From a virus (Duplodnaviria; Caudoviricetes), in IMG/VR virus record IMGVR_UViG_3300020577_009873, positions 4,638-68,637 of that record: a DNA stretch of 64,000 nucleotides, one strand, 5' to 3'. How positions within the stretch are numbered: the stretch's first letter is position 1; each line of letters opens with the position of its first letter. A model generated the notes under the pieces. That model was not told the origin of the DNA, made no database searches, and saw nothing but the letters and a program-made list of their open reading frames with translations. Positions 1 to 64,000 of the stretch are shown piece after piece. A program made the position numbers and the translations under genes.

Positions 1-10
1 CTTATATAAA

Positions 11-286
11 TTAATCTATAATCTGTTGGATTTTTTTATTACGAGCCTCATCAAGACCCATTAAAAAAGTTTCTCTTACATTTCTGATAACAAAACCGTC
101 ACATTCGATAGTATAACACCGGTGAGAAGATATGACTTGACCGGGCGCCATAAACCAGCTTTTGTTGGGGGTCTCTTCTGTAGTAGACTGTACATTCCAA
201 ATTTTATAATTGACACTATTATCGCCCGTTAGTGGGTTTACAAAGTCAATGTATTCTGGCCTAATGTAAACTTTATTTCCGAGCAT
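11..286 (-). CDS. hypothetical protein with C-terminal RNKKIQQII tag
   Basis: ORF in tightly packed minus-strand run. Confidence 0.7.
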   Translation of the reverse strand: MLGNKVYIRPEYIDFVNPLTGDNSVNYKIWNVQSTTEETPNKSWFMAPGQVISSHRCYTIECDGFVIRNVRETFLMGLDEARNKKIQQIID

Positions 287-638
287 TAGAAAAATTCATT
301 TTAATATCTTTATATATCATCCGATTTTCTTCTTCTAATATCTCTTTTTTATGATATTCTTCTTGATGACATATATGATCTATTTTGGTAAAAATTTTAC
401 TTAATGTAGATTTGCTAATGCTTAGTGAAATATTATCTACACTTAATTCATAGTTACACCAACATCCAGCACCACTCATATCATATCCAAAAATTCTATG
501 AATTGAAACATTAAAGTTGTCTATTTCAAATTTGAAACAATTCCCAGTTTCCTCTATTGATAGAGATGAGTCGATTTTATTTAAAATTGACTCGCCGATT
601 AATTCGTCTTTGTTAAAAAGTCGTCTAAGTATTTTCAT
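273..638 (-). CDS. hypothetical protein
   Basis: ATG-start ORF overlapping the next gene. Confidence 0.7.
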   Translation of the reverse strand: MKILRRLFNKDELIGESILNKIDSSLSIEETGNCFKFEIDNFNVSIHRIFGYDMSGAGCWCNYELSVDNISLSISKSTLSKIFTKIDHICHQEEYHKKEILEEENRMIYKDIKMNFSNARK

Positions 639-649
639 AATATGTTTTT

Positions 650-1021
650 TTATGGTTCAAATCTTTTTCCTGATTTCCACTCATCACAAAATGAGTTATA
701 ATTAACTGTTAATTCCTCATCGATACCTATTGATTTTTCCGCAAATAATTCTCCACCAATGGAGATAGTATTCGGATTATCAGAGTGATTAATAAATCTC
801 TCATTTTCTAAAGAACACTTCCAGACCCCATCCTCAAAATATCCATAAACATCTAAAAAATGCTTTTGTATTTCGGGAAAAGATTCATATTGTTCCTTAG
901 TAAAAATAATGGTAAACTCAGATTCTCGAAATATTAACGTTCCCTTATCTATTGATTGACATGAAAATAATCCTATCCCATGTATTTTACTTGGTCCTAT
1001 TTTTGTCTTAATAAATAACAT
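650..1021 (-). CDS. SET-domain protein
   Basis: SKIHGIGLF, RFINHSDNPN and EELTVNY SET motifs. Confidence 0.9.
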   Translation of the reverse strand: MLFIKTKIGPSKIHGIGLFSCQSIDKGTLIFRESEFTIIFTKEQYESFPEIQKHFLDVYGYFEDGVWKCSLENERFINHSDNPNTISIGGELFAEKSIGIDEELTVNYNSFCDEWKSGKRFEP

Positions 1022-1022
1022 G

Positions 1023-1442
1023 TTAATAAATTAAATCTCTCCAATATGGATCAGTAATCATAATCACCTCAACATTATGATTAAATGTATTTAAATATTG
1101 TAATTCAAAGTCAGAATTCTCAAAATGAATGTTAATTCCCATTTTAATTAAGGTTTCTGCTTTCAATTGCCTGTCAGTAAAAACAACATTTTTACCTGTT
1201 AGTCCCATTTCTGATGCTAGTTGTAGCACCTCAATATGTTCATTAACTTTACCCATTGAACCATTCTTTGGTGAATGTCTTTTTGTAATGATATAAATAT
1301 CATTACCCATTTCTTTTAGCTGTTTGAAGACATTTTGTATTTCTTTCTTTTGAAGGTTTGGTGTATTATCAAATTCATCAGAAAGAGTTCCGTCAAAATC
1401 AAAGCTAATTTTCTTACCTGTAGTATTTTTAACTCTATACAT
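1023..1442 (-). CDS. HAD-superfamily hydrolase-like protein
   Basis: ISFDFDGTL motif I; IYIITKR motif II. Confidence 0.7.
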   Translation of the reverse strand: MYRVKNTTGKKISFDFDGTLSDEFDNTPNLQKKEIQNVFKQLKEMGNDIYIITKRHSPKNGSMGKVNEHIEVLQLASEMGLTGKNVVFTDRQLKAETLIKMGINIHFENSDFELQYLNTFNHNVEVIMITDPYWRDLIY

Positions 1443-1858
1443 TATCCAAGTTTTTTAGTTAATATTTCAATTTTCTTTTTGTGACTTTTAATCTCACTTT
1501 GTATCTTGTCATTGATGTGTTTATTCCACTTTTCAGTTATATCATAAACCACTGGAACAAATATATCTTTATTCCACATCTTACTATCTCCTCTTATAGA
1601 ATACCTATCAATTGTAGATATTCTATTAATTGAATTTTTTGCACCACGTATAGTTTTCCATTTAGAACAAGTGTCTATACCTCTTGATCCATATGATTTA
1701 CTACACCATAATTGAGTATATCCTTTTGCACCTATTCGAGTAAACCATTTATAATCACCATCATATAATGAGGATGAATCTTCATCATCGGAGAATAGTT
1801 TTTCTAATTGAGTATCTCTTAATTGACTTTTCTCAACAAATACAATTGTGTATAACAT
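1442..1858 (-). CDS. hypothetical protein
   Basis: ORF coupled to neighbours. Confidence 0.7.
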   Translation of the reverse strand: MLYTIVFVEKSQLRDTQLEKLFSDDEDSSSLYDGDYKWFTRIGAKGYTQLWCSKSYGSRGIDTCSKWKTIRGAKNSINRISTIDRYSIRGDSKMWNKDIFVPVVYDITEKWNKHINDKIQSEIKSHKKKIEILTKKLG

Positions 1859-1859
1859 T

Positions 1860-2138
1860 TTATCTTTCTGATTTTAGTAGTGATATATGATCTATATAAA
1901 AAGTTATGGGTCCTAATGAACAAACTCCCTTCCTAATTAAATTTTTGTACTCTTCATCTTCTTCTAATTTCTTTTCCGTAAAATCAATTCCATTAATAAT
2001 GGATTCAATTTTCCCATCACGATTATCAATCATGATTCGATTTCTAACTGTATCTAATTCTTCCTTTGTAGCAAAGAGACCAGAATATACTAAAGGAATT
2101 TCACTACATGGATTTGTTATATTTCTATTGATCTGCAT
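1860..2138 (-). CDS. hypothetical protein
   Basis: ORF coupled to neighbours. Confidence 0.65.
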   Translation of the reverse strand: MQINRNITNPCSEIPLVYSGLFATKEELDTVRNRIMIDNRDGKIESIINGIDFTEKKLEEDEEYKNLIRKGVCSLGPITFYIDHISLLKSER

Positions 2139-2428
2139 TATATAATTTTAGAAACCTTTCCATAGACTTGTTTAGTCCATCCGTTTATTCCACCTTTATT
2201 ATTGCCAATTAATAAACCTCTAGCTAAATCTTTAGATTTAACCAAATGTGTATAATATCTTCCTCTCACCTTACAAAAAACTATATCATCTATCTCACAC
2301 AAATCCCATGTAATTGGAATTAATTCATGGTCTTGTCCGGATTTGATTAAAGGAGTCATACTATTACCCTTCTCTGAGGTAATAAATGTTTTTCCTTGTT
2401 CTAATTGTATTTGCTTCCAATGAGTCAT
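2138..2428 (-). CDS. S24/S26 peptidase-like protein
   Basis: GNSMTPLIKSG and DDIVF...THLV motifs. Confidence 0.6.
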   Translation of the reverse strand: MTHWKQIQLEQGKTFITSEKGNSMTPLIKSGQDHELIPITWDLCEIDDIVFCKVRGRYYTHLVKSKDLARGLLIGNNKGGINGWTKQVYGKVSKII

Positions 2429-2904
2429 TACGAAACAGATATATCAACAATTTTTAACTCCAATAGTCCAGCAGGAACAGTTATTTTAACTTTCTCTCCT
2501 TTAGTATGTCCCATTAATCCTTTTGCAATAGGGCTATTATGTGAGATTTTACCATTCTTAACGTCAATCTCATCATCAGTAACAATTAAAAATGTATTCT
2601 GCTTCTTTGTTTTAATGTTTTGAACCTTAACACTTGTAAACAATTGAACACAATCAGAACTGACAGATTCTTTATACACAACCACAGAATTTCTTATCTT
2701 ATCTTCAAGAGTTTGAATTTTGATATTAAGCATATTGATATTTTCCTTAGCAACTTCATATTCTGAATTTTCAGATATATCTCCCTTTTCTCTAGCTTCT
2801 GTTAATGCAACTAGCGCCTCTCTCATTTCTCTACCCTTCAGTCTTAATAGGTCTTCCTCAAGCTTTTTGAGGCCCGAGCTTGTAACCATTGATTTCATAA
2901 TCAT
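2428..2904 (-). CDS. greA: transcription elongation factor GreA
   Basis: EAREKGDISENSEYE and ISHNSPIAKGLMG motifs. Confidence 0.95.
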   Translation of the reverse strand: MIMKSMVTSSGLKKLEEDLLRLKGREMREALVALTEAREKGDISENSEYEVAKENINMLNIKIQTLEDKIRNSVVVYKESVSSDCVQLFTSVKVQNIKTKKQNTFLIVTDDEIDVKNGKISHNSPIAKGLMGHTKGEKVKITVPAGLLELKIVDISVS

Positions 2905-2972
2905 TTTATAAATTTTATATTATTTTTTAACGCTTAAATTAAATAATATTATATTAAAAATCACTTAAAAGT

Positions 2973-3242
2973 TTAATCTCTTAAAAGATGACCTAGTCTA
3001 ATATCTCTTACTATATCATTAAAGTCAACTGATCCTTCCATAACATCATCCACATTTGATATTATAACTCTTACCCAAGGATTATCCATATTTATGTCAA
3101 CAAATTCTGTATAGCTAGATTCTCTCGTATATAAACCAATAACCTCATTTAATATACACACAGGATCATCATGCCCAGTATAATTAAAAATCGCTATTTT
3201 TCCACTTCCAGATTTGACTTCGGTTATTTTAACATCTTTCAT
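2973..3242 (-). CDS. hypothetical protein
   Basis: ORF ending RDIRLGHLL. Confidence 0.7.
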   Translation of the reverse strand: MKDVKITEVKSGSGKIAIFNYTGHDDPVCILNEVIGLYTRESSYTEFVDINMDNPWVRVIISNVDDVMEGSVDFNDIVRDIRLGHLLRD

Positions 3243-3859
3243 TTTAAATTAAAGGTTTTTTTATAAACATTTTTAATAGCATTAATTCCTGCTGGTGTTA
3301 TTTCTCTTGTTCCGATTCCAGCAAAATCCTGAACAACTATTTTTGGACAATTTGATTCTATAAAGCTCATAGATGAATAACTCCATCTAAACCATTTTTC
3401 TGTTTTTTGATCAAAAACCCAAACATCTTTTAAGTTATCAATTCCCATTTGAACAGCATATCCTGTTCCACCGTCAACTGATTGATATTTTGAATTACAA
3501 CGATATCCCTTCGCAGTTTTTTCGCCAGGGTTTACAATTGTACCAATAGCAATAATTTGTTTTGAGTATTTAACTTGGCACCAATTTCGAGCAAGTAAGT
3601 TAATATACTTATCAATACCATATCGATTAAGCCAATGATTGGCCCTAAAAACTTGCGTAATTCCTTCTTTAAAGTCCTCTTCTGATATTTCAACTTTATT
3701 TGGAGAAGTATGCATTTTTGTTTTATATGAATATGCTCTGGTCTTAACGTTAATTTTCTCACCCATTTTTTCCCAATAGGTATCAGCTCCCTCTGCACCA
3801 CCAGAATGGCATGTAATATTATTAAGATCTATTTCTAATTCACCAAAGATATCTATCAT
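3239..3859 (-). CDS. SLOG/DprA-like nucleotide-binding protein
   Basis: HSGGAEGAD, LARN and GGTGYAV motifs. Confidence 0.65.
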   Translation of the reverse strand: MIDIFGELEIDLNNITCHSGGAEGADTYWEKMGEKINVKTRAYSYKTKMHTSPNKVEISEEDFKEGITQVFRANHWLNRYGIDKYINLLARNWCQVKYSKQIIAIGTIVNPGEKTAKGYRCNSKYQSVDGGTGYAVQMGIDNLKDVWVFDQKTEKWFRWSYSSMSFIESNCPKIVVQDFAGIGTREITPAGINAIKNVYKKTFNLK

Positions 3860-3911
3860 AATGTGTCTAAATTTTGACTTAATCTATATATCATTATAGA
3901 TATACAAACTT

Positions 3912-4505
3912 TCATATTTCTTCACCATCGGGCCCGACAATTTTATTGTTCATTACTTCCTTTATTTGTGCATATGAAATTGGAGTATAATCTATTCCAT
4001 TACACCCTACATCCATAACCTTTCTTTTATAATACCAATCCCAATCTTTGTTTAAGGTCATCTTCTGATGCACGTGGCCATGTAGGTGAATAGCACCATG
4101 ATAAGATTTATTCCAAGAAATAATTGGGTGATGATGTAAATGAAAATGTTGATATCCACCTTTTACATCAGGATCTTTAATATCAATCTTTTTTTCATTA
4201 TCAATTGTTGTAAATCGATTCATTTTAGATATTTCATTATATCTATCATGATTTCCTAGAATAAAGTGAATTGTTCCATTTAGTTGATGTGCAAACCAGG
4301 TAGAATATTTAGCACTACACTTATAGTGCCAATCACCTAAGAAAAACACAATATCATCTTCACCAACAACTCTATTCCAGTTATCAATTAGTGCAGTGTG
4401 CATTTCATTTAGTTCCTTAAAAGGTCTATTATCAAATCGTATAACATTTTTATGTCCGATATGAAAATCAGCTATAAAAAATATATTTTGTGTTTCAAAT
4501 CTCAT
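3912..4505 (-). CDS. calcineurin-like metallophosphoesterase
   Basis: DFH, GD, GNHD and HGHVH motifs. Confidence 0.92.
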   Translation of the reverse strand: MRFETQNIFFIADFHIGHKNVIRFDNRPFKELNEMHTALIDNWNRVVGEDDIVFFLGDWHYKCSAKYSTWFAHQLNGTIHFILGNHDRYNEISKMNRFTTIDNEKKIDIKDPDVKGGYQHFHLHHHPIISWNKSYHGAIHLHGHVHQKMTLNKDWDWYYKRKVMDVGCNGIDYTPISYAQIKEVMNNKIVGPDGEEI

Positions 4506-4852
4506 ATTAATTCATTTAATTTTCTATTTCTTATAATAGACACAAGATTTGCATTTTTATAATGCGATAAATCAAACATTACTATCCATCTATGCTTATA
4601 TAATTTGTGGTTTACTCTTCTAATTACAGCAAAACCTTCTTCACGTAAACTATCATTATCATTACTATCTAATAGTGGTAGATCCCAAGTATCCATTTTT
4701 TTGGCTTTTTTTATCATATTTAATGATCTATTCAGTTCTATTAAGCTTAGATTTTCAACCTCAGTATCAACATATGACAACAAAGTATAATCACTAGGCC
4801 CAGCTATGTACGCCAAAATTTTATCTTCTATTGTAGCAACTATAAATCTCAT
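4502..4852 (-). CDS. hypothetical protein
   Basis: ORF ending RNRKLNELI. Confidence 0.7.
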   Translation of the reverse strand: MRFIVATIEDKILAYIAGPSDYTLLSYVDTEVENLSLIELNRSLNMIKKAKKMDTWDLPLLDSNDNDSLREEGFAVIRRVNHKLYKHRWIVMFDLSHYKNANLVSIIRNRKLNELI

Positions 4853-5139
4853 TCTATTACTCTGTATGCCTTTCCGTTATGATAAATAATTTCAGGATTT
4901 TCTTCATCTTCTTCAGTATATCTTAGTAAAACACTAAGTAAATGGTCATAATCCCCACTCATACACTGATGTAGAACATATTGAATTTCTTCACTTGTCC
5001 ATTTGTCTGATTTAGCACGCTTCTCAAATTGTGCCATAAGATTGAAGGCGTTTCCATCCATTCCAACCATATTCATCTTCACTTTTCGATTAAATTCACC
5101 AATGGACTCTCTGATTTTAATATCTCTAAATTTTGGCAT
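4849..5139 (-). CDS. hypothetical protein (start MPKFRD)
   Basis: ATG at 5139 just downstream of a TATCTTTG box (5159-5166, minus strand); DGNAF...SGDYDHLL. Confidence 0.75.
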   Translation of the reverse strand: MPKFRDIKIRESIGEFNRKVKMNMVGMDGNAFNLMAQFEKRAKSDKWTSEEIQYVLHQCMSGDYDHLLSVLLRYTEEDEENPEIIYHNGKAYRVIE

Positions 5140-5184
5140 AATTATTTTAATATATATACAAAGATACAAAAATATAAGGAGATT

Positions 5185-5760
5185 ATGAAATTTATTCAAA
5201 AATATGAAAACTTCACAACTGATGATAATAGGGCAGATAATCAATCCTTCCCTAGATATAATCAGGCTGACAGACTTAAAGCTAAACAATATGTAGATCA
5301 AATATTTAGCGGTGGTAGTGGTCCAGAAGTCGTTGAAATGTGCAAAGAAATTGGATGCGATAGACCAACCAATGATGAAGAATTAGAATCAGTTAAAGAA
5401 AAAGCTCTTAAATATTTTATAGATAATCCAGAAAGAATTAAGGAAGTGGGTATGACGTTCAAAAGCTATCCATATAATGGGGGTGGAAATGATGGTATTG
5501 TTAGAACTAATAACGTAGGTGGAGTTGTTAGGGAATCTAAAGGTGAAAAAGATGTTAAGGTTGTTTTAAATGATGATGAAATGAAACTATTTTCATCAGA
5601 AACTCTTTTATTAGGTTTAATTAGAAAAAATAAAATATCTTTACATGATAAAGAAGTTTGGTATGCAAAGGATGATAAAGAAACTAAAAAGATATTAGAT
5701 TTATTCTTTGAAATAGATGATGATAAAATAAATGAGGGAATTGGAAGCTATGATATATGA
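5185..5760 (+). CDS. hypothetical protein with N-terminal MKFIQKYENF tag
   Basis: ATG at 5185 after an AATATATA motif. Confidence 0.75.
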   Translation: MKFIQKYENFTTDDNRADNQSFPRYNQADRLKAKQYVDQIFSGGSGPEVVEMCKEIGCDRPTNDEELESVKEKALKYFIDNPERIKEVGMTFKSYPYNGGGNDGIVRTNNVGGVVRESKGEKDVKVVLNDDEMKLFSSETLLLGLIRKNKISLHDKEVWYAKDDKETKKILDLFFEIDDDKINEGIGSYDI

Positions 5761-5834
5761 TGAAACTAGAGTAGAACTAACGGATAAAGAATATCAAGAA
5801 TTTCTTGAAATAATAACTAAACGTGTATAATAAT

Positions 5835-6257
5835 ATGAAACATATAAGAAAATTTAACGAATCATTAAATTATCCTACAATTGAACAAGTAGAGGATGCT
5901 AGCCCAGAAGAAGTAATGAAATGGCAAAGATTTCTTCCAACACCATCTAATAAAGAACAATCTGATATAATAAATGCGGTCTTTTCTAAGTATAAAAAAC
6001 TTAAAGATAGTGGAGACATCAATTCCGGGACATCAAAATCTGTTGGATGGAATGAATCTGCTAATAATTTTAGGGTAAGTATTTTAACACTAAGAAGAGA
6101 AGTAGATGGTATGATATTTAAAATTGGAGATAAATATAAAGATGCTAATAATAACGAATTTACTATTGCATCTATAACTTCTGGCGGTGCTGATATCTTC
6201 TATTTAAATGCAGAAGAAGGTGGATTTATTAATGTTCTTAACGCAGTAAAATCATAA
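5835..6257 (+). CDS. hypothetical protein with N-terminal MKHIRKFNE tag
   Basis: first 26 nt identical to those of 6262..6618. Confidence 0.75.
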   Translation: MKHIRKFNESLNYPTIEQVEDASPEEVMKWQRFLPTPSNKEQSDIINAVFSKYKKLKDSGDINSGTSKSVGWNESANNFRVSILTLRREVDGMIFKIGDKYKDANNNEFTIASITSGGADIFYLNAEEGGFINVLNAVKS

Positions 6258-6261
6258 TAAA

Positions 6262-6618
6262 ATGAAACATATAAGAAAATTTAACGAGGCAAAATCCACT
6301 ACTAAATTTTTAGATAAAGAATCATTGGATAATATGTCCAAAGAGCAAATTGAAAAATTTAGGTATGACTTCTTATCTTCTTTAGGAAGCCGTAATTGGC
6401 ATGAAACTGAAGAAAAGAGATATATCGAAGAACTTGAATTATATTCACATCTTAGGTTTAAACAAGATGTTATAGATCGTTACAATAGATGGAGAAAAAT
6501 GGATGGTGAAGAATATAAATTTATAAGTAAATTTTCAGATGATGCGTTATATAAATTAACAATTGACTCCTTTAAAAAAGAATATGGTGAGCCTAAATAT
6601 ATTAAAGTTGATATATGA
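6262..6618 (+). CDS. hypothetical protein with N-terminal MKHIRKFNE tag
   Basis: ORF with shared N-terminal motif. Confidence 0.75.
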   Translation: MKHIRKFNEAKSTTKFLDKESLDNMSKEQIEKFRYDFLSSLGSRNWHETEEKRYIEELELYSHLRFKQDVIDRYNRWRKMDGEEYKFISKFSDDALYKLTIDSFKKEYGEPKYIKVDI

Positions 6619-7070
6619 AATTTTTAAAAAAATTTAATGAATCCAAAGAAGAATATTCTCAAGAAGATATCGAAGACTATTATATCGATTTAATAGATAT
6701 TGGATATAAAGTTAGTGGGTGGGAAGATGAAAACGGATTTCATCCGCGATTCTATAGATGGCCAAGTGGTGAAATAAATATTGCCTTTTCTAAAGAATCT
6801 ATTAAGAATGCGGAGATTATAAAATCAACAAGTCTATCAAATTTTAAAAAAATAATAGAAAAAAAGAAAAGCGAACATATTCAAATGGATTCAATTTTAG
6901 ATGCGGTATATAATGGAAGCCAAAGAATTGAATCAACGATTGGGAAAGTAATAATAGAAAGAATTGACCTTTACGATGATGTGGGCTTACCACTTGAATA
7001 TCCGTCTTATATACAAATTTCAATAACACCCAATGATAAATCAATTGAAAGAACTAATTTAGATTCCTAA
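6615..7070 (+). CDS. hypothetical protein with N-terminal MKFLKKFNE tag
   Basis: ORF with shared N-terminal motif. Confidence 0.75.
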   Translation: MKFLKKFNESKEEYSQEDIEDYYIDLIDIGYKVSGWEDENGFHPRFYRWPSGEINIAFSKESIKNAEIIKSTSLSNFKKIIEKKKSEHIQMDSILDAVYNGSQRIESTIGKVIIERIDLYDDVGLPLEYPSYIQISITPNDKSIERTNLDS

Positions 7071-7556
7071 ATCTTCTAAATTATTATTTCTAATAATTTT
7101 AGACTCCTTAACAACTTTTTCCCAAATATTAATGAAATTTTCGGCATTTATTTCCTTTAATTTGTTTGATACAATCGGAAATAAATCATCAAATATTGAA
7201 CTATCAAGATAGTTAGATCTGTTATTCCCATAACTATGACTCATACGAAATCCACTCTTATTAATATTTATCTCTAGATTATTTATTCCTGAAGATTTAT
7301 TAGTGTTTGATGGTGATGAAATCGTCGATAGATCATCAACCATAATAGTCATATACGAATTAGAAATATTTATATGAACATTCTTAAATTCAATAAGGTC
7401 AATAACCAATTTTCTAAACTTTTTACTTATTTCTGGATCATTTTCACAAAAATCTCCGAGATATTCACCCTTCTTTTGATCCGATTGGATAGATATTGCA
7501 CTCTTAACAGCATCTGTAACCAAGTTCGATAATTTAGCAGCCATTTTCTTTTTCAT
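7059..7556 (-). CDS. hypothetical protein
   Basis: ORF ending RNNNLEDL. Confidence 0.7.
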   Translation of the reverse strand: MKKKMAAKLSNLVTDAVKSAISIQSDQKKGEYLGDFCENDPEISKKFRKLVIDLIEFKNVHINISNSYMTIMVDDLSTISSPSNTNKSSGINNLEININKSGFRMSHSYGNNRSNYLDSSIFDDLFPIVSNKLKEINAENFINIWEKVVKESKIIRNNNLEDLGI

Positions 7557-7579
7557 TTATCTTATATAAATTTTACTTA

Positions 7580-8644
7580 TTAATGTTTTTTAATAAATGT
7601 TTTTAAATTCTCATATAAAATTTTCGGTATATTGTCAATCTCATCATACCGTATCCTAATTAAATTAATATAATTATCCTCACAATAATCAGATTTTATT
7701 TTGTCATTGATTTTAAGTTTATTAAATGCATTTATACCACCAAAATGTGACACCGGCTCATAATGTTGTTTACCATCAAATTCAATACATGTACGCATTG
7801 ATTCAATAAAAAAGTCAAAAGGTAATTCAAATGTATTTCGACAATCTTGAAATTTTTTTTGCCGAACAAAATTTATATTCCAATCTTTTAAAATTTTATA
7901 AATTATCTTTTCTCCCAATGATTCACTACAGGATGGGCATCCATTTCCCTGTAAGTGTGATAATGGTCTTTGTGTAAAATCACCATGTATAGGACATGTT
8001 ATAACAACCTTTATTTGATTTTTTTGGTAATCTACCTTATCATAATTATATTTATAATCATGCACTATGTTTGACTCATTTATAAATTGGTTATTAGTTT
8101 TTCTAACTGATAATTTATAATTTTCAGGGCAATTTCCTATAATATGTTGATATGGCTTTTGTAAGTAAAAAATGCCTTTATATCCTATCATAACTGGGAT
8201 GTTACCAGATATAAATTTCGTATAGCTATAGTCATATTTTTTTCCATGCTTTTTTATAGATTTTTTTATAAAGTTTTTTGTATTTAAATTCTTTTCGGGT
8301 GAATGTCCCTGTAAGTGAGCTGAAGCAATTTGTTCAAATACTATTCCCTCATATATAATTTTAATTTTTTTCAATGCTCCTTTATATTCTACTAAAGAAT
8401 AGTCATACTTGTCTCCCCATACTTCTTTAGATTCCTTTATAAATTGTTCAGTTGTTTTTGATGGTGTGTTTTTTTCTGGACATCTACCTAATGTTAGGTG
8501 TTTTACAACTTTTTGTTTGTATAGTTTTCCTTGATATAAAATATCAATATCTTGATTAGATAATATATTATCTGATAGATTTGGATATTCATACTTATAT
8601 CCATGTTTTTCTCTCGCTTTTTCTAAAAATTCTTTTTTTGTCAT
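7580..8644 (-). mobile_element. putative free-standing homing endonuclease (repeated FIKxS..HGxKYDYS units, Zn site, Vsr/DUF559-like nuclease)
   Basis: repeated units, CPIHG...GCPSC, then FDFFI...IEFDGKQHY; divergent from recA. Confidence 0.75.
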
Positions 8645-8645
8645 A

Positions 8646-8739
8646 AATTATATATTATAATCCATTACCTCCCTTTTAATTTTAATTTGGAAATTTTAAA
8701 AAAATATAAAAGGGAGGCAATGGATTATAATATATAATT
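8646..8739. repeat. 33-bp inverted repeat between the endonuclease and recA
   Basis: 8646-8678 is the reverse complement of 8707-8739 with 1 mismatch; each arm contains AATATATA. Confidence 0.9.
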
Positions 8740-8764
8740 ATATAAAATAAAATAAAATAAAATT

Positions 8765-9997
8765 ATGGCAAAATCACAATCAAAAGAAGTAAAAAAATTT
8801 GAATTCTCCAAAGTTGGAGCAATATTAGATAATATAGCAAAAACAGTTCCAATTCATATTGATAAAGAGATGAGAGAAAAAACCTATATTTCTACTGGCA
8901 GTTATGTTTTAAATGCTGCTCTATCTGGATCGCTATTTGGTGGAATAGGGGATCAAGGTATATCAACTTTTGGTGGACCAGAAGCTAGTGGAAAAACATT
9001 CTTAGCATTAAATATAATGAGAGAAGCACAGAAGAAAGGATATTGTGTAATTTACATTGATACCGAATCCGCTATTAATAGGTTAGACCTACCAAAATAT
9101 GGTATTGATAACTCAGCAGAAAAATTTATTATAATTAGAGGAAATCAAGTTGAAGAATTAAATGTTACATTAACAACATTGATAGATGAGTTAAAAAAGG
9201 CTAAGATCGAAGGATATGAGTTACCTAAACAAATTTGGGCATTAGATTCACTCGGACAACTTTCTTCTAAAAAATCTAAAGAAGATTTATTAAAAGGTGA
9301 TATAAAAGCAGATGTTGGTAATAAAGCAAAAGCAATTGGATCTTTATTTGTATCTATAACAGCTGATATAAACTACCTTCGCATACCAATGGTGATAAAT
9401 AACCAAACATACGAAACAATGGAGATGTTCAGCCAAACGATCATGAAGGGAGGAAGACAGTTATATTATTCATCGAATAATATAACATTTTTAACAAAAG
9501 CTAAATTAAAAGAGGGAGCAGATGATTTAGATATAACAGGTCAATCAGGTGTTGTAGTTACTTGTAAATGTGTTAAAAATAGATTAGTTAAGCCTAAGCA
9601 AGTAAAAATAGAAATTTCTTTTGAAAAGGGAATGAATCCATATAAAGGACTTTTAGAATTTTGTAGGCCAGAATTTTTTAAGCAAATTGGAATTGGTAGG
9701 GGAAAATATGAGATTGATAAAAAAACGGGAGAAATGACATTTGTTCCAGGAAGTGGAAAATGGTATGTTAGTCATTTAGACAAATCTTTTTATGAGGGAC
9801 AGATGTATAATTCGGAAGTATTTACCGAAGATGTTCTCAAAAGCATGGAACCGATTATAAATAATTATTTTAAATATAAAAGTATATCAGAACAAGAAGA
9901 AGTAGAAAGAGAATTTGAAAAATTAATAGGAAATGAAGATATAGATACCGCTGACGAGTTCCAAGATGATGTAGATGCTGGTGATTTATTTTCTTAA
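8765..9997 (+). CDS. uvsX: RecA/UvsX-like recombinase
   Basis: Walker A GPEASGKT, YIDTES, LDSLG, KGG motifs. Confidence 0.92.
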   Translation: MAKSQSKEVKKFEFSKVGAILDNIAKTVPIHIDKEMREKTYISTGSYVLNAALSGSLFGGIGDQGISTFGGPEASGKTFLALNIMREAQKKGYCVIYIDTESAINRLDLPKYGIDNSAEKFIIIRGNQVEELNVTLTTLIDELKKAKIEGYELPKQIWALDSLGQLSSKKSKEDLLKGDIKADVGNKAKAIGSLFVSITADINYLRIPMVINNQTYETMEMFSQTIMKGGRQLYYSSNNITFLTKAKLKEGADDLDITGQSGVVVTCKCVKNRLVKPKQVKIEISFEKGMNPYKGLLEFCRPEFFKQIGIGRGKYEIDKKTGEMTFVPGSGKWYVSHLDKSFYEGQMYNSEVFTEDVLKSMEPIINNYFKYKSISEQEEVEREFEKLIGNEDIDTADEFQDDVDAGDLFS

Positions 9998-10015
9998 TCA
10001 AAATAATCCATTAAT

Positions 10016-10219
10016 ATGAAAGACAAAATATACATATTATTAATTCAGAAAAACCTTGATATAACTAAGTACAATGTAGAAAAGTTATATCAGGCAGGAC
10101 TGAATAAGATAATTGATAATATAGAATTTTATTATGACAAACCTTATTCGTGTGAGTCTGTTTTTAAAGAATTATTTGATAGGGGTGTCATGGAGGAAGT
10201 TAGAAAAGTCCAATCTTAA
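10016..10219 (+). CDS. hypothetical protein
   Basis: ORF whose stop lies within the terminator hairpin. Confidence 0.6.
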   Translation: MKDKIYILLIQKNLDITKYNVEKLYQAGLNKIIDNIEFYYDKPYSCESVFKELFDRGVMEEVRKVQS

Positions 10220-10236
10220 ATAGATTGGACTTTTTT
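10204..10236 (+). terminator. intrinsic terminator
   Basis: AAAAGTCCAATCT-TAAAT-AGATTGGACTTTT followed by TT. Confidence 0.85.
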
Positions 10237-10253
10237 AATTTAATATATAAATT

Positions 10254-10652
10254 ATGAACCATATACAGAGGTTTAACGAATATAATGGTGAATTTTATTT
10301 TGAGATAACTCCAGATGAGAATTATCAATATTGGAGAATCATTTATAATAGGCTAGGTATTGATGAGAATCTTTATGGTAGGGATAAGATTGAATATTCT
10401 AAAAAGGTTCCTCATTTTAATAGTTATGAATCTGATTATTTAATTAGTAAGGGATTTAAGTTTGATAATAGTTGGAATATAGAATGGAAGTCTTTGGTTA
10501 TTAAAAATGTCGAATCATCAAATTATTACATTTATAAAGGGTTAGATGAGTGGTATCTAGTTACTTGCTTACGGTCTTTCAGATCAATCTACTATAAGTG
10601 TGATCAGTGGGATGGGTTACTAAAGTTTTTAAGTGATTATAAATTACAATAA
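10254..10652 (+). CDS. hypothetical protein with N-terminal MNHIQRFNE tag
   Basis: AATATATA upstream; C-terminal DEWY...YKCDQWDGL resembles 61439..61807. Confidence 0.75.
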   Translation: MNHIQRFNEYNGEFYFEITPDENYQYWRIIYNRLGIDENLYGRDKIEYSKKVPHFNSYESDYLISKGFKFDNSWNIEWKSLVIKNVESSNYYIYKGLDEWYLVTCLRSFRSIYYKCDQWDGLLKFLSDYKLQ

Positions 10653-10740
10653 AGATAATGAGGTAATATCAAAAAGTTTGGATTTTGCGCAATCGTTTGA
10701 GCAAATTATATTAAAAAGGAATAGGTAAAACCATATGATT

Positions 10741-10775
10741 AAAAAAGTCCAATCTATTTAAGATTGGACTTTTTT
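10741..10775 (-). terminator. intrinsic terminator, inverted copy of 10204-10236
   Basis: same hairpin and loop on the opposite strand. Confidence 0.85.
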
Positions 10776-11222
10776 CCTGGTTGTAGCTAAATAGTTTTTG
10801 TAAGAAAGGTACATTCCAATAAAAAGTAGTAATCCTCCGATTATACTAAGTGGTCTAAATATCATTGAAAGTACATTAAATGGAACTGAACATAATATTG
10901 TTATTTGTTGTATTCTAACTGCCTTTTTAGTACCAAAGATGATTATTTCTTTCTTAATACTAAGAACTGAATCTAGCTTTGTATCTCTTTCACAGGATTT
11001 ACATAATGTTTCCACCATTTGTTCGTTAAAACTAATTTCCCCAGTCAATGGATCAATATACCATCGACTAATAGGAGATTCTATATCTGATTTACATCTA
11101 TAACAAATATCACCATTCTTTATTCCAAAACTTATACTTTCTCTTTTCAGGAAGACAGGAAGGATTAAAAATATCATGGATGACAATGTCAATGATATCG
11201 ATATTAATGATATTATCATTAT
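10758..11222 (-). CDS. membrane protein with CxxC...CxxC
   Basis: hydrophobic segments; CYRC and CKSC; start approximate. Confidence 0.6.
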   Translation of the reverse strand: MMIISLISISLTLSSMIFLILPVFLKRESISFGIKNGDICYRCKSDIESPISRWYIDPLTGEISFNEQMVETLCKSCERDTKLDSVLSIKKEIIIFGTKKAVRIQQITILCSVPFNVLSMIFRPLSIIGGLLLFIGMYLSYKNYLATTRKKVQS

Positions 11223-11596
11223 TTTATAGTTTGTGTGATGGTTGATTCTTGACCAAAAAACCATGGAGATACATAAACTTCATCATCATCATCGTCATAT
11301 TTACATGGATATTGTTCGAATCCCTCACCAATCCCGTCTGACCATTGGCCACAGGTGTAATCTTTTAAGTCTTCCAATTCGATTGGGGTTAGTTCACGAT
11401 TTGATGTGTAGACTGTATAGGTAAATAATTTGCCGTTCTCAAATCGAAAATCCATATATCCTGATTTAATAGCTTCAGCATATGTGGCATCAGAATCAAA
11501 ATATTCAGCGAAGTTATCCTGACAGTCAACTCCATCCAACTCTTTTAAATTTTCGTAATCTGTTTGTGCTTCTCCTTTAACTGTAATTTTATACAT
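11219..11596 (-). CDS. hypothetical protein
   Basis: acidic ORF with GQWSDGIGEGFEQ. Confidence 0.75.
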   Translation of the reverse strand: MYKITVKGEAQTDYENLKELDGVDCQDNFAEYFDSDATYAEAIKSGYMDFRFENGKLFTYTVYTSNRELTPIELEDLKDYTCGQWSDGIGEGFEQYPCKYDDDDDEVYVSPWFFGQESTITQTIK

Positions 11597-11606
11597 AATT
11601 TTTATT

Positions 11607-11918
11607 TTAGTTTAATAATTGATTTAATTTTTTTTCTCTCATTTTACTTTTAGATACCTCAAGACTCATTTGCCTTCTTTGCCACATTCTAGTTGAGTTC
11701 ACCTTTTTTTGGATAAGTTCAGAAACAACGTCTTTTTTTTCTGGCAAAATGGGCTCATTATCTAAAATTAATTTTAGTCTAATTAAGATAGTATCAGAAG
11801 TTCCCCTAACATATTCAACACCTTCAATAGTAAATTGAGATAATTTTGTTTTAGAATGTAAATACCTAATGTAATTTTCATCAAGTCCAAATTCGATTAT
11901 TTGTTTAGATAGTATCAT
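11607..11918 (-). CDS. hypothetical protein
   Basis: ORF ending REKKLNQLL. Confidence 0.7.
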   Translation of the reverse strand: MILSKQIIEFGLDENYIRYLHSKTKLSQFTIEGVEYVRGTSDTILIRLKLILDNEPILPEKKDVVSELIQKKVNSTRMWQRRQMSLEVSKSKMREKKLNQLLN

Positions 11919-12222
11919 TAGGTTTTAATATTTGCTTAATTTTTTCGTCTCTAAATATCTTTTCTTTATCAGGAACAATCAACGTTCCATCACTACCAAC
12001 TTCCTGAAAATTCTCACTTAAATAATAGAGAACCACACCTCTCTCTGGTTTATTTGGAAATAATTCTGTCAATTTTGTTTTTGACATATCTGTATTTTGA
12101 AAAATTTTCAATCCAAAACACCATACTCCTTTTAATTCTTCAATAGAATCGGAAAATCCGATTGCGGATCCCTCAAGCGATGTAAAGTATCCAATATATT
12201 TCCCTGTTTCGTTGTTCCACAT
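11905..12222 (-). CDS. hypothetical protein
   Basis: ORF with RDEKIKQIL near the C-terminus. Confidence 0.7.
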   Translation of the reverse strand: MWNNETGKYIGYFTSLEGSAIGFSDSIEELKGVWCFGLKIFQNTDMSKTKLTELFPNKPERGVVLYYLSENFQEVGSDGTLIVPDKEKIFRDEKIKQILKPNDTI

Positions 12223-12227
12223 AAGTA

Positions 12228-12695
12228 TTATTTTAATATTTTTTCAATTTTTCTATTTCTAATTTCTGCTTTTGAGTTCATCATTTTCATACATTCCGGA
12301 CCAATACCATTTTCGATTGATTCAGGAACGGTGAGTTGTCTTCCACAACGGCCACAATGACCTTCGTGCCAAATTTCAACACAAGAGTCTAATTTAGCTT
12401 CCATTAATTTACCAAAAACATATTGAAATACAAGTACTGATTGTGCTTCTGCAGAGATTTTAGATTTTTGTGAGTGTTTAAACTTGTTCTTAAAAATGGA
12501 ACCGACAAATTGATATAAGTCAGGGTTAGTAAGAACCTTCACAAAAAAGACTGGATTATCTTCTTTAGAAGTTTTTGACCGTTTTACTTTATAGGTAAAA
12601 CGGTTATTCGTTTTTGTATTAAGGAAGGTAACAGTAGCGTTACCTGCCGTAATGAATTTGATTGCGTCTGAATGTTTTAAAATACCCCCTTTCAT
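12228..12695 (-). CDS. DUF6011-like Zn-finger protein
   Basis: CGRCGRQLTVPESIENGIGPEC; TATCTTTG box at 12712-12719 (minus strand). Confidence 0.7.
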   Translation of the reverse strand: MKGGILKHSDAIKFITAGNATVTFLNTKTNNRFTYKVKRSKTSKEDNPVFFVKVLTNPDLYQFVGSIFKNKFKHSQKSKISAEAQSVLVFQYVFGKLMEAKLDSCVEIWHEGHCGRCGRQLTVPESIENGIGPECMKMMNSKAEIRNRKIEKILK

Positions 12696-12776
12696 ATCTT
12701 AAATATTTAAACAAAGATACGAAGAATTAGTGAAATAAAAAAGGTTTTCTATGTAAAAGAAACCATTGATAATCAA

Positions 12777-13226
12777 TTACTTATTGATGTTCCAATCCCA
12801 ATTTGTTCTAAGCATTTTTTTCAATGTGTCAAAGTGTAGCTCTTGTAGGTCTCCGGGCCTCTCCCTCCGATTTAATCGTAATTTTAATTTTTCAAAGTTT
12901 CGTAAAATTAATTCAAATTTATCCCAATCACTATCGTTTGGACGATGGCCACAGTAATTATAACCTACTAATATTTTTGTTTGTGGGTCAAAAAACAATT
13001 TAATAGCAGCATATCCATTATACTCTAAAGTAAATCCGATAGTAGAGTTAAAAAAATCAGAAACGCTATTCAATAGTTTTTGAAGTTCTTCAATTGTTTG
13101 AACAGATTTTCCTATTATTGGGATACCATTATTAACAAATTTAACAGAAGATATTTCTAGGCCATATAGTGCCTCAAAAACATCATCATATTCAATAAAA
13201 TTTTCAAATATTTTAAGGTATTTCAT
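12777..13226 (-). CDS. hypothetical protein with N-terminal MKYLKIFENF tag
   Basis: ORF with shared N-terminal motif. Confidence 0.7.
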   Translation of the reverse strand: MKYLKIFENFIEYDDVFEALYGLEISSVKFVNNGIPIIGKSVQTIEELQKLLNSVSDFFNSTIGFTLEYNGYAAIKLFFDPQTKILVGYNYCGHRPNDSDWDKFELILRNFEKLKLRLNRRERPGDLQELHFDTLKKMLRTNWDWNINK

Positions 13227-13229
13227 ATT

Positions 13230-14402
13230 TTAATAGTCATAGTCATCATCATCATCTTGATAGTCATCATCTTCAGACCACTCAATATATTGAGATCCAG
13301 GAAAATTCCTATTGCTAATTTTACCAGTAGATGGGTCCCAATTGTTCATATTATCTACTGATGGATATTTATCAAAAGTCATTGGTTTAATGTGAGCTAC
13401 AAATGTTTTATTATAGTCGTTGTTTATTGCATGCCATCCTCTATGTTTAGCATACTCTAAAAATATTTTCTGATCTGAATCCTTCATTACATAAATATTA
13501 TCCATTAAATAAGAACCGTCATCTAGTTTCCACAAAAGAGCCCTTCCTATTATTTTATCATATTTTTCTTCTGATCTAAGAATAACTAATTTTACTGTTT
13601 CTGGATTTTTGATATAAATTTCTAACCAATCTCTTCGACCGACTGCTTGACAGGATGAACCTAGATTACCTTTATTTGGATCTAAATAATTTTTACGATG
13701 ATACCAAAATAATAAATCTTCACCATCAACTATTTCAAAATTTGAAAAAGCATCATTCATAACCTTCAAAATTGCTCTAAAATCGTTAACAAATTTTTCT
13801 ATTTGAGAATCCGAAAAGCCAGTTATTTTATGTGCGGATAAAAGACCTCTAACAACGCGGCCTATTCTAATTTCTTGGCGATTTTTAGCAAATACTAATT
13901 TTGCAATTTGATCCTTAGCATCTTTTAATTTGGCCTCGTTATAAACACCTTCTCCCTTTTCAAATTTAACATAACACCAAACTTTACCAGTTTTTTCAGA
14001 TTTAAATCGACTAATGACTTCACCTATTTCACTATGATTTGGTGAATAAACATCCTTAGATTTTGGCACATATCCGAGCTGTGTGAAAATATTAGCATTT
14101 GCAGTTACATTATTAGTTAGCCATCCACCATGTCCGCCAATGTAATAAACCGCTTCTTTATTACTCTTTAAGACTTCTTGTGCTATTCTATCTGGAGTAA
14201 ATGTAACAACATTTTCGTTATCGATTTTAACATCTAAAAAATTAAAAATAACATCTAAATCTTTGTTTTCTATTTCTAGTAATTTTTGAGATATGGGGTT
14301 TCCTTCCATTTTACCTAACACTCTACGGAATTTATCTGAATAGATAACATTAGACTCTAATAATAAGCTTTCAAAAATGAAATCGTTGTATTTAAGTAGC
14401 AT
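13230..14402 (-). CDS. conserved phage protein, paralog of 15181..16659
   Basis: shared LGxSC, GRALLW, MDxIY and YPxxD motifs. Confidence 0.8.
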   Translation of the reverse strand: MLLKYNDFIFESLLLESNVIYSDKFRRVLGKMEGNPISQKLLEIENKDLDVIFNFLDVKIDNENVVTFTPDRIAQEVLKSNKEAVYYIGGHGGWLTNNVTANANIFTQLGYVPKSKDVYSPNHSEIGEVISRFKSEKTGKVWCYVKFEKGEGVYNEAKLKDAKDQIAKLVFAKNRQEIRIGRVVRGLLSAHKITGFSDSQIEKFVNDFRAILKVMNDAFSNFEIVDGEDLLFWYHRKNYLDPNKGNLGSSCQAVGRRDWLEIYIKNPETVKLVILRSEEKYDKIIGRALLWKLDDGSYLMDNIYVMKDSDQKIFLEYAKHRGWHAINNDYNKTFVAHIKPMTFDKYPSVDNMNNWDPSTGKISNRNFPGSQYIEWSEDDDYQDDDDDYDY

Positions 14403-14418
14403 ATTAGTATATATTAAA

Positions 14419-15102
14419 TTATTTTTTTAATATATTATATAATAAGTAGGCGTCATTTACATCTTCATAGGGCTTTTTAATAGTCTTATTTTCCAGTACT
14501 TCAGTTTTAATAGATTTAAGATGGGTCGCCCAAACGTCTTTTAAATTAGTATTTTCAACAATAGATAGAAACATTTCCCTCTTGGTGAAATTACCACCAG
14601 AAATTCCTTCATTATTCTTAAAAATCAATTTAGGCTTCTTTACTCCAATATCTATTGGGGTGTAAGTTAATTTGCAAGATTCTTGCTTTAGTGTAGATGG
14701 AGATAAGACCAAGATATCTTTACTAATATAATCGTATAATTTCTTTCGTAATAAAGTCGAAAAGGTAACCAAGTCAATTAAATCTCCGACACTGGCCCCG
14801 AAATTATATCCTTCAATAGCAATTCTAGTTGGCTCGGACTTATTAATATTTAATTCAATATCACTAATGATAGTATCAGTGATTTTATCATAATCTTTTA
14901 GTTTGGTTAACTCTCCGTCAGAATAGTCTTTATATTCCCGATAAGAAATATATCTAAAAGTAGCATATTGTTCACATAATTTAAACCACTTTGATAATCC
15001 TGACTTATTAGTTGCGTCAGATTCTCTACAATAGTTAAATATTTTACCATTGACTACTAATCCGGTTGATATTAAGCTTGGGTCAATTCCTATATAATTC
15101 AT
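14419..15102 (-). CDS. RuvC-like Holliday junction resolvase
   Basis: starts MNYIGIDPSLISTG; IAIEGY and DVNDAY acidic motifs. Confidence 0.75.
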   Translation of the reverse strand: MNYIGIDPSLISTGLVVNGKIFNYCRESDATNKSGLSKWFKLCEQYATFRYISYREYKDYSDGELTKLKDYDKITDTIISDIELNINKSEPTRIAIEGYNFGASVGDLIDLVTFSTLLRKKLYDYISKDILVLSPSTLKQESCKLTYTPIDIGVKKPKLIFKNNEGISGGNFTKREMFLSIVENTNLKDVWATHLKSIKTEVLENKTIKKPYEDVNDAYLLYNILKK

Positions 15103-15180
15103 AATCCTATATATCAGGATTATGTCCTTCTTAAATAGGTAACCCGTCTCCGGGACGATTCTTTCCTCTAACACATTCTC

Positions 15181-16659
15181 TTAGGGTGCGGGCTCCGTCC
15201 ACGAAGATGGCATCGGATCAGCCGTTATGTAGAACCGTGATTCCGGATCTTCCTGTGTAAAATTATCCGATACTGTAGGAGGAGTGGTAAAATTATCCGA
15301 TACTGTAGCAATTGGATGTACTCGTGGTCTTGTTCTGCCAAGGATGGCGTGTTCAAAAAAGTGCAATCCTTCATCAACTGTAATATATCGATCACGTGCA
15401 GGATCACTATTTGTTTGATCTGTATTTGTTAAAGTTATTCTTTGTTGTTCATATAACATTTTTAACATTTCCTCATGGCGAGCTCTCTCCATTGCTTGCT
15501 TCTTTTTCCTTTCCTCCATTTCTTTTTTTCTAATGGAAATTGCCTCTTGATTGTTTAAATGATCTAGTTCTTTAATGAATAAAAAATCATCCAGTTCTTC
15601 ATTAAATTCAACATCCTTTTTAAGCATATACATGTTGTTAATTCTTGACCATTCTGCATTGTGTGTATGTACTCTTAATGTTGAGTCTGGAATTAGTTTC
15701 CCATCCATATAAGTAATACTTACAGTCTCGCCACGGTGATGAAACAGTCCGGTAGAGAAGTCATGTGCCAAATAGTCATTTTCAAATTGACTACCATCTG
15801 GTGCGCAGAGTGTTTTTAGATTGGTATTTTCATTAAAATTATATAAGATTCCCTTTGTTTTATCAAAAAATTTGAATGTATCCATATAAGGATATCTATC
15901 GTATTTCCAATTTTTTAATTGAATTGCGAATTTTTGTTCAATTTTTTTACCACCTAATTCAAAAGCTAATGAATTGTTCCACTTTTGCTCATATTTATAC
16001 ATGTATCCATTTGCAATAGCCCATCTTTTAAATTGATAAGACAACTCCTCATCATTTACTGTATAAATTCGGTCCATTACCTTGTATGAATCAAAGTTCC
16101 ACAAGAGAGCTCTACCAAGTAGATATTGGTCATCATCAAACATACCAAGCATCGTAACAACATCAGAATTATCAACATATAAACCCATATATCGCTGACA
16201 GTTGTCATATTTCATACAGGAGTTTCCAAGTGAACCAGAACATCCACGATACATATCACCATGGTAATATTTCCTAATATCATTACCGGATAAAATTTTG
16301 AATGTAAACTTAATCCTACTTAGAATAGACTTATATAGATTATTAAATACTTCGAGATCCTTATCATGGACGCCATTGAATATTTTATTGATAACAGAAG
16401 CAGGACGAGCAAAAAATCGTTTGTTATGTGTCCAAGGATCTTGGCCATCTGGAATACTATCCAATCTTTCTTTTGTTAAGTATGATAACTTGGTTTTATC
16501 TAAATTAGAAATTGAAAGATAATTTGCATGGTCTTCTTTCAAATCCTTTTTATCGTGTTCGCTAAGTAATAATCTAGCAACAGAAGAACTATCTTGAATT
16601 TCTTCTAAGACAGCCTTTAATTCATCAGATAGTAAGATATTTATTTTATGCATAATCAA
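15181..16659 (-). CDS. conserved phage protein, paralog of 13230..14402
   Basis: LGNSCM, GRALLW, MDRIY, YPYMD motifs. Confidence 0.8.
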   Translation of the reverse strand: MIMHKINILLSDELKAVLEEIQDSSSVARLLLSEHDKKDLKEDHANYLSISNLDKTKLSYLTKERLDSIPDGQDPWTHNKRFFARPASVINKIFNGVHDKDLEVFNNLYKSILSRIKFTFKILSGNDIRKYYHGDMYRGCSGSLGNSCMKYDNCQRYMGLYVDNSDVVTMLGMFDDDQYLLGRALLWNFDSYKVMDRIYTVNDEELSYQFKRWAIANGYMYKYEQKWNNSLAFELGGKKIEQKFAIQLKNWKYDRYPYMDTFKFFDKTKGILYNFNENTNLKTLCAPDGSQFENDYLAHDFSTGLFHHRGETVSITYMDGKLIPDSTLRVHTHNAEWSRINNMYMLKKDVEFNEELDDFLFIKELDHLNNQEAISIRKKEMEERKKKQAMERARHEEMLKMLYEQQRITLTNTDQTNSDPARDRYITVDEGLHFFEHAILGRTRPRVHPIATVSDNFTTPPTVSDNFTQEDPESRFYITADPMPSSWTEPAP

Positions 16660-17120
16660 ATGTTATTAAATGTTAGAATCCTAACTTCTTTATTATTGTG
16701 TAATTTTTTCATTGAGTAGTAAAGTTTCTTACCTTCCTCTGTCAAGTCTCTATATGTCGCTTTCCAAGAATATCCATCTTGGAATTCATAAGAATCATTT
16801 GACCAACCGATACAAATAGAAGAAACAAATGGAATCGAGATTAATCTATTTAAATCTTCCTTTGATTGTAAATTAGGAAAATAAAAATTATCATATTCAT
16901 TTTGTAATTTATTATTTCTTTGAACATCTTCGGAAAGTGTTCTATCAATAATATCATCTGAAACAAAATCTCCCGGTAAGATAAGATTAATATTTGATAA
17001 TGCACTATCTTGTTTAAAATCAAAGGCAACCAAATATACTAATGTCTTTTGTTCAGCATTAATATTCATTCTGTTCCCATAAGGGAAAAATACAAACCCA
17101 CTATTGTCTTCAGTAAACAT
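16656..17120 (-). CDS. hypothetical protein
   Basis: ORF. Confidence 0.7.
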   Translation of the reverse strand: MFTEDNSGFVFFPYGNRMNINAEQKTLVYLVAFDFKQDSALSNINLILPGDFVSDDIIDRTLSEDVQRNNKLQNEYDNFYFPNLQSKEDLNRLISIPFVSSICIGWSNDSYEFQDGYSWKATYRDLTEEGKKLYYSMKKLHNNKEVRILTFNNI

Positions 17121-17145
17121 ATTTTACAAAATTACATCAAAAAAA

Positions 17146-17640
17146 TTAAATTACAAAACCTTTTTCTTCCGTCCACGGAATCACCAACTTATAAAAATTC
17201 TCTTCGAAAACAATATTTTCCGGAATATTTAGTATTACACAGTTCATCCCTGCTTGATAAAATAAATTAGCAAGAGTTTTACGTGTTTTCCCATTCAAAG
17301 ATACATCATCCGGATTTAAACCATCATAAGCAATAAAAAATAATTTATCCACATTCTGTTTAGCATATGAATACAATTTTCTAATATTTTCTTTTATTCT
17401 TTCCTCACTAATATATTTCTTTGGAGCATCAACAGTAACTAATCCATAAGCCCTACCACTATTAGATAGACAGTTATTCATTAGTTCACCATGTTCAACA
17501 CCAAACTCAAGCTGAGCGACTAGAGCTGCACCACCTTTACCTGTTCTTGGATTCCCATTAATTCCAATTGGGTTAGAGCCAAAAACAAATATCCCGTTTT
17601 CGGGAAGATTTTTCTTATTTAATGATCCTTTATATGTCAT
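17146..17640 (-). CDS. IFVFGSN-family (macro-like) phage protein
   Basis: IFVFGSN...GGAALVA motif. Confidence 0.65.
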   Translation of the reverse strand: MTYKGSLNKKNLPENGIFVFGSNPIGINGNPRTGKGGAALVAQLEFGVEHGELMNNCLSNSGRAYGLVTVDAPKKYISEERIKENIRKLYSYAKQNVDKLFFIAYDGLNPDDVSLNGKTRKTLANLFYQAGMNCVILNIPENIVFEENFYKLVIPWTEEKGFVI

Positions 17641-18008
17641 TTGATTAGTTTCTCCAATTTTTTATTCCTCTCAATTGATTTCCTATATTTATTAAACTCT
17701 TCCGTATTTATTTCTCCCTCTTGTGGCTCTATATAAAATAAACTACAAACTATAATCAAATATACAATAATTATAGGAATTCCTAAGATAAATAAAAAAT
17801 CAGATCGCAAAGAATAAAAGGGCCTATTGGCCAGTATAATACTAAAAATTTGAATTGTTGCCCAAAGTTTTAAAACATATCCCCAACGAATTTTGCGTTT
17901 TTGATATAAATAAGCTTGCTTAAGGCTTATTTTATTTAATAGTAATCCTAATATCAAAAATATCGTAATACCCAAAAATAAATATACAAATATTAAAGGT
18001 GTAATCAT
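17637..18008 (-). CDS. membrane protein
   Basis: three hydrophobic segments; ends RNKKLEKLIK. Confidence 0.7.
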   Translation of the reverse strand: MITPLIFVYLFLGITIFLILGLLLNKISLKQAYLYQKRKIRWGYVLKLWATIQIFSIILANRPFYSLRSDFLFILGIPIIIVYLIIVCSLFYIEPQEGEINTEEFNKYRKSIERNKKLEKLIK

Positions 18009-18239
18009 TTAGATTTCAGTATTTTTGATTTCTGCAGTATAATTTGTTGTTGCTCGATAGCCTAAATATCCAGACGGATAAGTATAATCTATTTTTACTT
18101 TATAACCCTCAGAACGAAGTTTTTCAAATACTAAATCATAATTTTCATAATCACTGTCAGCATCTGTGTACTTTATAAATATAGAATGACCTGGGGCTAC
18201 TTTTTTTAACTCATTTAAAATTTCGTTATACTTTTTCAT
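18009..18239 (-). CDS. hypothetical protein
   Basis: ORF starting MKKYNEILNE. Confidence 0.65.
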   Translation of the reverse strand: MKKYNEILNELKKVAPGHSIFIKYTDADSDYENYDLVFEKLRSEGYKVKIDYTYPSGYLGYRATTNYTAEIKNTEI

Positions 18240-18477
18240 ATATTTTTTATTTTATTATCAAGATGCAAGCTAAAACATTTTTGCAAACATATTTAACATA
18301 CCATCAAACTTATTTGCAAATGAGGTGATTGATTTATCATACCTCGGATGGGTTTCATCAATTTGACGAATATTCCAACATGGTCCATCACATTCGTTAA
18401 ATTGGATTATCAATTAAAAATTGTTGTCCAACTTGTACCCCATCAAAAGATGTTAATTTATTTTCCATATTTTTGTT

Positions 18478-19335
18478 TTATTTTAATTCTTCAAGTAAAT
18501 ATTCCAATTTTTCATTACGAATGAAACATTGAGTAATCCTAATAATCCTCTCTGTTTCTTTTTTAACGACATAAGAGTCCTGATTACGGAAGATGCCCAT
18601 ATATAGATTAAAGACTACATAAGCGTCTAGTACAATATCATTTTTACTATCAATCGTCAATTTTTCAGATTCAGTTGATAATGTTGCATATTCTTCCTTG
18701 GTCCACTTATGATTCATAAATCGAAGTGAATTTTTAAAGGCGTCAAATTTGCGATGATTGATTTTCTGATCTTTATCAACAATAATTTCTCTTACTTTTG
18801 AAAGTAATACTTTTTCTCCTACAAGTGATTTAATTGAGTTAATTTGTTCAGTGAATGTTTCCCCGTCAAAAGATTGTGATACCTCTTCTGCCATTTTAGT
18901 AACACCTGTAAGGTGTTTTTTACAAAGTGTCATATTATTAACACCAAATACTAGATACATATTATTATCACTACGGTAAAGACCAAGGTTCATATTAAGT
19001 CGGCGCGATTTATCACTAGAGTTTAAAATATAAAATGATTTATAGTAAGGACTACCATTAATATCTACAGAATCCGAAAGTAGTATAAGTTGCTGAATGC
19101 CACGTTTCATTACGAAACGATAATGTGAAATTTTAAAATTAGATTCAATATGTGAGATTTTCTCCTTCATAAAAGAACGGATGTCGAAAATCTCATACCT
19201 TTTAGATACTGGGGTTGTGTTAATAACAGTATCAAAATATTTAGTAACTACACTATCTCCAACTTTTAAAATTTCAATAGCGTCAATTTTTTCAAAAAGT
19301 TCCTTTTTGTTATAAGTTTTGAATCCAATAAGCAT
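18478..19335 (-). CDS. hypothetical protein
   Basis: 285-aa ORF behind a TATCTTTG box (19352-19359); ends RNEKLEYLL. Confidence 0.8.
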   Translation of the reverse strand: MLIGFKTYNKKELFEKIDAIEILKVGDSVVTKYFDTVINTTPVSKRYEIFDIRSFMKEKISHIESNFKISHYRFVMKRGIQQLILLSDSVDINGSPYYKSFYILNSSDKSRRLNMNLGLYRSDNNMYLVFGVNNMTLCKKHLTGVTKMAEEVSQSFDGETFTEQINSIKSLVGEKVLLSKVREIIVDKDQKINHRKFDAFKNSLRFMNHKWTKEEYATLSTESEKLTIDSKNDIVLDAYVVFNLYMGIFRNQDSYVVKKETERIIRITQCFIRNEKLEYLLEELK

Positions 19336-19383
19336 ATGTGTAAAATTTACACAAAGATACGACTACTTTTTGATATTAAAAAA

Positions 19384-21591
19384 TTATAATTTTTCCATAA
19401 ATACTGAATCCTCGCTCTTAAATAAATAGTTCTGGTAAGCATCTTCTGCTAAAAAGGAACACATTGGAGCCAGAGCCTTCATAAATCTTTCTAAAGCAAA
19501 TTTCATTACATATTGACATCTTTGTCTTTCAGGTGAGTGTAAATCATATTCATATAAATAAGATTTTGTAGGAACGTCTAAATATTGACTAGAGAATTCG
19601 GTCACCCAAGCCATAAGTTCCTCAAAAACCTTTCTGAAATTCATTTCAGAGTAATTATTTTTAACTCTACTATACATCAACTCACATCTTTCAAGTGCGA
19701 GCAGTTCTTTTTCACCCATTTCACACTGTAAATTGTCAAATCCATACATATTTCCAAGTAAATATTTTAACGTATTTCTGAACTTAAAGTAATATTCACC
19801 ACAACTTTTCAAAACATTTTCACCTAACTGAACATCATCAGCATATGTAACAACAGATGCCCATAATCTCATAACATCACTATTGTGTTTTAATTGCATT
19901 TCTTTAGGATCTACTACATTACCAACTGATTTTGCCATTTTTCTACCGTTTCCATCTAATACAAATCCATGTGATACTAGCTTTTTATATGGTGATTTAC
20001 CGTTCATGGCAACAGATGTTAGCAAAGATGATTGAAACCACCCACGAGTTTGATCTGAACCTTCAAAGTAAACATCAGACTGACCACCAACAACTGAATA
20101 CCAACTAACACCAGAATCAAACCATACATCTAAAGTATGTTCGCATTTAACTAGGCCAAGTCCTTGAAATTCAGTTGGTAATAAATCTTCCTCTGTTCTA
20201 TCAAACCACACATTTGAGCCATGATTTTTGAATAGTGTAACTAAGTGCTTTTCCAAATCTTTATTTAGAAATGGCTTACCATCTTTCATAAAAACTGCCA
20301 ACGGAAATCCCCATTTTCTTTGTCTTGATAAGCACCACCTGTCTCTCGATTTTAGTGTACTTGTTAATCTATTTTTCCATCTTTCTTCTGAAAAGGTAAC
20401 ATCATTCAAAGCAAGTAAAGCTTTTTCTTTTAGTTCAGACAAATTCAAAAAGAACTGCTCAGTCAATTTAAAGTAAACAGGTCCTCCTGTTCTCCAATCA
20501 TGTGGGTAGGAATGTTCATAATATTCAGATTTAAATAGCATATCACCCATTTGAGATACAACCCACTCTGATCCAGCATCTAAGCAAAATAGACCATTTG
20601 ATAATTTACCAGCAGGATCAGTTAAGTCTAATCCGGTTAATCCATTCTTTTTGCATACCTCAAAATCATCCTCACCATGTGCGGGACAAAGATGAACTAA
20701 TCCGGTTCCACTATCTAATTTTACAAATTTATCACAAACTACGAAACCACCACTTCCAAGTTTGTTGCTATATTTTAATCCTTTAAGTGATTTTCCCTTA
20801 TATTTATTAACAACTTCACCATTTAAAAGATGCATTCTTGATTCTGCAACAACATAGGTTTTATCTCCTAATTTTACATCAACATAGTCTCCACTTTTAT
20901 TAACACATACAGCAACATTACCCAATACTGTCCATGGTTGTGTTGTCCATAAAAATAGCTTTCTTCCATCTTCTAAATCAAATGTAAAATAAGCAGATAG
21001 ATCTTTCCTGTTCTTATATTCTAATTCAGCTTCAGCTAATACGGTTCTTGATGATGGTGAGTAGTAAACAGGTCTGCTATCAAGATATAATAAGGAACTA
21101 TTTAGAAAATTATATAATACTTCTAATTGTTTATATTCATAGTTTTTATCCATTGTTAAATAAGGATTATCCCATTCTGCTAAAACCCCAAATGATTTAA
21201 ATGTTTCGTTTTGTTTTTCAGAATATGTTTGTGCCCATTCCTCACATTTATTTCTAAGTTCGGTAGTATTTAATCTACCATATTTTTTTTGTACGGCTAA
21301 TTCGGTTGGTAATCCATGACAATCAGATCCAGGCCTAAATCTCACTTTATCACCCTTCATAAGATGATACTTAACTGTCATGTCTTTTAGTACTTTATTT
21401 AAAAGGTGACCAACATGCACATCACCATTTGCATATGGTGGACCATCATGTAATGTAAAAAGTTCACCTTCATTTCTTTCGTTTCTATTTTTGAGAACAT
21501 CTTTCCATAATTTTAAAAGTTCAGGTTCTCTTTGTTGTGAATTCGATCTTTGTGTGAATTCTGTTTTCGGCATATTTAATGTCTTACTCAT
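19384..21591 (-). CDS. ileS: isoleucyl-tRNA synthetase, C-terminally shortened
   Basis: LHDGPPYANG, HVGH, WTTQPWT, WCLSRQRKWG, EGSDQTRGWF, KMAKS; start MSKTLNMPK lies downstream of the terminator. Confidence 0.95.
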   Translation of the reverse strand: MSKTLNMPKTEFTQRSNSQQREPELLKLWKDVLKNRNERNEGELFTLHDGPPYANGDVHVGHLLNKVLKDMTVKYHLMKGDKVRFRPGSDCHGLPTELAVQKKYGRLNTTELRNKCEEWAQTYSEKQNETFKSFGVLAEWDNPYLTMDKNYEYKQLEVLYNFLNSSLLYLDSRPVYYSPSSRTVLAEAELEYKNRKDLSAYFTFDLEDGRKLFLWTTQPWTVLGNVAVCVNKSGDYVDVKLGDKTYVVAESRMHLLNGEVVNKYKGKSLKGLKYSNKLGSGGFVVCDKFVKLDSGTGLVHLCPAHGEDDFEVCKKNGLTGLDLTDPAGKLSNGLFCLDAGSEWVVSQMGDMLFKSEYYEHSYPHDWRTGGPVYFKLTEQFFLNLSELKEKALLALNDVTFSEERWKNRLTSTLKSRDRWCLSRQRKWGFPLAVFMKDGKPFLNKDLEKHLVTLFKNHGSNVWFDRTEEDLLPTEFQGLGLVKCEHTLDVWFDSGVSWYSVVGGQSDVYFEGSDQTRGWFQSSLLTSVAMNGKSPYKKLVSHGFVLDGNGRKMAKSVGNVVDPKEMQLKHNSDVMRLWASVVTYADDVQLGENVLKSCGEYYFKFRNTLKYLLGNMYGFDNLQCEMGEKELLALERCELMYSRVKNNYSEMNFRKVFEELMAWVTEFSSQYLDVPTKSYLYEYDLHSPERQRCQYVMKFALERFMKALAPMCSFLAEDAYQNYLFKSEDSVFMEKL

Positions 21592-21617
21592 ATTATTTTT
21601 GTTAATTTTTTGAAAAT

Positions 21618-21648
21618 AAAAAAACCCCAAGAAAAATTCCTTGGGGTT
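21618..21648 (-). terminator. ileS attenuator terminator
   Basis: minus strand AACCCCAAG-GAATTTTT-CTTGGGGTT followed by T-tract. Confidence 0.9.
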
Positions 21649-21670
21649 CAATTTTGATAATAGTTATCCA

Positions 21671-21736
21671 TTATCCAATTGGCTTTAGCCAAGGAATCGT
21701 ATAATGAATAATTATAATATTTTTGTGATTAAACAT
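21671..21736 (-). CDS. Ile leader peptide MFNHKNIIIIHYTIPWLKPIG
   Basis: four tandem Ile codons; ATTCCTTGG complementary to terminator arm CCAAGGAAT. Confidence 0.9.
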   Translation of the reverse strand: MFNHKNIIIIHYTIPWLKPIG

Positions 21737-21769
21737 AATGTTTATAGTTTTTTTATCTTTATTGTTTTA

Positions 21770-21777
21770 CAAATATA
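21770..21777 (-). promoter_or_regulatory. Bacteroidota -7 promoter box for the Ile leader
   Basis: TATATTTG on the minus strand. Confidence 0.65.
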
Positions 21778-21801
21778 TGAAAATAAATTGAAAACAAAAA
21801 A

Positions 21802-22788
21802 TTATCTTGCATAATGTCGAATTATACCCCTTCTTAAAATTTCTGCACCTTTTTTAATTCTTTTGTCAATGTATTTGAAAAATCCATCAACCGATAAGCT
21901 TTTAATTAATTCTGGATCAATTGAGGTGTCGGGTCCATTTTCTTCTGAATCTAAAAACTTTGTAATATTATCTGCTAGTCCATTTTTCATTTCTGTTAAA
22001 ACCTCTTCTGGATTCCTATCTGGCATTGACTTCTTAATTTCATCAACTAAAGTTTGCTTAAATGATACAGGATCAAATGATGATAATCTCTGATAAAAAT
22101 CCCAACTTGGTGTTTTCTCTTTCATTTCATCAAATGAGTATTTCTTAGTATATGGGTAAGCGTCTTGAGTCATGGCATTCAATTCATGTCTTTCCGTCCA
22201 ATAGATATAATATCCAAACTCTTTCCACCATATATTCCACACACTATCTGGAACATCCGCAGCATTAACATCGAGTGCGTAGGTAACTGAAGTTGGTATA
22301 ACTGGCTTACCTCTTTTATACCTATTATATCCCTCAAAAGAGTGGTTTAGTTCATGTACTAATCCGGATTCTAATTCAATTTCTAATCCATCAATATCAT
22401 CAAATTTATCCTCATTTATAATACCACCGACTTCAATTTTTAAAAGTGATTTTCCATCCTCTGTTTCCTCAAAATCTTCACAAGCTCCAGTGGTTGTAAA
22501 ATGTTTTCCTCTTGAACTTATTGTAGGAAATTTATTAGTAAACTCTTCATTAGAAATTTTGTCAAATGTAACTAAAAGTTCAATTTTTGTAATTGGGTAT
22601 TTATCTGTTACGGCTGATGCAATTTCTTCTTCAAATTCTAATTTTTCCTCAAATTTTGATACATCTTTGGAATAAAAGTCTTGGAATTTTTCCTTGACAT
22701 ATTTCATTAATATATCACTATACTTCAATGTTTCTTCCGAAACACCAAGTTTTTCGAGTATAAAATCTTGGAATTTAAAAATTTTCAT
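21802..22788 (-). CDS. HExxH putative metallopeptidase with N-terminal MKIFKFQDFILE tag
   Basis: LVHELNH and a downstream ELNA. Confidence 0.65.
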   Translation of the reverse strand: MKIFKFQDFILEKLGVSEETLKYSDILMKYVKEKFQDFYSKDVSKFEEKLEFEEEIASAVTDKYPITKIELLVTFDKISNEEFTNKFPTISSRGKHFTTTGACEDFEETEDGKSLLKIEVGGIINEDKFDDIDGLEIELESGLVHELNHSFEGYNRYKRGKPVIPTSVTYALDVNAADVPDSVWNIWWKEFGYYIYWTERHELNAMTQDAYPYTKKYSFDEMKEKTPSWDFYQRLSSFDPVSFKQTLVDEIKKSMPDRNPEEVLTEMKNGLADNITKFLDSEENGPDTSIDPELIKSLSVDGFFKYIDKRIKKGAEILRRGIIRHYAR

Positions 22789-22818
22789 ATATTATATATT
22801 AATATATAATATTCTAAA

Positions 22819-23361
22819 ATGAAATATATTAAAACATATGAAGACCATGAAGATTTACTTAATTCACTTAAAAAATTAAGTGATCAAATGAGTAGATTAA
22901 AAATCTTAACAAAGATGGATATTCGTCATAAAACTCCGAAAGAGATATATGAAGATTTCTTCTTAGAATTTAAAGAATCAGAAGGATTCAAAATAGAGAT
23001 TCACGGACGTAGCAACAACGGCATAGGTCCTATAAGCGTTGACTTATATAATATGATCGATAAAGATATTATAGAATCTGAATTTTATAGATATGTTGAT
23101 AAATTGAAGTCAATTAAAAGTAGGTTAGAAAATTATATGAATTTTGATTGTCATTTTACGATATCATTAAATGGTAAAGAACAAAATGTACAAGTAGGAT
23201 ATGACCGAAGAAATGATGAATTTAAATTTTCAGGACTAGGTGATAAAAAAAGCGGATATGATGGAAATGGACAATATTATACAAATATCAATGGTATCGC
23301 TGGATCTAAAAATTTTCCAGATGATAAAGTTTCTATGATAATAAAATTTTATATCATTTAA
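22819..23361 (+). CDS. hypothetical protein with N-terminal MKYIKTYE tag
   Basis: AATATATA upstream. Confidence 0.75.
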   Translation: MKYIKTYEDHEDLLNSLKKLSDQMSRLKILTKMDIRHKTPKEIYEDFFLEFKESEGFKIEIHGRSNNGIGPISVDLYNMIDKDIIESEFYRYVDKLKSIKSRLENYMNFDCHFTISLNGKEQNVQVGYDRRNDEFKFSGLGDKKSGYDGNGQYYTNINGIAGSKNFPDDKVSMIIKFYII

Positions 23362-24200
23362 ATTTTCTCACCCTTTGTCTCATCATAGTATCTCCATGTA
23401 AATCCTTTAACAATTATAAATTTTCCATTTTTCTTATTTAATTTTCTCCTGCAACAAGAAATTAAATTAGATTTACCAATATCATTGTTAGATGATGCTT
23501 CTCTAATAGAATCATATATTTGTAGTAATCTACCATTCAAATCATATTTACAAACTTTTCTACTATTAGCCTGTATATTTTTGTTATATGGGACATAATC
23601 AAATTTGTCTCCCTTGTATCTAAATGTTGTTGATGTTATATCATCTTCCTTTCTCCAAAAATGTTTACCACCAACAGTATAGTATGATTTTTTTTTACAA
23701 CACAATGATATTAGATATATATGATTTCCTGATTTTCTACTAGCATCTATCAAAGATTCATATTCATTTAAAATATTTCCATTTAGGTCATATTCTATAA
23801 CAGGAGTCATATATTTATATTTGGAATCATGTATTTTCTTTTTTGATGAATCTTTATGTTTTCTGCCATTCCAGTCAACACCAAATTCACCACCTTCGCT
23901 AAGGTTTGTTAGTCGAAATCCATCATCTTTAAATTTCCTAACCCAATATATTTCTAATTCATTTACATTTGATGAATCACATTCCTGAATAATGTTCATT
24001 ATTGGTTTTTCTCCAACTTTCAAAAGTGATTTTATCCAATTAGATTTATGTGTATTTTTATCATATTTTTCTAGATAACACTTTTGTAAATGCCGTTTAT
24101 ATCTATTTTTTGGATTATTAGTTTTCCCAATATATCTAACTTCATTGGTAATTGGATCTGAAAGTGAATAAATAAATTGTTTCTTTAATATTTTTTCCAT
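23358..24200 (-). mobile_element. GIY-YIG homing endonuclease with NUMOD1 repeats
   Basis: FIYSL...RYIGKT; two YDLNG...Y.S..EAS modules. Confidence 0.85.
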
Positions 24201-24256
24201 AATTTTGTTTTTGATATTTTATATATATATTATATAAATAAACTAGATACTCCTAT

Positions 24257-25876
24257 ATGAAATACATTAAAAAACGAAATAGTTTCTTAAAAGAAAGTAA
24301 GACTATGAAAGATGATGCTCTACACATCTTGGCAACACATGATGACAACCAATCCTCTGATATTAAAGAGGTTTTAGATGACCTAGATAAAACAAAAGTT
24401 TCCTCTAGGGTTATTACCAGGTTTGCCCCTTCTCCAACTGGAAAACTTCACATTGGGGGAATACGCACTGCATTATATAACTATCTATTTGCTAAAAAGC
24501 ACAATGGTATATTTTATGTTCGTATAGAAGATACTGATCAAAAAAGATTCGACTCTGAAGCAGAAGATTATATTAAGAACGCGTTAGAATGGGTTGGTAT
24601 TGAAACAGATTGGGATCCATGGAAGGGGGGTCCAAATGGTCCTTATCGCCAATCCGAAAGGGATTATACTGGACACATCAAAACTCTATTGGATGCTGGT
24701 CATGCTTATTATGCTTTTGATACTGAACAAGATTTAAATTTAGTAAGAAAGGATAATCAAAACTTTGCCTATGATGTAAAGTCAAGAATGAATATGAAAA
24801 ACTCTCTTTCTTTATCAAAAGAAGAAGTTGATAAATTACTTGAAAATAAAGCACCATATGTAATTAGATTTAAGGTTCCTGAAAACAAAACTATTAAATT
24901 TACTGATATCGTTAGAGGTGATGTTTCTTTTAATAGTGCTCAAGTTGATGATAAGGTATTAGTTAAATCAAATGGTATTCCTACTTATCATATGGCATCC
25001 GTATGTGATGATCATGATATGGGAACAACACACGTTATTAGAGGTGAAGAGTGGCTACCGTCTGCCCCATTACATGTCATGTTATATGAAGCATTTGGTT
25101 GGGATGCCCCGCAATTTGCTCACTTACCTTCAATTCTTAAGCCAGATGGTAAAGGAAAACTTTCAAAAAGGGATGGACTCAAATTAGGTATTCCAGTATT
25201 TCCATTTGGTGGAGAGGGAGTAGATGATAAAGGAAATACCGTTAAATATAAAGGATTTAAAGACGAAGGATTTGAACCAGACGCACTTGTAAACTTCTTA
25301 TTGTTATTAGGATGGGCACCAAGTGATGGTAAAGAAATTTATAATTTAGCTGAAATGATTTCTGACTTCTCTCTTGATAGAGTTCATAAAGCAGGAGCTA
25401 GATTTGATATGGATAAAGCAAAGTGGTTTAATAGTGGATATCTTCAAAATAAATCAGATGCTGAATTATTAAGTCATATTGATATGGGTAACACCTATAA
25501 ATATGATGATGATAAATTATCAATGATTGTTGATTTGTGTAAAAAGAGAAGCACTTTTAAAACTGATATGCAGGTTGTTGCTGATATCTTCTTTAAACCA
25601 GTAATTCTTGGAGAAAAGGAATTAAAAAGCTTATCAGAAGACTATAAAAAAGTTTTTGTAGACTTTGTTGAAAAAGCATCATCAATTGATTGGGAAATGG
25701 AAAAGGTTAAACAATTAATTTTTGATATCTGTGCAGAAAAAGGAATTAAAATGGGTAAAGTAATGCCGTCATTAAGAATGTCTGTTACGGGTGGTGTCCC
25801 AGGACCAGATTTAATGACCACAATGTTTATTTTAGGAAAAGAAGAAAGCCTAAAAAGAATTAAAAATTCTTTATAA
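24257..25876 (+). CDS. gltX: glutamyl-tRNA synthetase with ~50-aa N-terminal extension
   Basis: TRFAPSPTG, HIGG, RIEDTD, YRQSER, HVIRGEEW, KLSKR. Confidence 0.95.
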   Translation: MKYIKKRNSFLKESKTMKDDALHILATHDDNQSSDIKEVLDDLDKTKVSSRVITRFAPSPTGKLHIGGIRTALYNYLFAKKHNGIFYVRIEDTDQKRFDSEAEDYIKNALEWVGIETDWDPWKGGPNGPYRQSERDYTGHIKTLLDAGHAYYAFDTEQDLNLVRKDNQNFAYDVKSRMNMKNSLSLSKEEVDKLLENKAPYVIRFKVPENKTIKFTDIVRGDVSFNSAQVDDKVLVKSNGIPTYHMASVCDDHDMGTTHVIRGEEWLPSAPLHVMLYEAFGWDAPQFAHLPSILKPDGKGKLSKRDGLKLGIPVFPFGGEGVDDKGNTVKYKGFKDEGFEPDALVNFLLLLGWAPSDGKEIYNLAEMISDFSLDRVHKAGARFDMDKAKWFNSGYLQNKSDAELLSHIDMGNTYKYDDDKLSMIVDLCKKRSTFKTDMQVVADIFFKPVILGEKELKSLSEDYKKVFVDFVEKASSIDWEMEKVKQLIFDICAEKGIKMGKVMPSLRMSVTGGVPGPDLMTTMFILGKEESLKRIKNSL

Positions 25877-25887
25877 AAAATAGGATA

Positions 25888-26229
25888 ATGATGAATATTA
25901 GAAAATTTAATGAAATGGATACATTCAATATTACATTCTCTTCTAAAGAAGAATTTATAAAATTTTGGAGTGATAGATGGAAAGGAACTAATGCGGAAAA
26001 GTTTCCAAAAGAATTTATAGAAACTTTTGAGACACAATTTGATTATTCGGAATGGGAAAAAGAAAATTATAATTATGGAAGCGAATTTGATGCGGATAGT
26101 GAGATCGAAAATATTGACTCTGAATTTGGAATTGCAATAGGAGACGACGAAGACTGTGATATATCCTCTGATGAGTGGGTTGATTTTTATAACAGTTGTT
26201 GGACATGGTTAAAAAATAATAAAAAATAA
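25888..26229 (+). CDS. acidic hypothetical protein with N-terminal MNIRKFNE tag
   Basis: ORF with shared N-terminal motif. Confidence 0.75.
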   Translation: MMNIRKFNEMDTFNITFSSKEEFIKFWSDRWKGTNAEKFPKEFIETFETQFDYSEWEKENYNYGSEFDADSEIENIDSEFGIAIGDDEDCDISSDEWVDFYNSCWTWLKNNKK

Positions 26230-27023
26230 TGAAATATTTAGAAAGTTATGATGGGTATGGTGAACTTAACGTCGTTTGTGATGAATCTTGTTACTCATTA
26301 GCGAGCACATACCTAAATAAGTTAGATAAAAAATCAACTATATCTAGTAAAGAAGGTAATTCATCTGTTATATCTGCGATTAAAACTCTTATATCAAAAG
26401 GATCTAACAATATTTTAGTTATATTAGATGATAGGGGAGAATTAAAAGATCAAATGGATGAAAGACTTGATTTTTTAAGAGGTTTTATGGGTGAGCGGGA
26501 TTATAAAAAACTCGATGTAAAAATGGTATCTGAATTAAAGATAAGTGAGAGTAAATTATATGAAGAAGCAACATTTAAAAAGTCAGATTTTAATATTTAT
26601 AAAATCAGAGTTTATGCTGATGGTATTGATGTTGTTAAAAGTAAATTTGATGGAGATCCAATTCAACATAATGAAAGAGCTAAGGAATATGTAGACTTTT
26701 TTGGAAAAATGGTTGAAAAAGTAACTGGACAATCAATGAGATATTATTATAACAAATATATGTTCTTTGCAAAAGAATCGGTTGTTGAGTTGTTAAAGGC
26801 TGATTATGATATTCGAGTAGTAGAAGGAGAAGAATATAATTGGTGGTTTGTACCTAAAGAAAATAAAGAAGTATCAGATTGGATAGAAAAAAATTGCAAA
26901 CTACCATTCAGAAAAGCTTTAAGAAGTCCTAATTTCGCTTCTTTAGATAGTGATAGTAGTGATTATTGGAGAAAAAAGGCTGAAGAACTTACAAAGGATT
27001 ATAAAATGAAAAATAATTTATAG
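26229..27023 (+). CDS. hypothetical protein
   Basis: ORF starting MKYLESYD. Confidence 0.75.
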   Translation: MKYLESYDGYGELNVVCDESCYSLASTYLNKLDKKSTISSKEGNSSVISAIKTLISKGSNNILVILDDRGELKDQMDERLDFLRGFMGERDYKKLDVKMVSELKISESKLYEEATFKKSDFNIYKIRVYADGIDVVKSKFDGDPIQHNERAKEYVDFFGKMVEKVTGQSMRYYYNKYMFFAKESVVELLKADYDIRVVEGEEYNWWFVPKENKEVSDWIEKNCKLPFRKALRSPNFASLDSDSSDYWRKKAEELTKDYKMKNNL

Positions 27024-27197
27024 GAAGAAGTAAAACATTCAAAAAAAATTCACCCAAAAGCTTTTAAGGAGTGAGGAAAAAGAGTTAAGATTAGATTTAA
27101 ACTTAATATGGCATGTTTATGAGGATGAGATTACTGATGCAGAAAATTTTTCGGTAATAACAAGATGGTAAAAATAAACTATTTATAAAAAATTTCG

Positions 27198-27205
27198 TAT
27201 ATTTG
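27198..27205 (+). promoter_or_regulatory. Bacteroidota -7 promoter box for the Val leader
   Basis: CG-TATATTTG-T, 4 nt before the leader ATG. Confidence 0.75.
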
Positions 27206-27209
27206 TAAT

Positions 27210-27263
27210 ATGAATATCAATTTAAATATCGTCGTGGTATCAACATCTGTCCGATGTTGGTAA
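27210..27263 (+). CDS. Val leader peptide MNINLNIVVVSTSVRCW
   Basis: GTC GTG GTA tandem plus GTC; GATGTTGG pairs with CAACATC (27241) or with terminator arm CCAACATC. Confidence 0.9.
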   Translation: MNINLNIVVVSTSVRCW

Positions 27264-27284
27264 TTTTTACGCCTAAAATTATAC

Positions 27285-27318
27285 AAACCCCAACATCAAA
27301 AAATGTTGGGGTTTTTTT
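27285..27318 (+). terminator. valS attenuator terminator
   Basis: AAACCCCAACAT-loop-ATGTTGGGGTTT followed by TTTT. Confidence 0.9.
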
Positions 27319-27379
27319 ATTTCAAAAAATAAAAAAACCACCACTGACTAATAGTGGAAATTAAAAAATTAATATATAA

Positions 27380-28192
27380 ATGAAAAAAATAGAAATGATA
27401 ATTTACGGACTATTCTCCTCAGAGTCACCATCTGATATTAGATATATTGGAAAGGCAACCAATATTAAAGACAGACTAAGAAGACATCTATCAAAGTATA
27501 GTTTGAAGAACGATACATATAAAAACAGATGGATAAAATCTGAAATAAATAAAGGAAATAAAATAGAAATTGCAATCATAGAAGAGGTTAGTGAAAGCAA
27601 TTGGGAAAAAGCAGAAATTTTTTGGATATCCGAATTTAGAAAACTAGGGTATAACTTAACAAATTCGACTATTGGTGGAGATGGAATAGTTCCAACGAAT
27701 GAAATTATAAATAAAAGGGGTAAAACCAAAATTACAAACAATTTAAAAAATAAATCGGAATTAATTGAAAAGTTCAATATAAGAGAAATAAATAACATGT
27801 GGGTTGGTGAGAGGGTCTGCCCAAAATGTGGTAAAATAATCAGATATGAATTATCAAATATTAATAAACTAATATCTCTTTGTAAAAAATCTATTGATAG
27901 GAAATGTTTATCTTGTAGTAGTACAGACAAAACACCATTTAGAAATCATAAGTGGTCTACAAAAGGAATGAAATATAAAACCAATAACAGCAAATTAATT
28001 AGAGAAAAATATGGTAAAAAAATACAACAATTTGATAAAGATGGAAATTTAATTGATGAATTTAATTCCATTAGAGAAGCAAATTCAATTACAAAAATTG
28101 ATAGAAAAAGTATATCACAATGTATTAAAGGAACCAGAATAACAGCTGGAGGATACATTTTCAAACAAAAAATGAATAATTATGAAAAATAA
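27380..28192 (+). mobile_element. GIY-YIG homing endonuclease with NUMOD1
   Basis: IIYGL...RYIGKA, NLTNSTIGGDG, FNSIREA...TAGGYIF. Confidence 0.85.
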
Positions 28193-29525
28193 ATTTTTAA
28201 TAGATACTCCCCCACCAACAATTAGCGGAAGTCAAGGACTTCATATCGGACATATATTTTCCTATACACAAGGTGATTTAATTGCAAAATATAAAAGATT
28301 TATTGGCAATGATATTATCTACCCGTTTGGGATAGACAATAATGGCATACCTACCCAAAAAAGCGCATCTAACAAGGGAATAAAAGGAACGAAAGAAATA
28401 ATTGACTTCTCACTTAAAAGGGGAGAAGATTACAAATCAACATTTAAAATGTGCGGCATTACTTTTGAAAATGGACAAGATTATCATACCTATAATAATC
28501 TTTCACTAGATATTTGCTATCAAGCATTTGAAATTTTAAAGAAAAAGGGAATTGCCTATAAGGCAAACACAGAATATCTGTGGTCTGAAAAATTAAAAAC
28601 TTCTATTTCACAATCTGAATTAAATGAAGAAGGATTGATTGAAAGAACTGGAGAAACTCCAATTATTAAAAGTGGTGAGGGGTGGTTTATTAATTTAAAA
28701 GATCATTTGCCACAGATAAAAGAAATGATAGATAAAATAGAATGGAAACCAATTAAATTCAAGAAAAGAATTGATGATTGGATTGAAAATATAAAATGGG
28801 ATTGGTCAATCTCAAGAGAAAGAAATTTTGGAATTCAAATTCCTGGTGAAGAAACATTTACCTTTGATACTTGGTTCATTTCATCACTATCTCCGCAAAT
28901 TGCTTGGTCGTCATATAAAGGATATAATGATATGCTGAATTGTCCAATATTTGATATGAGATTTCAATCACATGATATTATTAGAACTTGGGCATTTTAT
29001 ACAATTGCTATGTCCTATTTTATTAATGGTCAAATTCCTTGGAAAACAATTATGATAACAGGTCATACTTTAGATGGAAATGGGGATAAATTTAGTAAAT
29101 CAAGTGGTAATGCAACTCCGCCAAAGCCATTAATTGATAAGTATGGTATATCAGGAATTAGATATTGGGCTTTTTCTAGTACGTTAGGAACCGATACTAA
29201 GATTGATGAGAATAAGATGAAAATAGGCTGGAGAATTATTAATAAATTAAAAAATGCTGAAAAGTTTATTAATATGCAAATAGAAAATAATTGGATTGGT
29301 GAGAAAGAGGAGTATTATTCTAAGTGGTTAGAACAAAAGAATATGATATTTGAATATTTAGAAGAATATGAAATTGATAAAGCAAATGGTGCTTTATATG
29401 AATTTTTCTGGGACACATTTTGTTCTACTTGGATTGAGGAGTCTAAAAAAGAATCAATATCATTAACATTAATTAAAATACTTAATGAAATAAAAGGTAT
29501 TATAAATTTCATTTATATAAAATAA
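28182..29525 (+). CDS. valS: minimal valyl-tRNA synthetase
   Basis: DTPPPTISG, HIGH, DWSISRER, FDTWF, DIIRTW, KFSKS; Val leader upstream. Confidence 0.85.
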   Translation: MKNKFLIDTPPPTISGSQGLHIGHIFSYTQGDLIAKYKRFIGNDIIYPFGIDNNGIPTQKSASNKGIKGTKEIIDFSLKRGEDYKSTFKMCGITFENGQDYHTYNNLSLDICYQAFEILKKKGIAYKANTEYLWSEKLKTSISQSELNEEGLIERTGETPIIKSGEGWFINLKDHLPQIKEMIDKIEWKPIKFKKRIDDWIENIKWDWSISRERNFGIQIPGEETFTFDTWFISSLSPQIAWSSYKGYNDMLNCPIFDMRFQSHDIIRTWAFYTIAMSYFINGQIPWKTIMITGHTLDGNGDKFSKSSGNATPPKPLIDKYGISGIRYWAFSSTLGTDTKIDENKMKIGWRIINKLKNAEKFINMQIENNWIGEKEEYYSKWLEQKNMIFEYLEEYEIDKANGALYEFFWDTFCSTWIEESKKESISLTLIKILNEIKGIINFIYIK

Positions 29526-29558
29526 AAAAACCCTCAAATTAATTTGAGGGTTTTTTTA
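29524..29558. terminator. bidirectional terminator
   Basis: A-tract, CCCTCAAAT/ATTTGAGGG, T-tract between convergent genes. Confidence 0.85.
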
Positions 29559-29562
29559 ATTC

Positions 29563-30657
29563 TTAAACAACGGGTGTTAAGAATATTTTTCGATTGTGCC
29601 TATCAACAGCGATTACCTTTACCTTTACTTCCTCGCCATCAGATAAATCTTTGTTCACCTTTTCTAACTCGGAGATATGTATTAGTCCGATTGTTTCCTG
29701 GTCTAAGAAAACAAGCGTTCCGAACTGTTTATTTTCTTTAACCTTACCAGTTAATACTTGACCATTTTTAATGGAATCCCAAAGAGAGTCTCTTAAAATT
29801 TGAGTTAAGATGATTTTGTCTTTGATAATTTCCTTAACATAGAATTGAATTTCTGTGCCAGGTTGAATTTGTGCAAGTTTGTCTTGCCATTCAGGGTTGA
29901 TGTTTGTTTTGTGAATCATACCTGTTAAACATTCACCAAATTCAACGAATACTCCGAACGGTGTTGTTCCTGTAACGTTTCCATTATAAACCTCACCTCT
30001 TTGTAATTTCTTAATTGCTTCTGGAATAAGTGTTTGTAGATATTTTCTTCTACTAACAATATATGTACCTTCATCCCTAGAATATGATTCAATCATAACT
30101 TCAAGATTTTTACCGATAATTGATTCGGTGTCATATAATTTGTTAATACCAGCGAGTGTGTTTGGCATAAACCCTGGCAATGTTACTCCCTCATACAATA
30201 CATCAACATTGTATCCAGCCGGAGTTAGTTCTCTAACGAAGACATTCACGTGCTGATCTTCATCAATTGATTTGAGTGTTTCGTGCGCTCTGCTTTCATA
30301 GAGACTGGATAGTCCTCCTTTAATCATAAAGGTCACTTCGTCAACTTCAACGATGATAACATCTACTTTATCACCAACATTTGTATTTTTTAAATACTTA
30401 GCTTCGTTTGGTTTATTTTCAATTCTGATATAATCCTTGAAATTACCATCAAACATTAAAAATTCTGTAGTCTGTCCTACATAAATTGCGTGTACAATTT
30501 CACCTTCAACAGGAGATTGGAATGTGTACCCGTCATACATTTTTTCAAGAATAGCATTCTGTAATTTCCATTCTCTTTGTTGTTTCTCTAAATCGAAGTC
30601 AAAGTCTTCACCGACTTCCATTAGTTTAAATTTTTTGTTATAAAATTTGTTATTCAT
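29563..30657 (-). CDS. ribosomal protein S1-like protein
   Basis: repeated S1 OB-folds: TPFGVFVE...GMIHKT and QFGTLVF...GLIHISEL...VKVKVIAVD. Confidence 0.85.
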   Translation of the reverse strand: MNNKFYNKKFKLMEVGEDFDFDLEKQQREWKLQNAILEKMYDGYTFQSPVEGEIVHAIYVGQTTEFLMFDGNFKDYIRIENKPNEAKYLKNTNVGDKVDVIIVEVDEVTFMIKGGLSSLYESRAHETLKSIDEDQHVNVFVRELTPAGYNVDVLYEGVTLPGFMPNTLAGINKLYDTESIIGKNLEVMIESYSRDEGTYIVSRRKYLQTLIPEAIKKLQRGEVYNGNVTGTTPFGVFVEFGECLTGMIHKTNINPEWQDKLAQIQPGTEIQFYVKEIIKDKIILTQILRDSLWDSIKNGQVLTGKVKENKQFGTLVFLDQETIGLIHISELEKVNKDLSDGEEVKVKVIAVDRHNRKIFLTPVV

Positions 30658-30709
30658 ACTTTTGTTTTAATACTCTTCTATATCTATATGTATTAAAAGT
30701 TTATATGAT

Positions 30710-31078
30710 TTATAAAATTATGCGAGGTATATTGTTTCGATTCATATAATCTCTAATAAAAATAGCTTCCTCATATTTTTCCTCCTTAACTAGAATCTCC
30801 AATTTTTGATTTAATTCAATCGCTATTTCTTGTGAGGTTTTTTCTTTTTTTATATCATCATCTAAAATTGAATTGAAATATTCATTTAAGTGATTAATAT
30901 CTTTAAATTGAACATCCTTACTACCACTAAACTTAGAATTTAGCAATTTTCGAATATAGAAGTCGTTTAAAGCATTGTTATCTATTAAGTATTTAGCCAA
31001 ATGATATGGCCTATTTTTAAATAGCTTTAATACATTAATTAAGGTCTCATATAGCTTATCTCTATCCTTATCTTCCAT
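30710..31078 (-). CDS. hypothetical protein with C-terminal UVR-like motif
   Basis: LVKEEKYEEAIFIRD. Confidence 0.65.
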   Translation of the reverse strand: MEDKDRDKLYETLINVLKLFKNRPYHLAKYLIDNNALNDFYIRKLLNSKFSGSKDVQFKDINHLNEYFNSILDDDIKKEKTSQEIAIELNQKLEILVKEEKYEEAIFIRDYMNRNNIPRIIL

Positions 31079-31080
31079 AG

Positions 31081-31767
31081 TTAGATTTTTTCAAAATATA
31101 AATTAAAATAATAATTAAAATTGTAAGATGCTGATGATTTTTCTTGATTAAAAATAATATTCAATTTTCCTTGACTTTCGCTTAATATTGACTGTATTTT
31201 TTTTGTTACAAGACTGCTGTTTGTAATCTCACCAAAGGTATTTTTATATTTCATGGATCCATCATCAGAAAATGATTTATAATCAACGAAAAAGTCTACT
31301 GATTTATATTTATATCTATTTATTACATTTTTAAGAATATAATCATTAATGGCAGAATCCGTATTATTAAAAATAGTCATATTGTTTTTAACACCTTCAA
31401 ATGTTCTATATTTTTTTAGTGTGGCAAATATATAATTCGATAGTATTTTATTAATATCTATCTCTATATTCCATTTAGTATTAGATGCAAGTTGAATACT
31501 ACTTTGTGATTCATCAGACTTTATAGTGTGATTAACTGATTTATCATTAACACTACTATATACTATAGGGTCTAAATTTTTCTCTAAAGAAAAGTTCAGT
31601 TGTTCTCTATTTTGGTCCTGATAGTATATTAAATTTTCATTTAAAATAGAAATTGAATCTTGAATGTCAAGCATTTTAGATCCAAAAAATGAGGTTTGCT
31701 CCGTCATATTCATGGTCCCGTTAATATTTACATATTTAAATTCGGGTGATATATAATTTCTTCTCAT
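31081..31767 (-). CDS. putative virion protein
   Basis: coupled to the large N/S/T-rich ORFs. Confidence 0.55.
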   Translation of the reverse strand: MRRNYISPEFKYVNINGTMNMTEQTSFFGSKMLDIQDSISILNENLIYYQDQNREQLNFSLEKNLDPIVYSSVNDKSVNHTIKSDESQSSIQLASNTKWNIEIDINKILSNYIFATLKKYRTFEGVKNNMTIFNNTDSAINDYILKNVINRYKYKSVDFFVDYKSFSDDGSMKYKNTFGEITNSSLVTKKIQSILSESQGKLNIIFNQEKSSASYNFNYYFNLYFEKI

Positions 31768-34700
31768 TATGATTTTAAAATTTTATTTGATGTGAGATTT
31801 ACCTCAGTGTTTTGATCAATATCCAAACATTCAATATAATACTCATTATCCCAAGTTGATTTAAATATGAAATAATCGGTAAATGTATATCCAAATTCAT
31901 CTAACATCGGATAAATGGATTTAATATCTGGATTAAATCTAAGTTTTAAAATATTACTCTTTCTATTTATTTTGGAAATAACTCTTTCCTTCATCATACC
32001 AAAATTTGTTAATTCAGTATCGAATTTATAATTTCCAACAGCAGATGATGTCATACCCGGAGCCTCAAATAGTGGTATTGTATAAAATATTGGACAATAA
32101 TATCCACTGTATCTATATAGACTGTTATAAATATTATTTTTTAAACCATGATAATTTTCAATAATAGATGGATCATCTTTTCTCTTACTTATTTCGATTC
32201 CTAATCCATTGCTATTATAATAGTTTAACATATCAATCGTTACAATACTACCATTATCTAACTTTCTTTTTGGTTTAAATTGACTAACTTCAAGTGTTGA
32301 TGTATTATGTAGTAGAGATTGAACTCTACTAAATAACCTATCCGGAGCTTGATATGTTAACATACAAGGAAGAGATGTTATATTATCAAAGTCATATATT
32401 TCTAGCGACCCATCTTCGTTGATAATTACGTATTGTAAATAATCACTAAATCCAAATTTATTGGATAAGTCTGATATAGCATTTGTAAAGTTTAAAGCAG
32501 TTATATTAGAATAAATATCATTATATAAACTATCTCTATCTACACTCGATATATCTGGTAATGTGTTATCATTAACATAAATATTAACTAAAACATTTTT
32601 ATATTTTTTATTAATGTATACGGATATTCCATTTTCTAAGGTAGAATCAGATTTAGCGGTACATTGATAATATTTATTATTTAATAATATAATAGGGTTG
32701 TCTGCCAAGTTATATTGATAATTTGTATCTGGAACCATACTATACTTTCTAGTCCAAACATTTGATATTCCTGGAATATCGCCCGATGAATAAGAGGAAT
32801 TTAGCTGGTATAATATTTCATTATAAACAACATATGGGTATCCAGGTGTTGTAATAGTTGTATTTGGTTTTGATATATAATTGCTACCATATGTATATAT
32901 CGGTGACCATATTTCAACAATATTCCAATCAGATTTTATTGAAGTCTCTACCCAAAAATATGTAGATCCTACTGTATCCACTGCTGATGTTATAGTTGAT
33001 GGTTCGCTTCTCCAAACATTGGATGATCCTGGCTGTATTGTGTTGCTTTGTGTGGTTGATATCCAGGTCTTATTATCATGCCTAATCACATCATTATATC
33101 CATATGATTTAAATGGATTCCAGAATGAAAATGTATTTCCAGTACTGTCGTAATAGTAATACTCGCCTTTATTATAGATAAAGTCATTAGATGAGAATGT
33201 AAACGATGGGGTCCAAAATATACTTGTTGATGGTGACCAATCAACATTTTCCCACTCTGATGTTTCAGTAGATGGATTCTTAGTTGGATCAGTTATAGTA
33301 GAACTTGTAGAAGCCTTATATAAGATATCATAATATGATACAACATCATTAGTTGAATATGTTTTATTATGAACCCAATTATCAATCACATACCATGTGA
33401 GTGAATTATTTGTTGTCGATAAGTCTCCGACTGATATATCTGATGCGGAATGTGATACTTTATAATCATTTTTTGATAAAAGAATAGAAAATTTATATCC
33501 TTGATATGTATTTAATGATTTTAAATTAATATCATCGATATTACCATCCGATACTTTAATATCCTCGACATCATATAAATTAAATTTTAGTCCTCTAAAT
33601 AGAGTTGTGTTAGGTATAACATTATCTCCCGCCTCAAAAACAGACCACTTCTTTGTATTTACTATCTCATCACCATTATTAAATGTCGACTTTTTACCAA
33701 AGAAATAAGAAAAATAATCATATGTTGTATCTAAGTATTTATCTAATTCAAAAGAAAAATTAGTATCTATATTACCATTAATTGTGGACTCAACATGAAG
33801 GCTATGATACGAATAAGATGCGGTAGATGAATTTACCGAATAAAAATAATCTAAATTTCTTTCTTTCCTACTTGGAATAGGATCGAATGGATTTGTTGTT
33901 CTGTTAAAATCCTCAGATAGAAATGAGTTATTTAATAGATATGGATAGTCATTAGATGATAGTGAGTTTTGATACCCCCATTTACTCCTATATGAGTTTT
34001 TTCTCCATATATCAGATAGATCATTGTCTACTATTCGGAAAGTCTCACCATTGGCAGTATATTCAGATGATACAGGTATATTAACCACCTTACCATTTAC
34101 AATATAATCGTTATAATCACTAGGATTATTTTTGCTGTCATAGTCCAATGTATACATTTTTGGCTCATCTGTATATGTCAATTCTGATATTTTTGAATAC
34201 TCAAATTTGGAGTACTCTGTTTCTACAATAGTAGTATCAAAATCCTTAATGTCAGTAAACTTACATTTGTAAATTTTAAATGGTATTAAATTAGGATTAC
34301 CATCAACTTTTAGATTCAAAGTAGTTTTATATGCGGCATCTGGACTATTTATCCAATATTGTAATTTATCTGATGACATGGTGAATCCATAATCAGATTG
34401 TATATAAAATACGCCATTTGATTCTTTAATTACATGATACTTTCCATCAATATCTATTAACCACACATCAGCTAAATCATAATCTGATATTAATACATTA
34501 CCATTTAATAATTCAATAGAATTGTCATCGTTTATTTGAACAATGTTGCTATTAATAGAACTATGTGTAATTCCTATTAGATCGACATCACTTATTATTT
34601 TATAATAGTATCTTTCACCTAGTTTAACTTCATCGCTATAAACAGTTTTGGATAATCTTACTTTGGAAAACTGTGCTTTCGATGTTCTAATATATCTTTC

Positions 34701-35708
34701 GACTTTATAAAATCTACCACCAACTTCTATATAGGGTGATGTAATTATATCCCAATTATCTATAAATGGACTATCACTACTTTGACTAGTTAATAAGTTT
34801 CCACCAGATATAACCACATCTGATTTTAATTCAGGTAATAGATAAGGGCTAAAATTATAAACATTTTCCATCTCATCAAGATAGAATCCCATGTACCTGT
34901 TAATACTCCATTTTCTTAACGTGTCTGGAGTTGCCGGAGTATCATCAAATAAAAAACTAAAATTTATAATATTTGGAAATATTACTTTATTGTTTTTATA
35001 TCCATCATATACTAATCTTTCAAAGTCACTAAACGTGTTTTCATATTCTAATGCAGAGTCTAAGAAAAACGATTTAGATGTATATCCACCCACCTCATAG
35101 TCAATCCCATTCCAGCTTGAAAATTCAAGACTTCTATAATCCATATAAAATGGACAAGTCGGAAAATATTGATTTTGCACATAATTATTATTTATCCACT
35201 CACCTAATGGTGTATTTTTTGTTAAATCAAATATTTTTACACATTTGAAATTATCAACAATTTCAGATCTAAAATTATCCTTATTTAAATTAACCAATCC
35301 AGGGCCATCAATCCTAAGTACTATAAATTTCTTTGGAAAGCTCTCATCACCAACATACAGGGGTGCAAAACATTCAAACTCTTCATTATAGTTTTTGTTA
35401 TTAATAATATTTCTACACCCCATTTGATAAATATCATCAAATTGTTTATCAAAGGTATTAAACATGTTATCATTATCATCATCATATTTAACCTTAAAAG
35501 CTATATCAACTGGGAGTCCATTATAAAAATAAGGCACTATTTCATCATAATAGGTATTTTTATTAAATTGTACCTTTTTGTATTTACTATCAGACAATTG
35601 TGCATCTGAGTCAATAGAATCTAGAAATAGATTGTAATTACTAGAGACCATAACTTTCACATTCGTTGTTAATCCAACATTTGTTCTTAATATAGAAAAA
35701 CTATTCAT
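31767..35708 (-). CDS. large putative structural protein with carbohydrate-binding-like repeats
   Basis: 1313 aa; W...Y..NDVV.Y repeats. Confidence 0.6.
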   Translation of the reverse strand: MNSFSILRTNVGLTTNVKVMVSSNYNLFLDSIDSDAQLSDSKYKKVQFNKNTYYDEIVPYFYNGLPVDIAFKVKYDDDNDNMFNTFDKQFDDIYQMGCRNIINNKNYNEEFECFAPLYVGDESFPKKFIVLRIDGPGLVNLNKDNFRSEIVDNFKCVKIFDLTKNTPLGEWINNNYVQNQYFPTCPFYMDYRSLEFSSWNGIDYEVGGYTSKSFFLDSALEYENTFSDFERLVYDGYKNNKVIFPNIINFSFLFDDTPATPDTLRKWSINRYMGFYLDEMENVYNFSPYLLPELKSDVVISGGNLLTSQSSDSPFIDNWDIITSPYIEVGGRFYKVERYIRTSKAQFSKVRLSKTVYSDEVKLGERYYYKIISDVDLIGITHSSINSNIVQINDDNSIELLNGNVLISDYDLADVWLIDIDGKYHVIKESNGVFYIQSDYGFTMSSDKLQYWINSPDAAYKTTLNLKVDGNPNLIPFKIYKCKFTDIKDFDTTIVETEYSKFEYSKISELTYTDEPKMYTLDYDSKNNPSDYNDYIVNGKVVNIPVSSEYTANGETFRIVDNDLSDIWRKNSYRSKWGYQNSLSSNDYPYLLNNSFLSEDFNRTTNPFDPIPSRKERNLDYFYSVNSSTASYSYHSLHVESTINGNIDTNFSFELDKYLDTTYDYFSYFFGKKSTFNNGDEIVNTKKWSVFEAGDNVIPNTTLFRGLKFNLYDVEDIKVSDGNIDDINLKSLNTYQGYKFSILLSKNDYKVSHSASDISVGDLSTTNNSLTWYVIDNWVHNKTYSTNDVVSYYDILYKASTSSTITDPTKNPSTETSEWENVDWSPSTSIFWTPSFTFSSNDFIYNKGEYYYYDSTGNTFSFWNPFKSYGYNDVIRHDNKTWISTTQSNTIQPGSSNVWRSEPSTITSAVDTVGSTYFWVETSIKSDWNIVEIWSPIYTYGSNYISKPNTTITTPGYPYVVYNEILYQLNSSYSSGDIPGISNVWTRKYSMVPDTNYQYNLADNPIILLNNKYYQCTAKSDSTLENGISVYINKKYKNVLVNIYVNDNTLPDISSVDRDSLYNDIYSNITALNFTNAISDLSNKFGFSDYLQYVIINEDGSLEIYDFDNITSLPCMLTYQAPDRLFSRVQSLLHNTSTLEVSQFKPKRKLDNGSIVTIDMLNYYNSNGLGIEISKRKDDPSIIENYHGLKNNIYNSLYRYSGYYCPIFYTIPLFEAPGMTSSAVGNYKFDTELTNFGMMKERVISKINRKSNILKLRFNPDIKSIYPMLDEFGYTFTDYFIFKSTWDNEYYIECLDIDQNTEVNLTSNKILKS

Positions 35709-35714
35709 TTATTA

Positions 35715-38700
35715 TTATACTATTTTCGTAGGCCCAGACGTTAAGGCTTTGTTCAAAACAACTTTATTCCTATTGATAACAAATTTTATTGTGAAAACAA
35801 ATGGTCTATTATCAACATCTGTTTCTAATAAAAATTTAATTTTCTTAGTATGCCTAATTGTTTTAGTAGCGGAATTTAAATTAATATATTGATAGTTTAA
35901 TCCTGTCTGACTTGGATCCAATGCATTCATCTTAAAATAGATGTTAATTGGGATATTTATGTCATTTGATGTTCCGCCATCAAGAGCTCTATTTTTATCA
36001 GCATTGGTTTCTACAATGTCTTCTAACTTAGGAACAGATGGGTGAACACTTGTTAATAATTTAGTAGTACTTGACACACTAACCGTATTATCTATCCATT
36101 TAGATACGTCTAGTAATGAGTTATTATTACCAACGAAAGATAAAATAGAATTCTCCGAATATCCTAAATTAAATTCGGTTGATGATAAAATACTCGTAAT
36201 TGAGTTACTATCTGATTGAATAAATCCATTTCCTATATTATCAGATAATTTGGTAATTGATGTTTGATTTAAACTATCATAATTAACAAGCCATACGAAT
36301 TGGTTATCAATTTGTGATTTTGTTTGGCCTGTTAGATTAGAAAAAATCAATTCATTTTGATCATTAATCCAAAAAGATTGAGGAGCCGATTGATTATAGA
36401 TATCACTATTAGTGGTATTTATATATGTTCTATTAGATAGAAGTCCTAGTGGAGAATCGGATGATTTATTTCTAATTTTCAATAAGAAATCTTTGATAGA
36501 ATAGATGTTGTTAGCATAAACTCTACCAGTTGGTACACCAGTTGACACATAAGAATCTAAATAATCTTCACATTCAACCGTAAATGCTAATTCAGAACCA
36601 TTTTTAACAACAAATTGTTCTGAATTTCTATAAATAACAACTTCAAGTTCTCCTTTGGCCTTCTTGATTTGATCTTCAAGTGATTTAATCCTACCTTCAA
36701 GATATGATAAATATTCAAAAAGATCTAGAGCAATGCCATTAGAATCTTTAAATCCTGATAGAATACTTGCTGAGTTGTGTAAATATGTTTTATTATTTAT
36801 AGTAGTCGTTTCTGATAAATGTGTATCAAGACCCTTTGCAGTTAAATCAGATTGAATACTTGCTTTAATATCTTCTTTATTAGCATCGGTTATGATCGCA
36901 TTGGTTTGATTTAAATTGTTACTTAACTCATCAGGAAAGTCAACAGATAATGTATCAGACCAATCGGATTCAACAGGAGATTCTGGCCATCCAACTTCAG
37001 ATATTGACTTTACTCTTATTTCTACTCTCTCATTATATTGAATAGGAATATCAACTTGGTTTATATTAACCACATCTGGATTGGATAAATCTTCAGTATT
37101 CCATGTATATGATCCAGTCGTTGGATTAAAGGTTCTACCTCTAACATCACTCTTAATTGATACCCAATTAGAAAATGCTGCTGTCTTAGGTGACGGTAAT
37201 AGGGAATCACTTATACTAAATGTTTCAATAGGTGTCTCTTTACCATCTTTACTTAAATATCTGTATTCAACAACAAATTGAATTACTTCTTGTGGATTTG
37301 TTCCTTTTGAAACAACTGCTTTTGGTATATCCCAAAAACCTCTAACACTAAATTTATAATCAACTGAATTACCAGCCGAGTTAGAAATAGTTAATATTTC
37401 GGATACTAAAGTATTAAGTGCTTTAGATTTAGTTTCCTTTGTTTTTACTAGTCTATCCAATTCATTCTCAAATTGTTTTCTAGCAGCATCTGATGCAAAT
37501 CTAGTTACTTTTAATTGTTTATTCTTATCTGTAATAGCGGCATCTATTTGCTCAATTTCAGATTTTAAAGCTTTTTGTTGATTATTTTTACTCTTTAATG
37601 TATTTGAATCAGAATTATCTGTCAAATGTTTATTTATTTGAACAACTTTGAAATTAGATGAACTCAAAACGGGTCTATTTGGAATAGTTGATAAGATATT
37701 TGGTGTTTTTTTAGCTACCAAGTCTTTAATAACTTGACCATAATCATATACATTATCTATGTAATATTGCTCCATTGTACTGCCATTAGATGAGTCATCA
37801 GATACTAATCTTAAATCATTTGTCCAAAATCCAGTACCAGCACTCCAATTCTTAGATAATAAGAAGTTGTCCATATTTAATGGTTTAATAAATATCACAT
37901 TTCTCTCATTGTATCCAATTGAGACTCTAACCTTCTTAGTGTATAAAACAGGAGAATAAAATTTAAGTGTATTATATCCGACGGATATTGGTTCGTTGCC
38001 TTCAACCCTTTCTAGTCTAACCTTAGCGGTAAATGAAACAGTAGATATCTCTACTATTTTATATCTAGTTGTTGATTGATCAACATTCACAATTAATTCA
38101 TCACTAACAGTAAGTTGTTTTATTTCGTTTGTTTGTGTGTTGACATAATCGAGTCTATTTAAATGATACCATAATTTTCGATTTATCAAATCCTCTTCAG
38201 TTTTCAGAACTGTAAATGATCCTGAATATTGTAATTCATTTGGTTGTAAGTCAAATACTTGTTCATCATAATTTGGAGTACTTGGTGTTAATACTCCAGG
38301 TGTAGTAGAGTGCCATGTTGTAAACTCATCAAGAACAATTGAACTATTGTTTCTAAATTGTGTGTTAAAATTATTCAATGCTGATTGTCCAAGAGTTGTA
38401 TAATTACCTAAAGAATCCTTTTCAAAATCAACTATATACCTTCTACTTAATACCTTTCTAACATTATTCTCGATTCTACCACTCAAATCTATCTCAACTG
38501 ATAATTCTGGATTCATTAATCCTTCAAAAAACCAATTCTTACTGGATTTAAAACTATTCAATACCTGCAATTGTGATATATCATTAGGCTCTCTATTTAA
38601 ATCAACAGTTACTATCTTCTTGTATTTATTCGAAGATGAAGTTTGTATAACAGCTCCTGTATTATCAACATTATAAATAGAATTAATATTATTATTAAGT

Positions 38701-38900
38701 CTATCAATCTCAGATTTTAAAAATCCGAATGATGGTAATACAAACTGTTTTGCTATACCCGATGAGTCAGTAACATTTACGGTTACAGAAGCTTCCGTAG
38801 ATACTGCAAGATCATTAATTTTTGAAAGCGTATCAATTAGATTGTTATTAAAATTTATAACTTGTTCCGCTACGGTATGATATGAACTTTGAAATGGCAT
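35715..38900 (-). CDS. large putative structural protein with coiled coil
   Basis: 1061 aa; AATATATA upstream. Confidence 0.6.
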   Translation of the reverse strand: MPFQSSYHTVAEQVINFNNNLIDTLSKINDLAVSTEASVTVNVTDSSGIAKQFVLPSFGFLKSEIDRLNNNINSIYNVDNTGAVIQTSSSNKYKKIVTVDLNREPNDISQLQVLNSFKSSKNWFFEGLMNPELSVEIDLSGRIENNVRKVLSRRYIVDFEKDSLGNYTTLGQSALNNFNTQFRNNSSIVLDEFTTWHSTTPGVLTPSTPNYDEQVFDLQPNELQYSGSFTVLKTEEDLINRKLWYHLNRLDYVNTQTNEIKQLTVSDELIVNVDQSTTRYKIVEISTVSFTAKVRLERVEGNEPISVGYNTLKFYSPVLYTKKVRVSIGYNERNVIFIKPLNMDNFLLSKNWSAGTGFWTNDLRLVSDDSSNGSTMEQYYIDNVYDYGQVIKDLVAKKTPNILSTIPNRPVLSSSNFKVVQINKHLTDNSDSNTLKSKNNQQKALKSEIEQIDAAITDKNKQLKVTRFASDAARKQFENELDRLVKTKETKSKALNTLVSEILTISNSAGNSVDYKFSVRGFWDIPKAVVSKGTNPQEVIQFVVEYRYLSKDGKETPIETFSISDSLLPSPKTAAFSNWVSIKSDVRGRTFNPTTGSYTWNTEDLSNPDVVNINQVDIPIQYNERVEIRVKSISEVGWPESPVESDWSDTLSVDFPDELSNNLNQTNAIITDANKEDIKASIQSDLTAKGLDTHLSETTTINNKTYLHNSASILSGFKDSNGIALDLFEYLSYLEGRIKSLEDQIKKAKGELEVVIYRNSEQFVVKNGSELAFTVECEDYLDSYVSTGVPTGRVYANNIYSIKDFLLKIRNKSSDSPLGLLSNRTYINTTNSDIYNQSAPQSFWINDQNELIFSNLTGQTKSQIDNQFVWLVNYDSLNQTSITKLSDNIGNGFIQSDSNSITSILSSTEFNLGYSENSILSFVGNNNSLLDVSKWIDNTVSVSSTTKLLTSVHPSVPKLEDIVETNADKNRALDGGTSNDINIPINIYFKMNALDPSQTGLNYQYINLNSATKTIRHTKKIKFLLETDVDNRPFVFTIKFVINRNKVVLNKALTSGPTKIV

Positions 38901-38955
38901 TTTTTATATAGATTTTTTTTATATATTAATTTTTACTATCTTTGATTAGTTAATT

Positions 38956-39417
38956 GTGAACTATATAAAGAAATTAAAATCATTGGGGTTTAAGAAAATT
39001 GAACCTATTGTTGTTTGTAGCTTCAACTATGAAAAAGTAGGTCGTAAGCACTTATCTGGACATTATATTATTTCTCTTAAAGAAGTAGAAAGTAATGAAA
39101 AATATAAAAAGGAAACCTCTGATTTTTATCAAAAAATTACTTACTATCCAAAATCTATTCAAAATCAATCCTACCTATTAAAAGTATCAAATGTCGTTTC
39201 CTTATTTATAATATTAGTAGGGGGAGAGTTCACCTTTGTAATAAAGGATGATTCTATTCCCAATGATGAAAGGCCATATACCATCTACATAAATTCTATC
39301 AAAATTGCAATAAAATCTGAGTCATTAAATGACAACTTTTGGAAAAGATGTATGGAATTTATTAGTAATGATATTAAGCGAGACCTATTAATAAAAGAGA
39401 TTTTTAAATATGGATAA
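38956..39417 (+). CDS. hypothetical protein
   Basis: GTG start; ends RDLLIKEIF. Confidence 0.65.
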   Translation: MNYIKKLKSLGFKKIEPIVVCSFNYEKVGRKHLSGHYIISLKEVESNEKYKKETSDFYQKITYYPKSIQNQSYLLKVSNVVSLFIILVGGEFTFVIKDDSIPNDERPYTIYINSIKIAIKSESLNDNFWKRCMEFISNDIKRDLLIKEIFKYG

Positions 39418-39778
39418 TTTCGAAGACTTTATAGAAGAAATTAAGGAAACATCAAAAAATTATGTAATTATATGTGGATTTACTGATATAAAAGATGCTG
39501 CATTGATTAATACCAGTCACTATATAATGCTTGGGTATGCAGATGAAAAAGATATCAAAGAAGCTTTATCGTATATTGAAGAATTACCAGAAATAGAAGG
39601 CGAATATGAATTCGATGCTGTGTTTAGATGGGTTTCGGATGATTATGATGATATGGGTCGGATTACACTTAGGGGATATTTGGAAGAAAAATACACTAAA
39701 TTCACTCTAATTCAGACACTTATACAACGAGAAAGAGAGGAAAAAATTGACAACTTTTTCGATTTTAATTTTGATTAA
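39410..39778 (+). CDS. hypothetical protein
   Basis: ORF ending REEKIDNFF. Confidence 0.7.
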   Translation: MDNFEDFIEEIKETSKNYVIICGFTDIKDAALINTSHYIMLGYADEKDIKEALSYIEELPEIEGEYEFDAVFRWVSDDYDDMGRITLRGYLEEKYTKFTLIQTLIQREREEKIDNFFDFNFD

Positions 39779-39806
39779 TTCGATAAATTATCGTATATTT
39801 GTAAAA

Positions 39807-41669
39807 ATGATTAATATGATTCAAGAACTGCGTAATAAAATAGTCGAGGCCAATAAGTTATATAGGATCGGCAAGCCTATTATCTCTGATTCCAAGTATG
39901 ACCAATTAGTTGAAGAATTGGCTCTATTATCACCAGATGATGAATTACTCACAAGTGTTGGGCACACTGTTTCCGATGAACGTAAAAGCCGACTTCCAAT
40001 TGAAATGGCTTCTATGAATAAAATTAAAACTATGGATGATATCAATGATTGGTGTCGTCTTAAATCTATTCCCAAAACCGAAAAGGTTATTATCACACCA
40101 AAATTTGATGGGCTTTCTCTTTGTGTAGATGAAACATCAGACTCTGCTTGGACTCGTGGTGATGGTGAGTTTGGTCAAAAATCAAACGAACACTACAAAC
40201 TAATTAAAAATCACCTATATGCGGATTTAGAAGGAAACTTCGATCCATTTTCACCTATACCCTTTAAGTTTACTTATGGGGAGGTTATGATGCCTAAAAG
40301 TGTATTCGTTAAAAAATACTCGGAAGAATTTGCCAATCCAAGAAATTTGGTTGGGGGTCTTTTAAATTCTAAAGATGCCACTGATCCATTAAAAGATTGT
40401 AACTATATTAAATATGGTGCAATTCCTGACGAAAGGTTCAATTTCTCAACTAAACAAGAAATTATTGATGAACTTAACAACGGACAAACTATTGGTGTAA
40501 ACTATTTTGTTTGTAAGGTTTCTGAATTGACAGAAGATTTGTTAATTGATTTATTTCACAAATGGTCTGTTGATTATGAAATTGATGGTGTAATCATCGA
40601 AATAAATGATCTTAAATTACAAAATAAATTAGGTCGTGAGACCTCTTCAAATAATCCGGTATGGGCTCGCGCATTTAAACACGAAAGTTTTGAACAATGT
40701 GCTGAGACTGAAGTTATCGGCATCTCTTGGAATATATCCAAACAAGGATATCTCAAACCAACTCTACACGTTAGTCCAATTAAACTTGATGGTGTTACTG
40801 TTTCTAATGTAACTGGTAATAATGCTAGATTCGTGAAAGATTTAGGTCTTGGAGTCGGCGCTAAGGTCATTATTAAACGATCTGGAATGGTTATTCCTTT
40901 GATTGTAGACGTAGTAGAAACGGTAGACTTTGTGATGCCAGATGTTCCTAATATTGATTGGAATGAAAATGGTGTTGAACTAATGACACTTAACGAAACT
41001 GATGATCAAAAGCTAAAACAATTGATTGCCTTTTTTAAAATTCTTGATGTTAAAAATGTATCAGAAGGTGTAATTAATCAATTCTGGAATGCCGGATATA
41101 AAACAGTTAAGGATATTTTGAATCTTACTAAAAGTGATATGGAGAAATTGGATAGATTTGGTAAGAGGAAAGCCACTATTGTATATGATGCTATTCAAAA
41201 ATGTATTAACAATGTGAGCTTGTCAAAACTGCAACATGCTACTGGCCTTTTTAAAGGTCTAGGTTCCAAGAAACTTGCCTTGTTGGAACATTTCACCAAA
41301 AAGCCTACCATTAATCAAGTAATGGAAATTGAAGGATTTGCTGAAATTTCTGCCCAATCATATATAGATAATTATGATACTTTCTTTAATTTTATTAAGG
41401 ATTTACCAATTACCATTGAAGAAAAAGTTGAAGTAGTCCTATCTGATACTGGATTAGAAGGCACCTCATTTGTATTTACTGGCGTTCGTCGTCCAGATCT
41501 AGAGGGTATTATTGTATCTCGTGGTGGTAAAATTGGTGGAGCTGTTTCTAAAAACACTACACACCTTGTAATGAAGGCGGTTGGTAGTGGATCTTCTAAA
41601 GAAAAGAAAGCTATTGAATTAGGTGTTGAAATTATTACTGTTGAACAATTAGAAAAGTTATTAAAATGA
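39807..41669 (+). CDS. ligA: NAD-dependent DNA ligase
   Basis: PKFDG, TRGDG, ANPRN, YEIDG, HhH and BRCT; TATATTTG box at 39794-39801. Confidence 0.95.
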   Translation: MINMIQELRNKIVEANKLYRIGKPIISDSKYDQLVEELALLSPDDELLTSVGHTVSDERKSRLPIEMASMNKIKTMDDINDWCRLKSIPKTEKVIITPKFDGLSLCVDETSDSAWTRGDGEFGQKSNEHYKLIKNHLYADLEGNFDPFSPIPFKFTYGEVMMPKSVFVKKYSEEFANPRNLVGGLLNSKDATDPLKDCNYIKYGAIPDERFNFSTKQEIIDELNNGQTIGVNYFVCKVSELTEDLLIDLFHKWSVDYEIDGVIIEINDLKLQNKLGRETSSNNPVWARAFKHESFEQCAETEVIGISWNISKQGYLKPTLHVSPIKLDGVTVSNVTGNNARFVKDLGLGVGAKVIIKRSGMVIPLIVDVVETVDFVMPDVPNIDWNENGVELMTLNETDDQKLKQLIAFFKILDVKNVSEGVINQFWNAGYKTVKDILNLTKSDMEKLDRFGKRKATIVYDAIQKCINNVSLSKLQHATGLFKGLGSKKLALLEHFTKKPTINQVMEIEGFAEISAQSYIDNYDTFFNFIKDLPITIEEKVEVVLSDTGLEGTSFVFTGVRRPDLEGIIVSRGGKIGGAVSKNTTHLVMKAVGSGSSKEKKAIELGVEIITVEQLEKLLK

Positions 41670-42064
41670 AATTAGAATATACTTTAGACATAAAAAACTT
41701 AGAAGTTATTAAGGACGAGGAAGAACAATTTGATTTATTCTTCTACCAAGGTCATCCAATATTTGTAATACCTGACTTTGGTCAACCTCAAGACATTTGG
41801 ATAGGTTTCCTATCCTACTTAGAAGAGAAAAATGGTGAGGTTTGGGATCAAGATGGTGGTGAAATAACTTCACACAAAATAATTGGGGATGATGGACTAA
41901 CAAAATGTACCTATGAGGCATACGGCATATCATTTGATGAGGATGATGAGCTTAAAGATTATGTTGTTGACATTGAAGGGTATGTTATAAGGGAAACATC
42001 ATCTGTTGGTGTTGGATCACTCGATCATTGTTACTTTTTAGCAAAAACAGTTAAAATAAAATAA
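41666..42064 (+). CDS. acidic hypothetical protein
   Basis: ORF overlapping the ligase stop. Confidence 0.7.
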   Translation: MKLEYTLDIKNLEVIKDEEEQFDLFFYQGHPIFVIPDFGQPQDIWIGFLSYLEEKNGEVWDQDGGEITSHKIIGDDGLTKCTYEAYGISFDEDDELKDYVVDIEGYVIRETSSVGVGSLDHCYFLAKTVKIK

Positions 42065-42066
42065 AT

Positions 42067-42432
42067 ATGAATTTTTTACACTTTGAAAAAATAGATGGTA
42101 CAAAAGTAGATTCAGCTAAAATAGCTGGATATCAACTATACGGTGAATTCTTTGATGATATCGATTTTAAACTAACCATTATTGATGGTAAATTAAAGAT
42201 TGATTTGATAATTGATCCATATTTCACACAGGATGAAATTGATGATATCACTGATCATATTAAACATGAGGAAATAAATTGGAATAATGGTTATGAATTC
42301 TTATCATACAAAGATATTAATGATGATAGTGATCTATATTTAGTAGCTGATGAAAATTCAGATATTTTTAATATAGTAAATTCACCAAAAAATATTAAAA
42401 ATATAAATAAGGTTGCTAATAAAATGAAATAA
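42067..42432 (+). CDS. hypothetical protein
   Basis: ORF. Confidence 0.7.
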   Translation: MNFLHFEKIDGTKVDSAKIAGYQLYGEFFDDIDFKLTIIDGKLKIDLIIDPYFTQDEIDDITDHIKHEEINWNNGYEFLSYKDINDDSDLYLVADENSDIFNIVNSPKNIKNINKVANKMK

Positions 42433-42434
42433 AT

Positions 42435-42785
42435 ATGAAAAAGTTATTTTGTAGTAAAATATCACACAATCCATACAAAGAAGAAATGATAACTGAAATA
42501 ATAGAAAGAGTATTTCAAATTGATGGATATTGTGTCGAAGAAAAAATCGAAGGTGTTTTGTTTGATATTCACTTTGATGATGAGCAAGTTACAAGTATTA
42601 AAATTAGTAATACAAACATGCGTAAATACTTTGAAGATAATTTTAATAAAGAAAGGTTCTTTAATAAAATTAAAGAACATGCTGAGTCCTTATTGGTGGA
42701 AGGTGATGAAGTAGATGTTCCGCTTTATATTAAGGATAAATATTTTAAAAATGGTATAAATGTTGCTTACATAAAAAACGATTAA
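42435..42785 (+). CDS. hypothetical protein
   Basis: ORF. Confidence 0.7.
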   Translation: MKKLFCSKISHNPYKEEMITEIIERVFQIDGYCVEEKIEGVLFDIHFDDEQVTSIKISNTNMRKYFEDNFNKERFFNKIKEHAESLLVEGDEVDVPLYIKDKYFKNGINVAYIKND

Positions 42786-42786
42786 T

Positions 42787-43269
42787 ATGGGATGTGATAT
42801 ACATTTTTATGTCGAAAAATGGTCTGATGAAGAATTGACCGAAGGACCAATTGATATCTCGGATAAGAGAGACTCAAGAATATCTAATGTTCTTAAATTA
42901 AAGAGGGAATATAGATGGATAAGTGTGGATAAATGGTACAGGGATGAAGGATACTGGACAAATTATGGGAATTCATTTTATAGTGGTAGGGATTATAACC
43001 TATTTGCAAAGTTAGCTGATGTTAGAAATTATAATAATAATATTAAACCGCTGGATCAACCAAGGGGAATTCCAGTAGATGCCTCCTATGCCTATAAATT
43101 AATGACTAAGGAGGATGGTGATAGTCATTCACATTCATATTTTACTCTATGTGAATTATTAGATTCAGGAGTGGATTGGGGTGCTAATTTTTTAAGCACA
43201 ATTGAAAAAATGAAACGCATTGATCCGGATCCATCTAATGTTAGATGTGTATTCTTTTTTGATAATTAA
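42787..43269 (+). CDS. phage protein of MGCDIH...FFDN type
   Basis: MGCDIH, RDYNLFAKLADVRN, PRGIP, HSHSY motifs. Confidence 0.75.
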   Translation: MGCDIHFYVEKWSDEELTEGPIDISDKRDSRISNVLKLKREYRWISVDKWYRDEGYWTNYGNSFYSGRDYNLFAKLADVRNYNNNIKPLDQPRGIPVDASYAYKLMTKEDGDSHSHSYFTLCELLDSGVDWGANFLSTIEKMKRIDPDPSNVRCVFFFDN

Positions 43270-43349
43270 AAATCTTTTTCGACCAGTCGTGAATCTGTAT
43301 AGAATTCATAAAAAAATCTTTATAGGAAGCAAATAAAATAAAATATATT

Positions 43350-43727
43350 ATGAACATGATTAACATTCTTTTTTTCGTTTCGGGATGCATTTTAACTTCT
43401 TTTTTATTTTTATACGTGAAAAAAAATAAAAAAGAAACTTTTCTTAGAAGGGGGTTATTACAGAATAGTTATTCTGCTTGTGAAAATGGATCTAAGGAAA
43501 GTGTTGAAGCCAACTTAGAAGTCGCGGAAATTGAAAGTAGTGAGACTAAATCAAAAGTTAAAGTATTAGAAGTATCCTTTGATAAATCTAAGTATAATAC
43601 TACAAGGTGGAAAGAAAAAGTTAAAACTTTGGTAGATAACACTTGGATTAACACTTCAGATATCGAATGGATTAATAAAAATAAAAGTACAGAAAGAGCA
43701 GAAAAGCTAGATAAAATATTAAATTAA
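43350..43727 (+). CDS. membrane-anchored hypothetical protein
   Basis: N-terminal hydrophobic segment; ends RAEKLDKIL. Confidence 0.7.
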   Translation: MNMINILFFVSGCILTSFLFLYVKKNKKETFLRRGLLQNSYSACENGSKESVEANLEVAEIESSETKSKVKVLEVSFDKSKYNTTRWKEKVKTLVDNTWINTSDIEWINKNKSTERAEKLDKILN

Positions 43728-43829
43728 GGTCGATTGTAATTAAACATTTTTATATATAAATTATATAATTATAATAGACGGCAATTTACGGCATTTGGTG
43801 AAAATCAAAATAAAAACTAAAGATGAACT

Positions 43830-44435
43830 ATGTTAAATTTAACGGCAATTAAATCATTTTCGGACCATGAAAAACTATTCAAAGAAAGAACAGGCAACGA
43901 TTTTACTCACTTTTACAAGAAGTACTATCCAAAATTAATCTATTACACTGCTAAAATGTGTAATGATGTACAAAAAGCAGAGGATGTAACTACAGAATCC
44001 TTTATGACAGCTTTCGAAAAAATCGATAAATACGAAAAGGAAAAATCTCAATTTTCAACTTGGTTATTTACTATAGCACGTAACATTATGTTACAAGAAA
44101 TAAAGAATCAAAAAAAGACAGTATCAATTGATGTAGAAGTTGATGAAGAAGGAACTACTCTAAAGGACTTTATCCAAGAGGCTGAGAGTTACGATCATAT
44201 CAATAAACTTACTACAAAAAAGGCTGATATTATGAAATACCATATTTCAAGACTTAAAGATCCTTATAAAAAAGTAATTGAGATGAGAGAAATCAAAAAA
44301 ATGCAATATAAAGATATTGCAACCGAATTAAACTTAAACCTATCAACAGTTAAAAGTCAAATAAGAAATGGTAGAGCTCTTCTAATAAAAAGTGCTAAAA
44401 AGGAATTTGATCTTTTAGATGATATGTATCTATAA
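43830..44435 (+). CDS. ECF-type RNA polymerase sigma factor
   Basis: region 2 AEDV...FSTWLFTIARN; region 4 YKDIATELNLNLSTVKSQIRNGR. Confidence 0.92.
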   Translation: MLNLTAIKSFSDHEKLFKERTGNDFTHFYKKYYPKLIYYTAKMCNDVQKAEDVTTESFMTAFEKIDKYEKEKSQFSTWLFTIARNIMLQEIKNQKKTVSIDVEVDEEGTTLKDFIQEAESYDHINKLTTKKADIMKYHISRLKDPYKKVIEMREIKKMQYKDIATELNLNLSTVKSQIRNGRALLIKSAKKEFDLLDDMYL

Positions 44436-44470
44436 GCAAGGTCTATCCTATAAAAAATAAAATTCAAGAA

Positions 44471-44791
44471 ATGATATACACAACAGAGTTAACTGATAAA
44501 AACTATCAAGAATTTACTAAAAATAAACTCACACTAGTTGACATATGGGCTCCTTGGTGTGGCCCCTGTCGACAAATTTCTCCAATTGTCGATTCCTTAT
44601 CAACTGAATATGCTGGTAAGCTTTCCGTTGGAAAACTAAATGCGGATGAAAATTCTGAAATAGTTACTCAATTAGGTATTAGAAGCATACCTGCTATCTT
44701 TATTTATAAAGAAGGCGAAATTGTAGAAACAATGATTGGATTCTCATCAAAACAGAAACTTGCCGAAGTTATTGAAAAACATTTAATGTAG
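44471..44791 (+). CDS. trxA: thioredoxin
   Basis: WAPWCGPC and GIRSIP motifs. Confidence 0.95.
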   Translation: MIYTTELTDKNYQEFTKNKLTLVDIWAPWCGPCRQISPIVDSLSTEYAGKLSVGKLNADENSEIVTQLGIRSIPAIFIYKEGEIVETMIGFSSKQKLAEVIEKHLM

Positions 44792-44824
44792 TATTTCTCA
44801 TGTTTCATTGGGCAGGACGCTGCA

Positions 44825-44857
44825 AAAATAACCACTTTTTTAAGTGGTTATTTTTTT
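44825..44857 (+). terminator. intrinsic terminator after thioredoxin
   Basis: AAAATAACCACTT/AAGTGGTTATTTT followed by T-tract. Confidence 0.8.
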
Positions 44858-44985
44858 GTATATTTGTTTTTATGAATAGTTATTTAATATGTGTAACTAA
44901 AGAAGATATTCTTAAAAATGTATGGGATAAGGATGATGTTGATGAAAAAAGGGAGAAAAAAATTATTGTGAGTATAGTCAATTAA

Positions 44986-45363
44986 TTGAAAATAGAAAGA
45001 AAAATGTATTGTCCATATTGTCATAAACGTTCTGAGTGGCATATTCCAATTAGAGAAGAGAATCGCCGATCAATTTTTCAAGAAAAGTTTGTATATAAAT
45101 GTAAATTTTGTTCTGAAAAATTCACAGAACAAGATTCATTAGATTATGAGTGGGATGAAATGATTAAAATGTGTGCTAAAACAATAACACCAAGTGATTG
45201 TATTAGATGGGTTAAGGGTGAAATACCTACTAATCACACTTTTGAATTTGATGCCGCTTTTAATTATCATTTTGGAATAAGCCCAAAGAAAATAAAAGAA
45301 GATCAAATAAGGGATTTGGAAATACGTATTAAGAGAGAAAACATACTAAATGGATTATTATGA
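44986..45363 (+). CDS. Zn-ribbon hypothetical protein
   Basis: CPYC...CKFC. Confidence 0.65.
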   Translation: MKIERKMYCPYCHKRSEWHIPIREENRRSIFQEKFVYKCKFCSEKFTEQDSLDYEWDEMIKMCAKTITPSDCIRWVKGEIPTNHTFEFDAAFNYHFGISPKKIKEDQIRDLEIRIKRENILNGLL

Positions 45364-45791
45364 AAATAGTTAATAGAAAAGCATATCATGATTATACGGT
45401 GATTAAAGAATTCACTGCTGGGATTGCTCTTGTTGGATCAGAGGTAAAATCACTGAGAAACGGGGAAGCTAATCTTCAAGACTCATTTTGCTATTCAATG
45501 GATGGTGAAATTTTTGTAAAAGGTTTACATATATCAAAAAATAAAATGTCTTCTTTTACAAATCATGAAGAAAAGAGAGATAGAAAATTACTTTTAACCA
45601 AGAGAGAAATTAGAAATATTATCAATGAGGTAAAAACTAACAATGGCATGACTGTTGTTCCTTTAGAAATATTTGAATCAAAAGGGAGATTTAAGATAAA
45701 AATCTGTATTGCCAAGGGTAAAAAGACTTATGATAAAAGGGAGTCTATCAAGCGTAAAGATATTGATAGAGAAATTAGAAATAATTATTAA
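45360..45791 (+). CDS. smpB: SsrA-binding protein SmpB
   Basis: NRKAYHDY, GIALVGSEVKSLR, RKLLL, KGKKTYDKRESIK. Confidence 0.95.
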   Translation: MKIVNRKAYHDYTVIKEFTAGIALVGSEVKSLRNGEANLQDSFCYSMDGEIFVKGLHISKNKMSSFTNHEEKRDRKLLLTKREIRNIINEVKTNNGMTVVPLEIFESKGRFKIKICIAKGKKTYDKRESIKRKDIDREIRNNY

Positions 45792-45792
45792 T

Positions 45793-46191
45793 ATGCATAG
45801 AGACGACAAATCAAAATATCTTCTTTATATAGAGCCAAAAAAAGAAGATAAACTCAAAGAACCCATTAATGATGAATTCACTGAATTAATGGAGATGGCT
45901 CTTTCAAAGGCTAAATCCGGAACATCAGGATACTCACATCTTGATGATATGGGTGATGGATGGGAATATAGAGATAAAAAGTTACCATCATTTGGAACTG
46001 CTGGAGCTTGGAGGGGAATGCATAGAACCGATTGTGGAGAAATGTCAACATGCCGAGATTACCAACTTGAAAATGGTATGATCACTAATTCATTGGCCCC
46101 ATTTTATTTAAGATGGTATCGTTATTCGATTCCTGAGAATGATATGTTGAAAATTAAAGAGTTAGCTGATTTTTATGAAAAGTCTTTATAA
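45793..46191 (+). CDS. hypothetical protein (start MHRDD)
   Basis: ATG immediately after the smpB stop. Confidence 0.7.
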   Translation: MHRDDKSKYLLYIEPKKEDKLKEPINDEFTELMEMALSKAKSGTSGYSHLDDMGDGWEYRDKKLPSFGTAGAWRGMHRTDCGEMSTCRDYQLENGMITNSLAPFYLRWYRYSIPENDMLKIKELADFYEKSL

Positions 46192-46229
46192 TTTGAAACT
46201 TATTTTTTAATTTTGTGTATAAATTATGA

Positions 46230-46528
46230 GCTTATATCCGATTTTCAAATTTATAATAGGAAACAAAAGAAAAGGTAGGATATAAGTGTTTATGATGGTA
46301 AGTAGTGAAATGATAAGTTGTCCCCTCAGGCTGAAAATTCACGAACCATCTAAATGCAAATTTCAATTATATTAAATGAGTAGAGGGATAGGAATTATTA
46401 AATGTGTGTCTTTGGTAATTCTGAAAATTAAATTACGACACTCTTAAAACATATAATCGGTGTCTGTTTATATGTTTGAATTTATAGATTAATGACACAA
46501 AAGCCTGAGTGTGAACTCAGGCTTTTTT
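46230..46528 (+). ncRNA. candidate structured non-coding RNA ending in a terminator
   Basis: several nested helices and two possible pseudoknots in a region without long ORFs. Confidence 0.5.
46499..46528 (+). terminator. intrinsic terminator
   Basis: AAAAGCCTGAGT-GTGA-ACTCAGGCTTTT followed by TT. Confidence 0.85.
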
Positions 46529-46572
46529 ATTATATACTAAAAACAAATAGTGATAGAAAAATATAATGAATA

Positions 46573-47145
46573 ATGATAGAAAAAATAGAATACAAAGGTA
46601 TTAGATATCCAAAATTTCAATCAGAAGGATATGCCTCACAATTTGTGATACCATTCGCTAAAAAAGTGTGTAAAGGTATAGGAGTTGATGTTGGTTGTAA
46701 TAGATTAGAGTGGATGTATGCCGGAGAAATTTGTAACGAAAACAACATAATCAATTATGACAGTTGGTATTCTCAAGCAGTTTTATCATCCAGTCAATCA
46801 AACTCTTTTCCGATAGATCCACAACTAAATAAATTTGATTCGACCAATTTTCCAGAAAATTGTCAAAATTTAGATTATATTTTTTCATCACACTGTCTAG
46901 AGCATATTAATGGTTGGGTTAATGTTTTAGACTATTGGACAGCAAAACTAAAAAAGGGAGGTACTTTGTTTTTATATCTACCGGACTATTCACAAACCTA
47001 TTGGAGACCTTGGAATAATAGAAAACATGTGAATATACTAACTCCTCAAATAATTGAGGACTACTTAATAGACAAAGGTTATAGTCAAGTTTTTAAATCT
47101 GGAGTTGATATAAATAACTCCTTTGTAGTTATGGCAGAAAAATAA
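46573..47145 (+). CDS. class I SAM-dependent methyltransferase
   Basis: GVDVGC, DYIFSSHCLEH, LKKGGTLFLYLP. Confidence 0.85.
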   Translation: MIEKIEYKGIRYPKFQSEGYASQFVIPFAKKVCKGIGVDVGCNRLEWMYAGEICNENNIINYDSWYSQAVLSSSQSNSFPIDPQLNKFDSTNFPENCQNLDYIFSSHCLEHINGWVNVLDYWTAKLKKGGTLFLYLPDYSQTYWRPWNNRKHVNILTPQIIEDYLIDKGYSQVFKSGVDINNSFVVMAEK

Positions 47146-47152
47146 TATTTGT

Positions 47153-48058
47153 ATGCGGGAGATAAAAACAGTTACTCATTTAAATCTTGGAGATAACATA
47201 TACTACGTTCATCTCTTTCGTAAGATAATTGATCACTATCAAGGAAATATAAGATTCATACATCATCTTCACGAAAGATATATTAAAGAATTATCTAATT
47301 TTATTCAAGGATATGAAGAAAATATAATATTCAAAGATATTATGCAATATACAATTGATTATATCATTCCCTTAGAGATGGCTAAAGTCCCAGGATGGTT
47401 TTTACCATATGATAAACTTGTAGAATATCATAGAAATGATACTGGGAAAAAGTTGCCAATTTTACTATATGGAGATAACGACCATTGGACAAAAAATCAT
47501 CCAAATGATCCGGGTATAATGGATTCATTTAATTTTGATGAAGTATTATTAAGGCAATTTATACAATTTTGTGAATTTATGAATGTTGAATGTCCTATTA
47601 AAACCGTGAATGATACATTATTGGATATGCCAGAATTATTAGAAAATAATATTTTAAGTGGCAATTATGATATTCTGATCGGAAATAGTAAGCCTATGTC
47701 CTCACAATGGGTGTCCAATACCTATGTTTTTGATTATATTTTGGATAGAATTGATTTATCGAAGGTTAAAGTAATTTCATTGGAACCAACTGGTAGAAGT
47801 GAAATACCATCCACGATAGAAAATGGTCTAAATTTGATAGAAATTGGAAATATATCCATCAATTCAAAAATAATCATTGGTGTACATTCATCTCCTTATA
47901 CAACACTAATAAATAAATATAACCATATGAATAATGAATTTGTAGTTTTGCAAAATTGGGGTAAATTTAGATATTCAAATGCAAATAGTGTCAACTACTG
48001 CACAGAAGATGAATTCGTTAACAATTATAAAATTCCACTAAATTGGTGTAAAATTTAG
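47153..48058 (+). CDS. putative glycosyltransferase-like protein
   Basis: NLGD near the N-terminus and IIIGVHSSP near the C-terminus (GT9-like pattern). Confidence 0.45.
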   Translation: MREIKTVTHLNLGDNIYYVHLFRKIIDHYQGNIRFIHHLHERYIKELSNFIQGYEENIIFKDIMQYTIDYIIPLEMAKVPGWFLPYDKLVEYHRNDTGKKLPILLYGDNDHWTKNHPNDPGIMDSFNFDEVLLRQFIQFCEFMNVECPIKTVNDTLLDMPELLENNILSGNYDILIGNSKPMSSQWVSNTYVFDYILDRIDLSKVKVISLEPTGRSEIPSTIENGLNLIEIGNISINSKIIIGVHSSPYTTLINKYNHMNNEFVVLQNWGKFRYSNANSVNYCTEDEFVNNYKIPLNWCKI

Positions 48059-48099
48059 GTATCCTTAACGAGGATCATCGATAATATTTGATAATTTAT

Positions 48100-48708
48100 T
48101 TATCTAAAATTTACCTTAATATTTGGTTTCTTTTCTCTGATGATATTATTCTTAGACTCATCAAATTTAACCATTACTTTTTTAGATAATTTAACAATAA
48201 AGTCATCATCCCATGGTACAAAAATTGTACCATCAGCTATTACTTCCATTCTAATTTTACCAGTAGCTCCTTCTTCAAGAAGTGATAATTTCTTTATAGG
48301 TATATTTACTTTTCCATTATCATCAATATTTCCATTAAAAAGTAAACTCCATTCATTTGACTCTACAACTATTCTAACTTGAGAGTCTTTAATATTAGCT
48401 CCTTCCACCTCAATATCACAAGAAAAAACTTCCGATTTATCTTTATATAATTTATATCTTTTTTCTTCAACCTTTTCTTCAATCTTTTCCTCCGGTAAAT
48501 AATTCTCATTTACTATGATATCATTATTTACTTCTTCCAATTTTACTTCCATTTCGATATCTTCTTCTACAGTATCTTCTACAATATTCTCCTTTAAATT
48601 CGAAACATCTGAAATATGTGAATCGATAATTTCCTTATGATCATCACTAGAATTCTTAGAATTCTTATTCTTCATAAAATCTGAGAAATTAATAATTTCT
48701 TCTTTCAC
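48100..48708 (-). CDS. hypothetical protein
   Basis: ORF with acidic N-terminal half. Confidence 0.7.
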   Translation of the reverse strand: MKEEIINFSDFMKNKNSKNSSDDHKEIIDSHISDVSNLKENIVEDTVEEDIEMEVKLEEVNNDIIVNENYLPEEKIEEKVEEKRYKLYKDKSEVFSCDIEVEGANIKDSQVRIVVESNEWSLLFNGNIDDNGKVNIPIKKLSLLEEGATGKIRMEVIADGTIFVPWDDDFIVKLSKKVMVKFDESKNNIIREKKPNIKVNFR

Positions 48709-48740
48709 TTTATTATTTTTAATTTTTATAATTATATATA

Positions 48741-49058
48741 TTAATTTTTAATTTTAACATTTGGAATACTTTGAAATGTTCTTTCAAAATGAGATACTTC
48801 TATTTTTATCGTTGAGTTTAATTTTATAGATTCCTCATATTCTAATCCATTTATTTTACATACTATTCTAATAAATTTATCTGCCTTTTCTTCTCCAACA
48901 TCCTTTCTTAATTTATTCCACGGATTTCCTTTTATATAATCGGATATGCTACCACCCCTTCTTTTTATTATATTTTGAACCTCTATTACGACATTCCAAT
49001 TGTCATCCGTTGAATTCCAATTAGTGTCTATTTCGTTCCAACTTAAATACATATCCAT
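48741..49058 (-). CDS. hypothetical protein
   Basis: ORF. Confidence 0.7.
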   Translation of the reverse strand: MDMYLSWNEIDTNWNSTDDNWNVVIEVQNIIKRRGGSISDYIKGNPWNKLRKDVGEEKADKFIRIVCKINGLEYEESIKLNSTIKIEVSHFERTFQSIPNVKIKN

Positions 49059-49095
49059 CTTTTAGGAATCTTGTTTTTTTATATATAATTTTATT

Positions 49096-50796
49096 ATGTC
49101 GACATATAGTTTAACAGACAATAAAATATCACTAACATATCAACGAATACTACAAATTTCGGACGGAGGAGATAATAATCCATCAGGAATTATATATGAT
49201 GGACTCGGAAATAAAATAACAATAGATTCCTCAAATATTGGACCAGGTGTAGGATTTCAAGGATTTCAAGGAGAAGTTGGACAATTAGGTTTTCAAGGTC
49301 CATTAGGTGGAGGAACAGGATCACAAGGATATCAGGGATTTCAAGGAGAAGTTGGACAATTAGGTTTTCAAGGTCCATTAGGTGGAGGAACAGGATCACA
49401 AGGATATCAGGGATTTCAAGGATATCAAGGAAATCAGGGAATGACTGGCCTTCCGGGAATGCAAGGACTTCAAGGTGTTCAAGGATTTATTGGATCAACC
49501 GGTACTCAAGGTATTCAAGGACTTCAAGGTCTTCAGGGAATTCAGGGATTCATAGGAATAACTGGACTCGAAGGACTTCAAGGTGTTCAAGGATCAATCG
49601 GTATTCAGGGATTTCAAGGGCAGGGTATTCAAGGATCAACTGGAATTGGGGGTGTTCAAGGATTTATTGGACCAACTGGTATTCAGGGATTTCAGGGTAG
49701 TCAGGGGATTCAGGGATTTATTGGTACAACAGGTATTCAGGGATTTCAAGGTCACCAAGGTTTTCAAGGACAGGGTGTTCAAGGCACTCAAGGTCTTCAG
49801 GGGATTCAAGGATTTATAGGGGTGACAGGTCTTCAGGGTATACAGGGTCTTATAGGAACAACTGGTTCACAAGGTATTCAGGGATTTCAAGGGCTTATAG
49901 GGGCAACCGGCCAAGGTATTCAAGGATTTATTGGATCAACGGGTGCCCAAGGTATTCAAGGTATTCAGGGATTCGAAGGTGTTCAAGGATTTATAGGACC
50001 AACTGGTCAAGGAAATCAGGGCAGTCAAGGAACACAAGGTTTACAAGGAATTTTAGGAGCAACAGGACAGGGTGTACAAGGTTTTCAAGGGCTTTTCGGA
50101 CCAACTGGATTTCAAGGGGTTCCGGGATTAGGATTTCAAGGTGATCAAGGATTTCAAGGAACTCAAGGTCTTATAGGACCAACTGGCCAAGGAAATCAAG
50201 GCAGCCAAGGACCAATAGGATTAAGTGGGATGGGCAATCAAGGACCTATAGGACCAACAGGTGACCAGGGACTACAAGGTGTTCAAGGACCAATTGGTGT
50301 TCAAGGAACACAAGGTATTGGCTATCAAGGATTTCAAGGAAATATAGGTCCGACCGGACAAGGGTTTCAAGGATTTGTTGGATCAACAGGTAGTCAAGGT
50401 GTTCAAGGATTATTTGGCAATCAAGGGTTTCAAGGAATAGGATCATTAGACAAAATAATTACAGTAAATATTGATTCTAGCCCAAATTATATATTAGCTG
50501 GGTCAAAATGTCAAGTAAGCATTACTTATAATTGCACGGCTTCTAAATGGACGATATTGTCAGATGATATTGGAAATATACAATTTGATGTTAAAAAAAC
50601 AACATTTGCTGAGTATCCAACATTTTCATCAATTACAAATTTTAATTATCCTGGGTTATCATCACAAAGTAAAAATTATAATACAATACCTGGATGGGAT
50701 ATAATAAATGAGGATGATATTTTAGAATTTAGTGTAATAAATGATAGCACTATTAAAAAATTAAGTCTAATAGTAAAATTACAACAATATCCCTAA
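49096..50796 (+). CDS. collagen-like (G-X-Q repeat) fibre protein
   Basis: about 400 aa of interrupted GFQ/GIQ/GPT triplets. Confidence 0.85.
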   Translation: MSTYSLTDNKISLTYQRILQISDGGDNNPSGIIYDGLGNKITIDSSNIGPGVGFQGFQGEVGQLGFQGPLGGGTGSQGYQGFQGEVGQLGFQGPLGGGTGSQGYQGFQGYQGNQGMTGLPGMQGLQGVQGFIGSTGTQGIQGLQGLQGIQGFIGITGLEGLQGVQGSIGIQGFQGQGIQGSTGIGGVQGFIGPTGIQGFQGSQGIQGFIGTTGIQGFQGHQGFQGQGVQGTQGLQGIQGFIGVTGLQGIQGLIGTTGSQGIQGFQGLIGATGQGIQGFIGSTGAQGIQGIQGFEGVQGFIGPTGQGNQGSQGTQGLQGILGATGQGVQGFQGLFGPTGFQGVPGLGFQGDQGFQGTQGLIGPTGQGNQGSQGPIGLSGMGNQGPIGPTGDQGLQGVQGPIGVQGTQGIGYQGFQGNIGPTGQGFQGFVGSTGSQGVQGLFGNQGFQGIGSLDKIITVNIDSSPNYILAGSKCQVSITYNCTASKWTILSDDIGNIQFDVKKTTFAEYPTFSSITNFNYPGLSSQSKNYNTIPGWDIINEDDILEFSVINDSTIKKLSLIVKLQQYP

Positions 50797-51014
50797 CTAA
50801 AAGTTACAATTATTTTTTCATTTACTAGTGTTTGTTGATCCATTAGTGGATATGTATATAAAATACTCTCACAAGATCCAATACTAGTGTTATTAATCGT
50901 TGAGACACATCCTAAAGTATCATAAAATAAAACCCTGTCAGAAGATCCGGTGCTATGAATACTAATATTCATAATTAATTCATTATCACTTTGAAATAGT
51001 ATATTATCTATCAT
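50793..51014 (-). CDS. hypothetical protein
   Basis: ORF directly following 51016..53388. Confidence 0.55.
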   Translation of the reverse strand: MIDNILFQSDNELIMNISIHSTGSSDRVLFYDTLGCVSTINNTSIGSCESILYTYPLMDQQTLVNEKIIVTFS

Positions 51015-51015
51015 C

Positions 51016-53388
51016 TTAATTAAGTGTTAATAATGCTTTTACTTGTACGTTATCAGGAATAGATGCCGGAGTAAATCTTATAAATGTCGTCTCGTTGCCT
51101 TTATCTGTTGTATTATAAGTTGTCCAGTTACTTCCACCATCAGTTGTTTTTTCCCAAGTTCCAGTTCTCGTTACAGAGTCATCCGTGTCTAAAATTCCAT
51201 TAGTAATAGCATTGTATAGTCTTATCTTTAATGTTGGTACAGCGCTACCAAAAGCAATTGCGTGCTTCCATGCAAACGTTTTTGTTACCTTACTAGATAA
51301 GTCAGCACATGATAAATAATGACTATCCTGTGTATCAGTTGACGCATCTTCATAAACACATGTTACCGAATATAAACGTCTAGGAACGCAAAACTCACCT
51401 AATACTTCAAACGTAAACATAAACTGAATATAGTCGCTTGGTGATGCACCAGTTAAATCACCGTTTATAGTTTCTGTCCAACTTCCAGAATTATCATCTA
51501 TACCCGATGTTCTATAATACATTCTTATTGGTTCGGGTGTATATCCTAAAAGAAAATCACCAACATATTGATTGGTAGCCATATATGCCCTATATAAAGC
51601 AGAGGCACCTAATGTTGATAATTTAGGTGTAATGACTCTTTGATTTGAATTATCTGCATAATAACCATCTGCTCCAATATTTAGCACAAGAAACCAGTTT
51701 AGACCAGTCGTTGTAACGTTTGGCATAGCAAACATTCTACCACCCTCAGTCCAAATAGATAAAGCAGCTGTTGAAAATAAGGCATCAACAGCACCTGAAT
51801 TTGTTGTAGTAAGTTTAGTTCGGTTATTTATTTGTCCAAATATCTTTTCAAATTGTGGATTACTTGGATCATAATTACAAGTATATGTTCCGTGTCTTCC
51901 TGCTAAAGTAGTAGAGATTAAAAATTTACCAATTGAATCACTATAGTCTATTTGCAAAAATGCTGAAGTAGCTAAGTTTGTAGTAGTACTACCAGGTGGA
52001 TTCTCAACCATCGAGTCTGCTAACCAGGCGCCACCACCATCCGTAATTGATGAAATAGGACAACGATAAACTCTTGTTAAAGTAACAAAAAATAAAGCTT
52101 TTACACCAGCTGCTGGGCCTAAAGTTGGCGTACATATTCTACCATTATTAACCTGCTGTACTGTACCAGTAACAGTCTGTATAGCTGTTTTATATGACCA
52201 AGCACCAGTTGCATAACCGGTAACTACTGTTAAGGCAGCTCTCATATTAAACCTATGTGCCCTAACTGAAGTTGTATTATCTAAATTTAATAAATATTCA
52301 TCATGTGATGTAGCGGTTCCATTTCCATCATCTGTTAATCCTATTGCGTTTGCCATTAACCCACTATATAAGGTATGTACTCCTGATTGTGATACTGAAG
52401 TATTTACTGCAGCACCACCAAGAGTTGCAGAAACGGTAAATGTATCAGACGTAGGTACTGTCAAAACATAATATGCGGTATTCACTGTAAGTCCAGTTGG
52501 TAAAGCACCTGTAGTTGAGAACATTACAACATCACCAATAATATAACCGTGTCCTACTGCAGTAAACACACCTGGCGACGCTATTGTTACGGTAACAGTT
52601 ACGGGAGCTTTGTCTTTTAATAGATATGATGCTCGTAAATTATCAGTGTTTGTTGCCTCTACTATTGTTGTACCACCTATTTGGAATACACCTGGATTTA
52701 AGCCTTTTATTAAATGTATACCGCCGTTATACAAAGTAGCGTTTGTACAAACCACACCTAATCTTATTTCTTCAATAACATATGCCGTAGCACCTGGTAA
52801 ATTAACAGATCCGGAAATAGTTAAAGATGTATTACTAGCAATAGCTGAAATATCATACCAAGATGAAACCAAAGTCGGATCTGTTGTGCCAAATCCAATC
52901 CTTGCACCTGCCGCTATTCTATCTGAAGTAAATAAAGTGTTACTACCTGTAATTGTTGAAGAGGTTCCAGATGTTGAAACCGTACCATCAGTGTGCATTG
53001 ATACATCAGTACGCAAAGAACGTATTGTTTTAGCACCAGCAAAGGTAGTACCGGATAAGGTGATAAATCCATTCCAAGATATTGTGTTTGTGGATGAATT
53101 ATACGTAAACATCGCAATAGTTCTTGTAACTGCTGCCGTAGCATTCGTACCAGCAAATATCCAAAAAATAGTGGGTGACCATTGATATACGTGTGGACAA
53201 AAATAAGAAGATAACGTAACCTCTACCATATTAATCATAGTAGGTGGTGGAACAGTTACATACTCATCTAGTGTTGTTGCTCCTGTATATTGTTTAAACA
53301 AAGACCCAATTATAGTTTTAGTGGCATCATATCCATCAGTTGTTAAAATAGTATCACCAGTAAAAACATGCTCTACAGCTTTTTTCAT
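51016..53388 (-). CDS. putative tail or fibre protein
   Basis: T/G/S-rich; HGYIIGDVVMFSTTGALPTGL...YYV module; higher GC than flanks. Confidence 0.6.
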   Translation of the reverse strand: MKKAVEHVFTGDTILTTDGYDATKTIIGSLFKQYTGATTLDEYVTVPPPTMINMVEVTLSSYFCPHVYQWSPTIFWIFAGTNATAAVTRTIAMFTYNSSTNTISWNGFITLSGTTFAGAKTIRSLRTDVSMHTDGTVSTSGTSSTITGSNTLFTSDRIAAGARIGFGTTDPTLVSSWYDISAIASNTSLTISGSVNLPGATAYVIEEIRLGVVCTNATLYNGGIHLIKGLNPGVFQIGGTTIVEATNTDNLRASYLLKDKAPVTVTVTIASPGVFTAVGHGYIIGDVVMFSTTGALPTGLTVNTAYYVLTVPTSDTFTVSATLGGAAVNTSVSQSGVHTLYSGLMANAIGLTDDGNGTATSHDEYLLNLDNTTSVRAHRFNMRAALTVVTGYATGAWSYKTAIQTVTGTVQQVNNGRICTPTLGPAAGVKALFFVTLTRVYRCPISSITDGGGAWLADSMVENPPGSTTTNLATSAFLQIDYSDSIGKFLISTTLAGRHGTYTCNYDPSNPQFEKIFGQINNRTKLTTTNSGAVDALFSTAALSIWTEGGRMFAMPNVTTTGLNWFLVLNIGADGYYADNSNQRVITPKLSTLGASALYRAYMATNQYVGDFLLGYTPEPIRMYYRTSGIDDNSGSWTETINGDLTGASPSDYIQFMFTFEVLGEFCVPRRLYSVTCVYEDASTDTQDSHYLSCADLSSKVTKTFAWKHAIAFGSAVPTLKIRLYNAITNGILDTDDSVTRTGTWEKTTDGGSNWTTYNTTDKGNETTFIRFTPASIPDNVQVKALLTLN

Positions 53389-53538
53389 TTAAATAATTAA
53401 TTTTTAATATCAAATTATATAGTAAAATATATCATGTACATTTTATATAAAGCGGAAAAATTATTTAAATAAAAAAACTTTTCGTATATTTGAAAATATA
53501 TAAAAAGAGAGATTAAAAATTTAATATATAAAAAAAGA

Positions 53539-53570
53539 TTTGGTGGGTAGAAAAGTTCGCCGTATCTTTG
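53539..53570 (+). promoter_or_regulatory. Bacteroidota sigma-A promoter for the His/Phe/Trp module
   Basis: TTTG-N20-TATCTTTG. Confidence 0.8.
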
Positions 53571-53597
53571 TGAAACAAATAATAAAAAGAAAAAATC

Positions 53598-53693
53598 ATG
53601 TCATACGTTAGTAAACATAAACATTTTAGCAAATTCCATTTTTGGTTTAGTACCAAGAGTTCGGGAGCTAATATTGTTTTGCCTAATGTGTAA
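53598..53693 (+). CDS. His/Phe/Trp leader peptide MSYVSKHKHFSKFHFWFSTKSSGANIVLPNV
   Basis: 3 His, 4 Phe and 1 Trp within codons 7-17; GAGTTCGGG pairs with terminator arm CCTGAACTC. Confidence 0.88.
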   Translation: MSYVSKHKHFSKFHFWFSTKSSGANIVLPNV

Positions 53694-53716
53694 TGGTGAA
53701 AATAAAAGTATTAGAT

Positions 53717-53747
53717 AAACCTGAACTCGAAAAGTTCAGGTTTTTTT
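53717..53747 (+). terminator. His/Phe/Trp attenuator terminator
   Basis: AAACCTGAACT-CGAAA-AGTTCAGGTTT followed by TTTT. Confidence 0.9.
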
Positions 53748-53767
53748 ATTGCTAAAAATTTATTATT

Positions 53768-54391
53768 ATGAGAGAAATTAAAGAAAATACGTACAAGGGA
53801 ACAAGAATTCTATTAGGAAATGAAAAAAGAGATTTAATTAATAGAATGATAGATGTTCTAAAAGATAGAGGATATATGGAAATTCAAATTCCAATTATTC
53901 AAAATCTAGAAACCTTTAGAAATAAGGTAGGTGATGAAAATAGAAATATGATGTTTTTATTTTCTGATAGAGGAAATAGAGAATTGTGTTTGGCTCCTGA
54001 ATATACCGCGGTAATTCAGTCATTGAGTGATACATTCAAATATAGTAAAGATGTTAAATTGTTCTATGTTCAAGAATGTTTCAGAGGTGAAAGACCACAA
54101 GCAGGTAGATACAGACAGTTTACACAATTAGGTGTAGAGATAATTAATCCAAGTATGGATTATGTTGAAGAACTTTCTTCATTAGCACTCGAACTAGTGT
54201 CAAATGGTAATGTTGATAGATTCAAAGTAGATATGAGTGTTACAAGAGGATTAGATTATTATAAAGATGGAAAAGGATTTGAAATATCCTGTGATGAATT
54301 AGGAGCTCAAAAACAAGTGTGTGGTGGGGGTGAATATGATGGTGGAATTGGGTTCGCGATTGGAATTGATAGAATATTGTTGATTAATTAA
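53768..54391 (+). CDS. hisS: minimal histidyl-tRNA synthetase (catalytic domain only)
   Basis: KGTR, LAPEYTA, FRGERPQAGRYRQFTQLGVE, RGLDYY, GGGEYD, GFAIGIDRI. Confidence 0.88.
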   Translation: MREIKENTYKGTRILLGNEKRDLINRMIDVLKDRGYMEIQIPIIQNLETFRNKVGDENRNMMFLFSDRGNRELCLAPEYTAVIQSLSDTFKYSKDVKLFYVQECFRGERPQAGRYRQFTQLGVEIINPSMDYVEELSSLALELVSNGNVDRFKVDMSVTRGLDYYKDGKGFEISCDELGAQKQVCGGGEYDGGIGFAIGIDRILLIN

Positions 54392-54395
54392 ATAT

Positions 54396-54483
54396 GGTGG
54401 TATTAGTGTCAGCGGTGAGTCTGAAAAGACGAGCACGATACTCTGTGAAAGTATTAGCACCGGTTCAAATCCGGTATATCACC
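54396..54483 (+). tRNA. tRNA-His(GTG) with D-loop hairpin insertion
   Basis: G-1/C73; ATACT-CTGTGAA-AGTAT; T-loop TTCAAAT. Confidence 0.85.
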
Positions 54484-54488
54484 CAAAA

Positions 54489-54564
54489 GGAAGCGGTAGC
54501 TCAGTCAGGTAGAGCAGCGGGGCCAAAATCCCGCGTGTCAGTGGTTCAAATCCATTCCCTTCCA
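54489..54564 (+). tRNA. atypical tRNA with 8-nt anticodon loop (contains CCA; identity uncertain)
   Basis: normal D and T arms; GCGGG-GCCAAAAT-CCCGC; bulged acceptor stem. Confidence 0.65.
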
Positions 54565-54569
54565 CAAAT

Positions 54570-54653
54570 GGTGCAGTAGCTGAGGTGGTGGCGAAAGCCT
54601 ATAGCGCTTGGTCTGAAAAACCAGAGACACCGGTTCGAGCCCGGTCTGTACCA
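54570..54653 (+). tRNA. tRNA-Phe(GAA) with D-loop hairpin insertion
   Basis: GGTGCAG/CTGTACC; TGGT-CTGAAAA-ACCA. Confidence 0.85.
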
Positions 54654-54658
54654 CATAA

Positions 54659-54734
54659 GGTGAACAAGCTAACTTGGTAGAAGCGCCAGACTGAAAATCT
54701 GGAGGATCCGGATCGTAACCGGAGTTCACCACCA
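54659..54734 (+). tRNA. tRNA-Phe(GAA)
   Basis: GGTGAAC/GTTCACC with ACCA; CCAGA-CTGAAAA-TCTGG. Confidence 0.9.
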
Positions 54735-54737
54735 AAT

Positions 54738-54811
54738 GGTGTCTGTAGCTCAATCGGAAGAGCGCAAGTTTGTGGAACTTGAGGCAGCGGGATCGAAACC
54801 CGTCAGACACC
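54738..54811 (+). tRNA. tRNA-His(GTG)
   Basis: G-1/C73; CAAGT-TTGTGGA-ACTTG. Confidence 0.9.
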
Positions 54812-54818
54812 CAAACAT

Positions 54819-54900
54819 ACATCCGCTCATAAGCGTGACCAGCCGGTTCCAACCCGGTAATGCGTAAGCGTGGTTAAGAGTTCGAATCTCTTCGGGTGTT
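54819..54900 (+). tRNA. atypical tRNA(CCA) with reduced D-arm and long variable arm
   Basis: ACATCCG/CGGGTGT; GCCGG-TTCCAAC-CCGGT; AAGAG-TTCGAAT-CTCTT. Confidence 0.7.
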
Positions 54901-54908
54901 CAAAACAT

Positions 54909-54979
54909 ACGTTTGTGGTGCAATGGTAGCATATCGGTCTCCAAAACCGCAGATTCGGGTTCGAGTCCTGACAAGCGTA
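54909..54979 (+). tRNA. tRNA-Trp(CCA)
   Basis: ACGTTTG/CAAGCGT; CGGT-CTCCAAA-ACCG. Confidence 0.88.
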
Positions 54980-55038
54980 CAAATAGGAATACCCAACAGG
55001 GTAAAAAATTATCAGATGAAACTAGAAAAAAATGTCAA

Positions 55039-55782
55039 ATGCTAAAAAAGGAAAAAAATATAAAATACCTAGTGGGGATTCAGCCGACAGGGAAGCTAAC
55101 AATAGGTAACTACCTAGGTTGTTTAAAGAAAGGCCTAAGGCTTCAAGAGGAAGGGCATGATGTTACCTTCTTGATAGCAAACTACCATTCTCTAACAACT
55201 GATAGTTATACTGATGTAACTGAACAGGAATTAATTAAATTAGGTTGTAAGAATATAAAAAGACAAATTCCTGAATATACTGAGTTGTTTTTCAAACTAT
55301 GTTGTAAGTTAAACTTGGGAACATTATTGAAAATGCCTCAATATAAAGACAAAAAGGAAAATGTAGAATTTGACTTGGGATTGATGTTATATCCTGTATT
55401 AATGGCAGCTGATATCATCATTAACGACCCAGATGTAGTAATTGTTGGTAAAGACCAAATAGCTCACTTAGACCTATGTAATGATATTTCTAAGAGATTT
55501 AATGGTAAGTATTACAATTATGAATTAGGTGATGTAGATAAGATTATGTCATTGGCTGATCCAACAAAAAAGATGTCAAAATCTTTGGGAGAAAAACATG
55601 TTCTTTATATCTTTGATGAAAACTATGAAGCAAAAATAAAAAAGGCAAACGCCAACGAAGAGGGTCTTGAAAATCTAAAAAAGATTGGAACAGGAATCGG
55701 AGTTGATGTTGATAAATATGAAATGAATTCTGATTTAAAGAAGGCTATTTCAGACAAAATGAATGAAATTTTTAACAAGTAA
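55039..55782 (+). CDS. trpS: compact tryptophanyl-tRNA synthetase
   Basis: GIQPTGKLTIGNYLG, YPVLMAADI, VGKDQ, KKMSKS; the longer track start overlaps tRNA-Trp. Confidence 0.92.
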   Translation: MLKKEKNIKYLVGIQPTGKLTIGNYLGCLKKGLRLQEEGHDVTFLIANYHSLTTDSYTDVTEQELIKLGCKNIKRQIPEYTELFFKLCCKLNLGTLLKMPQYKDKKENVEFDLGLMLYPVLMAADIIINDPDVVIVGKDQIAHLDLCNDISKRFNGKYYNYELGDVDKIMSLADPTKKMSKSLGEKHVLYIFDENYEAKIKKANANEEGLENLKKIGTGIGVDVDKYEMNSDLKKAISDKMNEIFNK

Positions 55783-55786
55783 TAAA

Positions 55787-55843
55787 ATGACAACAATTAA
55801 AAACATAAAAAAATCTAAAAAACGAATAAAAATGATTCGATAG
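55787..55843 (+). CDS. Lys leader peptide MTTIKNIKKSKKRIKMIR
   Basis: six AAA codons; TGATTCG pairs with terminator arm CGGATCA; four tRNA-Lys downstream. Confidence 0.8.
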   Translation: MTTIKNIKKSKKRIKMIR

Positions 55844-55862
55844 ATAAGCTATTACCTTAACT

Positions 55863-55898
55863 AACCCGGATCAGATTAATTTTCTATCCGGGTTTTTT
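55863..55898 (+). terminator. Lys attenuator terminator
   Basis: AACCCGGAT...ATCCGGGTT followed by TTTT. Confidence 0.85.
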
Positions 55899-55920
55899 AT
55901 ATATAAAATAAAAAAAAATT

Positions 55921-56343
55921 ATGCAAAAAACATATGAATGCAAAGAAATTAATGGATATGAAAATTATTTAATATCTACAAACGGTGATGTTTATAATAA
56001 AAAAACAGGCCGTAAAATGAAAACTAGAATAACCAAAACTGGATATGTAGATGTTTCTATTTGTAATGAAAAAGGAGCTAAAACATTTTTAATACATCGA
56101 CTTGTGGCGATGACACATATTGATAATGTATTTAATAAGCCCTTTGTCAATCATAAGGATCATGATAGAAAAAATAATAATGTTAGTAATCTAGAGTGGG
56201 TGACAGCAGAAGAAAACTCAAATCATATGTTTAGAAAAAAGAAAAAAGGGACTATTTCAAAAACTAAAATTATTGATATTTATGAAAGTAAAAAATGGAA
56301 AAATGTTGAGGATTTTTATAAAGAAATAATTGATAAATATTAA
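55921..56343 (+). mobile_element. NUMOD4-HNH homing endonuclease
   Basis: YLISTNGDV; IHRLVA...VNHKDHDRKNNNVSNLEW. Confidence 0.9.
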
Positions 56344-56416
56344 CCTCTTGTAGCAAACTGGCAGTAGGCAACGGTCTTTTAAACCGTGGGGCCGGGTTCG
56401 ATTCCCGGCGGGAGGA
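56344..56416 (+). tRNA. tRNA-Lys(TTT)
   Basis: ACGGT-CTTTTAA-ACCGT; T-loop TTCGATT. Confidence 0.88.
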
Positions 56417-56421
56417 CAAAT

Positions 56422-56505
56422 TCCTTCGTAGCAAAATTGGTAAGGCGCTTGACTTTTAATCAAGAGTCCGAAAGGACATTCCGGGTTCGAGTCCCGGCGG
56501 GGGAA
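56422..56505 (+). tRNA. tRNA-Lys(TTT) with long variable arm
   Basis: CTTGA-CTTTTAA-TCAAG followed by GTCC-GAAA-GGAC. Confidence 0.85.
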
Positions 56506-56508
56506 CAA

Positions 56509-56580
56509 GATCTTGTAGTTTCAATGGTAAAACCACTGGCTTTTAACCAGTATTTCTGAGTTCGAGTCTCGGCGGGATCA
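56509..56580 (+). tRNA. tRNA-Lys(TTT)
   Basis: ACTGG-CTTTTAA-CCAGT. Confidence 0.88.
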
Positions 56581-56585
56581 CATAT

Positions 56586-56656
56586 TCCCTCGAAGCATTA
56601 AGGTGATGCTCAAGTCTCTTAAACTTGAGAACACGGATCGTTACCGTGCGGGGGAA
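56586..56656 (+). tRNA. tRNA-Lys(CTT)
   Basis: CAAGT-CTCTTAA-ACTTG; T-loop ATCGTTA. Confidence 0.85.
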
Positions 56657-56674
56657 CAAAAAAAAATTAAAATT

Positions 56675-56911
56675 ATGGAAACGCTAACAACAATAAGAGA
56701 AAGATTAGAAACACATTATGAAGGTGTTTATAGAAAGATATGGGTTCAAGGCAGTGCTCGTCATGGTCAAAATGATATTTTATTAACTCTATTTCCTTCA
56801 AATAGTGACGGATATAAGATTGTATCTATGCGAAAGTTAAGAAATATTTCATTTGAAGAAGTGCTCACAGTACTACAAAGAGAATTAAGCATCACAAATA
56901 TATTAGAGTAA
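56675..56911 (+). CDS. hypothetical protein (start METLTT)
   Basis: ATG after an A-rich leader downstream of the tRNAs. Confidence 0.6.
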   Translation: METLTTIRERLETHYEGVYRKIWVQGSARHGQNDILLTLFPSNSDGYKIVSMRKLRNISFEEVLTVLQRELSITNILE

Positions 56912-56926
56912 TTTAATATATAATGG

Positions 56927-57934
56927 ATGAGGTATATTAAAAAATATGAATCTTATAATAAACTTGATGAAATATTAGATATATTTTTTGATCTTGAAGA
57001 AGAAGGATATTCGGTTAAAAGTGCAGAATCAAAAATAGTTGAAGATAGGGATGATTGGGGTGTAAATAATCTAAGATATGTTTATGGTAAAAAATTTATA
57101 AATTATAATAAGGATGTAATATTATCCAAAGGAGGGAAAGTCTATAAGGTTAAGGATGCTATTATTGTCAGAATATCAAAGACACATTATATAAAAAATC
57201 TGACAGATCGAAAAATAATAAAACATTGGAAAATACTAGACTCTGAAATATCTAAAAAAACAGATGTTATAAAAGAGAGATCTGAATTTTTAGGCTTAAA
57301 TTTATATGGAGTCATGGCTGAATGGTATCAACTTGGAAAGGCATCACATATAAAATCATCAGATGAGCCATATTTTGGTTATGATATGATTAATGACTGT
57401 TATACATTTGCATTTTATCCATCCGAAAAAGTACTTGAAAAATTTTATAATCCACCATCTGAAATAAAAGAAAAACTGCACTCTATTGTGAATGACTTAC
57501 TATCTAAATATGAAGGTGGTAAGCCATTTTTTGACGCATTGGATGATGCTATTAAGGATGTTTATAATGAAGATATGATTCTTGCTTTATTAAAGGGCAA
57601 TTCAAATGAATGGATAGCAGCATCTGGTGGATTTGGAGATAGGGTCTATAACCTATGGAAAAGGGGAAAATTTAGGTGTAAAGGAATAGTTGTCTTCAAT
57701 GGTAAAATGATGACAAATAAAACCGGAGTAAACAATTGGTATCCACCAGATTTCGATTTATCAAACAAGGATTATGTATATGTAGATGATTCTTATTTTT
57801 CTGGTGGAACTGCAAGAAAAATAAATGGATTTTTATCTGAACACAATTCAAAAATTAAACACGTATCTGTTATATATGACGGATCAAAGGAAAAAAGCAA
57901 ACTAGTTAAATCATTTTTTAGATACTACAAATGA
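56927..57934 (+). CDS. phosphoribosyltransferase-domain protein with N-terminal MRYIKKYE tag
   Basis: PRPP-binding motif YVYVDDSYFSGGT. Confidence 0.7.
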   Translation: MRYIKKYESYNKLDEILDIFFDLEEEGYSVKSAESKIVEDRDDWGVNNLRYVYGKKFINYNKDVILSKGGKVYKVKDAIIVRISKTHYIKNLTDRKIIKHWKILDSEISKKTDVIKERSEFLGLNLYGVMAEWYQLGKASHIKSSDEPYFGYDMINDCYTFAFYPSEKVLEKFYNPPSEIKEKLHSIVNDLLSKYEGGKPFFDALDDAIKDVYNEDMILALLKGNSNEWIAASGGFGDRVYNLWKRGKFRCKGIVVFNGKMMTNKTGVNNWYPPDFDLSNKDYVYVDDSYFSGGTARKINGFLSEHNSKIKHVSVIYDGSKEKSKLVKSFFRYYK

Positions 57935-58284
57935 AACACATAAAATTTAATCAAACAACTCTTTATAGACCAATTAATGATAAGGAATTAAAGTTGATAT
58001 CAAATAGTGGATATGCTAAATTTCCACCAAGACTTCCAGAACAGCCTATATTTTATCCAGTAACCAATATTGAATATGCTAGACAAATAACTGTCGAGTG
58101 GAATGTTCCAGCATATGGATGTGGATACGTTGTTGAATTTGATATGAATAGTAACTACCTTAAAAAATTTGATATACAAAATGTGGGTGGTGAAATACAC
58201 AATGAACTATGGATTCCGTCGGAAGAAATGGATGAGTTTAATGATAATATTATTGGTAAAATAAGGTTAGTAGAATCATACTAA
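57931..58284 (+). CDS. conserved protein of the family often labelled ADP-ribosylation/crystallin J1
   Basis: TLYRP...FPPRLPEQPIFYPV...HNELWIP. Confidence 0.7.
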   Translation: MKHIKFNQTTLYRPINDKELKLISNSGYAKFPPRLPEQPIFYPVTNIEYARQITVEWNVPAYGCGYVVEFDMNSNYLKKFDIQNVGGEIHNELWIPSEEMDEFNDNIIGKIRLVESY

Positions 58285-58310
58285 AAAAACCTCTCAATTC
58301 GAGAGGTTTT
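58285..58310 (+). terminator. intrinsic terminator
   Basis: AAAACCTCTC/GAGAGGTTTT. Confidence 0.7.
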
Positions 58311-58380
58311 AAAGTTATAATACGAGATTATAACGTGGCCTAAATGAGTATTCTATATATTATTTTTAATATATAGGGTA

Positions 58381-58848
58381 ATGAAATATCTAAATAAATT
58401 TTCAAAGTTCTTTAAAAGAAAAAATGAAAAAAAGGTTCCATTTAAACAAGTTTTAATAAACCTTCAAAAATTTATTGACTCAGTTTGTCCTGATGAAGTA
58501 TCAGTTCGATATCACCAAAAAATGGTGATAAATGATATTAAGGTTCAAAATTTTATACCTCCTGCTGATCAGATACCAAAGTCTTTAGGATTAGGCAGAA
58601 TTAAAATAACCTTACTACAAGATAATGAAAATTATATTTTAATTACTTTACCTTATAATGATCAAATGAAATTTGATATGTTATATTGGAGGGATTTTAT
58701 ATGTCAAGATGGATCAATGCAAAGAGTACCAACTAATACACCACCGGGATATTGGATTCCACAAATAAGTCATGGAGAAGAAGGATCTTTATTTGATAAA
58801 GTTAGGGAATATCTAATAGATAATAATCTGGTTGGTCCAGTTGATTAG
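58381..58848 (+). CDS. hypothetical protein with N-terminal MKYLNKF tag
   Basis: AATATATA upstream; paralog of 59658..59867. Confidence 0.75.
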   Translation: MKYLNKFSKFFKRKNEKKVPFKQVLINLQKFIDSVCPDEVSVRYHQKMVINDIKVQNFIPPADQIPKSLGLGRIKITLLQDNENYILITLPYNDQMKFDMLYWRDFICQDGSMQRVPTNTPPGYWIPQISHGEEGSLFDKVREYLIDNNLVGPVD

Positions 58849-58881
58849 TATATTTAATAAAATTTATTTTATATATAATAT

Positions 58882-59658
58882 ATGATTGATAATTTTAAGC
58901 AATTTGAATTAAATCAAAATTCATATTTCAATGCTGCTAAAAAGGCTGATGAATATGGTCTAAGTAAAAAATCAAAGAGATTATCCGAGTGGGGTAATAT
59001 TGCGGGAACCGTTAATAATAATGTGTCTCCTCATACCTTAGGATATTTTAATCTTGATATGAGTGTTTATAGAAGAAGATTTCAAAAACCTAACATGTAT
59101 AGACCAGATCGAATGGATAATTACACAGGTATTGAATGTTGGCCAACAAATTTAGAAATATCACAATTAAAAAATTTAAGCAATAGAACTACTGATATTG
59201 ACATAGTATATGATGGCCCGATTAAAGCTTATTTACGTGATATTTATTTAGACTGCAGAACTCATGCAAGTAATATTAGATTAGTGCCCTATTTTCATTT
59301 TTTTGATAAAAATAATGATCCAATTTATGCAGACATTCCTGATCCTATTGTTATAGAAATTCCAATTTCTTGGACTATAAACAACGAACATGATAACCGA
59401 AATCCTGCAGAATTATATTTTAAAGTGAAAGGAGAATACAACATTCGTAGTCACGATGAAAGTCGGAAAAATATTCTATTTAATGATAGAAGATCTGCTA
59501 CAAAACTTAAAATGGTAATTAGTAAAATGGATGATTATTATAAAGATAAATATGATCAGGTCAGTGATTTCTTTAAAGAATATTCATATGCTGAGGAGTT
59601 TATCAAATTTTTAGGGATTCTAAAATCAATATCCGTTCATAAACTATATAAAGACTAA
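58882..59658 (+). CDS. hypothetical protein
   Basis: ORF starting MIDNFKQFE. Confidence 0.75.
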   Translation: MIDNFKQFELNQNSYFNAAKKADEYGLSKKSKRLSEWGNIAGTVNNNVSPHTLGYFNLDMSVYRRRFQKPNMYRPDRMDNYTGIECWPTNLEISQLKNLSNRTTDIDIVYDGPIKAYLRDIYLDCRTHASNIRLVPYFHFFDKNNDPIYADIPDPIVIEIPISWTINNEHDNRNPAELYFKVKGEYNIRSHDESRKNILFNDRRSATKLKMVISKMDDYYKDKYDQVSDFFKEYSYAEEFIKFLGILKSISVHKLYKD

Positions 59659-59867
59659 TGAAATATTTAAATATAAAATTATTAGAGGATGATGATACAT
59701 ATATTTTAATTTCACTAGGATATAATCATGATATGAAATTTGATATGATGACGTGGACAGAGAAAGCATCATGGATGAGACAAGTGAGTCATGGGTTAGA
59801 AGGATCTTTATTTGATAAAGTAGCAAATTATCTAACAGATAATGAATTAGTTGACCCTATTATTTAA
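59658..59867 (+). CDS. internally deleted paralog of 58381..58848
   Basis: shared MKYLN, YILI, MKFDM, SHG.EGSLFDKV..YL.DN.LV. Confidence 0.7.
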   Translation: MKYLNIKLLEDDDTYILISLGYNHDMKFDMMTWTEKASWMRQVSHGLEGSLFDKVANYLTDNELVDPII

Positions 59868-59872
59868 ATAAT

Positions 59873-59903
59873 TTTGGTGGGAATAAAAAAAATCGTATCT
59901 TTG
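59873..59903 (+). promoter_or_regulatory. Bacteroidota sigma-A promoter for the Ser/Arg module
   Basis: TTTG-N19-TATCTTTG; closely similar to the promoter at 53539. Confidence 0.8.
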
Positions 59904-59939
59904 TGAAAACAAAGGAATAAAAATATAATATATACAATT

Positions 59940-60005
59940 ATGAAAATGGTTAATACAAATACAAGTTCGTCACGTAGTTCTAACAGCTCGAAAATTCGAA
60001 GTTGA
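59940..60005 (+). CDS. Ser/Arg leader peptide MKMVNTNTSSSRSSNSSKIRS
   Basis: 8 Ser codons of five kinds plus CGT and CGA; AAATTCGAAGTT pairs with the terminator arm. Confidence 0.9.
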   Translation: MKMVNTNTSSSRSSNSSKIRS

Positions 60006-60032
60006 TTGTATTTCTATTGCTATACAATATTG

Positions 60033-60059
60033 AACCTCGAATTTAATTCGAGGTTTTTT
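60033..60059 (+). terminator. Ser/Arg attenuator terminator
   Basis: AACCTCGAAT-TTA-ATTCGAGGTT followed by TTTT. Confidence 0.9.
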
Positions 60060-60066
60060 GTTTTAT

Positions 60067-60139
60067 GGTTCCATCGTCCAACTGGATAGGACATGACCCT
60101 GCGAAGGTTAAGATATGAGTTCGAATCTCATTGGGACTT
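60067..60139 (+). tRNA. tRNA-Arg(GCG)
   Basis: TGACC-CTGCGAA-GGTTA; T-loop TTCGAAT. Confidence 0.88.
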
Positions 60140-60145
60140 CAAATT

Positions 60146-60234
60146 GGTGAGTTAAGCAGCTACATTGGAGTGGCGACCAGCTTTGAAACCTGGGTTTCGT
60201 TAAATCGGATGGGGGTCGGGTCCTCAGCTCACCG
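60146..60234 (+). tRNA. atypical tRNA-Ser(TGA)
   Basis: GGTGAGT/GCTCACC; CCAG-C-TTTGAAA-C-CTGG; long variable arm; T-loop GTCGGGT. Confidence 0.7.
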
Positions 60235-60238
60235 CAAT

Positions 60239-60326
60239 GGAGGGATGGCAGAGTTGGTCTATTGCACCTGACTTGAAATCAGGAGGTCGGGCAACCGATC
60301 CGTGGGTTCGAATCCTACTCCCTCCT
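60239..60326 (+). tRNA. tRNA-Ser(TGA)
   Basis: CCTGA-CTTGAAA-TCAGG; long variable arm. Confidence 0.92.
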
Positions 60327-60331
60327 CAAAT

Positions 60332-60404
60332 GTTCTTGTAGCTCAACGGTTAGAGTTTTCCGCTTCGAACGGAAAGGATGTAGGTTCGAATCCTACCAAG
60401 AATT
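60332..60404 (+). tRNA. tRNA-Arg(TCG)
   Basis: TTCCG-CTTCGAA-CGGAA. Confidence 0.88.
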
Positions 60405-60453
60405 CAAAAAAATTGAACTCACATTTTAATATATAGTGAAAATATGAGTTCAA

Positions 60454-61026
60454 ATGAAATACACAGTATATAAAATAACAAATTTAATAAACGGTAAAAT
60501 TTATATCGGAGTTCATAAAACAGAAAATTTAGACGATGGATATATGGGATCTGGTAAAAATATAAAAAGAGCTATTGACAAATATGGAATTCAAAATTTT
60601 AAAAAAGAATATATTAAAATATTTGACAATCAAGAAGATATGTTTAAAATGGAGTCTGAGTTGGTAAATGAGTTATTTTTATCTAGTCGTGAGAATTATA
60701 ATATAATGAAAGGAGGCCATGGAGGATTTGAACATATAAATAAAAATTGTTGGGATAAAGAAAGTAGAAAAAATCATTTACAAAAAATATACAATTTGGT
60801 TTCAGCTGAAAAAAGAAAGGATATCGGAGCATATATGGGTAAAAATTTTGGAGGTAGTAATAGATTAAGAGAGGATGTAATAAATTATAGATTAAAAATA
60901 CTCGAAACAGTTGACATGTCTAAATATGGTTGGGTAGAAAAAGCTAGTAAATTACTAAATATAACCCATACACAAGTTAGGAGATTTGTAAATAAATATT
61001 ATACGGGGGAATATTATAGAAGATAA
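60454..61026 (+). mobile_element. GIY-YIG (Seg-like) homing endonuclease inside the tRNA array
   Basis: TVYKITNLINGKIYIGVH...YMGSG...YN. Confidence 0.88.
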
Positions 61027-61115
61027 GGAGAGTAAAGTAGCCAGGGTGCTACCACCGCCTGCTAAGCGAGTGGATCGGGTAACTGATTACGTTTCGAGCA
61101 CGTTGCTCTCCTCCA
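61027..61115 (+). tRNA. tRNA-Ser(GCT) with 8/4 fold
   Basis: 8-bp acceptor GGAGAGTA/TGCTCTCC, 4-bp T-stem, 5-bp D-stem, encoded CCA. Confidence 0.8.
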
Positions 61116-61116
61116 T

Positions 61117-61205
61117 GGTAAAATACCCAAGAGGATGTAAGGGGCTCGCTTGGAAAGCGAGTAGGTCGGGAAACTGGCGCATGAGTTCGAATCTCATTTT
61201 TACCG
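61117..61205 (+). tRNA. tRNA-Ser(GGA)
   Basis: CTCGC-TTGGAAA-GCGAG; long variable arm. Confidence 0.9.
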
Positions 61206-61221
61206 CGAAAAAATTAAAATT

Positions 61222-61419
61222 ATGATTTTAGAAGAAAATATAAATGGATTAGTTTTTGTTGAACAAAGGACTTTTTATATCTATAAATCCGAAGAAGATA
61301 GAAAGAATGGAAAGTATTCATTTGTAACTTCTGATGAAGGTTTATTTTTAACTCACAAGGAAAACTTAAGAAAAAAATTGTCAGTTATAAGGGATGAAAA
61401 GATAGATAAAGTTTTATGA
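61222..61419 (+). CDS. hypothetical protein
   Basis: ORF ending RDEKIDKVL. Confidence 0.7.
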   Translation: MILEENINGLVFVEQRTFYIYKSEEDRKNGKYSFVTSDEGLFLTHKENLRKKLSVIRDEKIDKVL

Positions 61420-61438
61420 TCTTTTTAATATATATTCT

Positions 61439-61807
61439 ATGAAGTATATTAAATCCTTTAACGAATCAATTACGACATCAAAAATAGCATTTAATGAATT
61501 CGAAAGGTCTCATATAACAGTACCGTTTACATTGAATGAGGTAGATATAATTAAAAATAATATAGAAACTTCTGTTGTTCTTGGTACGAAAACTGATATT
61601 GAGCTAAATAATGGAAAATGGCAAATATATTATACAGATAAAATATTTATTTCATACTATATAACAAAATATGATGATGAATGGTGGACAGTTCGTAGAA
61701 TAGATTATGCTGGGAGAGAATCTTTATACATTTGTGACCAATTTGATGAATTAATATTATTATTAAAACAGTTAAGATATGATAATAGGAAATTGTCCAA
61801 TATGTGA
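61439..61807 (+). CDS. hypothetical protein with N-terminal MKYIKSFNE tag
   Basis: AATATATA upstream; DDEWW...YICDQFDEL. Confidence 0.75.
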   Translation: MKYIKSFNESITTSKIAFNEFERSHITVPFTLNEVDIIKNNIETSVVLGTKTDIELNNGKWQIYYTDKIFISYYITKYDDEWWTVRRIDYAGRESLYICDQFDELILLLKQLRYDNRKLSNM

Positions 61808-62069
61808 TAGAGAAATGTGGGATGATAGTTCATCTGATCGGCATCATTTCTATCCAAAGTGTAAAGGTGGAAAGGAAACAGAATGGGTGCATAGGGTATG
61901 TCATCGAAAAATACATTCTATTTTTACTGAAAATGAATTGGCTAAAAAATATAATAATGCCGATTTAATCCGAGAGCATCCTGAGATTATTAAATTTATA
62001 AAGTGGGTTTCTAAAAAAGAACCCAATTTTTATGATAGAACCATAACACATAATAGAAAAAAGAGATAG
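61779..62069 (+). CDS. small HNH-type nuclease
   Basis: CPICDR...HHFYPK..GG...HRVCHRKIH. Confidence 0.8.
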   Translation: MIIGNCPICDREMWDDSSSDRHHFYPKCKGGKETEWVHRVCHRKIHSIFTENELAKKYNNADLIREHPEIIKFIKWVSKKEPNFYDRTITHNRKKR

Positions 62070-62070
62070 T

Positions 62071-62523
62071 ATGAAAAATATTAAAGATTATCAAGAGCAT
62101 TTTAAAAAAATGAAAGAAGATCCGGAGTATAAAATGGATCATAATAGGAAAATAAAGGAACAACAAAAAGAAAAATTTCGTAATATTAATCCATTCGAAA
62201 CAGCTGATGATGTTCCAGATCTTCCGAGAGTGGATGAAAAAGAGTGGGTAGAATATTATGTCCCAATTTTAATTGAAAAGGGAGCTATTCCTAAAAAAGA
62301 CTTGGTAGATGGTGAGTGGTATTATGGGGAATTTAGAAATAGCAATTTTGGAAGATGGAATGCTAAAAAGCAAGTATTTGATCATATTAGATATAAGTTC
62401 GTATATAGATGGGACGAATGTAATCACTTTGAAGATGATAACGGATTTGCACTATTTGTTCCCATTCGAAAGGCAAATAAAGAAGAAATAGAAAAACAAG
62501 AAAAAATTATTAATACCCTATGA
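62071..62523 (+). CDS. hypothetical protein
   Basis: ORF. Confidence 0.7.
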   Translation: MKNIKDYQEHFKKMKEDPEYKMDHNRKIKEQQKEKFRNINPFETADDVPDLPRVDEKEWVEYYVPILIEKGAIPKKDLVDGEWYYGEFRNSNFGRWNAKKQVFDHIRYKFVYRWDECNHFEDDNGFALFVPIRKANKEEIEKQEKIINTL

Positions 62524-62993
62524 AAAAATATTATCAAACAGACGAATTACAAGAAATGATTGATTGGGACAATATCATGAAAATGAATAGATATGCTGGT
62601 GGTCATGACGATCAAATGATTGGATTATTTAAAGATTCAATTTTAATAGCACATTGGAATGAAAATGACTATCAAGGTATGGTAGCTACATGTGTAATGT
62701 TATCTGGGAAAGGCTTTGATGGTAAATTTGCTATCTATAATGACTATTATGGATCTTGTTCAGGATGCGATTCATGGGAGGGTGCTGATGATGATTCTGT
62801 TAAATCTATGTGTATTAATTTATCTAATGGTGCTTATGTCTTTAAAAACATAAATGATGTTATTCTGTTTTTAACAGTTGAGGATAAAGATAACTATTCT
62901 TGGAATGGAAAAGCTTCCTCTAATTTATTGTCAGAAATACTTAAGAATGTACAGATTCTTAGGAATATAAAGATTGAAAATATCATTTCATAA
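62520..62993 (+). CDS. hypothetical protein
   Basis: YGSCSGCD motif; ends RNIKIENII. Confidence 0.75.
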   Translation: MKKYYQTDELQEMIDWDNIMKMNRYAGGHDDQMIGLFKDSILIAHWNENDYQGMVATCVMLSGKGFDGKFAIYNDYYGSCSGCDSWEGADDDSVKSMCINLSNGAYVFKNINDVILFLTVEDKDNYSWNGKASSNLLSEILKNVQILRNIKIENIIS

Positions 62994-64000
62994 CAACTGT
63001 AACTTCCTTAGGATCTAATCTGTGATATCTATTACTTGAACTTAATACGGAATTAAAGGTAATTGGAAATTTAACATCATCCTTAAATACTATTTTCCTT
63101 GATTTGAATGTTAATTTATCCTTTATGACCTTAATCATTTGACCAATTATTTCATCTTTGGATGAAACCTTCAGAACAATTTCGTTATTCATTATTTTAT
63201 AATGTTCATTAACACCTGATATAAATAAGTTCTTGTCATAATTAATTGTAACATTACAGTTCTTTAACATAGTTAACTTTATAGGTAGACTATATTGTGG
63301 CTCTTTTAATATTATATCTTCAACTATAATATTTTCTGGTTCCATTGAAGAATATTCTTTCTCTGAAAAGTGATACTTTATATTAAAGTGATTATAATAA
63401 ACATGTTTATGCTTCGAAAATTGAAGTTTAGTATTATCAATTAAGCTTTTAACTTTCGATATATCAATTGTCTCACCTTTAACCATTTTACAATATTCCA
63501 TTAATAAAAAAATACTATTACTTTTTCGACTTTTTGATGCATAGTATAATATAACATCCGCATACCTTTTATCACGATCAATTTCACACATGTAATAGTC
63601 GATATCATATGTTAATTTATAATCCCAATTTTTATAATATTTCAAAACCTTATTAATAGAAGCACCATTAAACATACTTCTAGGTGCCTTGGAAGTTAGT
63701 AATATAAAATCGCTACTTAAATTATCTTTGATTTTATTAAATTGATTTTCAGTAGCAAAACAATGAGCAAACTTATTAACATCATCAATTGTTAGTATTT
63801 CAGCTTCTTTTTGATTAAGTAGTTTTCTAAAAACTTTAGCAATTATCCCCTCAATTTCAAATCCGCTTCGAGACCTAGATAGTTTCGATGATAAAATAGG
63901 AAGTAGTTGAGAAATTTCCTTTTTGTCTACTCTAGATGAGTTGAGAGCGTTCTCAATTTCTTTCAATGTTGATAATTTATTAATTTTTCTAAAGTCAAAT
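62983..64000 (-). CDS. hypothetical protein, probably 5'-truncated by the window edge
   Basis: at least 327 aa; track start is TTG near the edge. Confidence 0.65.
   Translation of the reverse strand, partial: FDFRKINKLSTLKEIENALNSSRVDKKEISQLLPILSSKLSRSRSGFEIEGIIAKVFRKLLNQKEAEILTIDDVNKFAHCFATENQFNKIKDNLSSDFILLTSKAPRSMFNGASINKVLKYYKNWDYKLTYDIDYYMCEIDRDKRYADVILYYASKSRKSNSIFLLMEYCKMVKGETIDISKVKSLIDNTKLQFSKHKHVYYNHFNIKYHFSEKEYSSMEPENIIVEDIILKEPQYSLPIKLTMLKNCNVTINYDKNLFISGVNEHYKIMNNEIVLKVSSKDEIIGQMIKVIKDKLTFKSRKIVFKDDVKFPITFNSVLSSSNRYHRLDPKEVTVVMK

What the first reader, a model, noticed from the sequence alone, without database searches (positions are those of the whole stretch)
59873..61205. Ser/Arg leader samples the codons read by the downstream tRNAs
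Leader codons AGT TCG TCA CGT AGT TCT AAC AGC TCG ... CGA AGT cover five of six Ser codons and two CGN Arg codons. The array supplies Ser(TGA) x2, Ser(GCT), Ser(GGA), Arg(GCG) and Arg(TCG). There are no AGR Arg codons in the leader and no AGR tRNA in the array. AAATTCGAAGTT (59992-60003) pairs 11/12 with AACCTCGAATTT (60033-60044). The first tRNA starts 8 nt after the terminator, so the regulated product is tRNA. This suggests sensing at isoacceptor level, not just amino-acid level.
Basis: partly seen in the sequence, partly recalled or inferred. Interest (0 to 1): 0.9.

Follow-up and report, generated by a model that had tools for sequence, protein, structure and literature searches.

The report
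Serine/arginine attenuator before phage tRNAs
A 21-codon reading frame rich in serine and arginine codons, followed by a terminator, sits just before a giant phage's arginine and serine tRNA genes and probably turns them on when ribosomes run short of those tRNAs, a control not described for tRNA genes.

Summary
At 59940-60005 a 21-codon ORF has 8 Ser and 2 CGN Arg codons. It is followed by a strong intrinsic terminator (60032-60056 plus a T run), and tRNA-Arg(GCG) starts at 60067. The 11/12 competing pairing exists. Two programs call four of the six claimed tRNAs; one more folds as a cloverleaf and one is doubtful.

The design repeats. All 3 tRNA arrays in the window (His/Phe/Trp/Tyr, Lys, Arg/Ser) and two synthetase genes (ileS, valS-like) are preceded by a short ORF rich in the cognate codons plus a terminator.

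Homologous Ser/Arg leaders were found in 19 further distinct sequences from viral and metagenome contigs. In 18 of them tRNA-Arg follows the T run within 5-108 nt. Ser codons switch between the TCN and AGY families, and two helix positions co-vary.

Best reading (0.75): a ribosome-mediated leader-peptide attenuator whose cargo is a phage tRNA array. Sensing at isoacceptor level is plausible but unproven. No expression data could be obtained.

Eight literature searches found no report of such control of tRNA genes. Earlier scan notes on this same window list the sibling leaders; none had been followed up.

The parts
59873..59903 (+). Promoter-like site of the Bacteroidota type: a -33 box at 59873-59876, a 19-nt spacer and a -7 box at 59896-59903. 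It is part of a block shared with the aromatic leader upstream region (53527-53596).
   Evidence: the pattern matches here and at 53539-53570; 8 matches in the window against 3.12 expected, and 2 of 100 shuffles reach 8; repeats D7 and D20; the 14-mer occurs exactly twice. The consensus itself is recalled from the literature, not from a call.
59901..59929 (+). Alternative sigma-70-like promoter match (10 of 12 positions, 17-nt spacer).
   Evidence: Such sites are not enriched in the region (44 found, 53.1 expected), so this is weak.
59940..60005 (+). Leader ORF of 21 codons plus a TGA stop, with 8 Ser and 2 Arg (CGT, CGA).
   Evidence: It is the top 1 of 577 small ORFs for Ser+Arg density.
59964..59990 (+). 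Regulatory codon run, codons 9-17: eight of the nine are Ser or Arg (CGT).
   Evidence: In the ribosome-mask model the antiterminator forms only with the A site on codons 12-15.
59984..60004 (+). Small hairpin (region 1:2) that sequesters the antiterminator strand when no ribosome is near. An alternative partner for region 2 lies at 59962-59969.
   Evidence: RNAfold, (8 pairs with one bulge). Inferred role.
59992..60003 (+). Antiterminator strand (region 2). It ends at the first base of the stop codon.
   Evidence: Pairs 11/12 with 60033-60044. The local fold of 59985-60046 gives this helix at -12.9 kcal/mol.
60032..60064 (+). Intrinsic terminator (regions 3 and 4): stem 60032-60056 with a 3-nt loop, then a T-rich tail to 60064.
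   Evidence: 11 pairs, 4 G-C. Hairpin energy -11 to -13 kcal/mol depending on the exact stretch folded.
60067..60140 (+). tRNA-Arg(GCG)
   Evidence: ARAGORN; Rfam 57.2 bits.
60146..60236 (+). tRNA-like element with a TGA-containing loop. It is doubtful as a tRNA.
   Evidence: Not called. It aligns partly with Ser(TGA) genes. The RNAfold structure is not a cloverleaf.
60239..60327 (+). tRNA-Ser(TGA)
   Evidence: Rfam 58.7 bits.
60332..60405 (+). tRNA-Arg(TCG)
   Evidence: Rfam 68.4 bits.
60454..61026 (+). GIY-YIG homing-endonuclease-like gene inserted inside the array.
   Evidence: Pfam PF01541, 23.1 bits against a cut-off of 22.6. BLASTN hits to annotated phage homing endonucleases.
61027..61114 (+). 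Probable tRNA-Ser(GCT) with a bulged anticodon stem.
   Evidence: Not called by ARAGORN or Rfam. Class-II cloverleaf in RNAfold. Aligns with called Ser(GCT) genes of L011 and L005.
61117..61206 (+). tRNA-Ser(GGA)
   Evidence: Rfam 53.3 bits.

Best explanation
This is a ribosome-mediated (leader-peptide) transcription attenuator of a huge phage, and it gates read-through into an Arg/Ser tRNA array.

How it would work:
1. Transcription starts about 30 nt before the ORF.
2. A ribosome translates the 21-codon leader.
3. If Ser- and Arg(CGN)-decoding aminoacyl-tRNAs are plentiful, the ribosome runs to the stop codon. There it covers the strand 59992-60003, the terminator 60032-60056 folds, and RNA polymerase stops just before tRNA-Arg.
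4. If the ribosome stalls in the Ser/Arg run, that strand is free. It pairs with the terminator's 5' arm, and polymerase reads on into the tRNA genes.

The array is therefore made on demand, with negative feedback through the supply of the very tRNAs it encodes.

Shown here: the anatomy, its statistical rarity, its repetition for four other cognate cargoes in the window, its conservation, and limited covariation.
Inferred: translation of the ORF, the transcription start, the stall-dependent switch, and the physiological signal.
For: Anatomy:
- ORF, competing pairing, terminator and tRNA lie within 130 nt, with no room for a promoter after the terminator.

Rarity:
- 1 of 577 small ORFs reaches its Ser+Arg density.
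- About 0.002 chance partners are expected per 100 nt.

Repetition in the window:
- 3 of 3 ARAGORN-called tRNA arrays are preceded by a short ORF rich in the cognate codons plus a terminator. These are the His/Phe/Trp/Tyr leader 53598-53693, the Lys leader 55787-55843 and this one.
- In a census of 31 terminator-like hairpins, the five that I judged by eye to follow an ORF with an amino-acid run stand before cognate cargo.
- That cargo is ileS (TIGR00392, 666 bits, above cut-off), a gene whose best match is valS, a best-match hisS plus His/Phe/Trp tRNAs plus a best-match trpS, Lys tRNAs, and Arg/Ser tRNAs.

Conservation:
- Five further Ser/Arg leaders came first (L011, L012, L021, L025, L026). 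For L011 and L012, which were fetched with that protein, the HisRS-like protein is only 62-63% identical to the window's.
- Pattern scans then gave 19 distinct homologues. In 18 of them tRNA-Arg(ACG) is called 5-108 nt after the T run.
- Ser positions switch between TCN and AGY, and the number of Arg codons in the run varies (1 or 2, all CGY).
- Array content co-varies with the leader. L009 has Trp and His tRNAs but no Phe tRNA, and its leader has His and Trp codons but no Phe codon.

Structure:
- RNAalifold on the 19 sequences itself predicts the 1:2 hairpin and the long-range antiterminator. Two pairs are kept through changes on both sides.
- The named helix is 88.5% paired, against 18-63% when slid, and its covariation score is 0.076 against 0.055 in shuffles, with 0 of 500 shuffles reaching it.
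- For the aromatic leaders, the partner of the terminator arm lies at codons 18-24 in 5 of 5 homologues and beats shuffles (2-33 of 500 reach it).
- The ribosome-mask model gives the expected logic.
Against: - There is no expression evidence. The only RNA-library runs that hold the locus are kept as contigs and cannot show ends or levels.
- For the Ser/Arg leaders taken singly, the antiterminator duplex is only weakly better than shuffles: 23 to 141 of 500 reach it, and 69 of 2000 for the window's 12-mer arm.
- With five sequences, covariation was not significant (90 of 500 shuffles).
- The 19-sequence set was fished with a pattern that fixes 25 bases. The sequences are related, and the tool warns that this can beat shuffles without any structure.
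- In the relatives the model predicts read-through when no ribosome is present, unlike the trp paradigm.
- The promoter assignment rests on a recalled consensus and a modest enrichment.
- Two of the six claimed tRNAs are not called.
- Downstream plus-strand protein genes may share the transcript.
Confidence: 0.75

Rival explanations
1. It is the same attenuator machinery, but it reports general amino-acid starvation or a global slowing of translation rather than the supply of particular tRNA isoacceptors. The link to tRNA cargo would be only a way of boosting translation capacity late in infection.
For: Every leader-peptide attenuator responds to uncharged tRNA whatever the cause. Units in the same window control synthetases (ileS, the valS-like gene), where sensing of charging level is the classical logic. 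The aromatic leaders also contain Ser and Lys codons.
Against: Making more tRNA does not relieve amino-acid starvation. Each of the five leaders is specific for its own cargo. The Arg codons in the Ser run are CGY in all sequences seen, although CGN makes up only 132 of 655 Arg codons in the contig's long ORFs. In the 19 fished sequences, however, one of those CGC codons was fixed by the search pattern.
Confidence: 0.3
2. The ORF and terminator form an independent small gene (a peptide or a small RNA of about 150 nt). The tRNAs are made by constant leaky read-through, and nothing is sensed.
For: A promoter-like site, a short ORF and a strong terminator form a complete unit. No expression data are available.
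Against: This does not explain why the ORF's composition matches the cargo in 5 of 5 units. It does not explain why Ser codons change family while Ser identity is kept. It does not explain why a strand at the ORF's end complements the terminator arm and co-varies with it. There is no other promoter for the array within the 7 nt after the T run.
Confidence: 0.1
3. It is a chance ORF next to an ordinary terminator that ends the upstream genes (58882-59867).
For: AT-rich DNA gives many short ORFs (577 in the contig). Terminators are common here (31 hairpins).
Against: It ranks 1 of 577 for Ser+Arg density. Homologues exist in 19 further distinct sequences in front of Arg/Ser tRNAs. A paralogous promoter-like block is shared with the aromatic leader.
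Confidence: 0.03
4. It is a translation-independent RNA switch that binds tRNA directly (T-box-like).
For: It sits before translation-supply genes, as T-boxes do.
Against: No T-box or any other known cis-regulatory family is matched, even at E=10. The leader is too short for one. The codons form an in-frame run between a start and a stop, and they vary synonymously.
Confidence: 0.03

Closest known systems
Leader-peptide attenuators of amino-acid operons (trp, his, pheA, thr, ilv, leu of Enterobacteria)
   Same: A short ORF with a run of regulatory codons, mutually exclusive antiterminator and terminator helices, and a stop codon placed so that a finishing ribosome masks the antiterminator. Multivalent leaders occur there too (thr, ilv). 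This comparison rests on established knowledge, recalled.
   Different: The cargo here is tRNA genes, not biosynthetic enzymes. The owner is a phage. The promoter type is probably Bacteroidota-like and there is no Shine-Dalgarno sequence. In the relatives the no-ribosome state is predicted to read through.
E. coli pheST attenuator (pheM leader), and the His leader peptide before hisS paralogues/hisZ in bacilli
   Same: Leader-peptide attenuation controls a translation-supply gene (an aminoacyl-tRNA synthetase) with cognate codons. The window's ileS, valS-like and hisS-like units are of this kind. For the bacillus hisS paralogue/hisZ case I saw passages of PMC2965389. pheST is recalled.
   Different: Those control synthetases only. 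No tRNA gene is the regulated product.
T-box riboswitches
   Same: The functional logic is the same: sense a shortage of one charged tRNA and read through a terminator into translation-supply genes.
   Different: A T-box binds tRNA directly without a ribosome and has a conserved fold. None is matched here.
Phage tRNA clusters such as that of T4 (with homing endonuclease genes among the tRNAs)
   Same: Tandem tRNA genes in a large phage, interrupted by GIY-YIG/HNH endonuclease genes. The T4 comparison is recalled.
   Different: To my knowledge, and in the searches, no leader-peptide attenuator is described for them.

Membership tests
Leader-peptide (ribosome-mediated) transcription attenuator | A short ORF with start and stop upstream of the cargo that contains a run of regulatory codons | tested here: met
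   21 codons, with 8 of 9 consecutive codons being Ser or Arg. 1 of 577 small ORFs reaches this.
Leader-peptide (ribosome-mediated) transcription attenuator | An intrinsic terminator between the leader ORF and the regulated genes | tested here: met
   60032-60056 plus a T run. The tRNA starts 7 nt after the first T run.
Leader-peptide (ribosome-mediated) transcription attenuator | An antiterminator helix mutually exclusive with the terminator, supported by comparison | tested here: met
   11/12 pairing. RNAalifold predicts the helix in 19 homologues, with 2 compensatory pairs. 88.5% of cells are paired, against at most 62.8% when slid. Support is moderate and the single-sequence tests are weak.
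Leader-peptide (ribosome-mediated) transcription attenuator | Geometry: a stalled ribosome frees the antiterminator and a finishing ribosome masks it | tested here: inconclusive
   A thermodynamic model with an assumed footprint (-15 to +12 around the A-site codon) gives the expected pattern. It is a model only.
Leader-peptide (ribosome-mediated) transcription attenuator | Regulatory codons cognate to the function of the cargo | tested here: met
   Arg and Ser tRNAs lie downstream here and in 18 of 19 homologues. 5 of 5 leader units in the window are cognate.
Leader-peptide (ribosome-mediated) transcription attenuator | Read-through rises when the cognate charged tRNA is scarce, and this depends on translation of the leader | not testable with these tools
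   The RNA runs are held only as contigs. The host is uncultured and unknown.
T-box riboswitch | Conserved T-box fold and sequence (Rfam model) | tested here: not met
   No match at gathering score or at E up to 10.
tRNA (for the two extra genes claimed at about 60146-60236 and about 61027-61114) | Recognised by ARAGORN or the Rfam tRNA model; cloverleaf fold | tested here: inconclusive
   Neither is called. 61027-61114 folds as a class-II cloverleaf and 60146-60236 does not. Both align in part with Ser tRNAs of relatives.

The most novel reading that the evidence does not exclude
Huge phages carry a codon-resolved tRNA-shortage alarm. Each tRNA array (Arg/Ser, Lys, His/Phe/Trp/Tyr) and each phage synthetase gene is wired to a leader whose codons are read by exactly those molecules. 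Loss of particular host isoacceptors during infection, for example through anticodon-nuclease defences or infection-induced tRNA decay, would stall ribosomes on the leader and switch on replacement tRNAs. This would be a counter-defence sensor built from a classical attenuator, and the first case of tRNA genes regulated by their own decoding activity.
Probability: 0.3. Interest if true: 0.9.

Novelty: new variant of a known kind. Interest (0 to 1): 0.8.

Why it matters
Phage tRNA genes are usually discussed as constitutive codon-usage patches or as decoys against tRNA-cleaving defences. A leader-peptide attenuator in front of them would mean that the phage measures decoding capacity codon by codon and supplies tRNAs on demand. 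That makes the long-standing question of why phages carry particular tRNAs directly testable: change the leader codons or deplete one isoacceptor, then measure read-through.

It would also extend leader-peptide attenuation in three ways: to RNA-gene cargo, to viruses, and probably to hosts that initiate translation without a Shine-Dalgarno sequence.

The unit is compact (about 190 nt) and modular, so it could serve as a sensor of specific tRNA availability.

Tried and rejected
- Relatives through the upstream 258-aa protein: none found.
- The upstream region of the HisRS-like gene in 16 loci: only the near-identical L001 keeps the aromatic leader at that place. In the others the leader sits directly before the tRNAs or elsewhere.
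- A loose codon pattern for Ser runs in five huge-phage records matched as often as its reversed control. The four places I fetched were inside long ORFs with no tRNA nearby, so I rejected them.
- Of the 18 metagenome stretches, 4 (L064, L066, L070, L078) were chance matches in contigs that are G+C-rich (58-73% computed for L064, L070 and L078; L066 judged from its sequence, no figure computed) and have no tRNA. I dropped them. I dropped L081 as the same record as L067. L072 and L082 duplicate L067.
- RNA evidence: four wastewater metatranscriptome runs hold 35-37% of the sampled words, but only as assembled contigs of a related strain. They cannot show starts, ends, strand or level, and DNA may be present in them, so they give no verdict on transcription.
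- Covariation with five sequences was not significant. The terminator count suffers from alignment gaps.
- I recalled a possible precedent, a Phe-rich leader before an E. coli tRNA-Phe gene. The 105 nt between yqgA and pheV in K-12 show no Phe-rich ORF of at least 20 codons (shorter ORFs were not listed) and, read by eye, no terminator-like hairpin, so I dropped the recollection. The 1985 paper was not held, and a search for its title found nothing.
- Literature searches found no report of leader-peptide attenuation of tRNA genes or in huge phages. I saw listings and abstracts only, plus passages of PMC3082878, PMC7049720 and PMC2965389. Supplements were closed and were not consulted.
- Sigma-70-type promoter scanning is not informative here: 44 sites found against 53.1 expected.
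Full report
**What the window is.** The window is 64 kb of a 68.6-kb virus record with 29.7% G+C. It carries three tRNA arrays, a short HisRS-like gene, a TrpRS-like gene, an ileS gene, a valS-like gene and several homing-endonuclease genes. Relatives of its HisRS-like protein lie on viral contigs of 56 to 676 kb. It is therefore a fragment of a huge phage. Genes have no Shine-Dalgarno sequence by eye. Two leader regions carry a match to the promoter consensus that I recall for Bacteroidota: 8 matches in the window against 3.12 expected, with 2 of 100 shuffles reaching 8. The host assignment is inference only.

**Anatomy of the finding.**
- A promoter-like site lies at 59873-59903.
- The ORF 59940-60005 has 21 codons. 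Codons 9-17 hold seven Ser codons and one CGT, and CGA and AGT come just before the TGA stop.
- The strand 59992-60003 ends at the first base of the stop codon.
- An 11-pair terminator lies at 60032-60056 and is followed by a T-rich tail.
- tRNA-Arg(GCG) starts at 60067.
- After it come a tRNA-like element, Ser(TGA), Arg(TCG), a GIY-YIG gene, a probable Ser(GCT) and Ser(GGA).

- The codon list, the 11/12 pairing, the absence of AGR codons and AGR tRNAs, and the short distance to the first tRNA are correct.
- ARAGORN and Rfam call four of the six tRNAs, even at relaxed thresholds.
- The element at 61027-61114 folds as a class-II cloverleaf with a bulged anticodon stem and aligns with called Ser(GCT) genes of relatives.
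- The element at 60146-60236 does not fold as a cloverleaf.

**More than chance.**
- Among 577 ATG-started ORFs of 12-45 codons in the six frames of the contig, only this one reaches 8 Ser+Arg in 9 residues.
- In 70 long ORFs, Ser is 7.5% of codons. CGN codons are 132 of 655 Arg codons, and TCG is 68 of 1404 Ser codons. The leader's use of CGT, CGA and two TCG codons is therefore atypical.
- A partner with at most 1 mismatch to the terminator's 5' arm occurs three times in 137 kb.
- The duplex-energy test against shuffles is weaker: 69 of 2000 shuffles reach the observed value.

**The same design five times in one window.** Before I consulted earlier notes, I saw two sibling units.
- The ORF 53598-53693 is rich in His, Phe and Trp codons and also has one Tyr codon. 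A terminator at 53717-53743 follows, then the HisRS-like gene, tRNAs called Tyr, Phe, His and Trp, and the TrpRS-like gene.
- The ORF 55787-55843 has seven Lys codons. A terminator follows, then an HNH gene and four tRNA-Lys genes.
- These rank 4 of 577 and 1 of 577 for their residue sets.

The scan's earlier notes on this same window added an Ile leader before ileS and a Val leader before the valS-like gene. I read both and checked the cargo. ileS scores 666 bits, above its cut-off. For the other gene the best matches are valS models, below their cut-offs.

A census of 31 terminator-like hairpins on both strands found these five, and no others, preceded by a short ORF with an amino-acid run. 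The judgement of what counts as a run was mine, by eye. All five are cognate to their cargo. The two tRNA-array leaders with promoter-like sites share a paralogous upstream block.

**Conservation.**
- Ser/Arg leaders with the same layout stand before tRNA-Arg(ACG) and Ser tRNAs in L011, L012, L021, L025 and L026. These contigs are up to 476 kb. For L011 and L012, which were fetched with that protein, the HisRS-like protein is 62-63% identical to the window's.
- A gapped pattern scan of the metagenome and viral collections examined 25 places.
  - Four were chance hits in G+C-rich DNA.
  - 21 were leaders, of which 19 were distinct.
  - In 18 of the 19, tRNA-Arg(ACG) is called 5-108 nt after the T run. 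The contig of the nineteenth ends 89 nt after it.
- Among the homologues, Ser positions change within and between the TCN and AGY families. Lys codons come and go. Two lineages have a second Arg codon in the run, also CGT. This is the pattern expected when composition is selected rather than a peptide or RNA sequence.
- The scan pattern fixed nine bases of the run. The invariance of that CGC codon in the 19 sequences is therefore by construction.
- Array content follows leader content elsewhere. L009 has Trp and His tRNAs but no Phe tRNA, and its leader has four His codons and one Trp codon but no Phe codon. L005 has a mixed Lys/Arg/Trp/Ser/His/Phe array behind a leader with Lys, His, Ser, Phe and Trp codons.
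- In L017, a close relative of the window, the Lys leader and terminator lie within 10 nt of the first tRNA-Lys with no HNH gene between them.

**RNA structure.**
- In the window, the local fold of 59985-60046 gives the antiterminator helix at -12.9 kcal/mol. The terminator hairpin is about -11 to -13 kcal/mol.
- A small hairpin at 59984-60004 can sequester the antiterminator strand.
- In the relatives, RNA truncated before the 3' arm folds with the terminator's 5' arm paired to the last third of the ORF in 5 of 5 sequences.
- On 19 sequences, RNAalifold by itself predicts a hairpin over the Arg-Ser codons and this long-range helix. Two pairs are kept through changes on both sides.
- Counting the named helix gives 88.5% paired cells, against 18-63% when slid. 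The covariation score is 0.076 against 0.055, with 0 of 500 shuffles reaching it.
- These sequences are related and the structure was derived from one of them, so the support is moderate.
- Single-sequence duplex tests are weak for the Ser/Arg leaders (23-141 of 500 shuffles reach the observed value). They are strong for four of the five aromatic leaders (2-4 of 500; 33 of 500 for the fifth, L009), where the arm sequences differ between phages but the partner always lies at codons 18-24.

**How it most likely works.** I masked a ribosome footprint and folded the RNA made before the 3' arm exists. The footprint was assumed to run from -15 to +12 around the first base of the A-site codon.
- In the window, the antiterminator forms only when the A site is on codons 12-15 (CGT, AGT, TCT, AAC). 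It does not form when the ribosome is further on or at the stop.
- In the relatives, it forms unless the ribosome has passed about codon 16.
- The reading is that smooth translation leads to termination before the tRNAs, and stalling on Ser or Arg(CGY) codons leads to read-through.
- The anatomy, conservation and covariation are shown. Translation, the transcription start and the switch itself are inferred.

**The isoacceptor claim.** Any leader peptide senses at codon level. The leader samples codons of all three Ser tRNA classes carried by the array, and it uses the rare TCG and CGY codons. That fits tuning to the cargo. Three points weaken the claim:
- CGA lies inside the antiterminator strand in all homologues, so it may be structural.
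- L021 has one AGA codon.
- The phage itself prefers AGA (421 of 655 Arg codons).

I rate this part as open.

**Comparison and novelty.** The machine works like the classical leader-peptide attenuators, and the units before synthetase genes resemble pheST (recalled) and the His leader before the bacillus hisS paralogues and hisZ (passages of PMC2965389). No T-box or other known RNA family matches. Eight literature searches found no report of leader-peptide control of tRNA genes, or of attenuators in huge or jumbo phages. A recalled E. coli precedent was not borne out at pheV. I file it as a new variant of a known kind: a known mechanism with new cargo and a new owner.

**Limits.**
- There are no expression data.
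- The host is unknown.
- The promoter is inferred.
- No terminator was found between the array and the plus-strand genes up to about 62993, so protein genes may share the regulated transcript.

Noticed in passing
window 55863-56343; L017 2520-2660: In the window an HNH/NUMOD4 endonuclease gene lies between the Lys leader's terminator and the four tRNA-Lys genes. In the close relative L017, and in contigs of the RNA-library runs, the terminator is followed directly by tRNA-Lys. The endonuclease gene therefore looks like a recent insertion into the junction between attenuator and cargo.
   Followed up: partly
window 60067-60140, against L011, L012, L021 and others: The first Arg tRNA has anticodon GCG in the window's lineage but ACG in all 18 relatives where it is called. 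GCG would read CGY without needing adenosine deamination. A second Arg(TCG) is present only in some lineages.
   Followed up: no
window, whole: The phage's long ORFs use AGA for 421 of 655 Arg codons, yet the only Arg tRNAs in the window read CGN. The tRNA set therefore does not mirror the phage's own codon preference.
   Followed up: partly
window 54396-54484, 54813-54908, 60146-60236, 61027-61114: Several tRNA-like elements between called tRNAs escape ARAGORN and Rfam at default settings. One is called His(GTG) only at a relaxed threshold. They have extra or irregular arms.
   Followed up: partly
window about 59915-59935, 53515-53533, 56912-56925, 61424-61437; L012, L013, L025, L026 upstream of their leaders: An A/T motif of about ten bases recurs 10-25 nt before many start codons, including those of the leader ORFs in several phages. 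It may be a phage-specific promoter or an initiation signal.
   Followed up: no
window 58381-58848 and 59658-59867: The 69-aa ORF just upstream of the leader is a paralogue of the C-terminal part of the 155-aa ORF 1 kb upstream (74-76% DNA identity, repeats D2 and D4).
   Followed up: no
L012 about 3275-3345; L013 about 3082-3163; L026 (reverse) about 240-335: In these phages the Lys-rich mini-ORFs before the Lys arrays are followed by a G+C-rich hairpin without a T run. The Lys units may therefore work by a different, non-terminator mechanism there.
   Followed up: no
L067, L069, L082: In this lineage the first called tRNA-Arg lies 108 nt after the T run, not about 11 nt. The intervening 100 nt were not examined.
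   Followed up: no
window 61206-61225 and 56657-56676: The Lys and Arg/Ser arrays are both followed by nearly the same A-rich spacer leading into a small ORF. No terminator was detected, which suggests that the arrays are embedded in longer transcripts.
   Followed up: no
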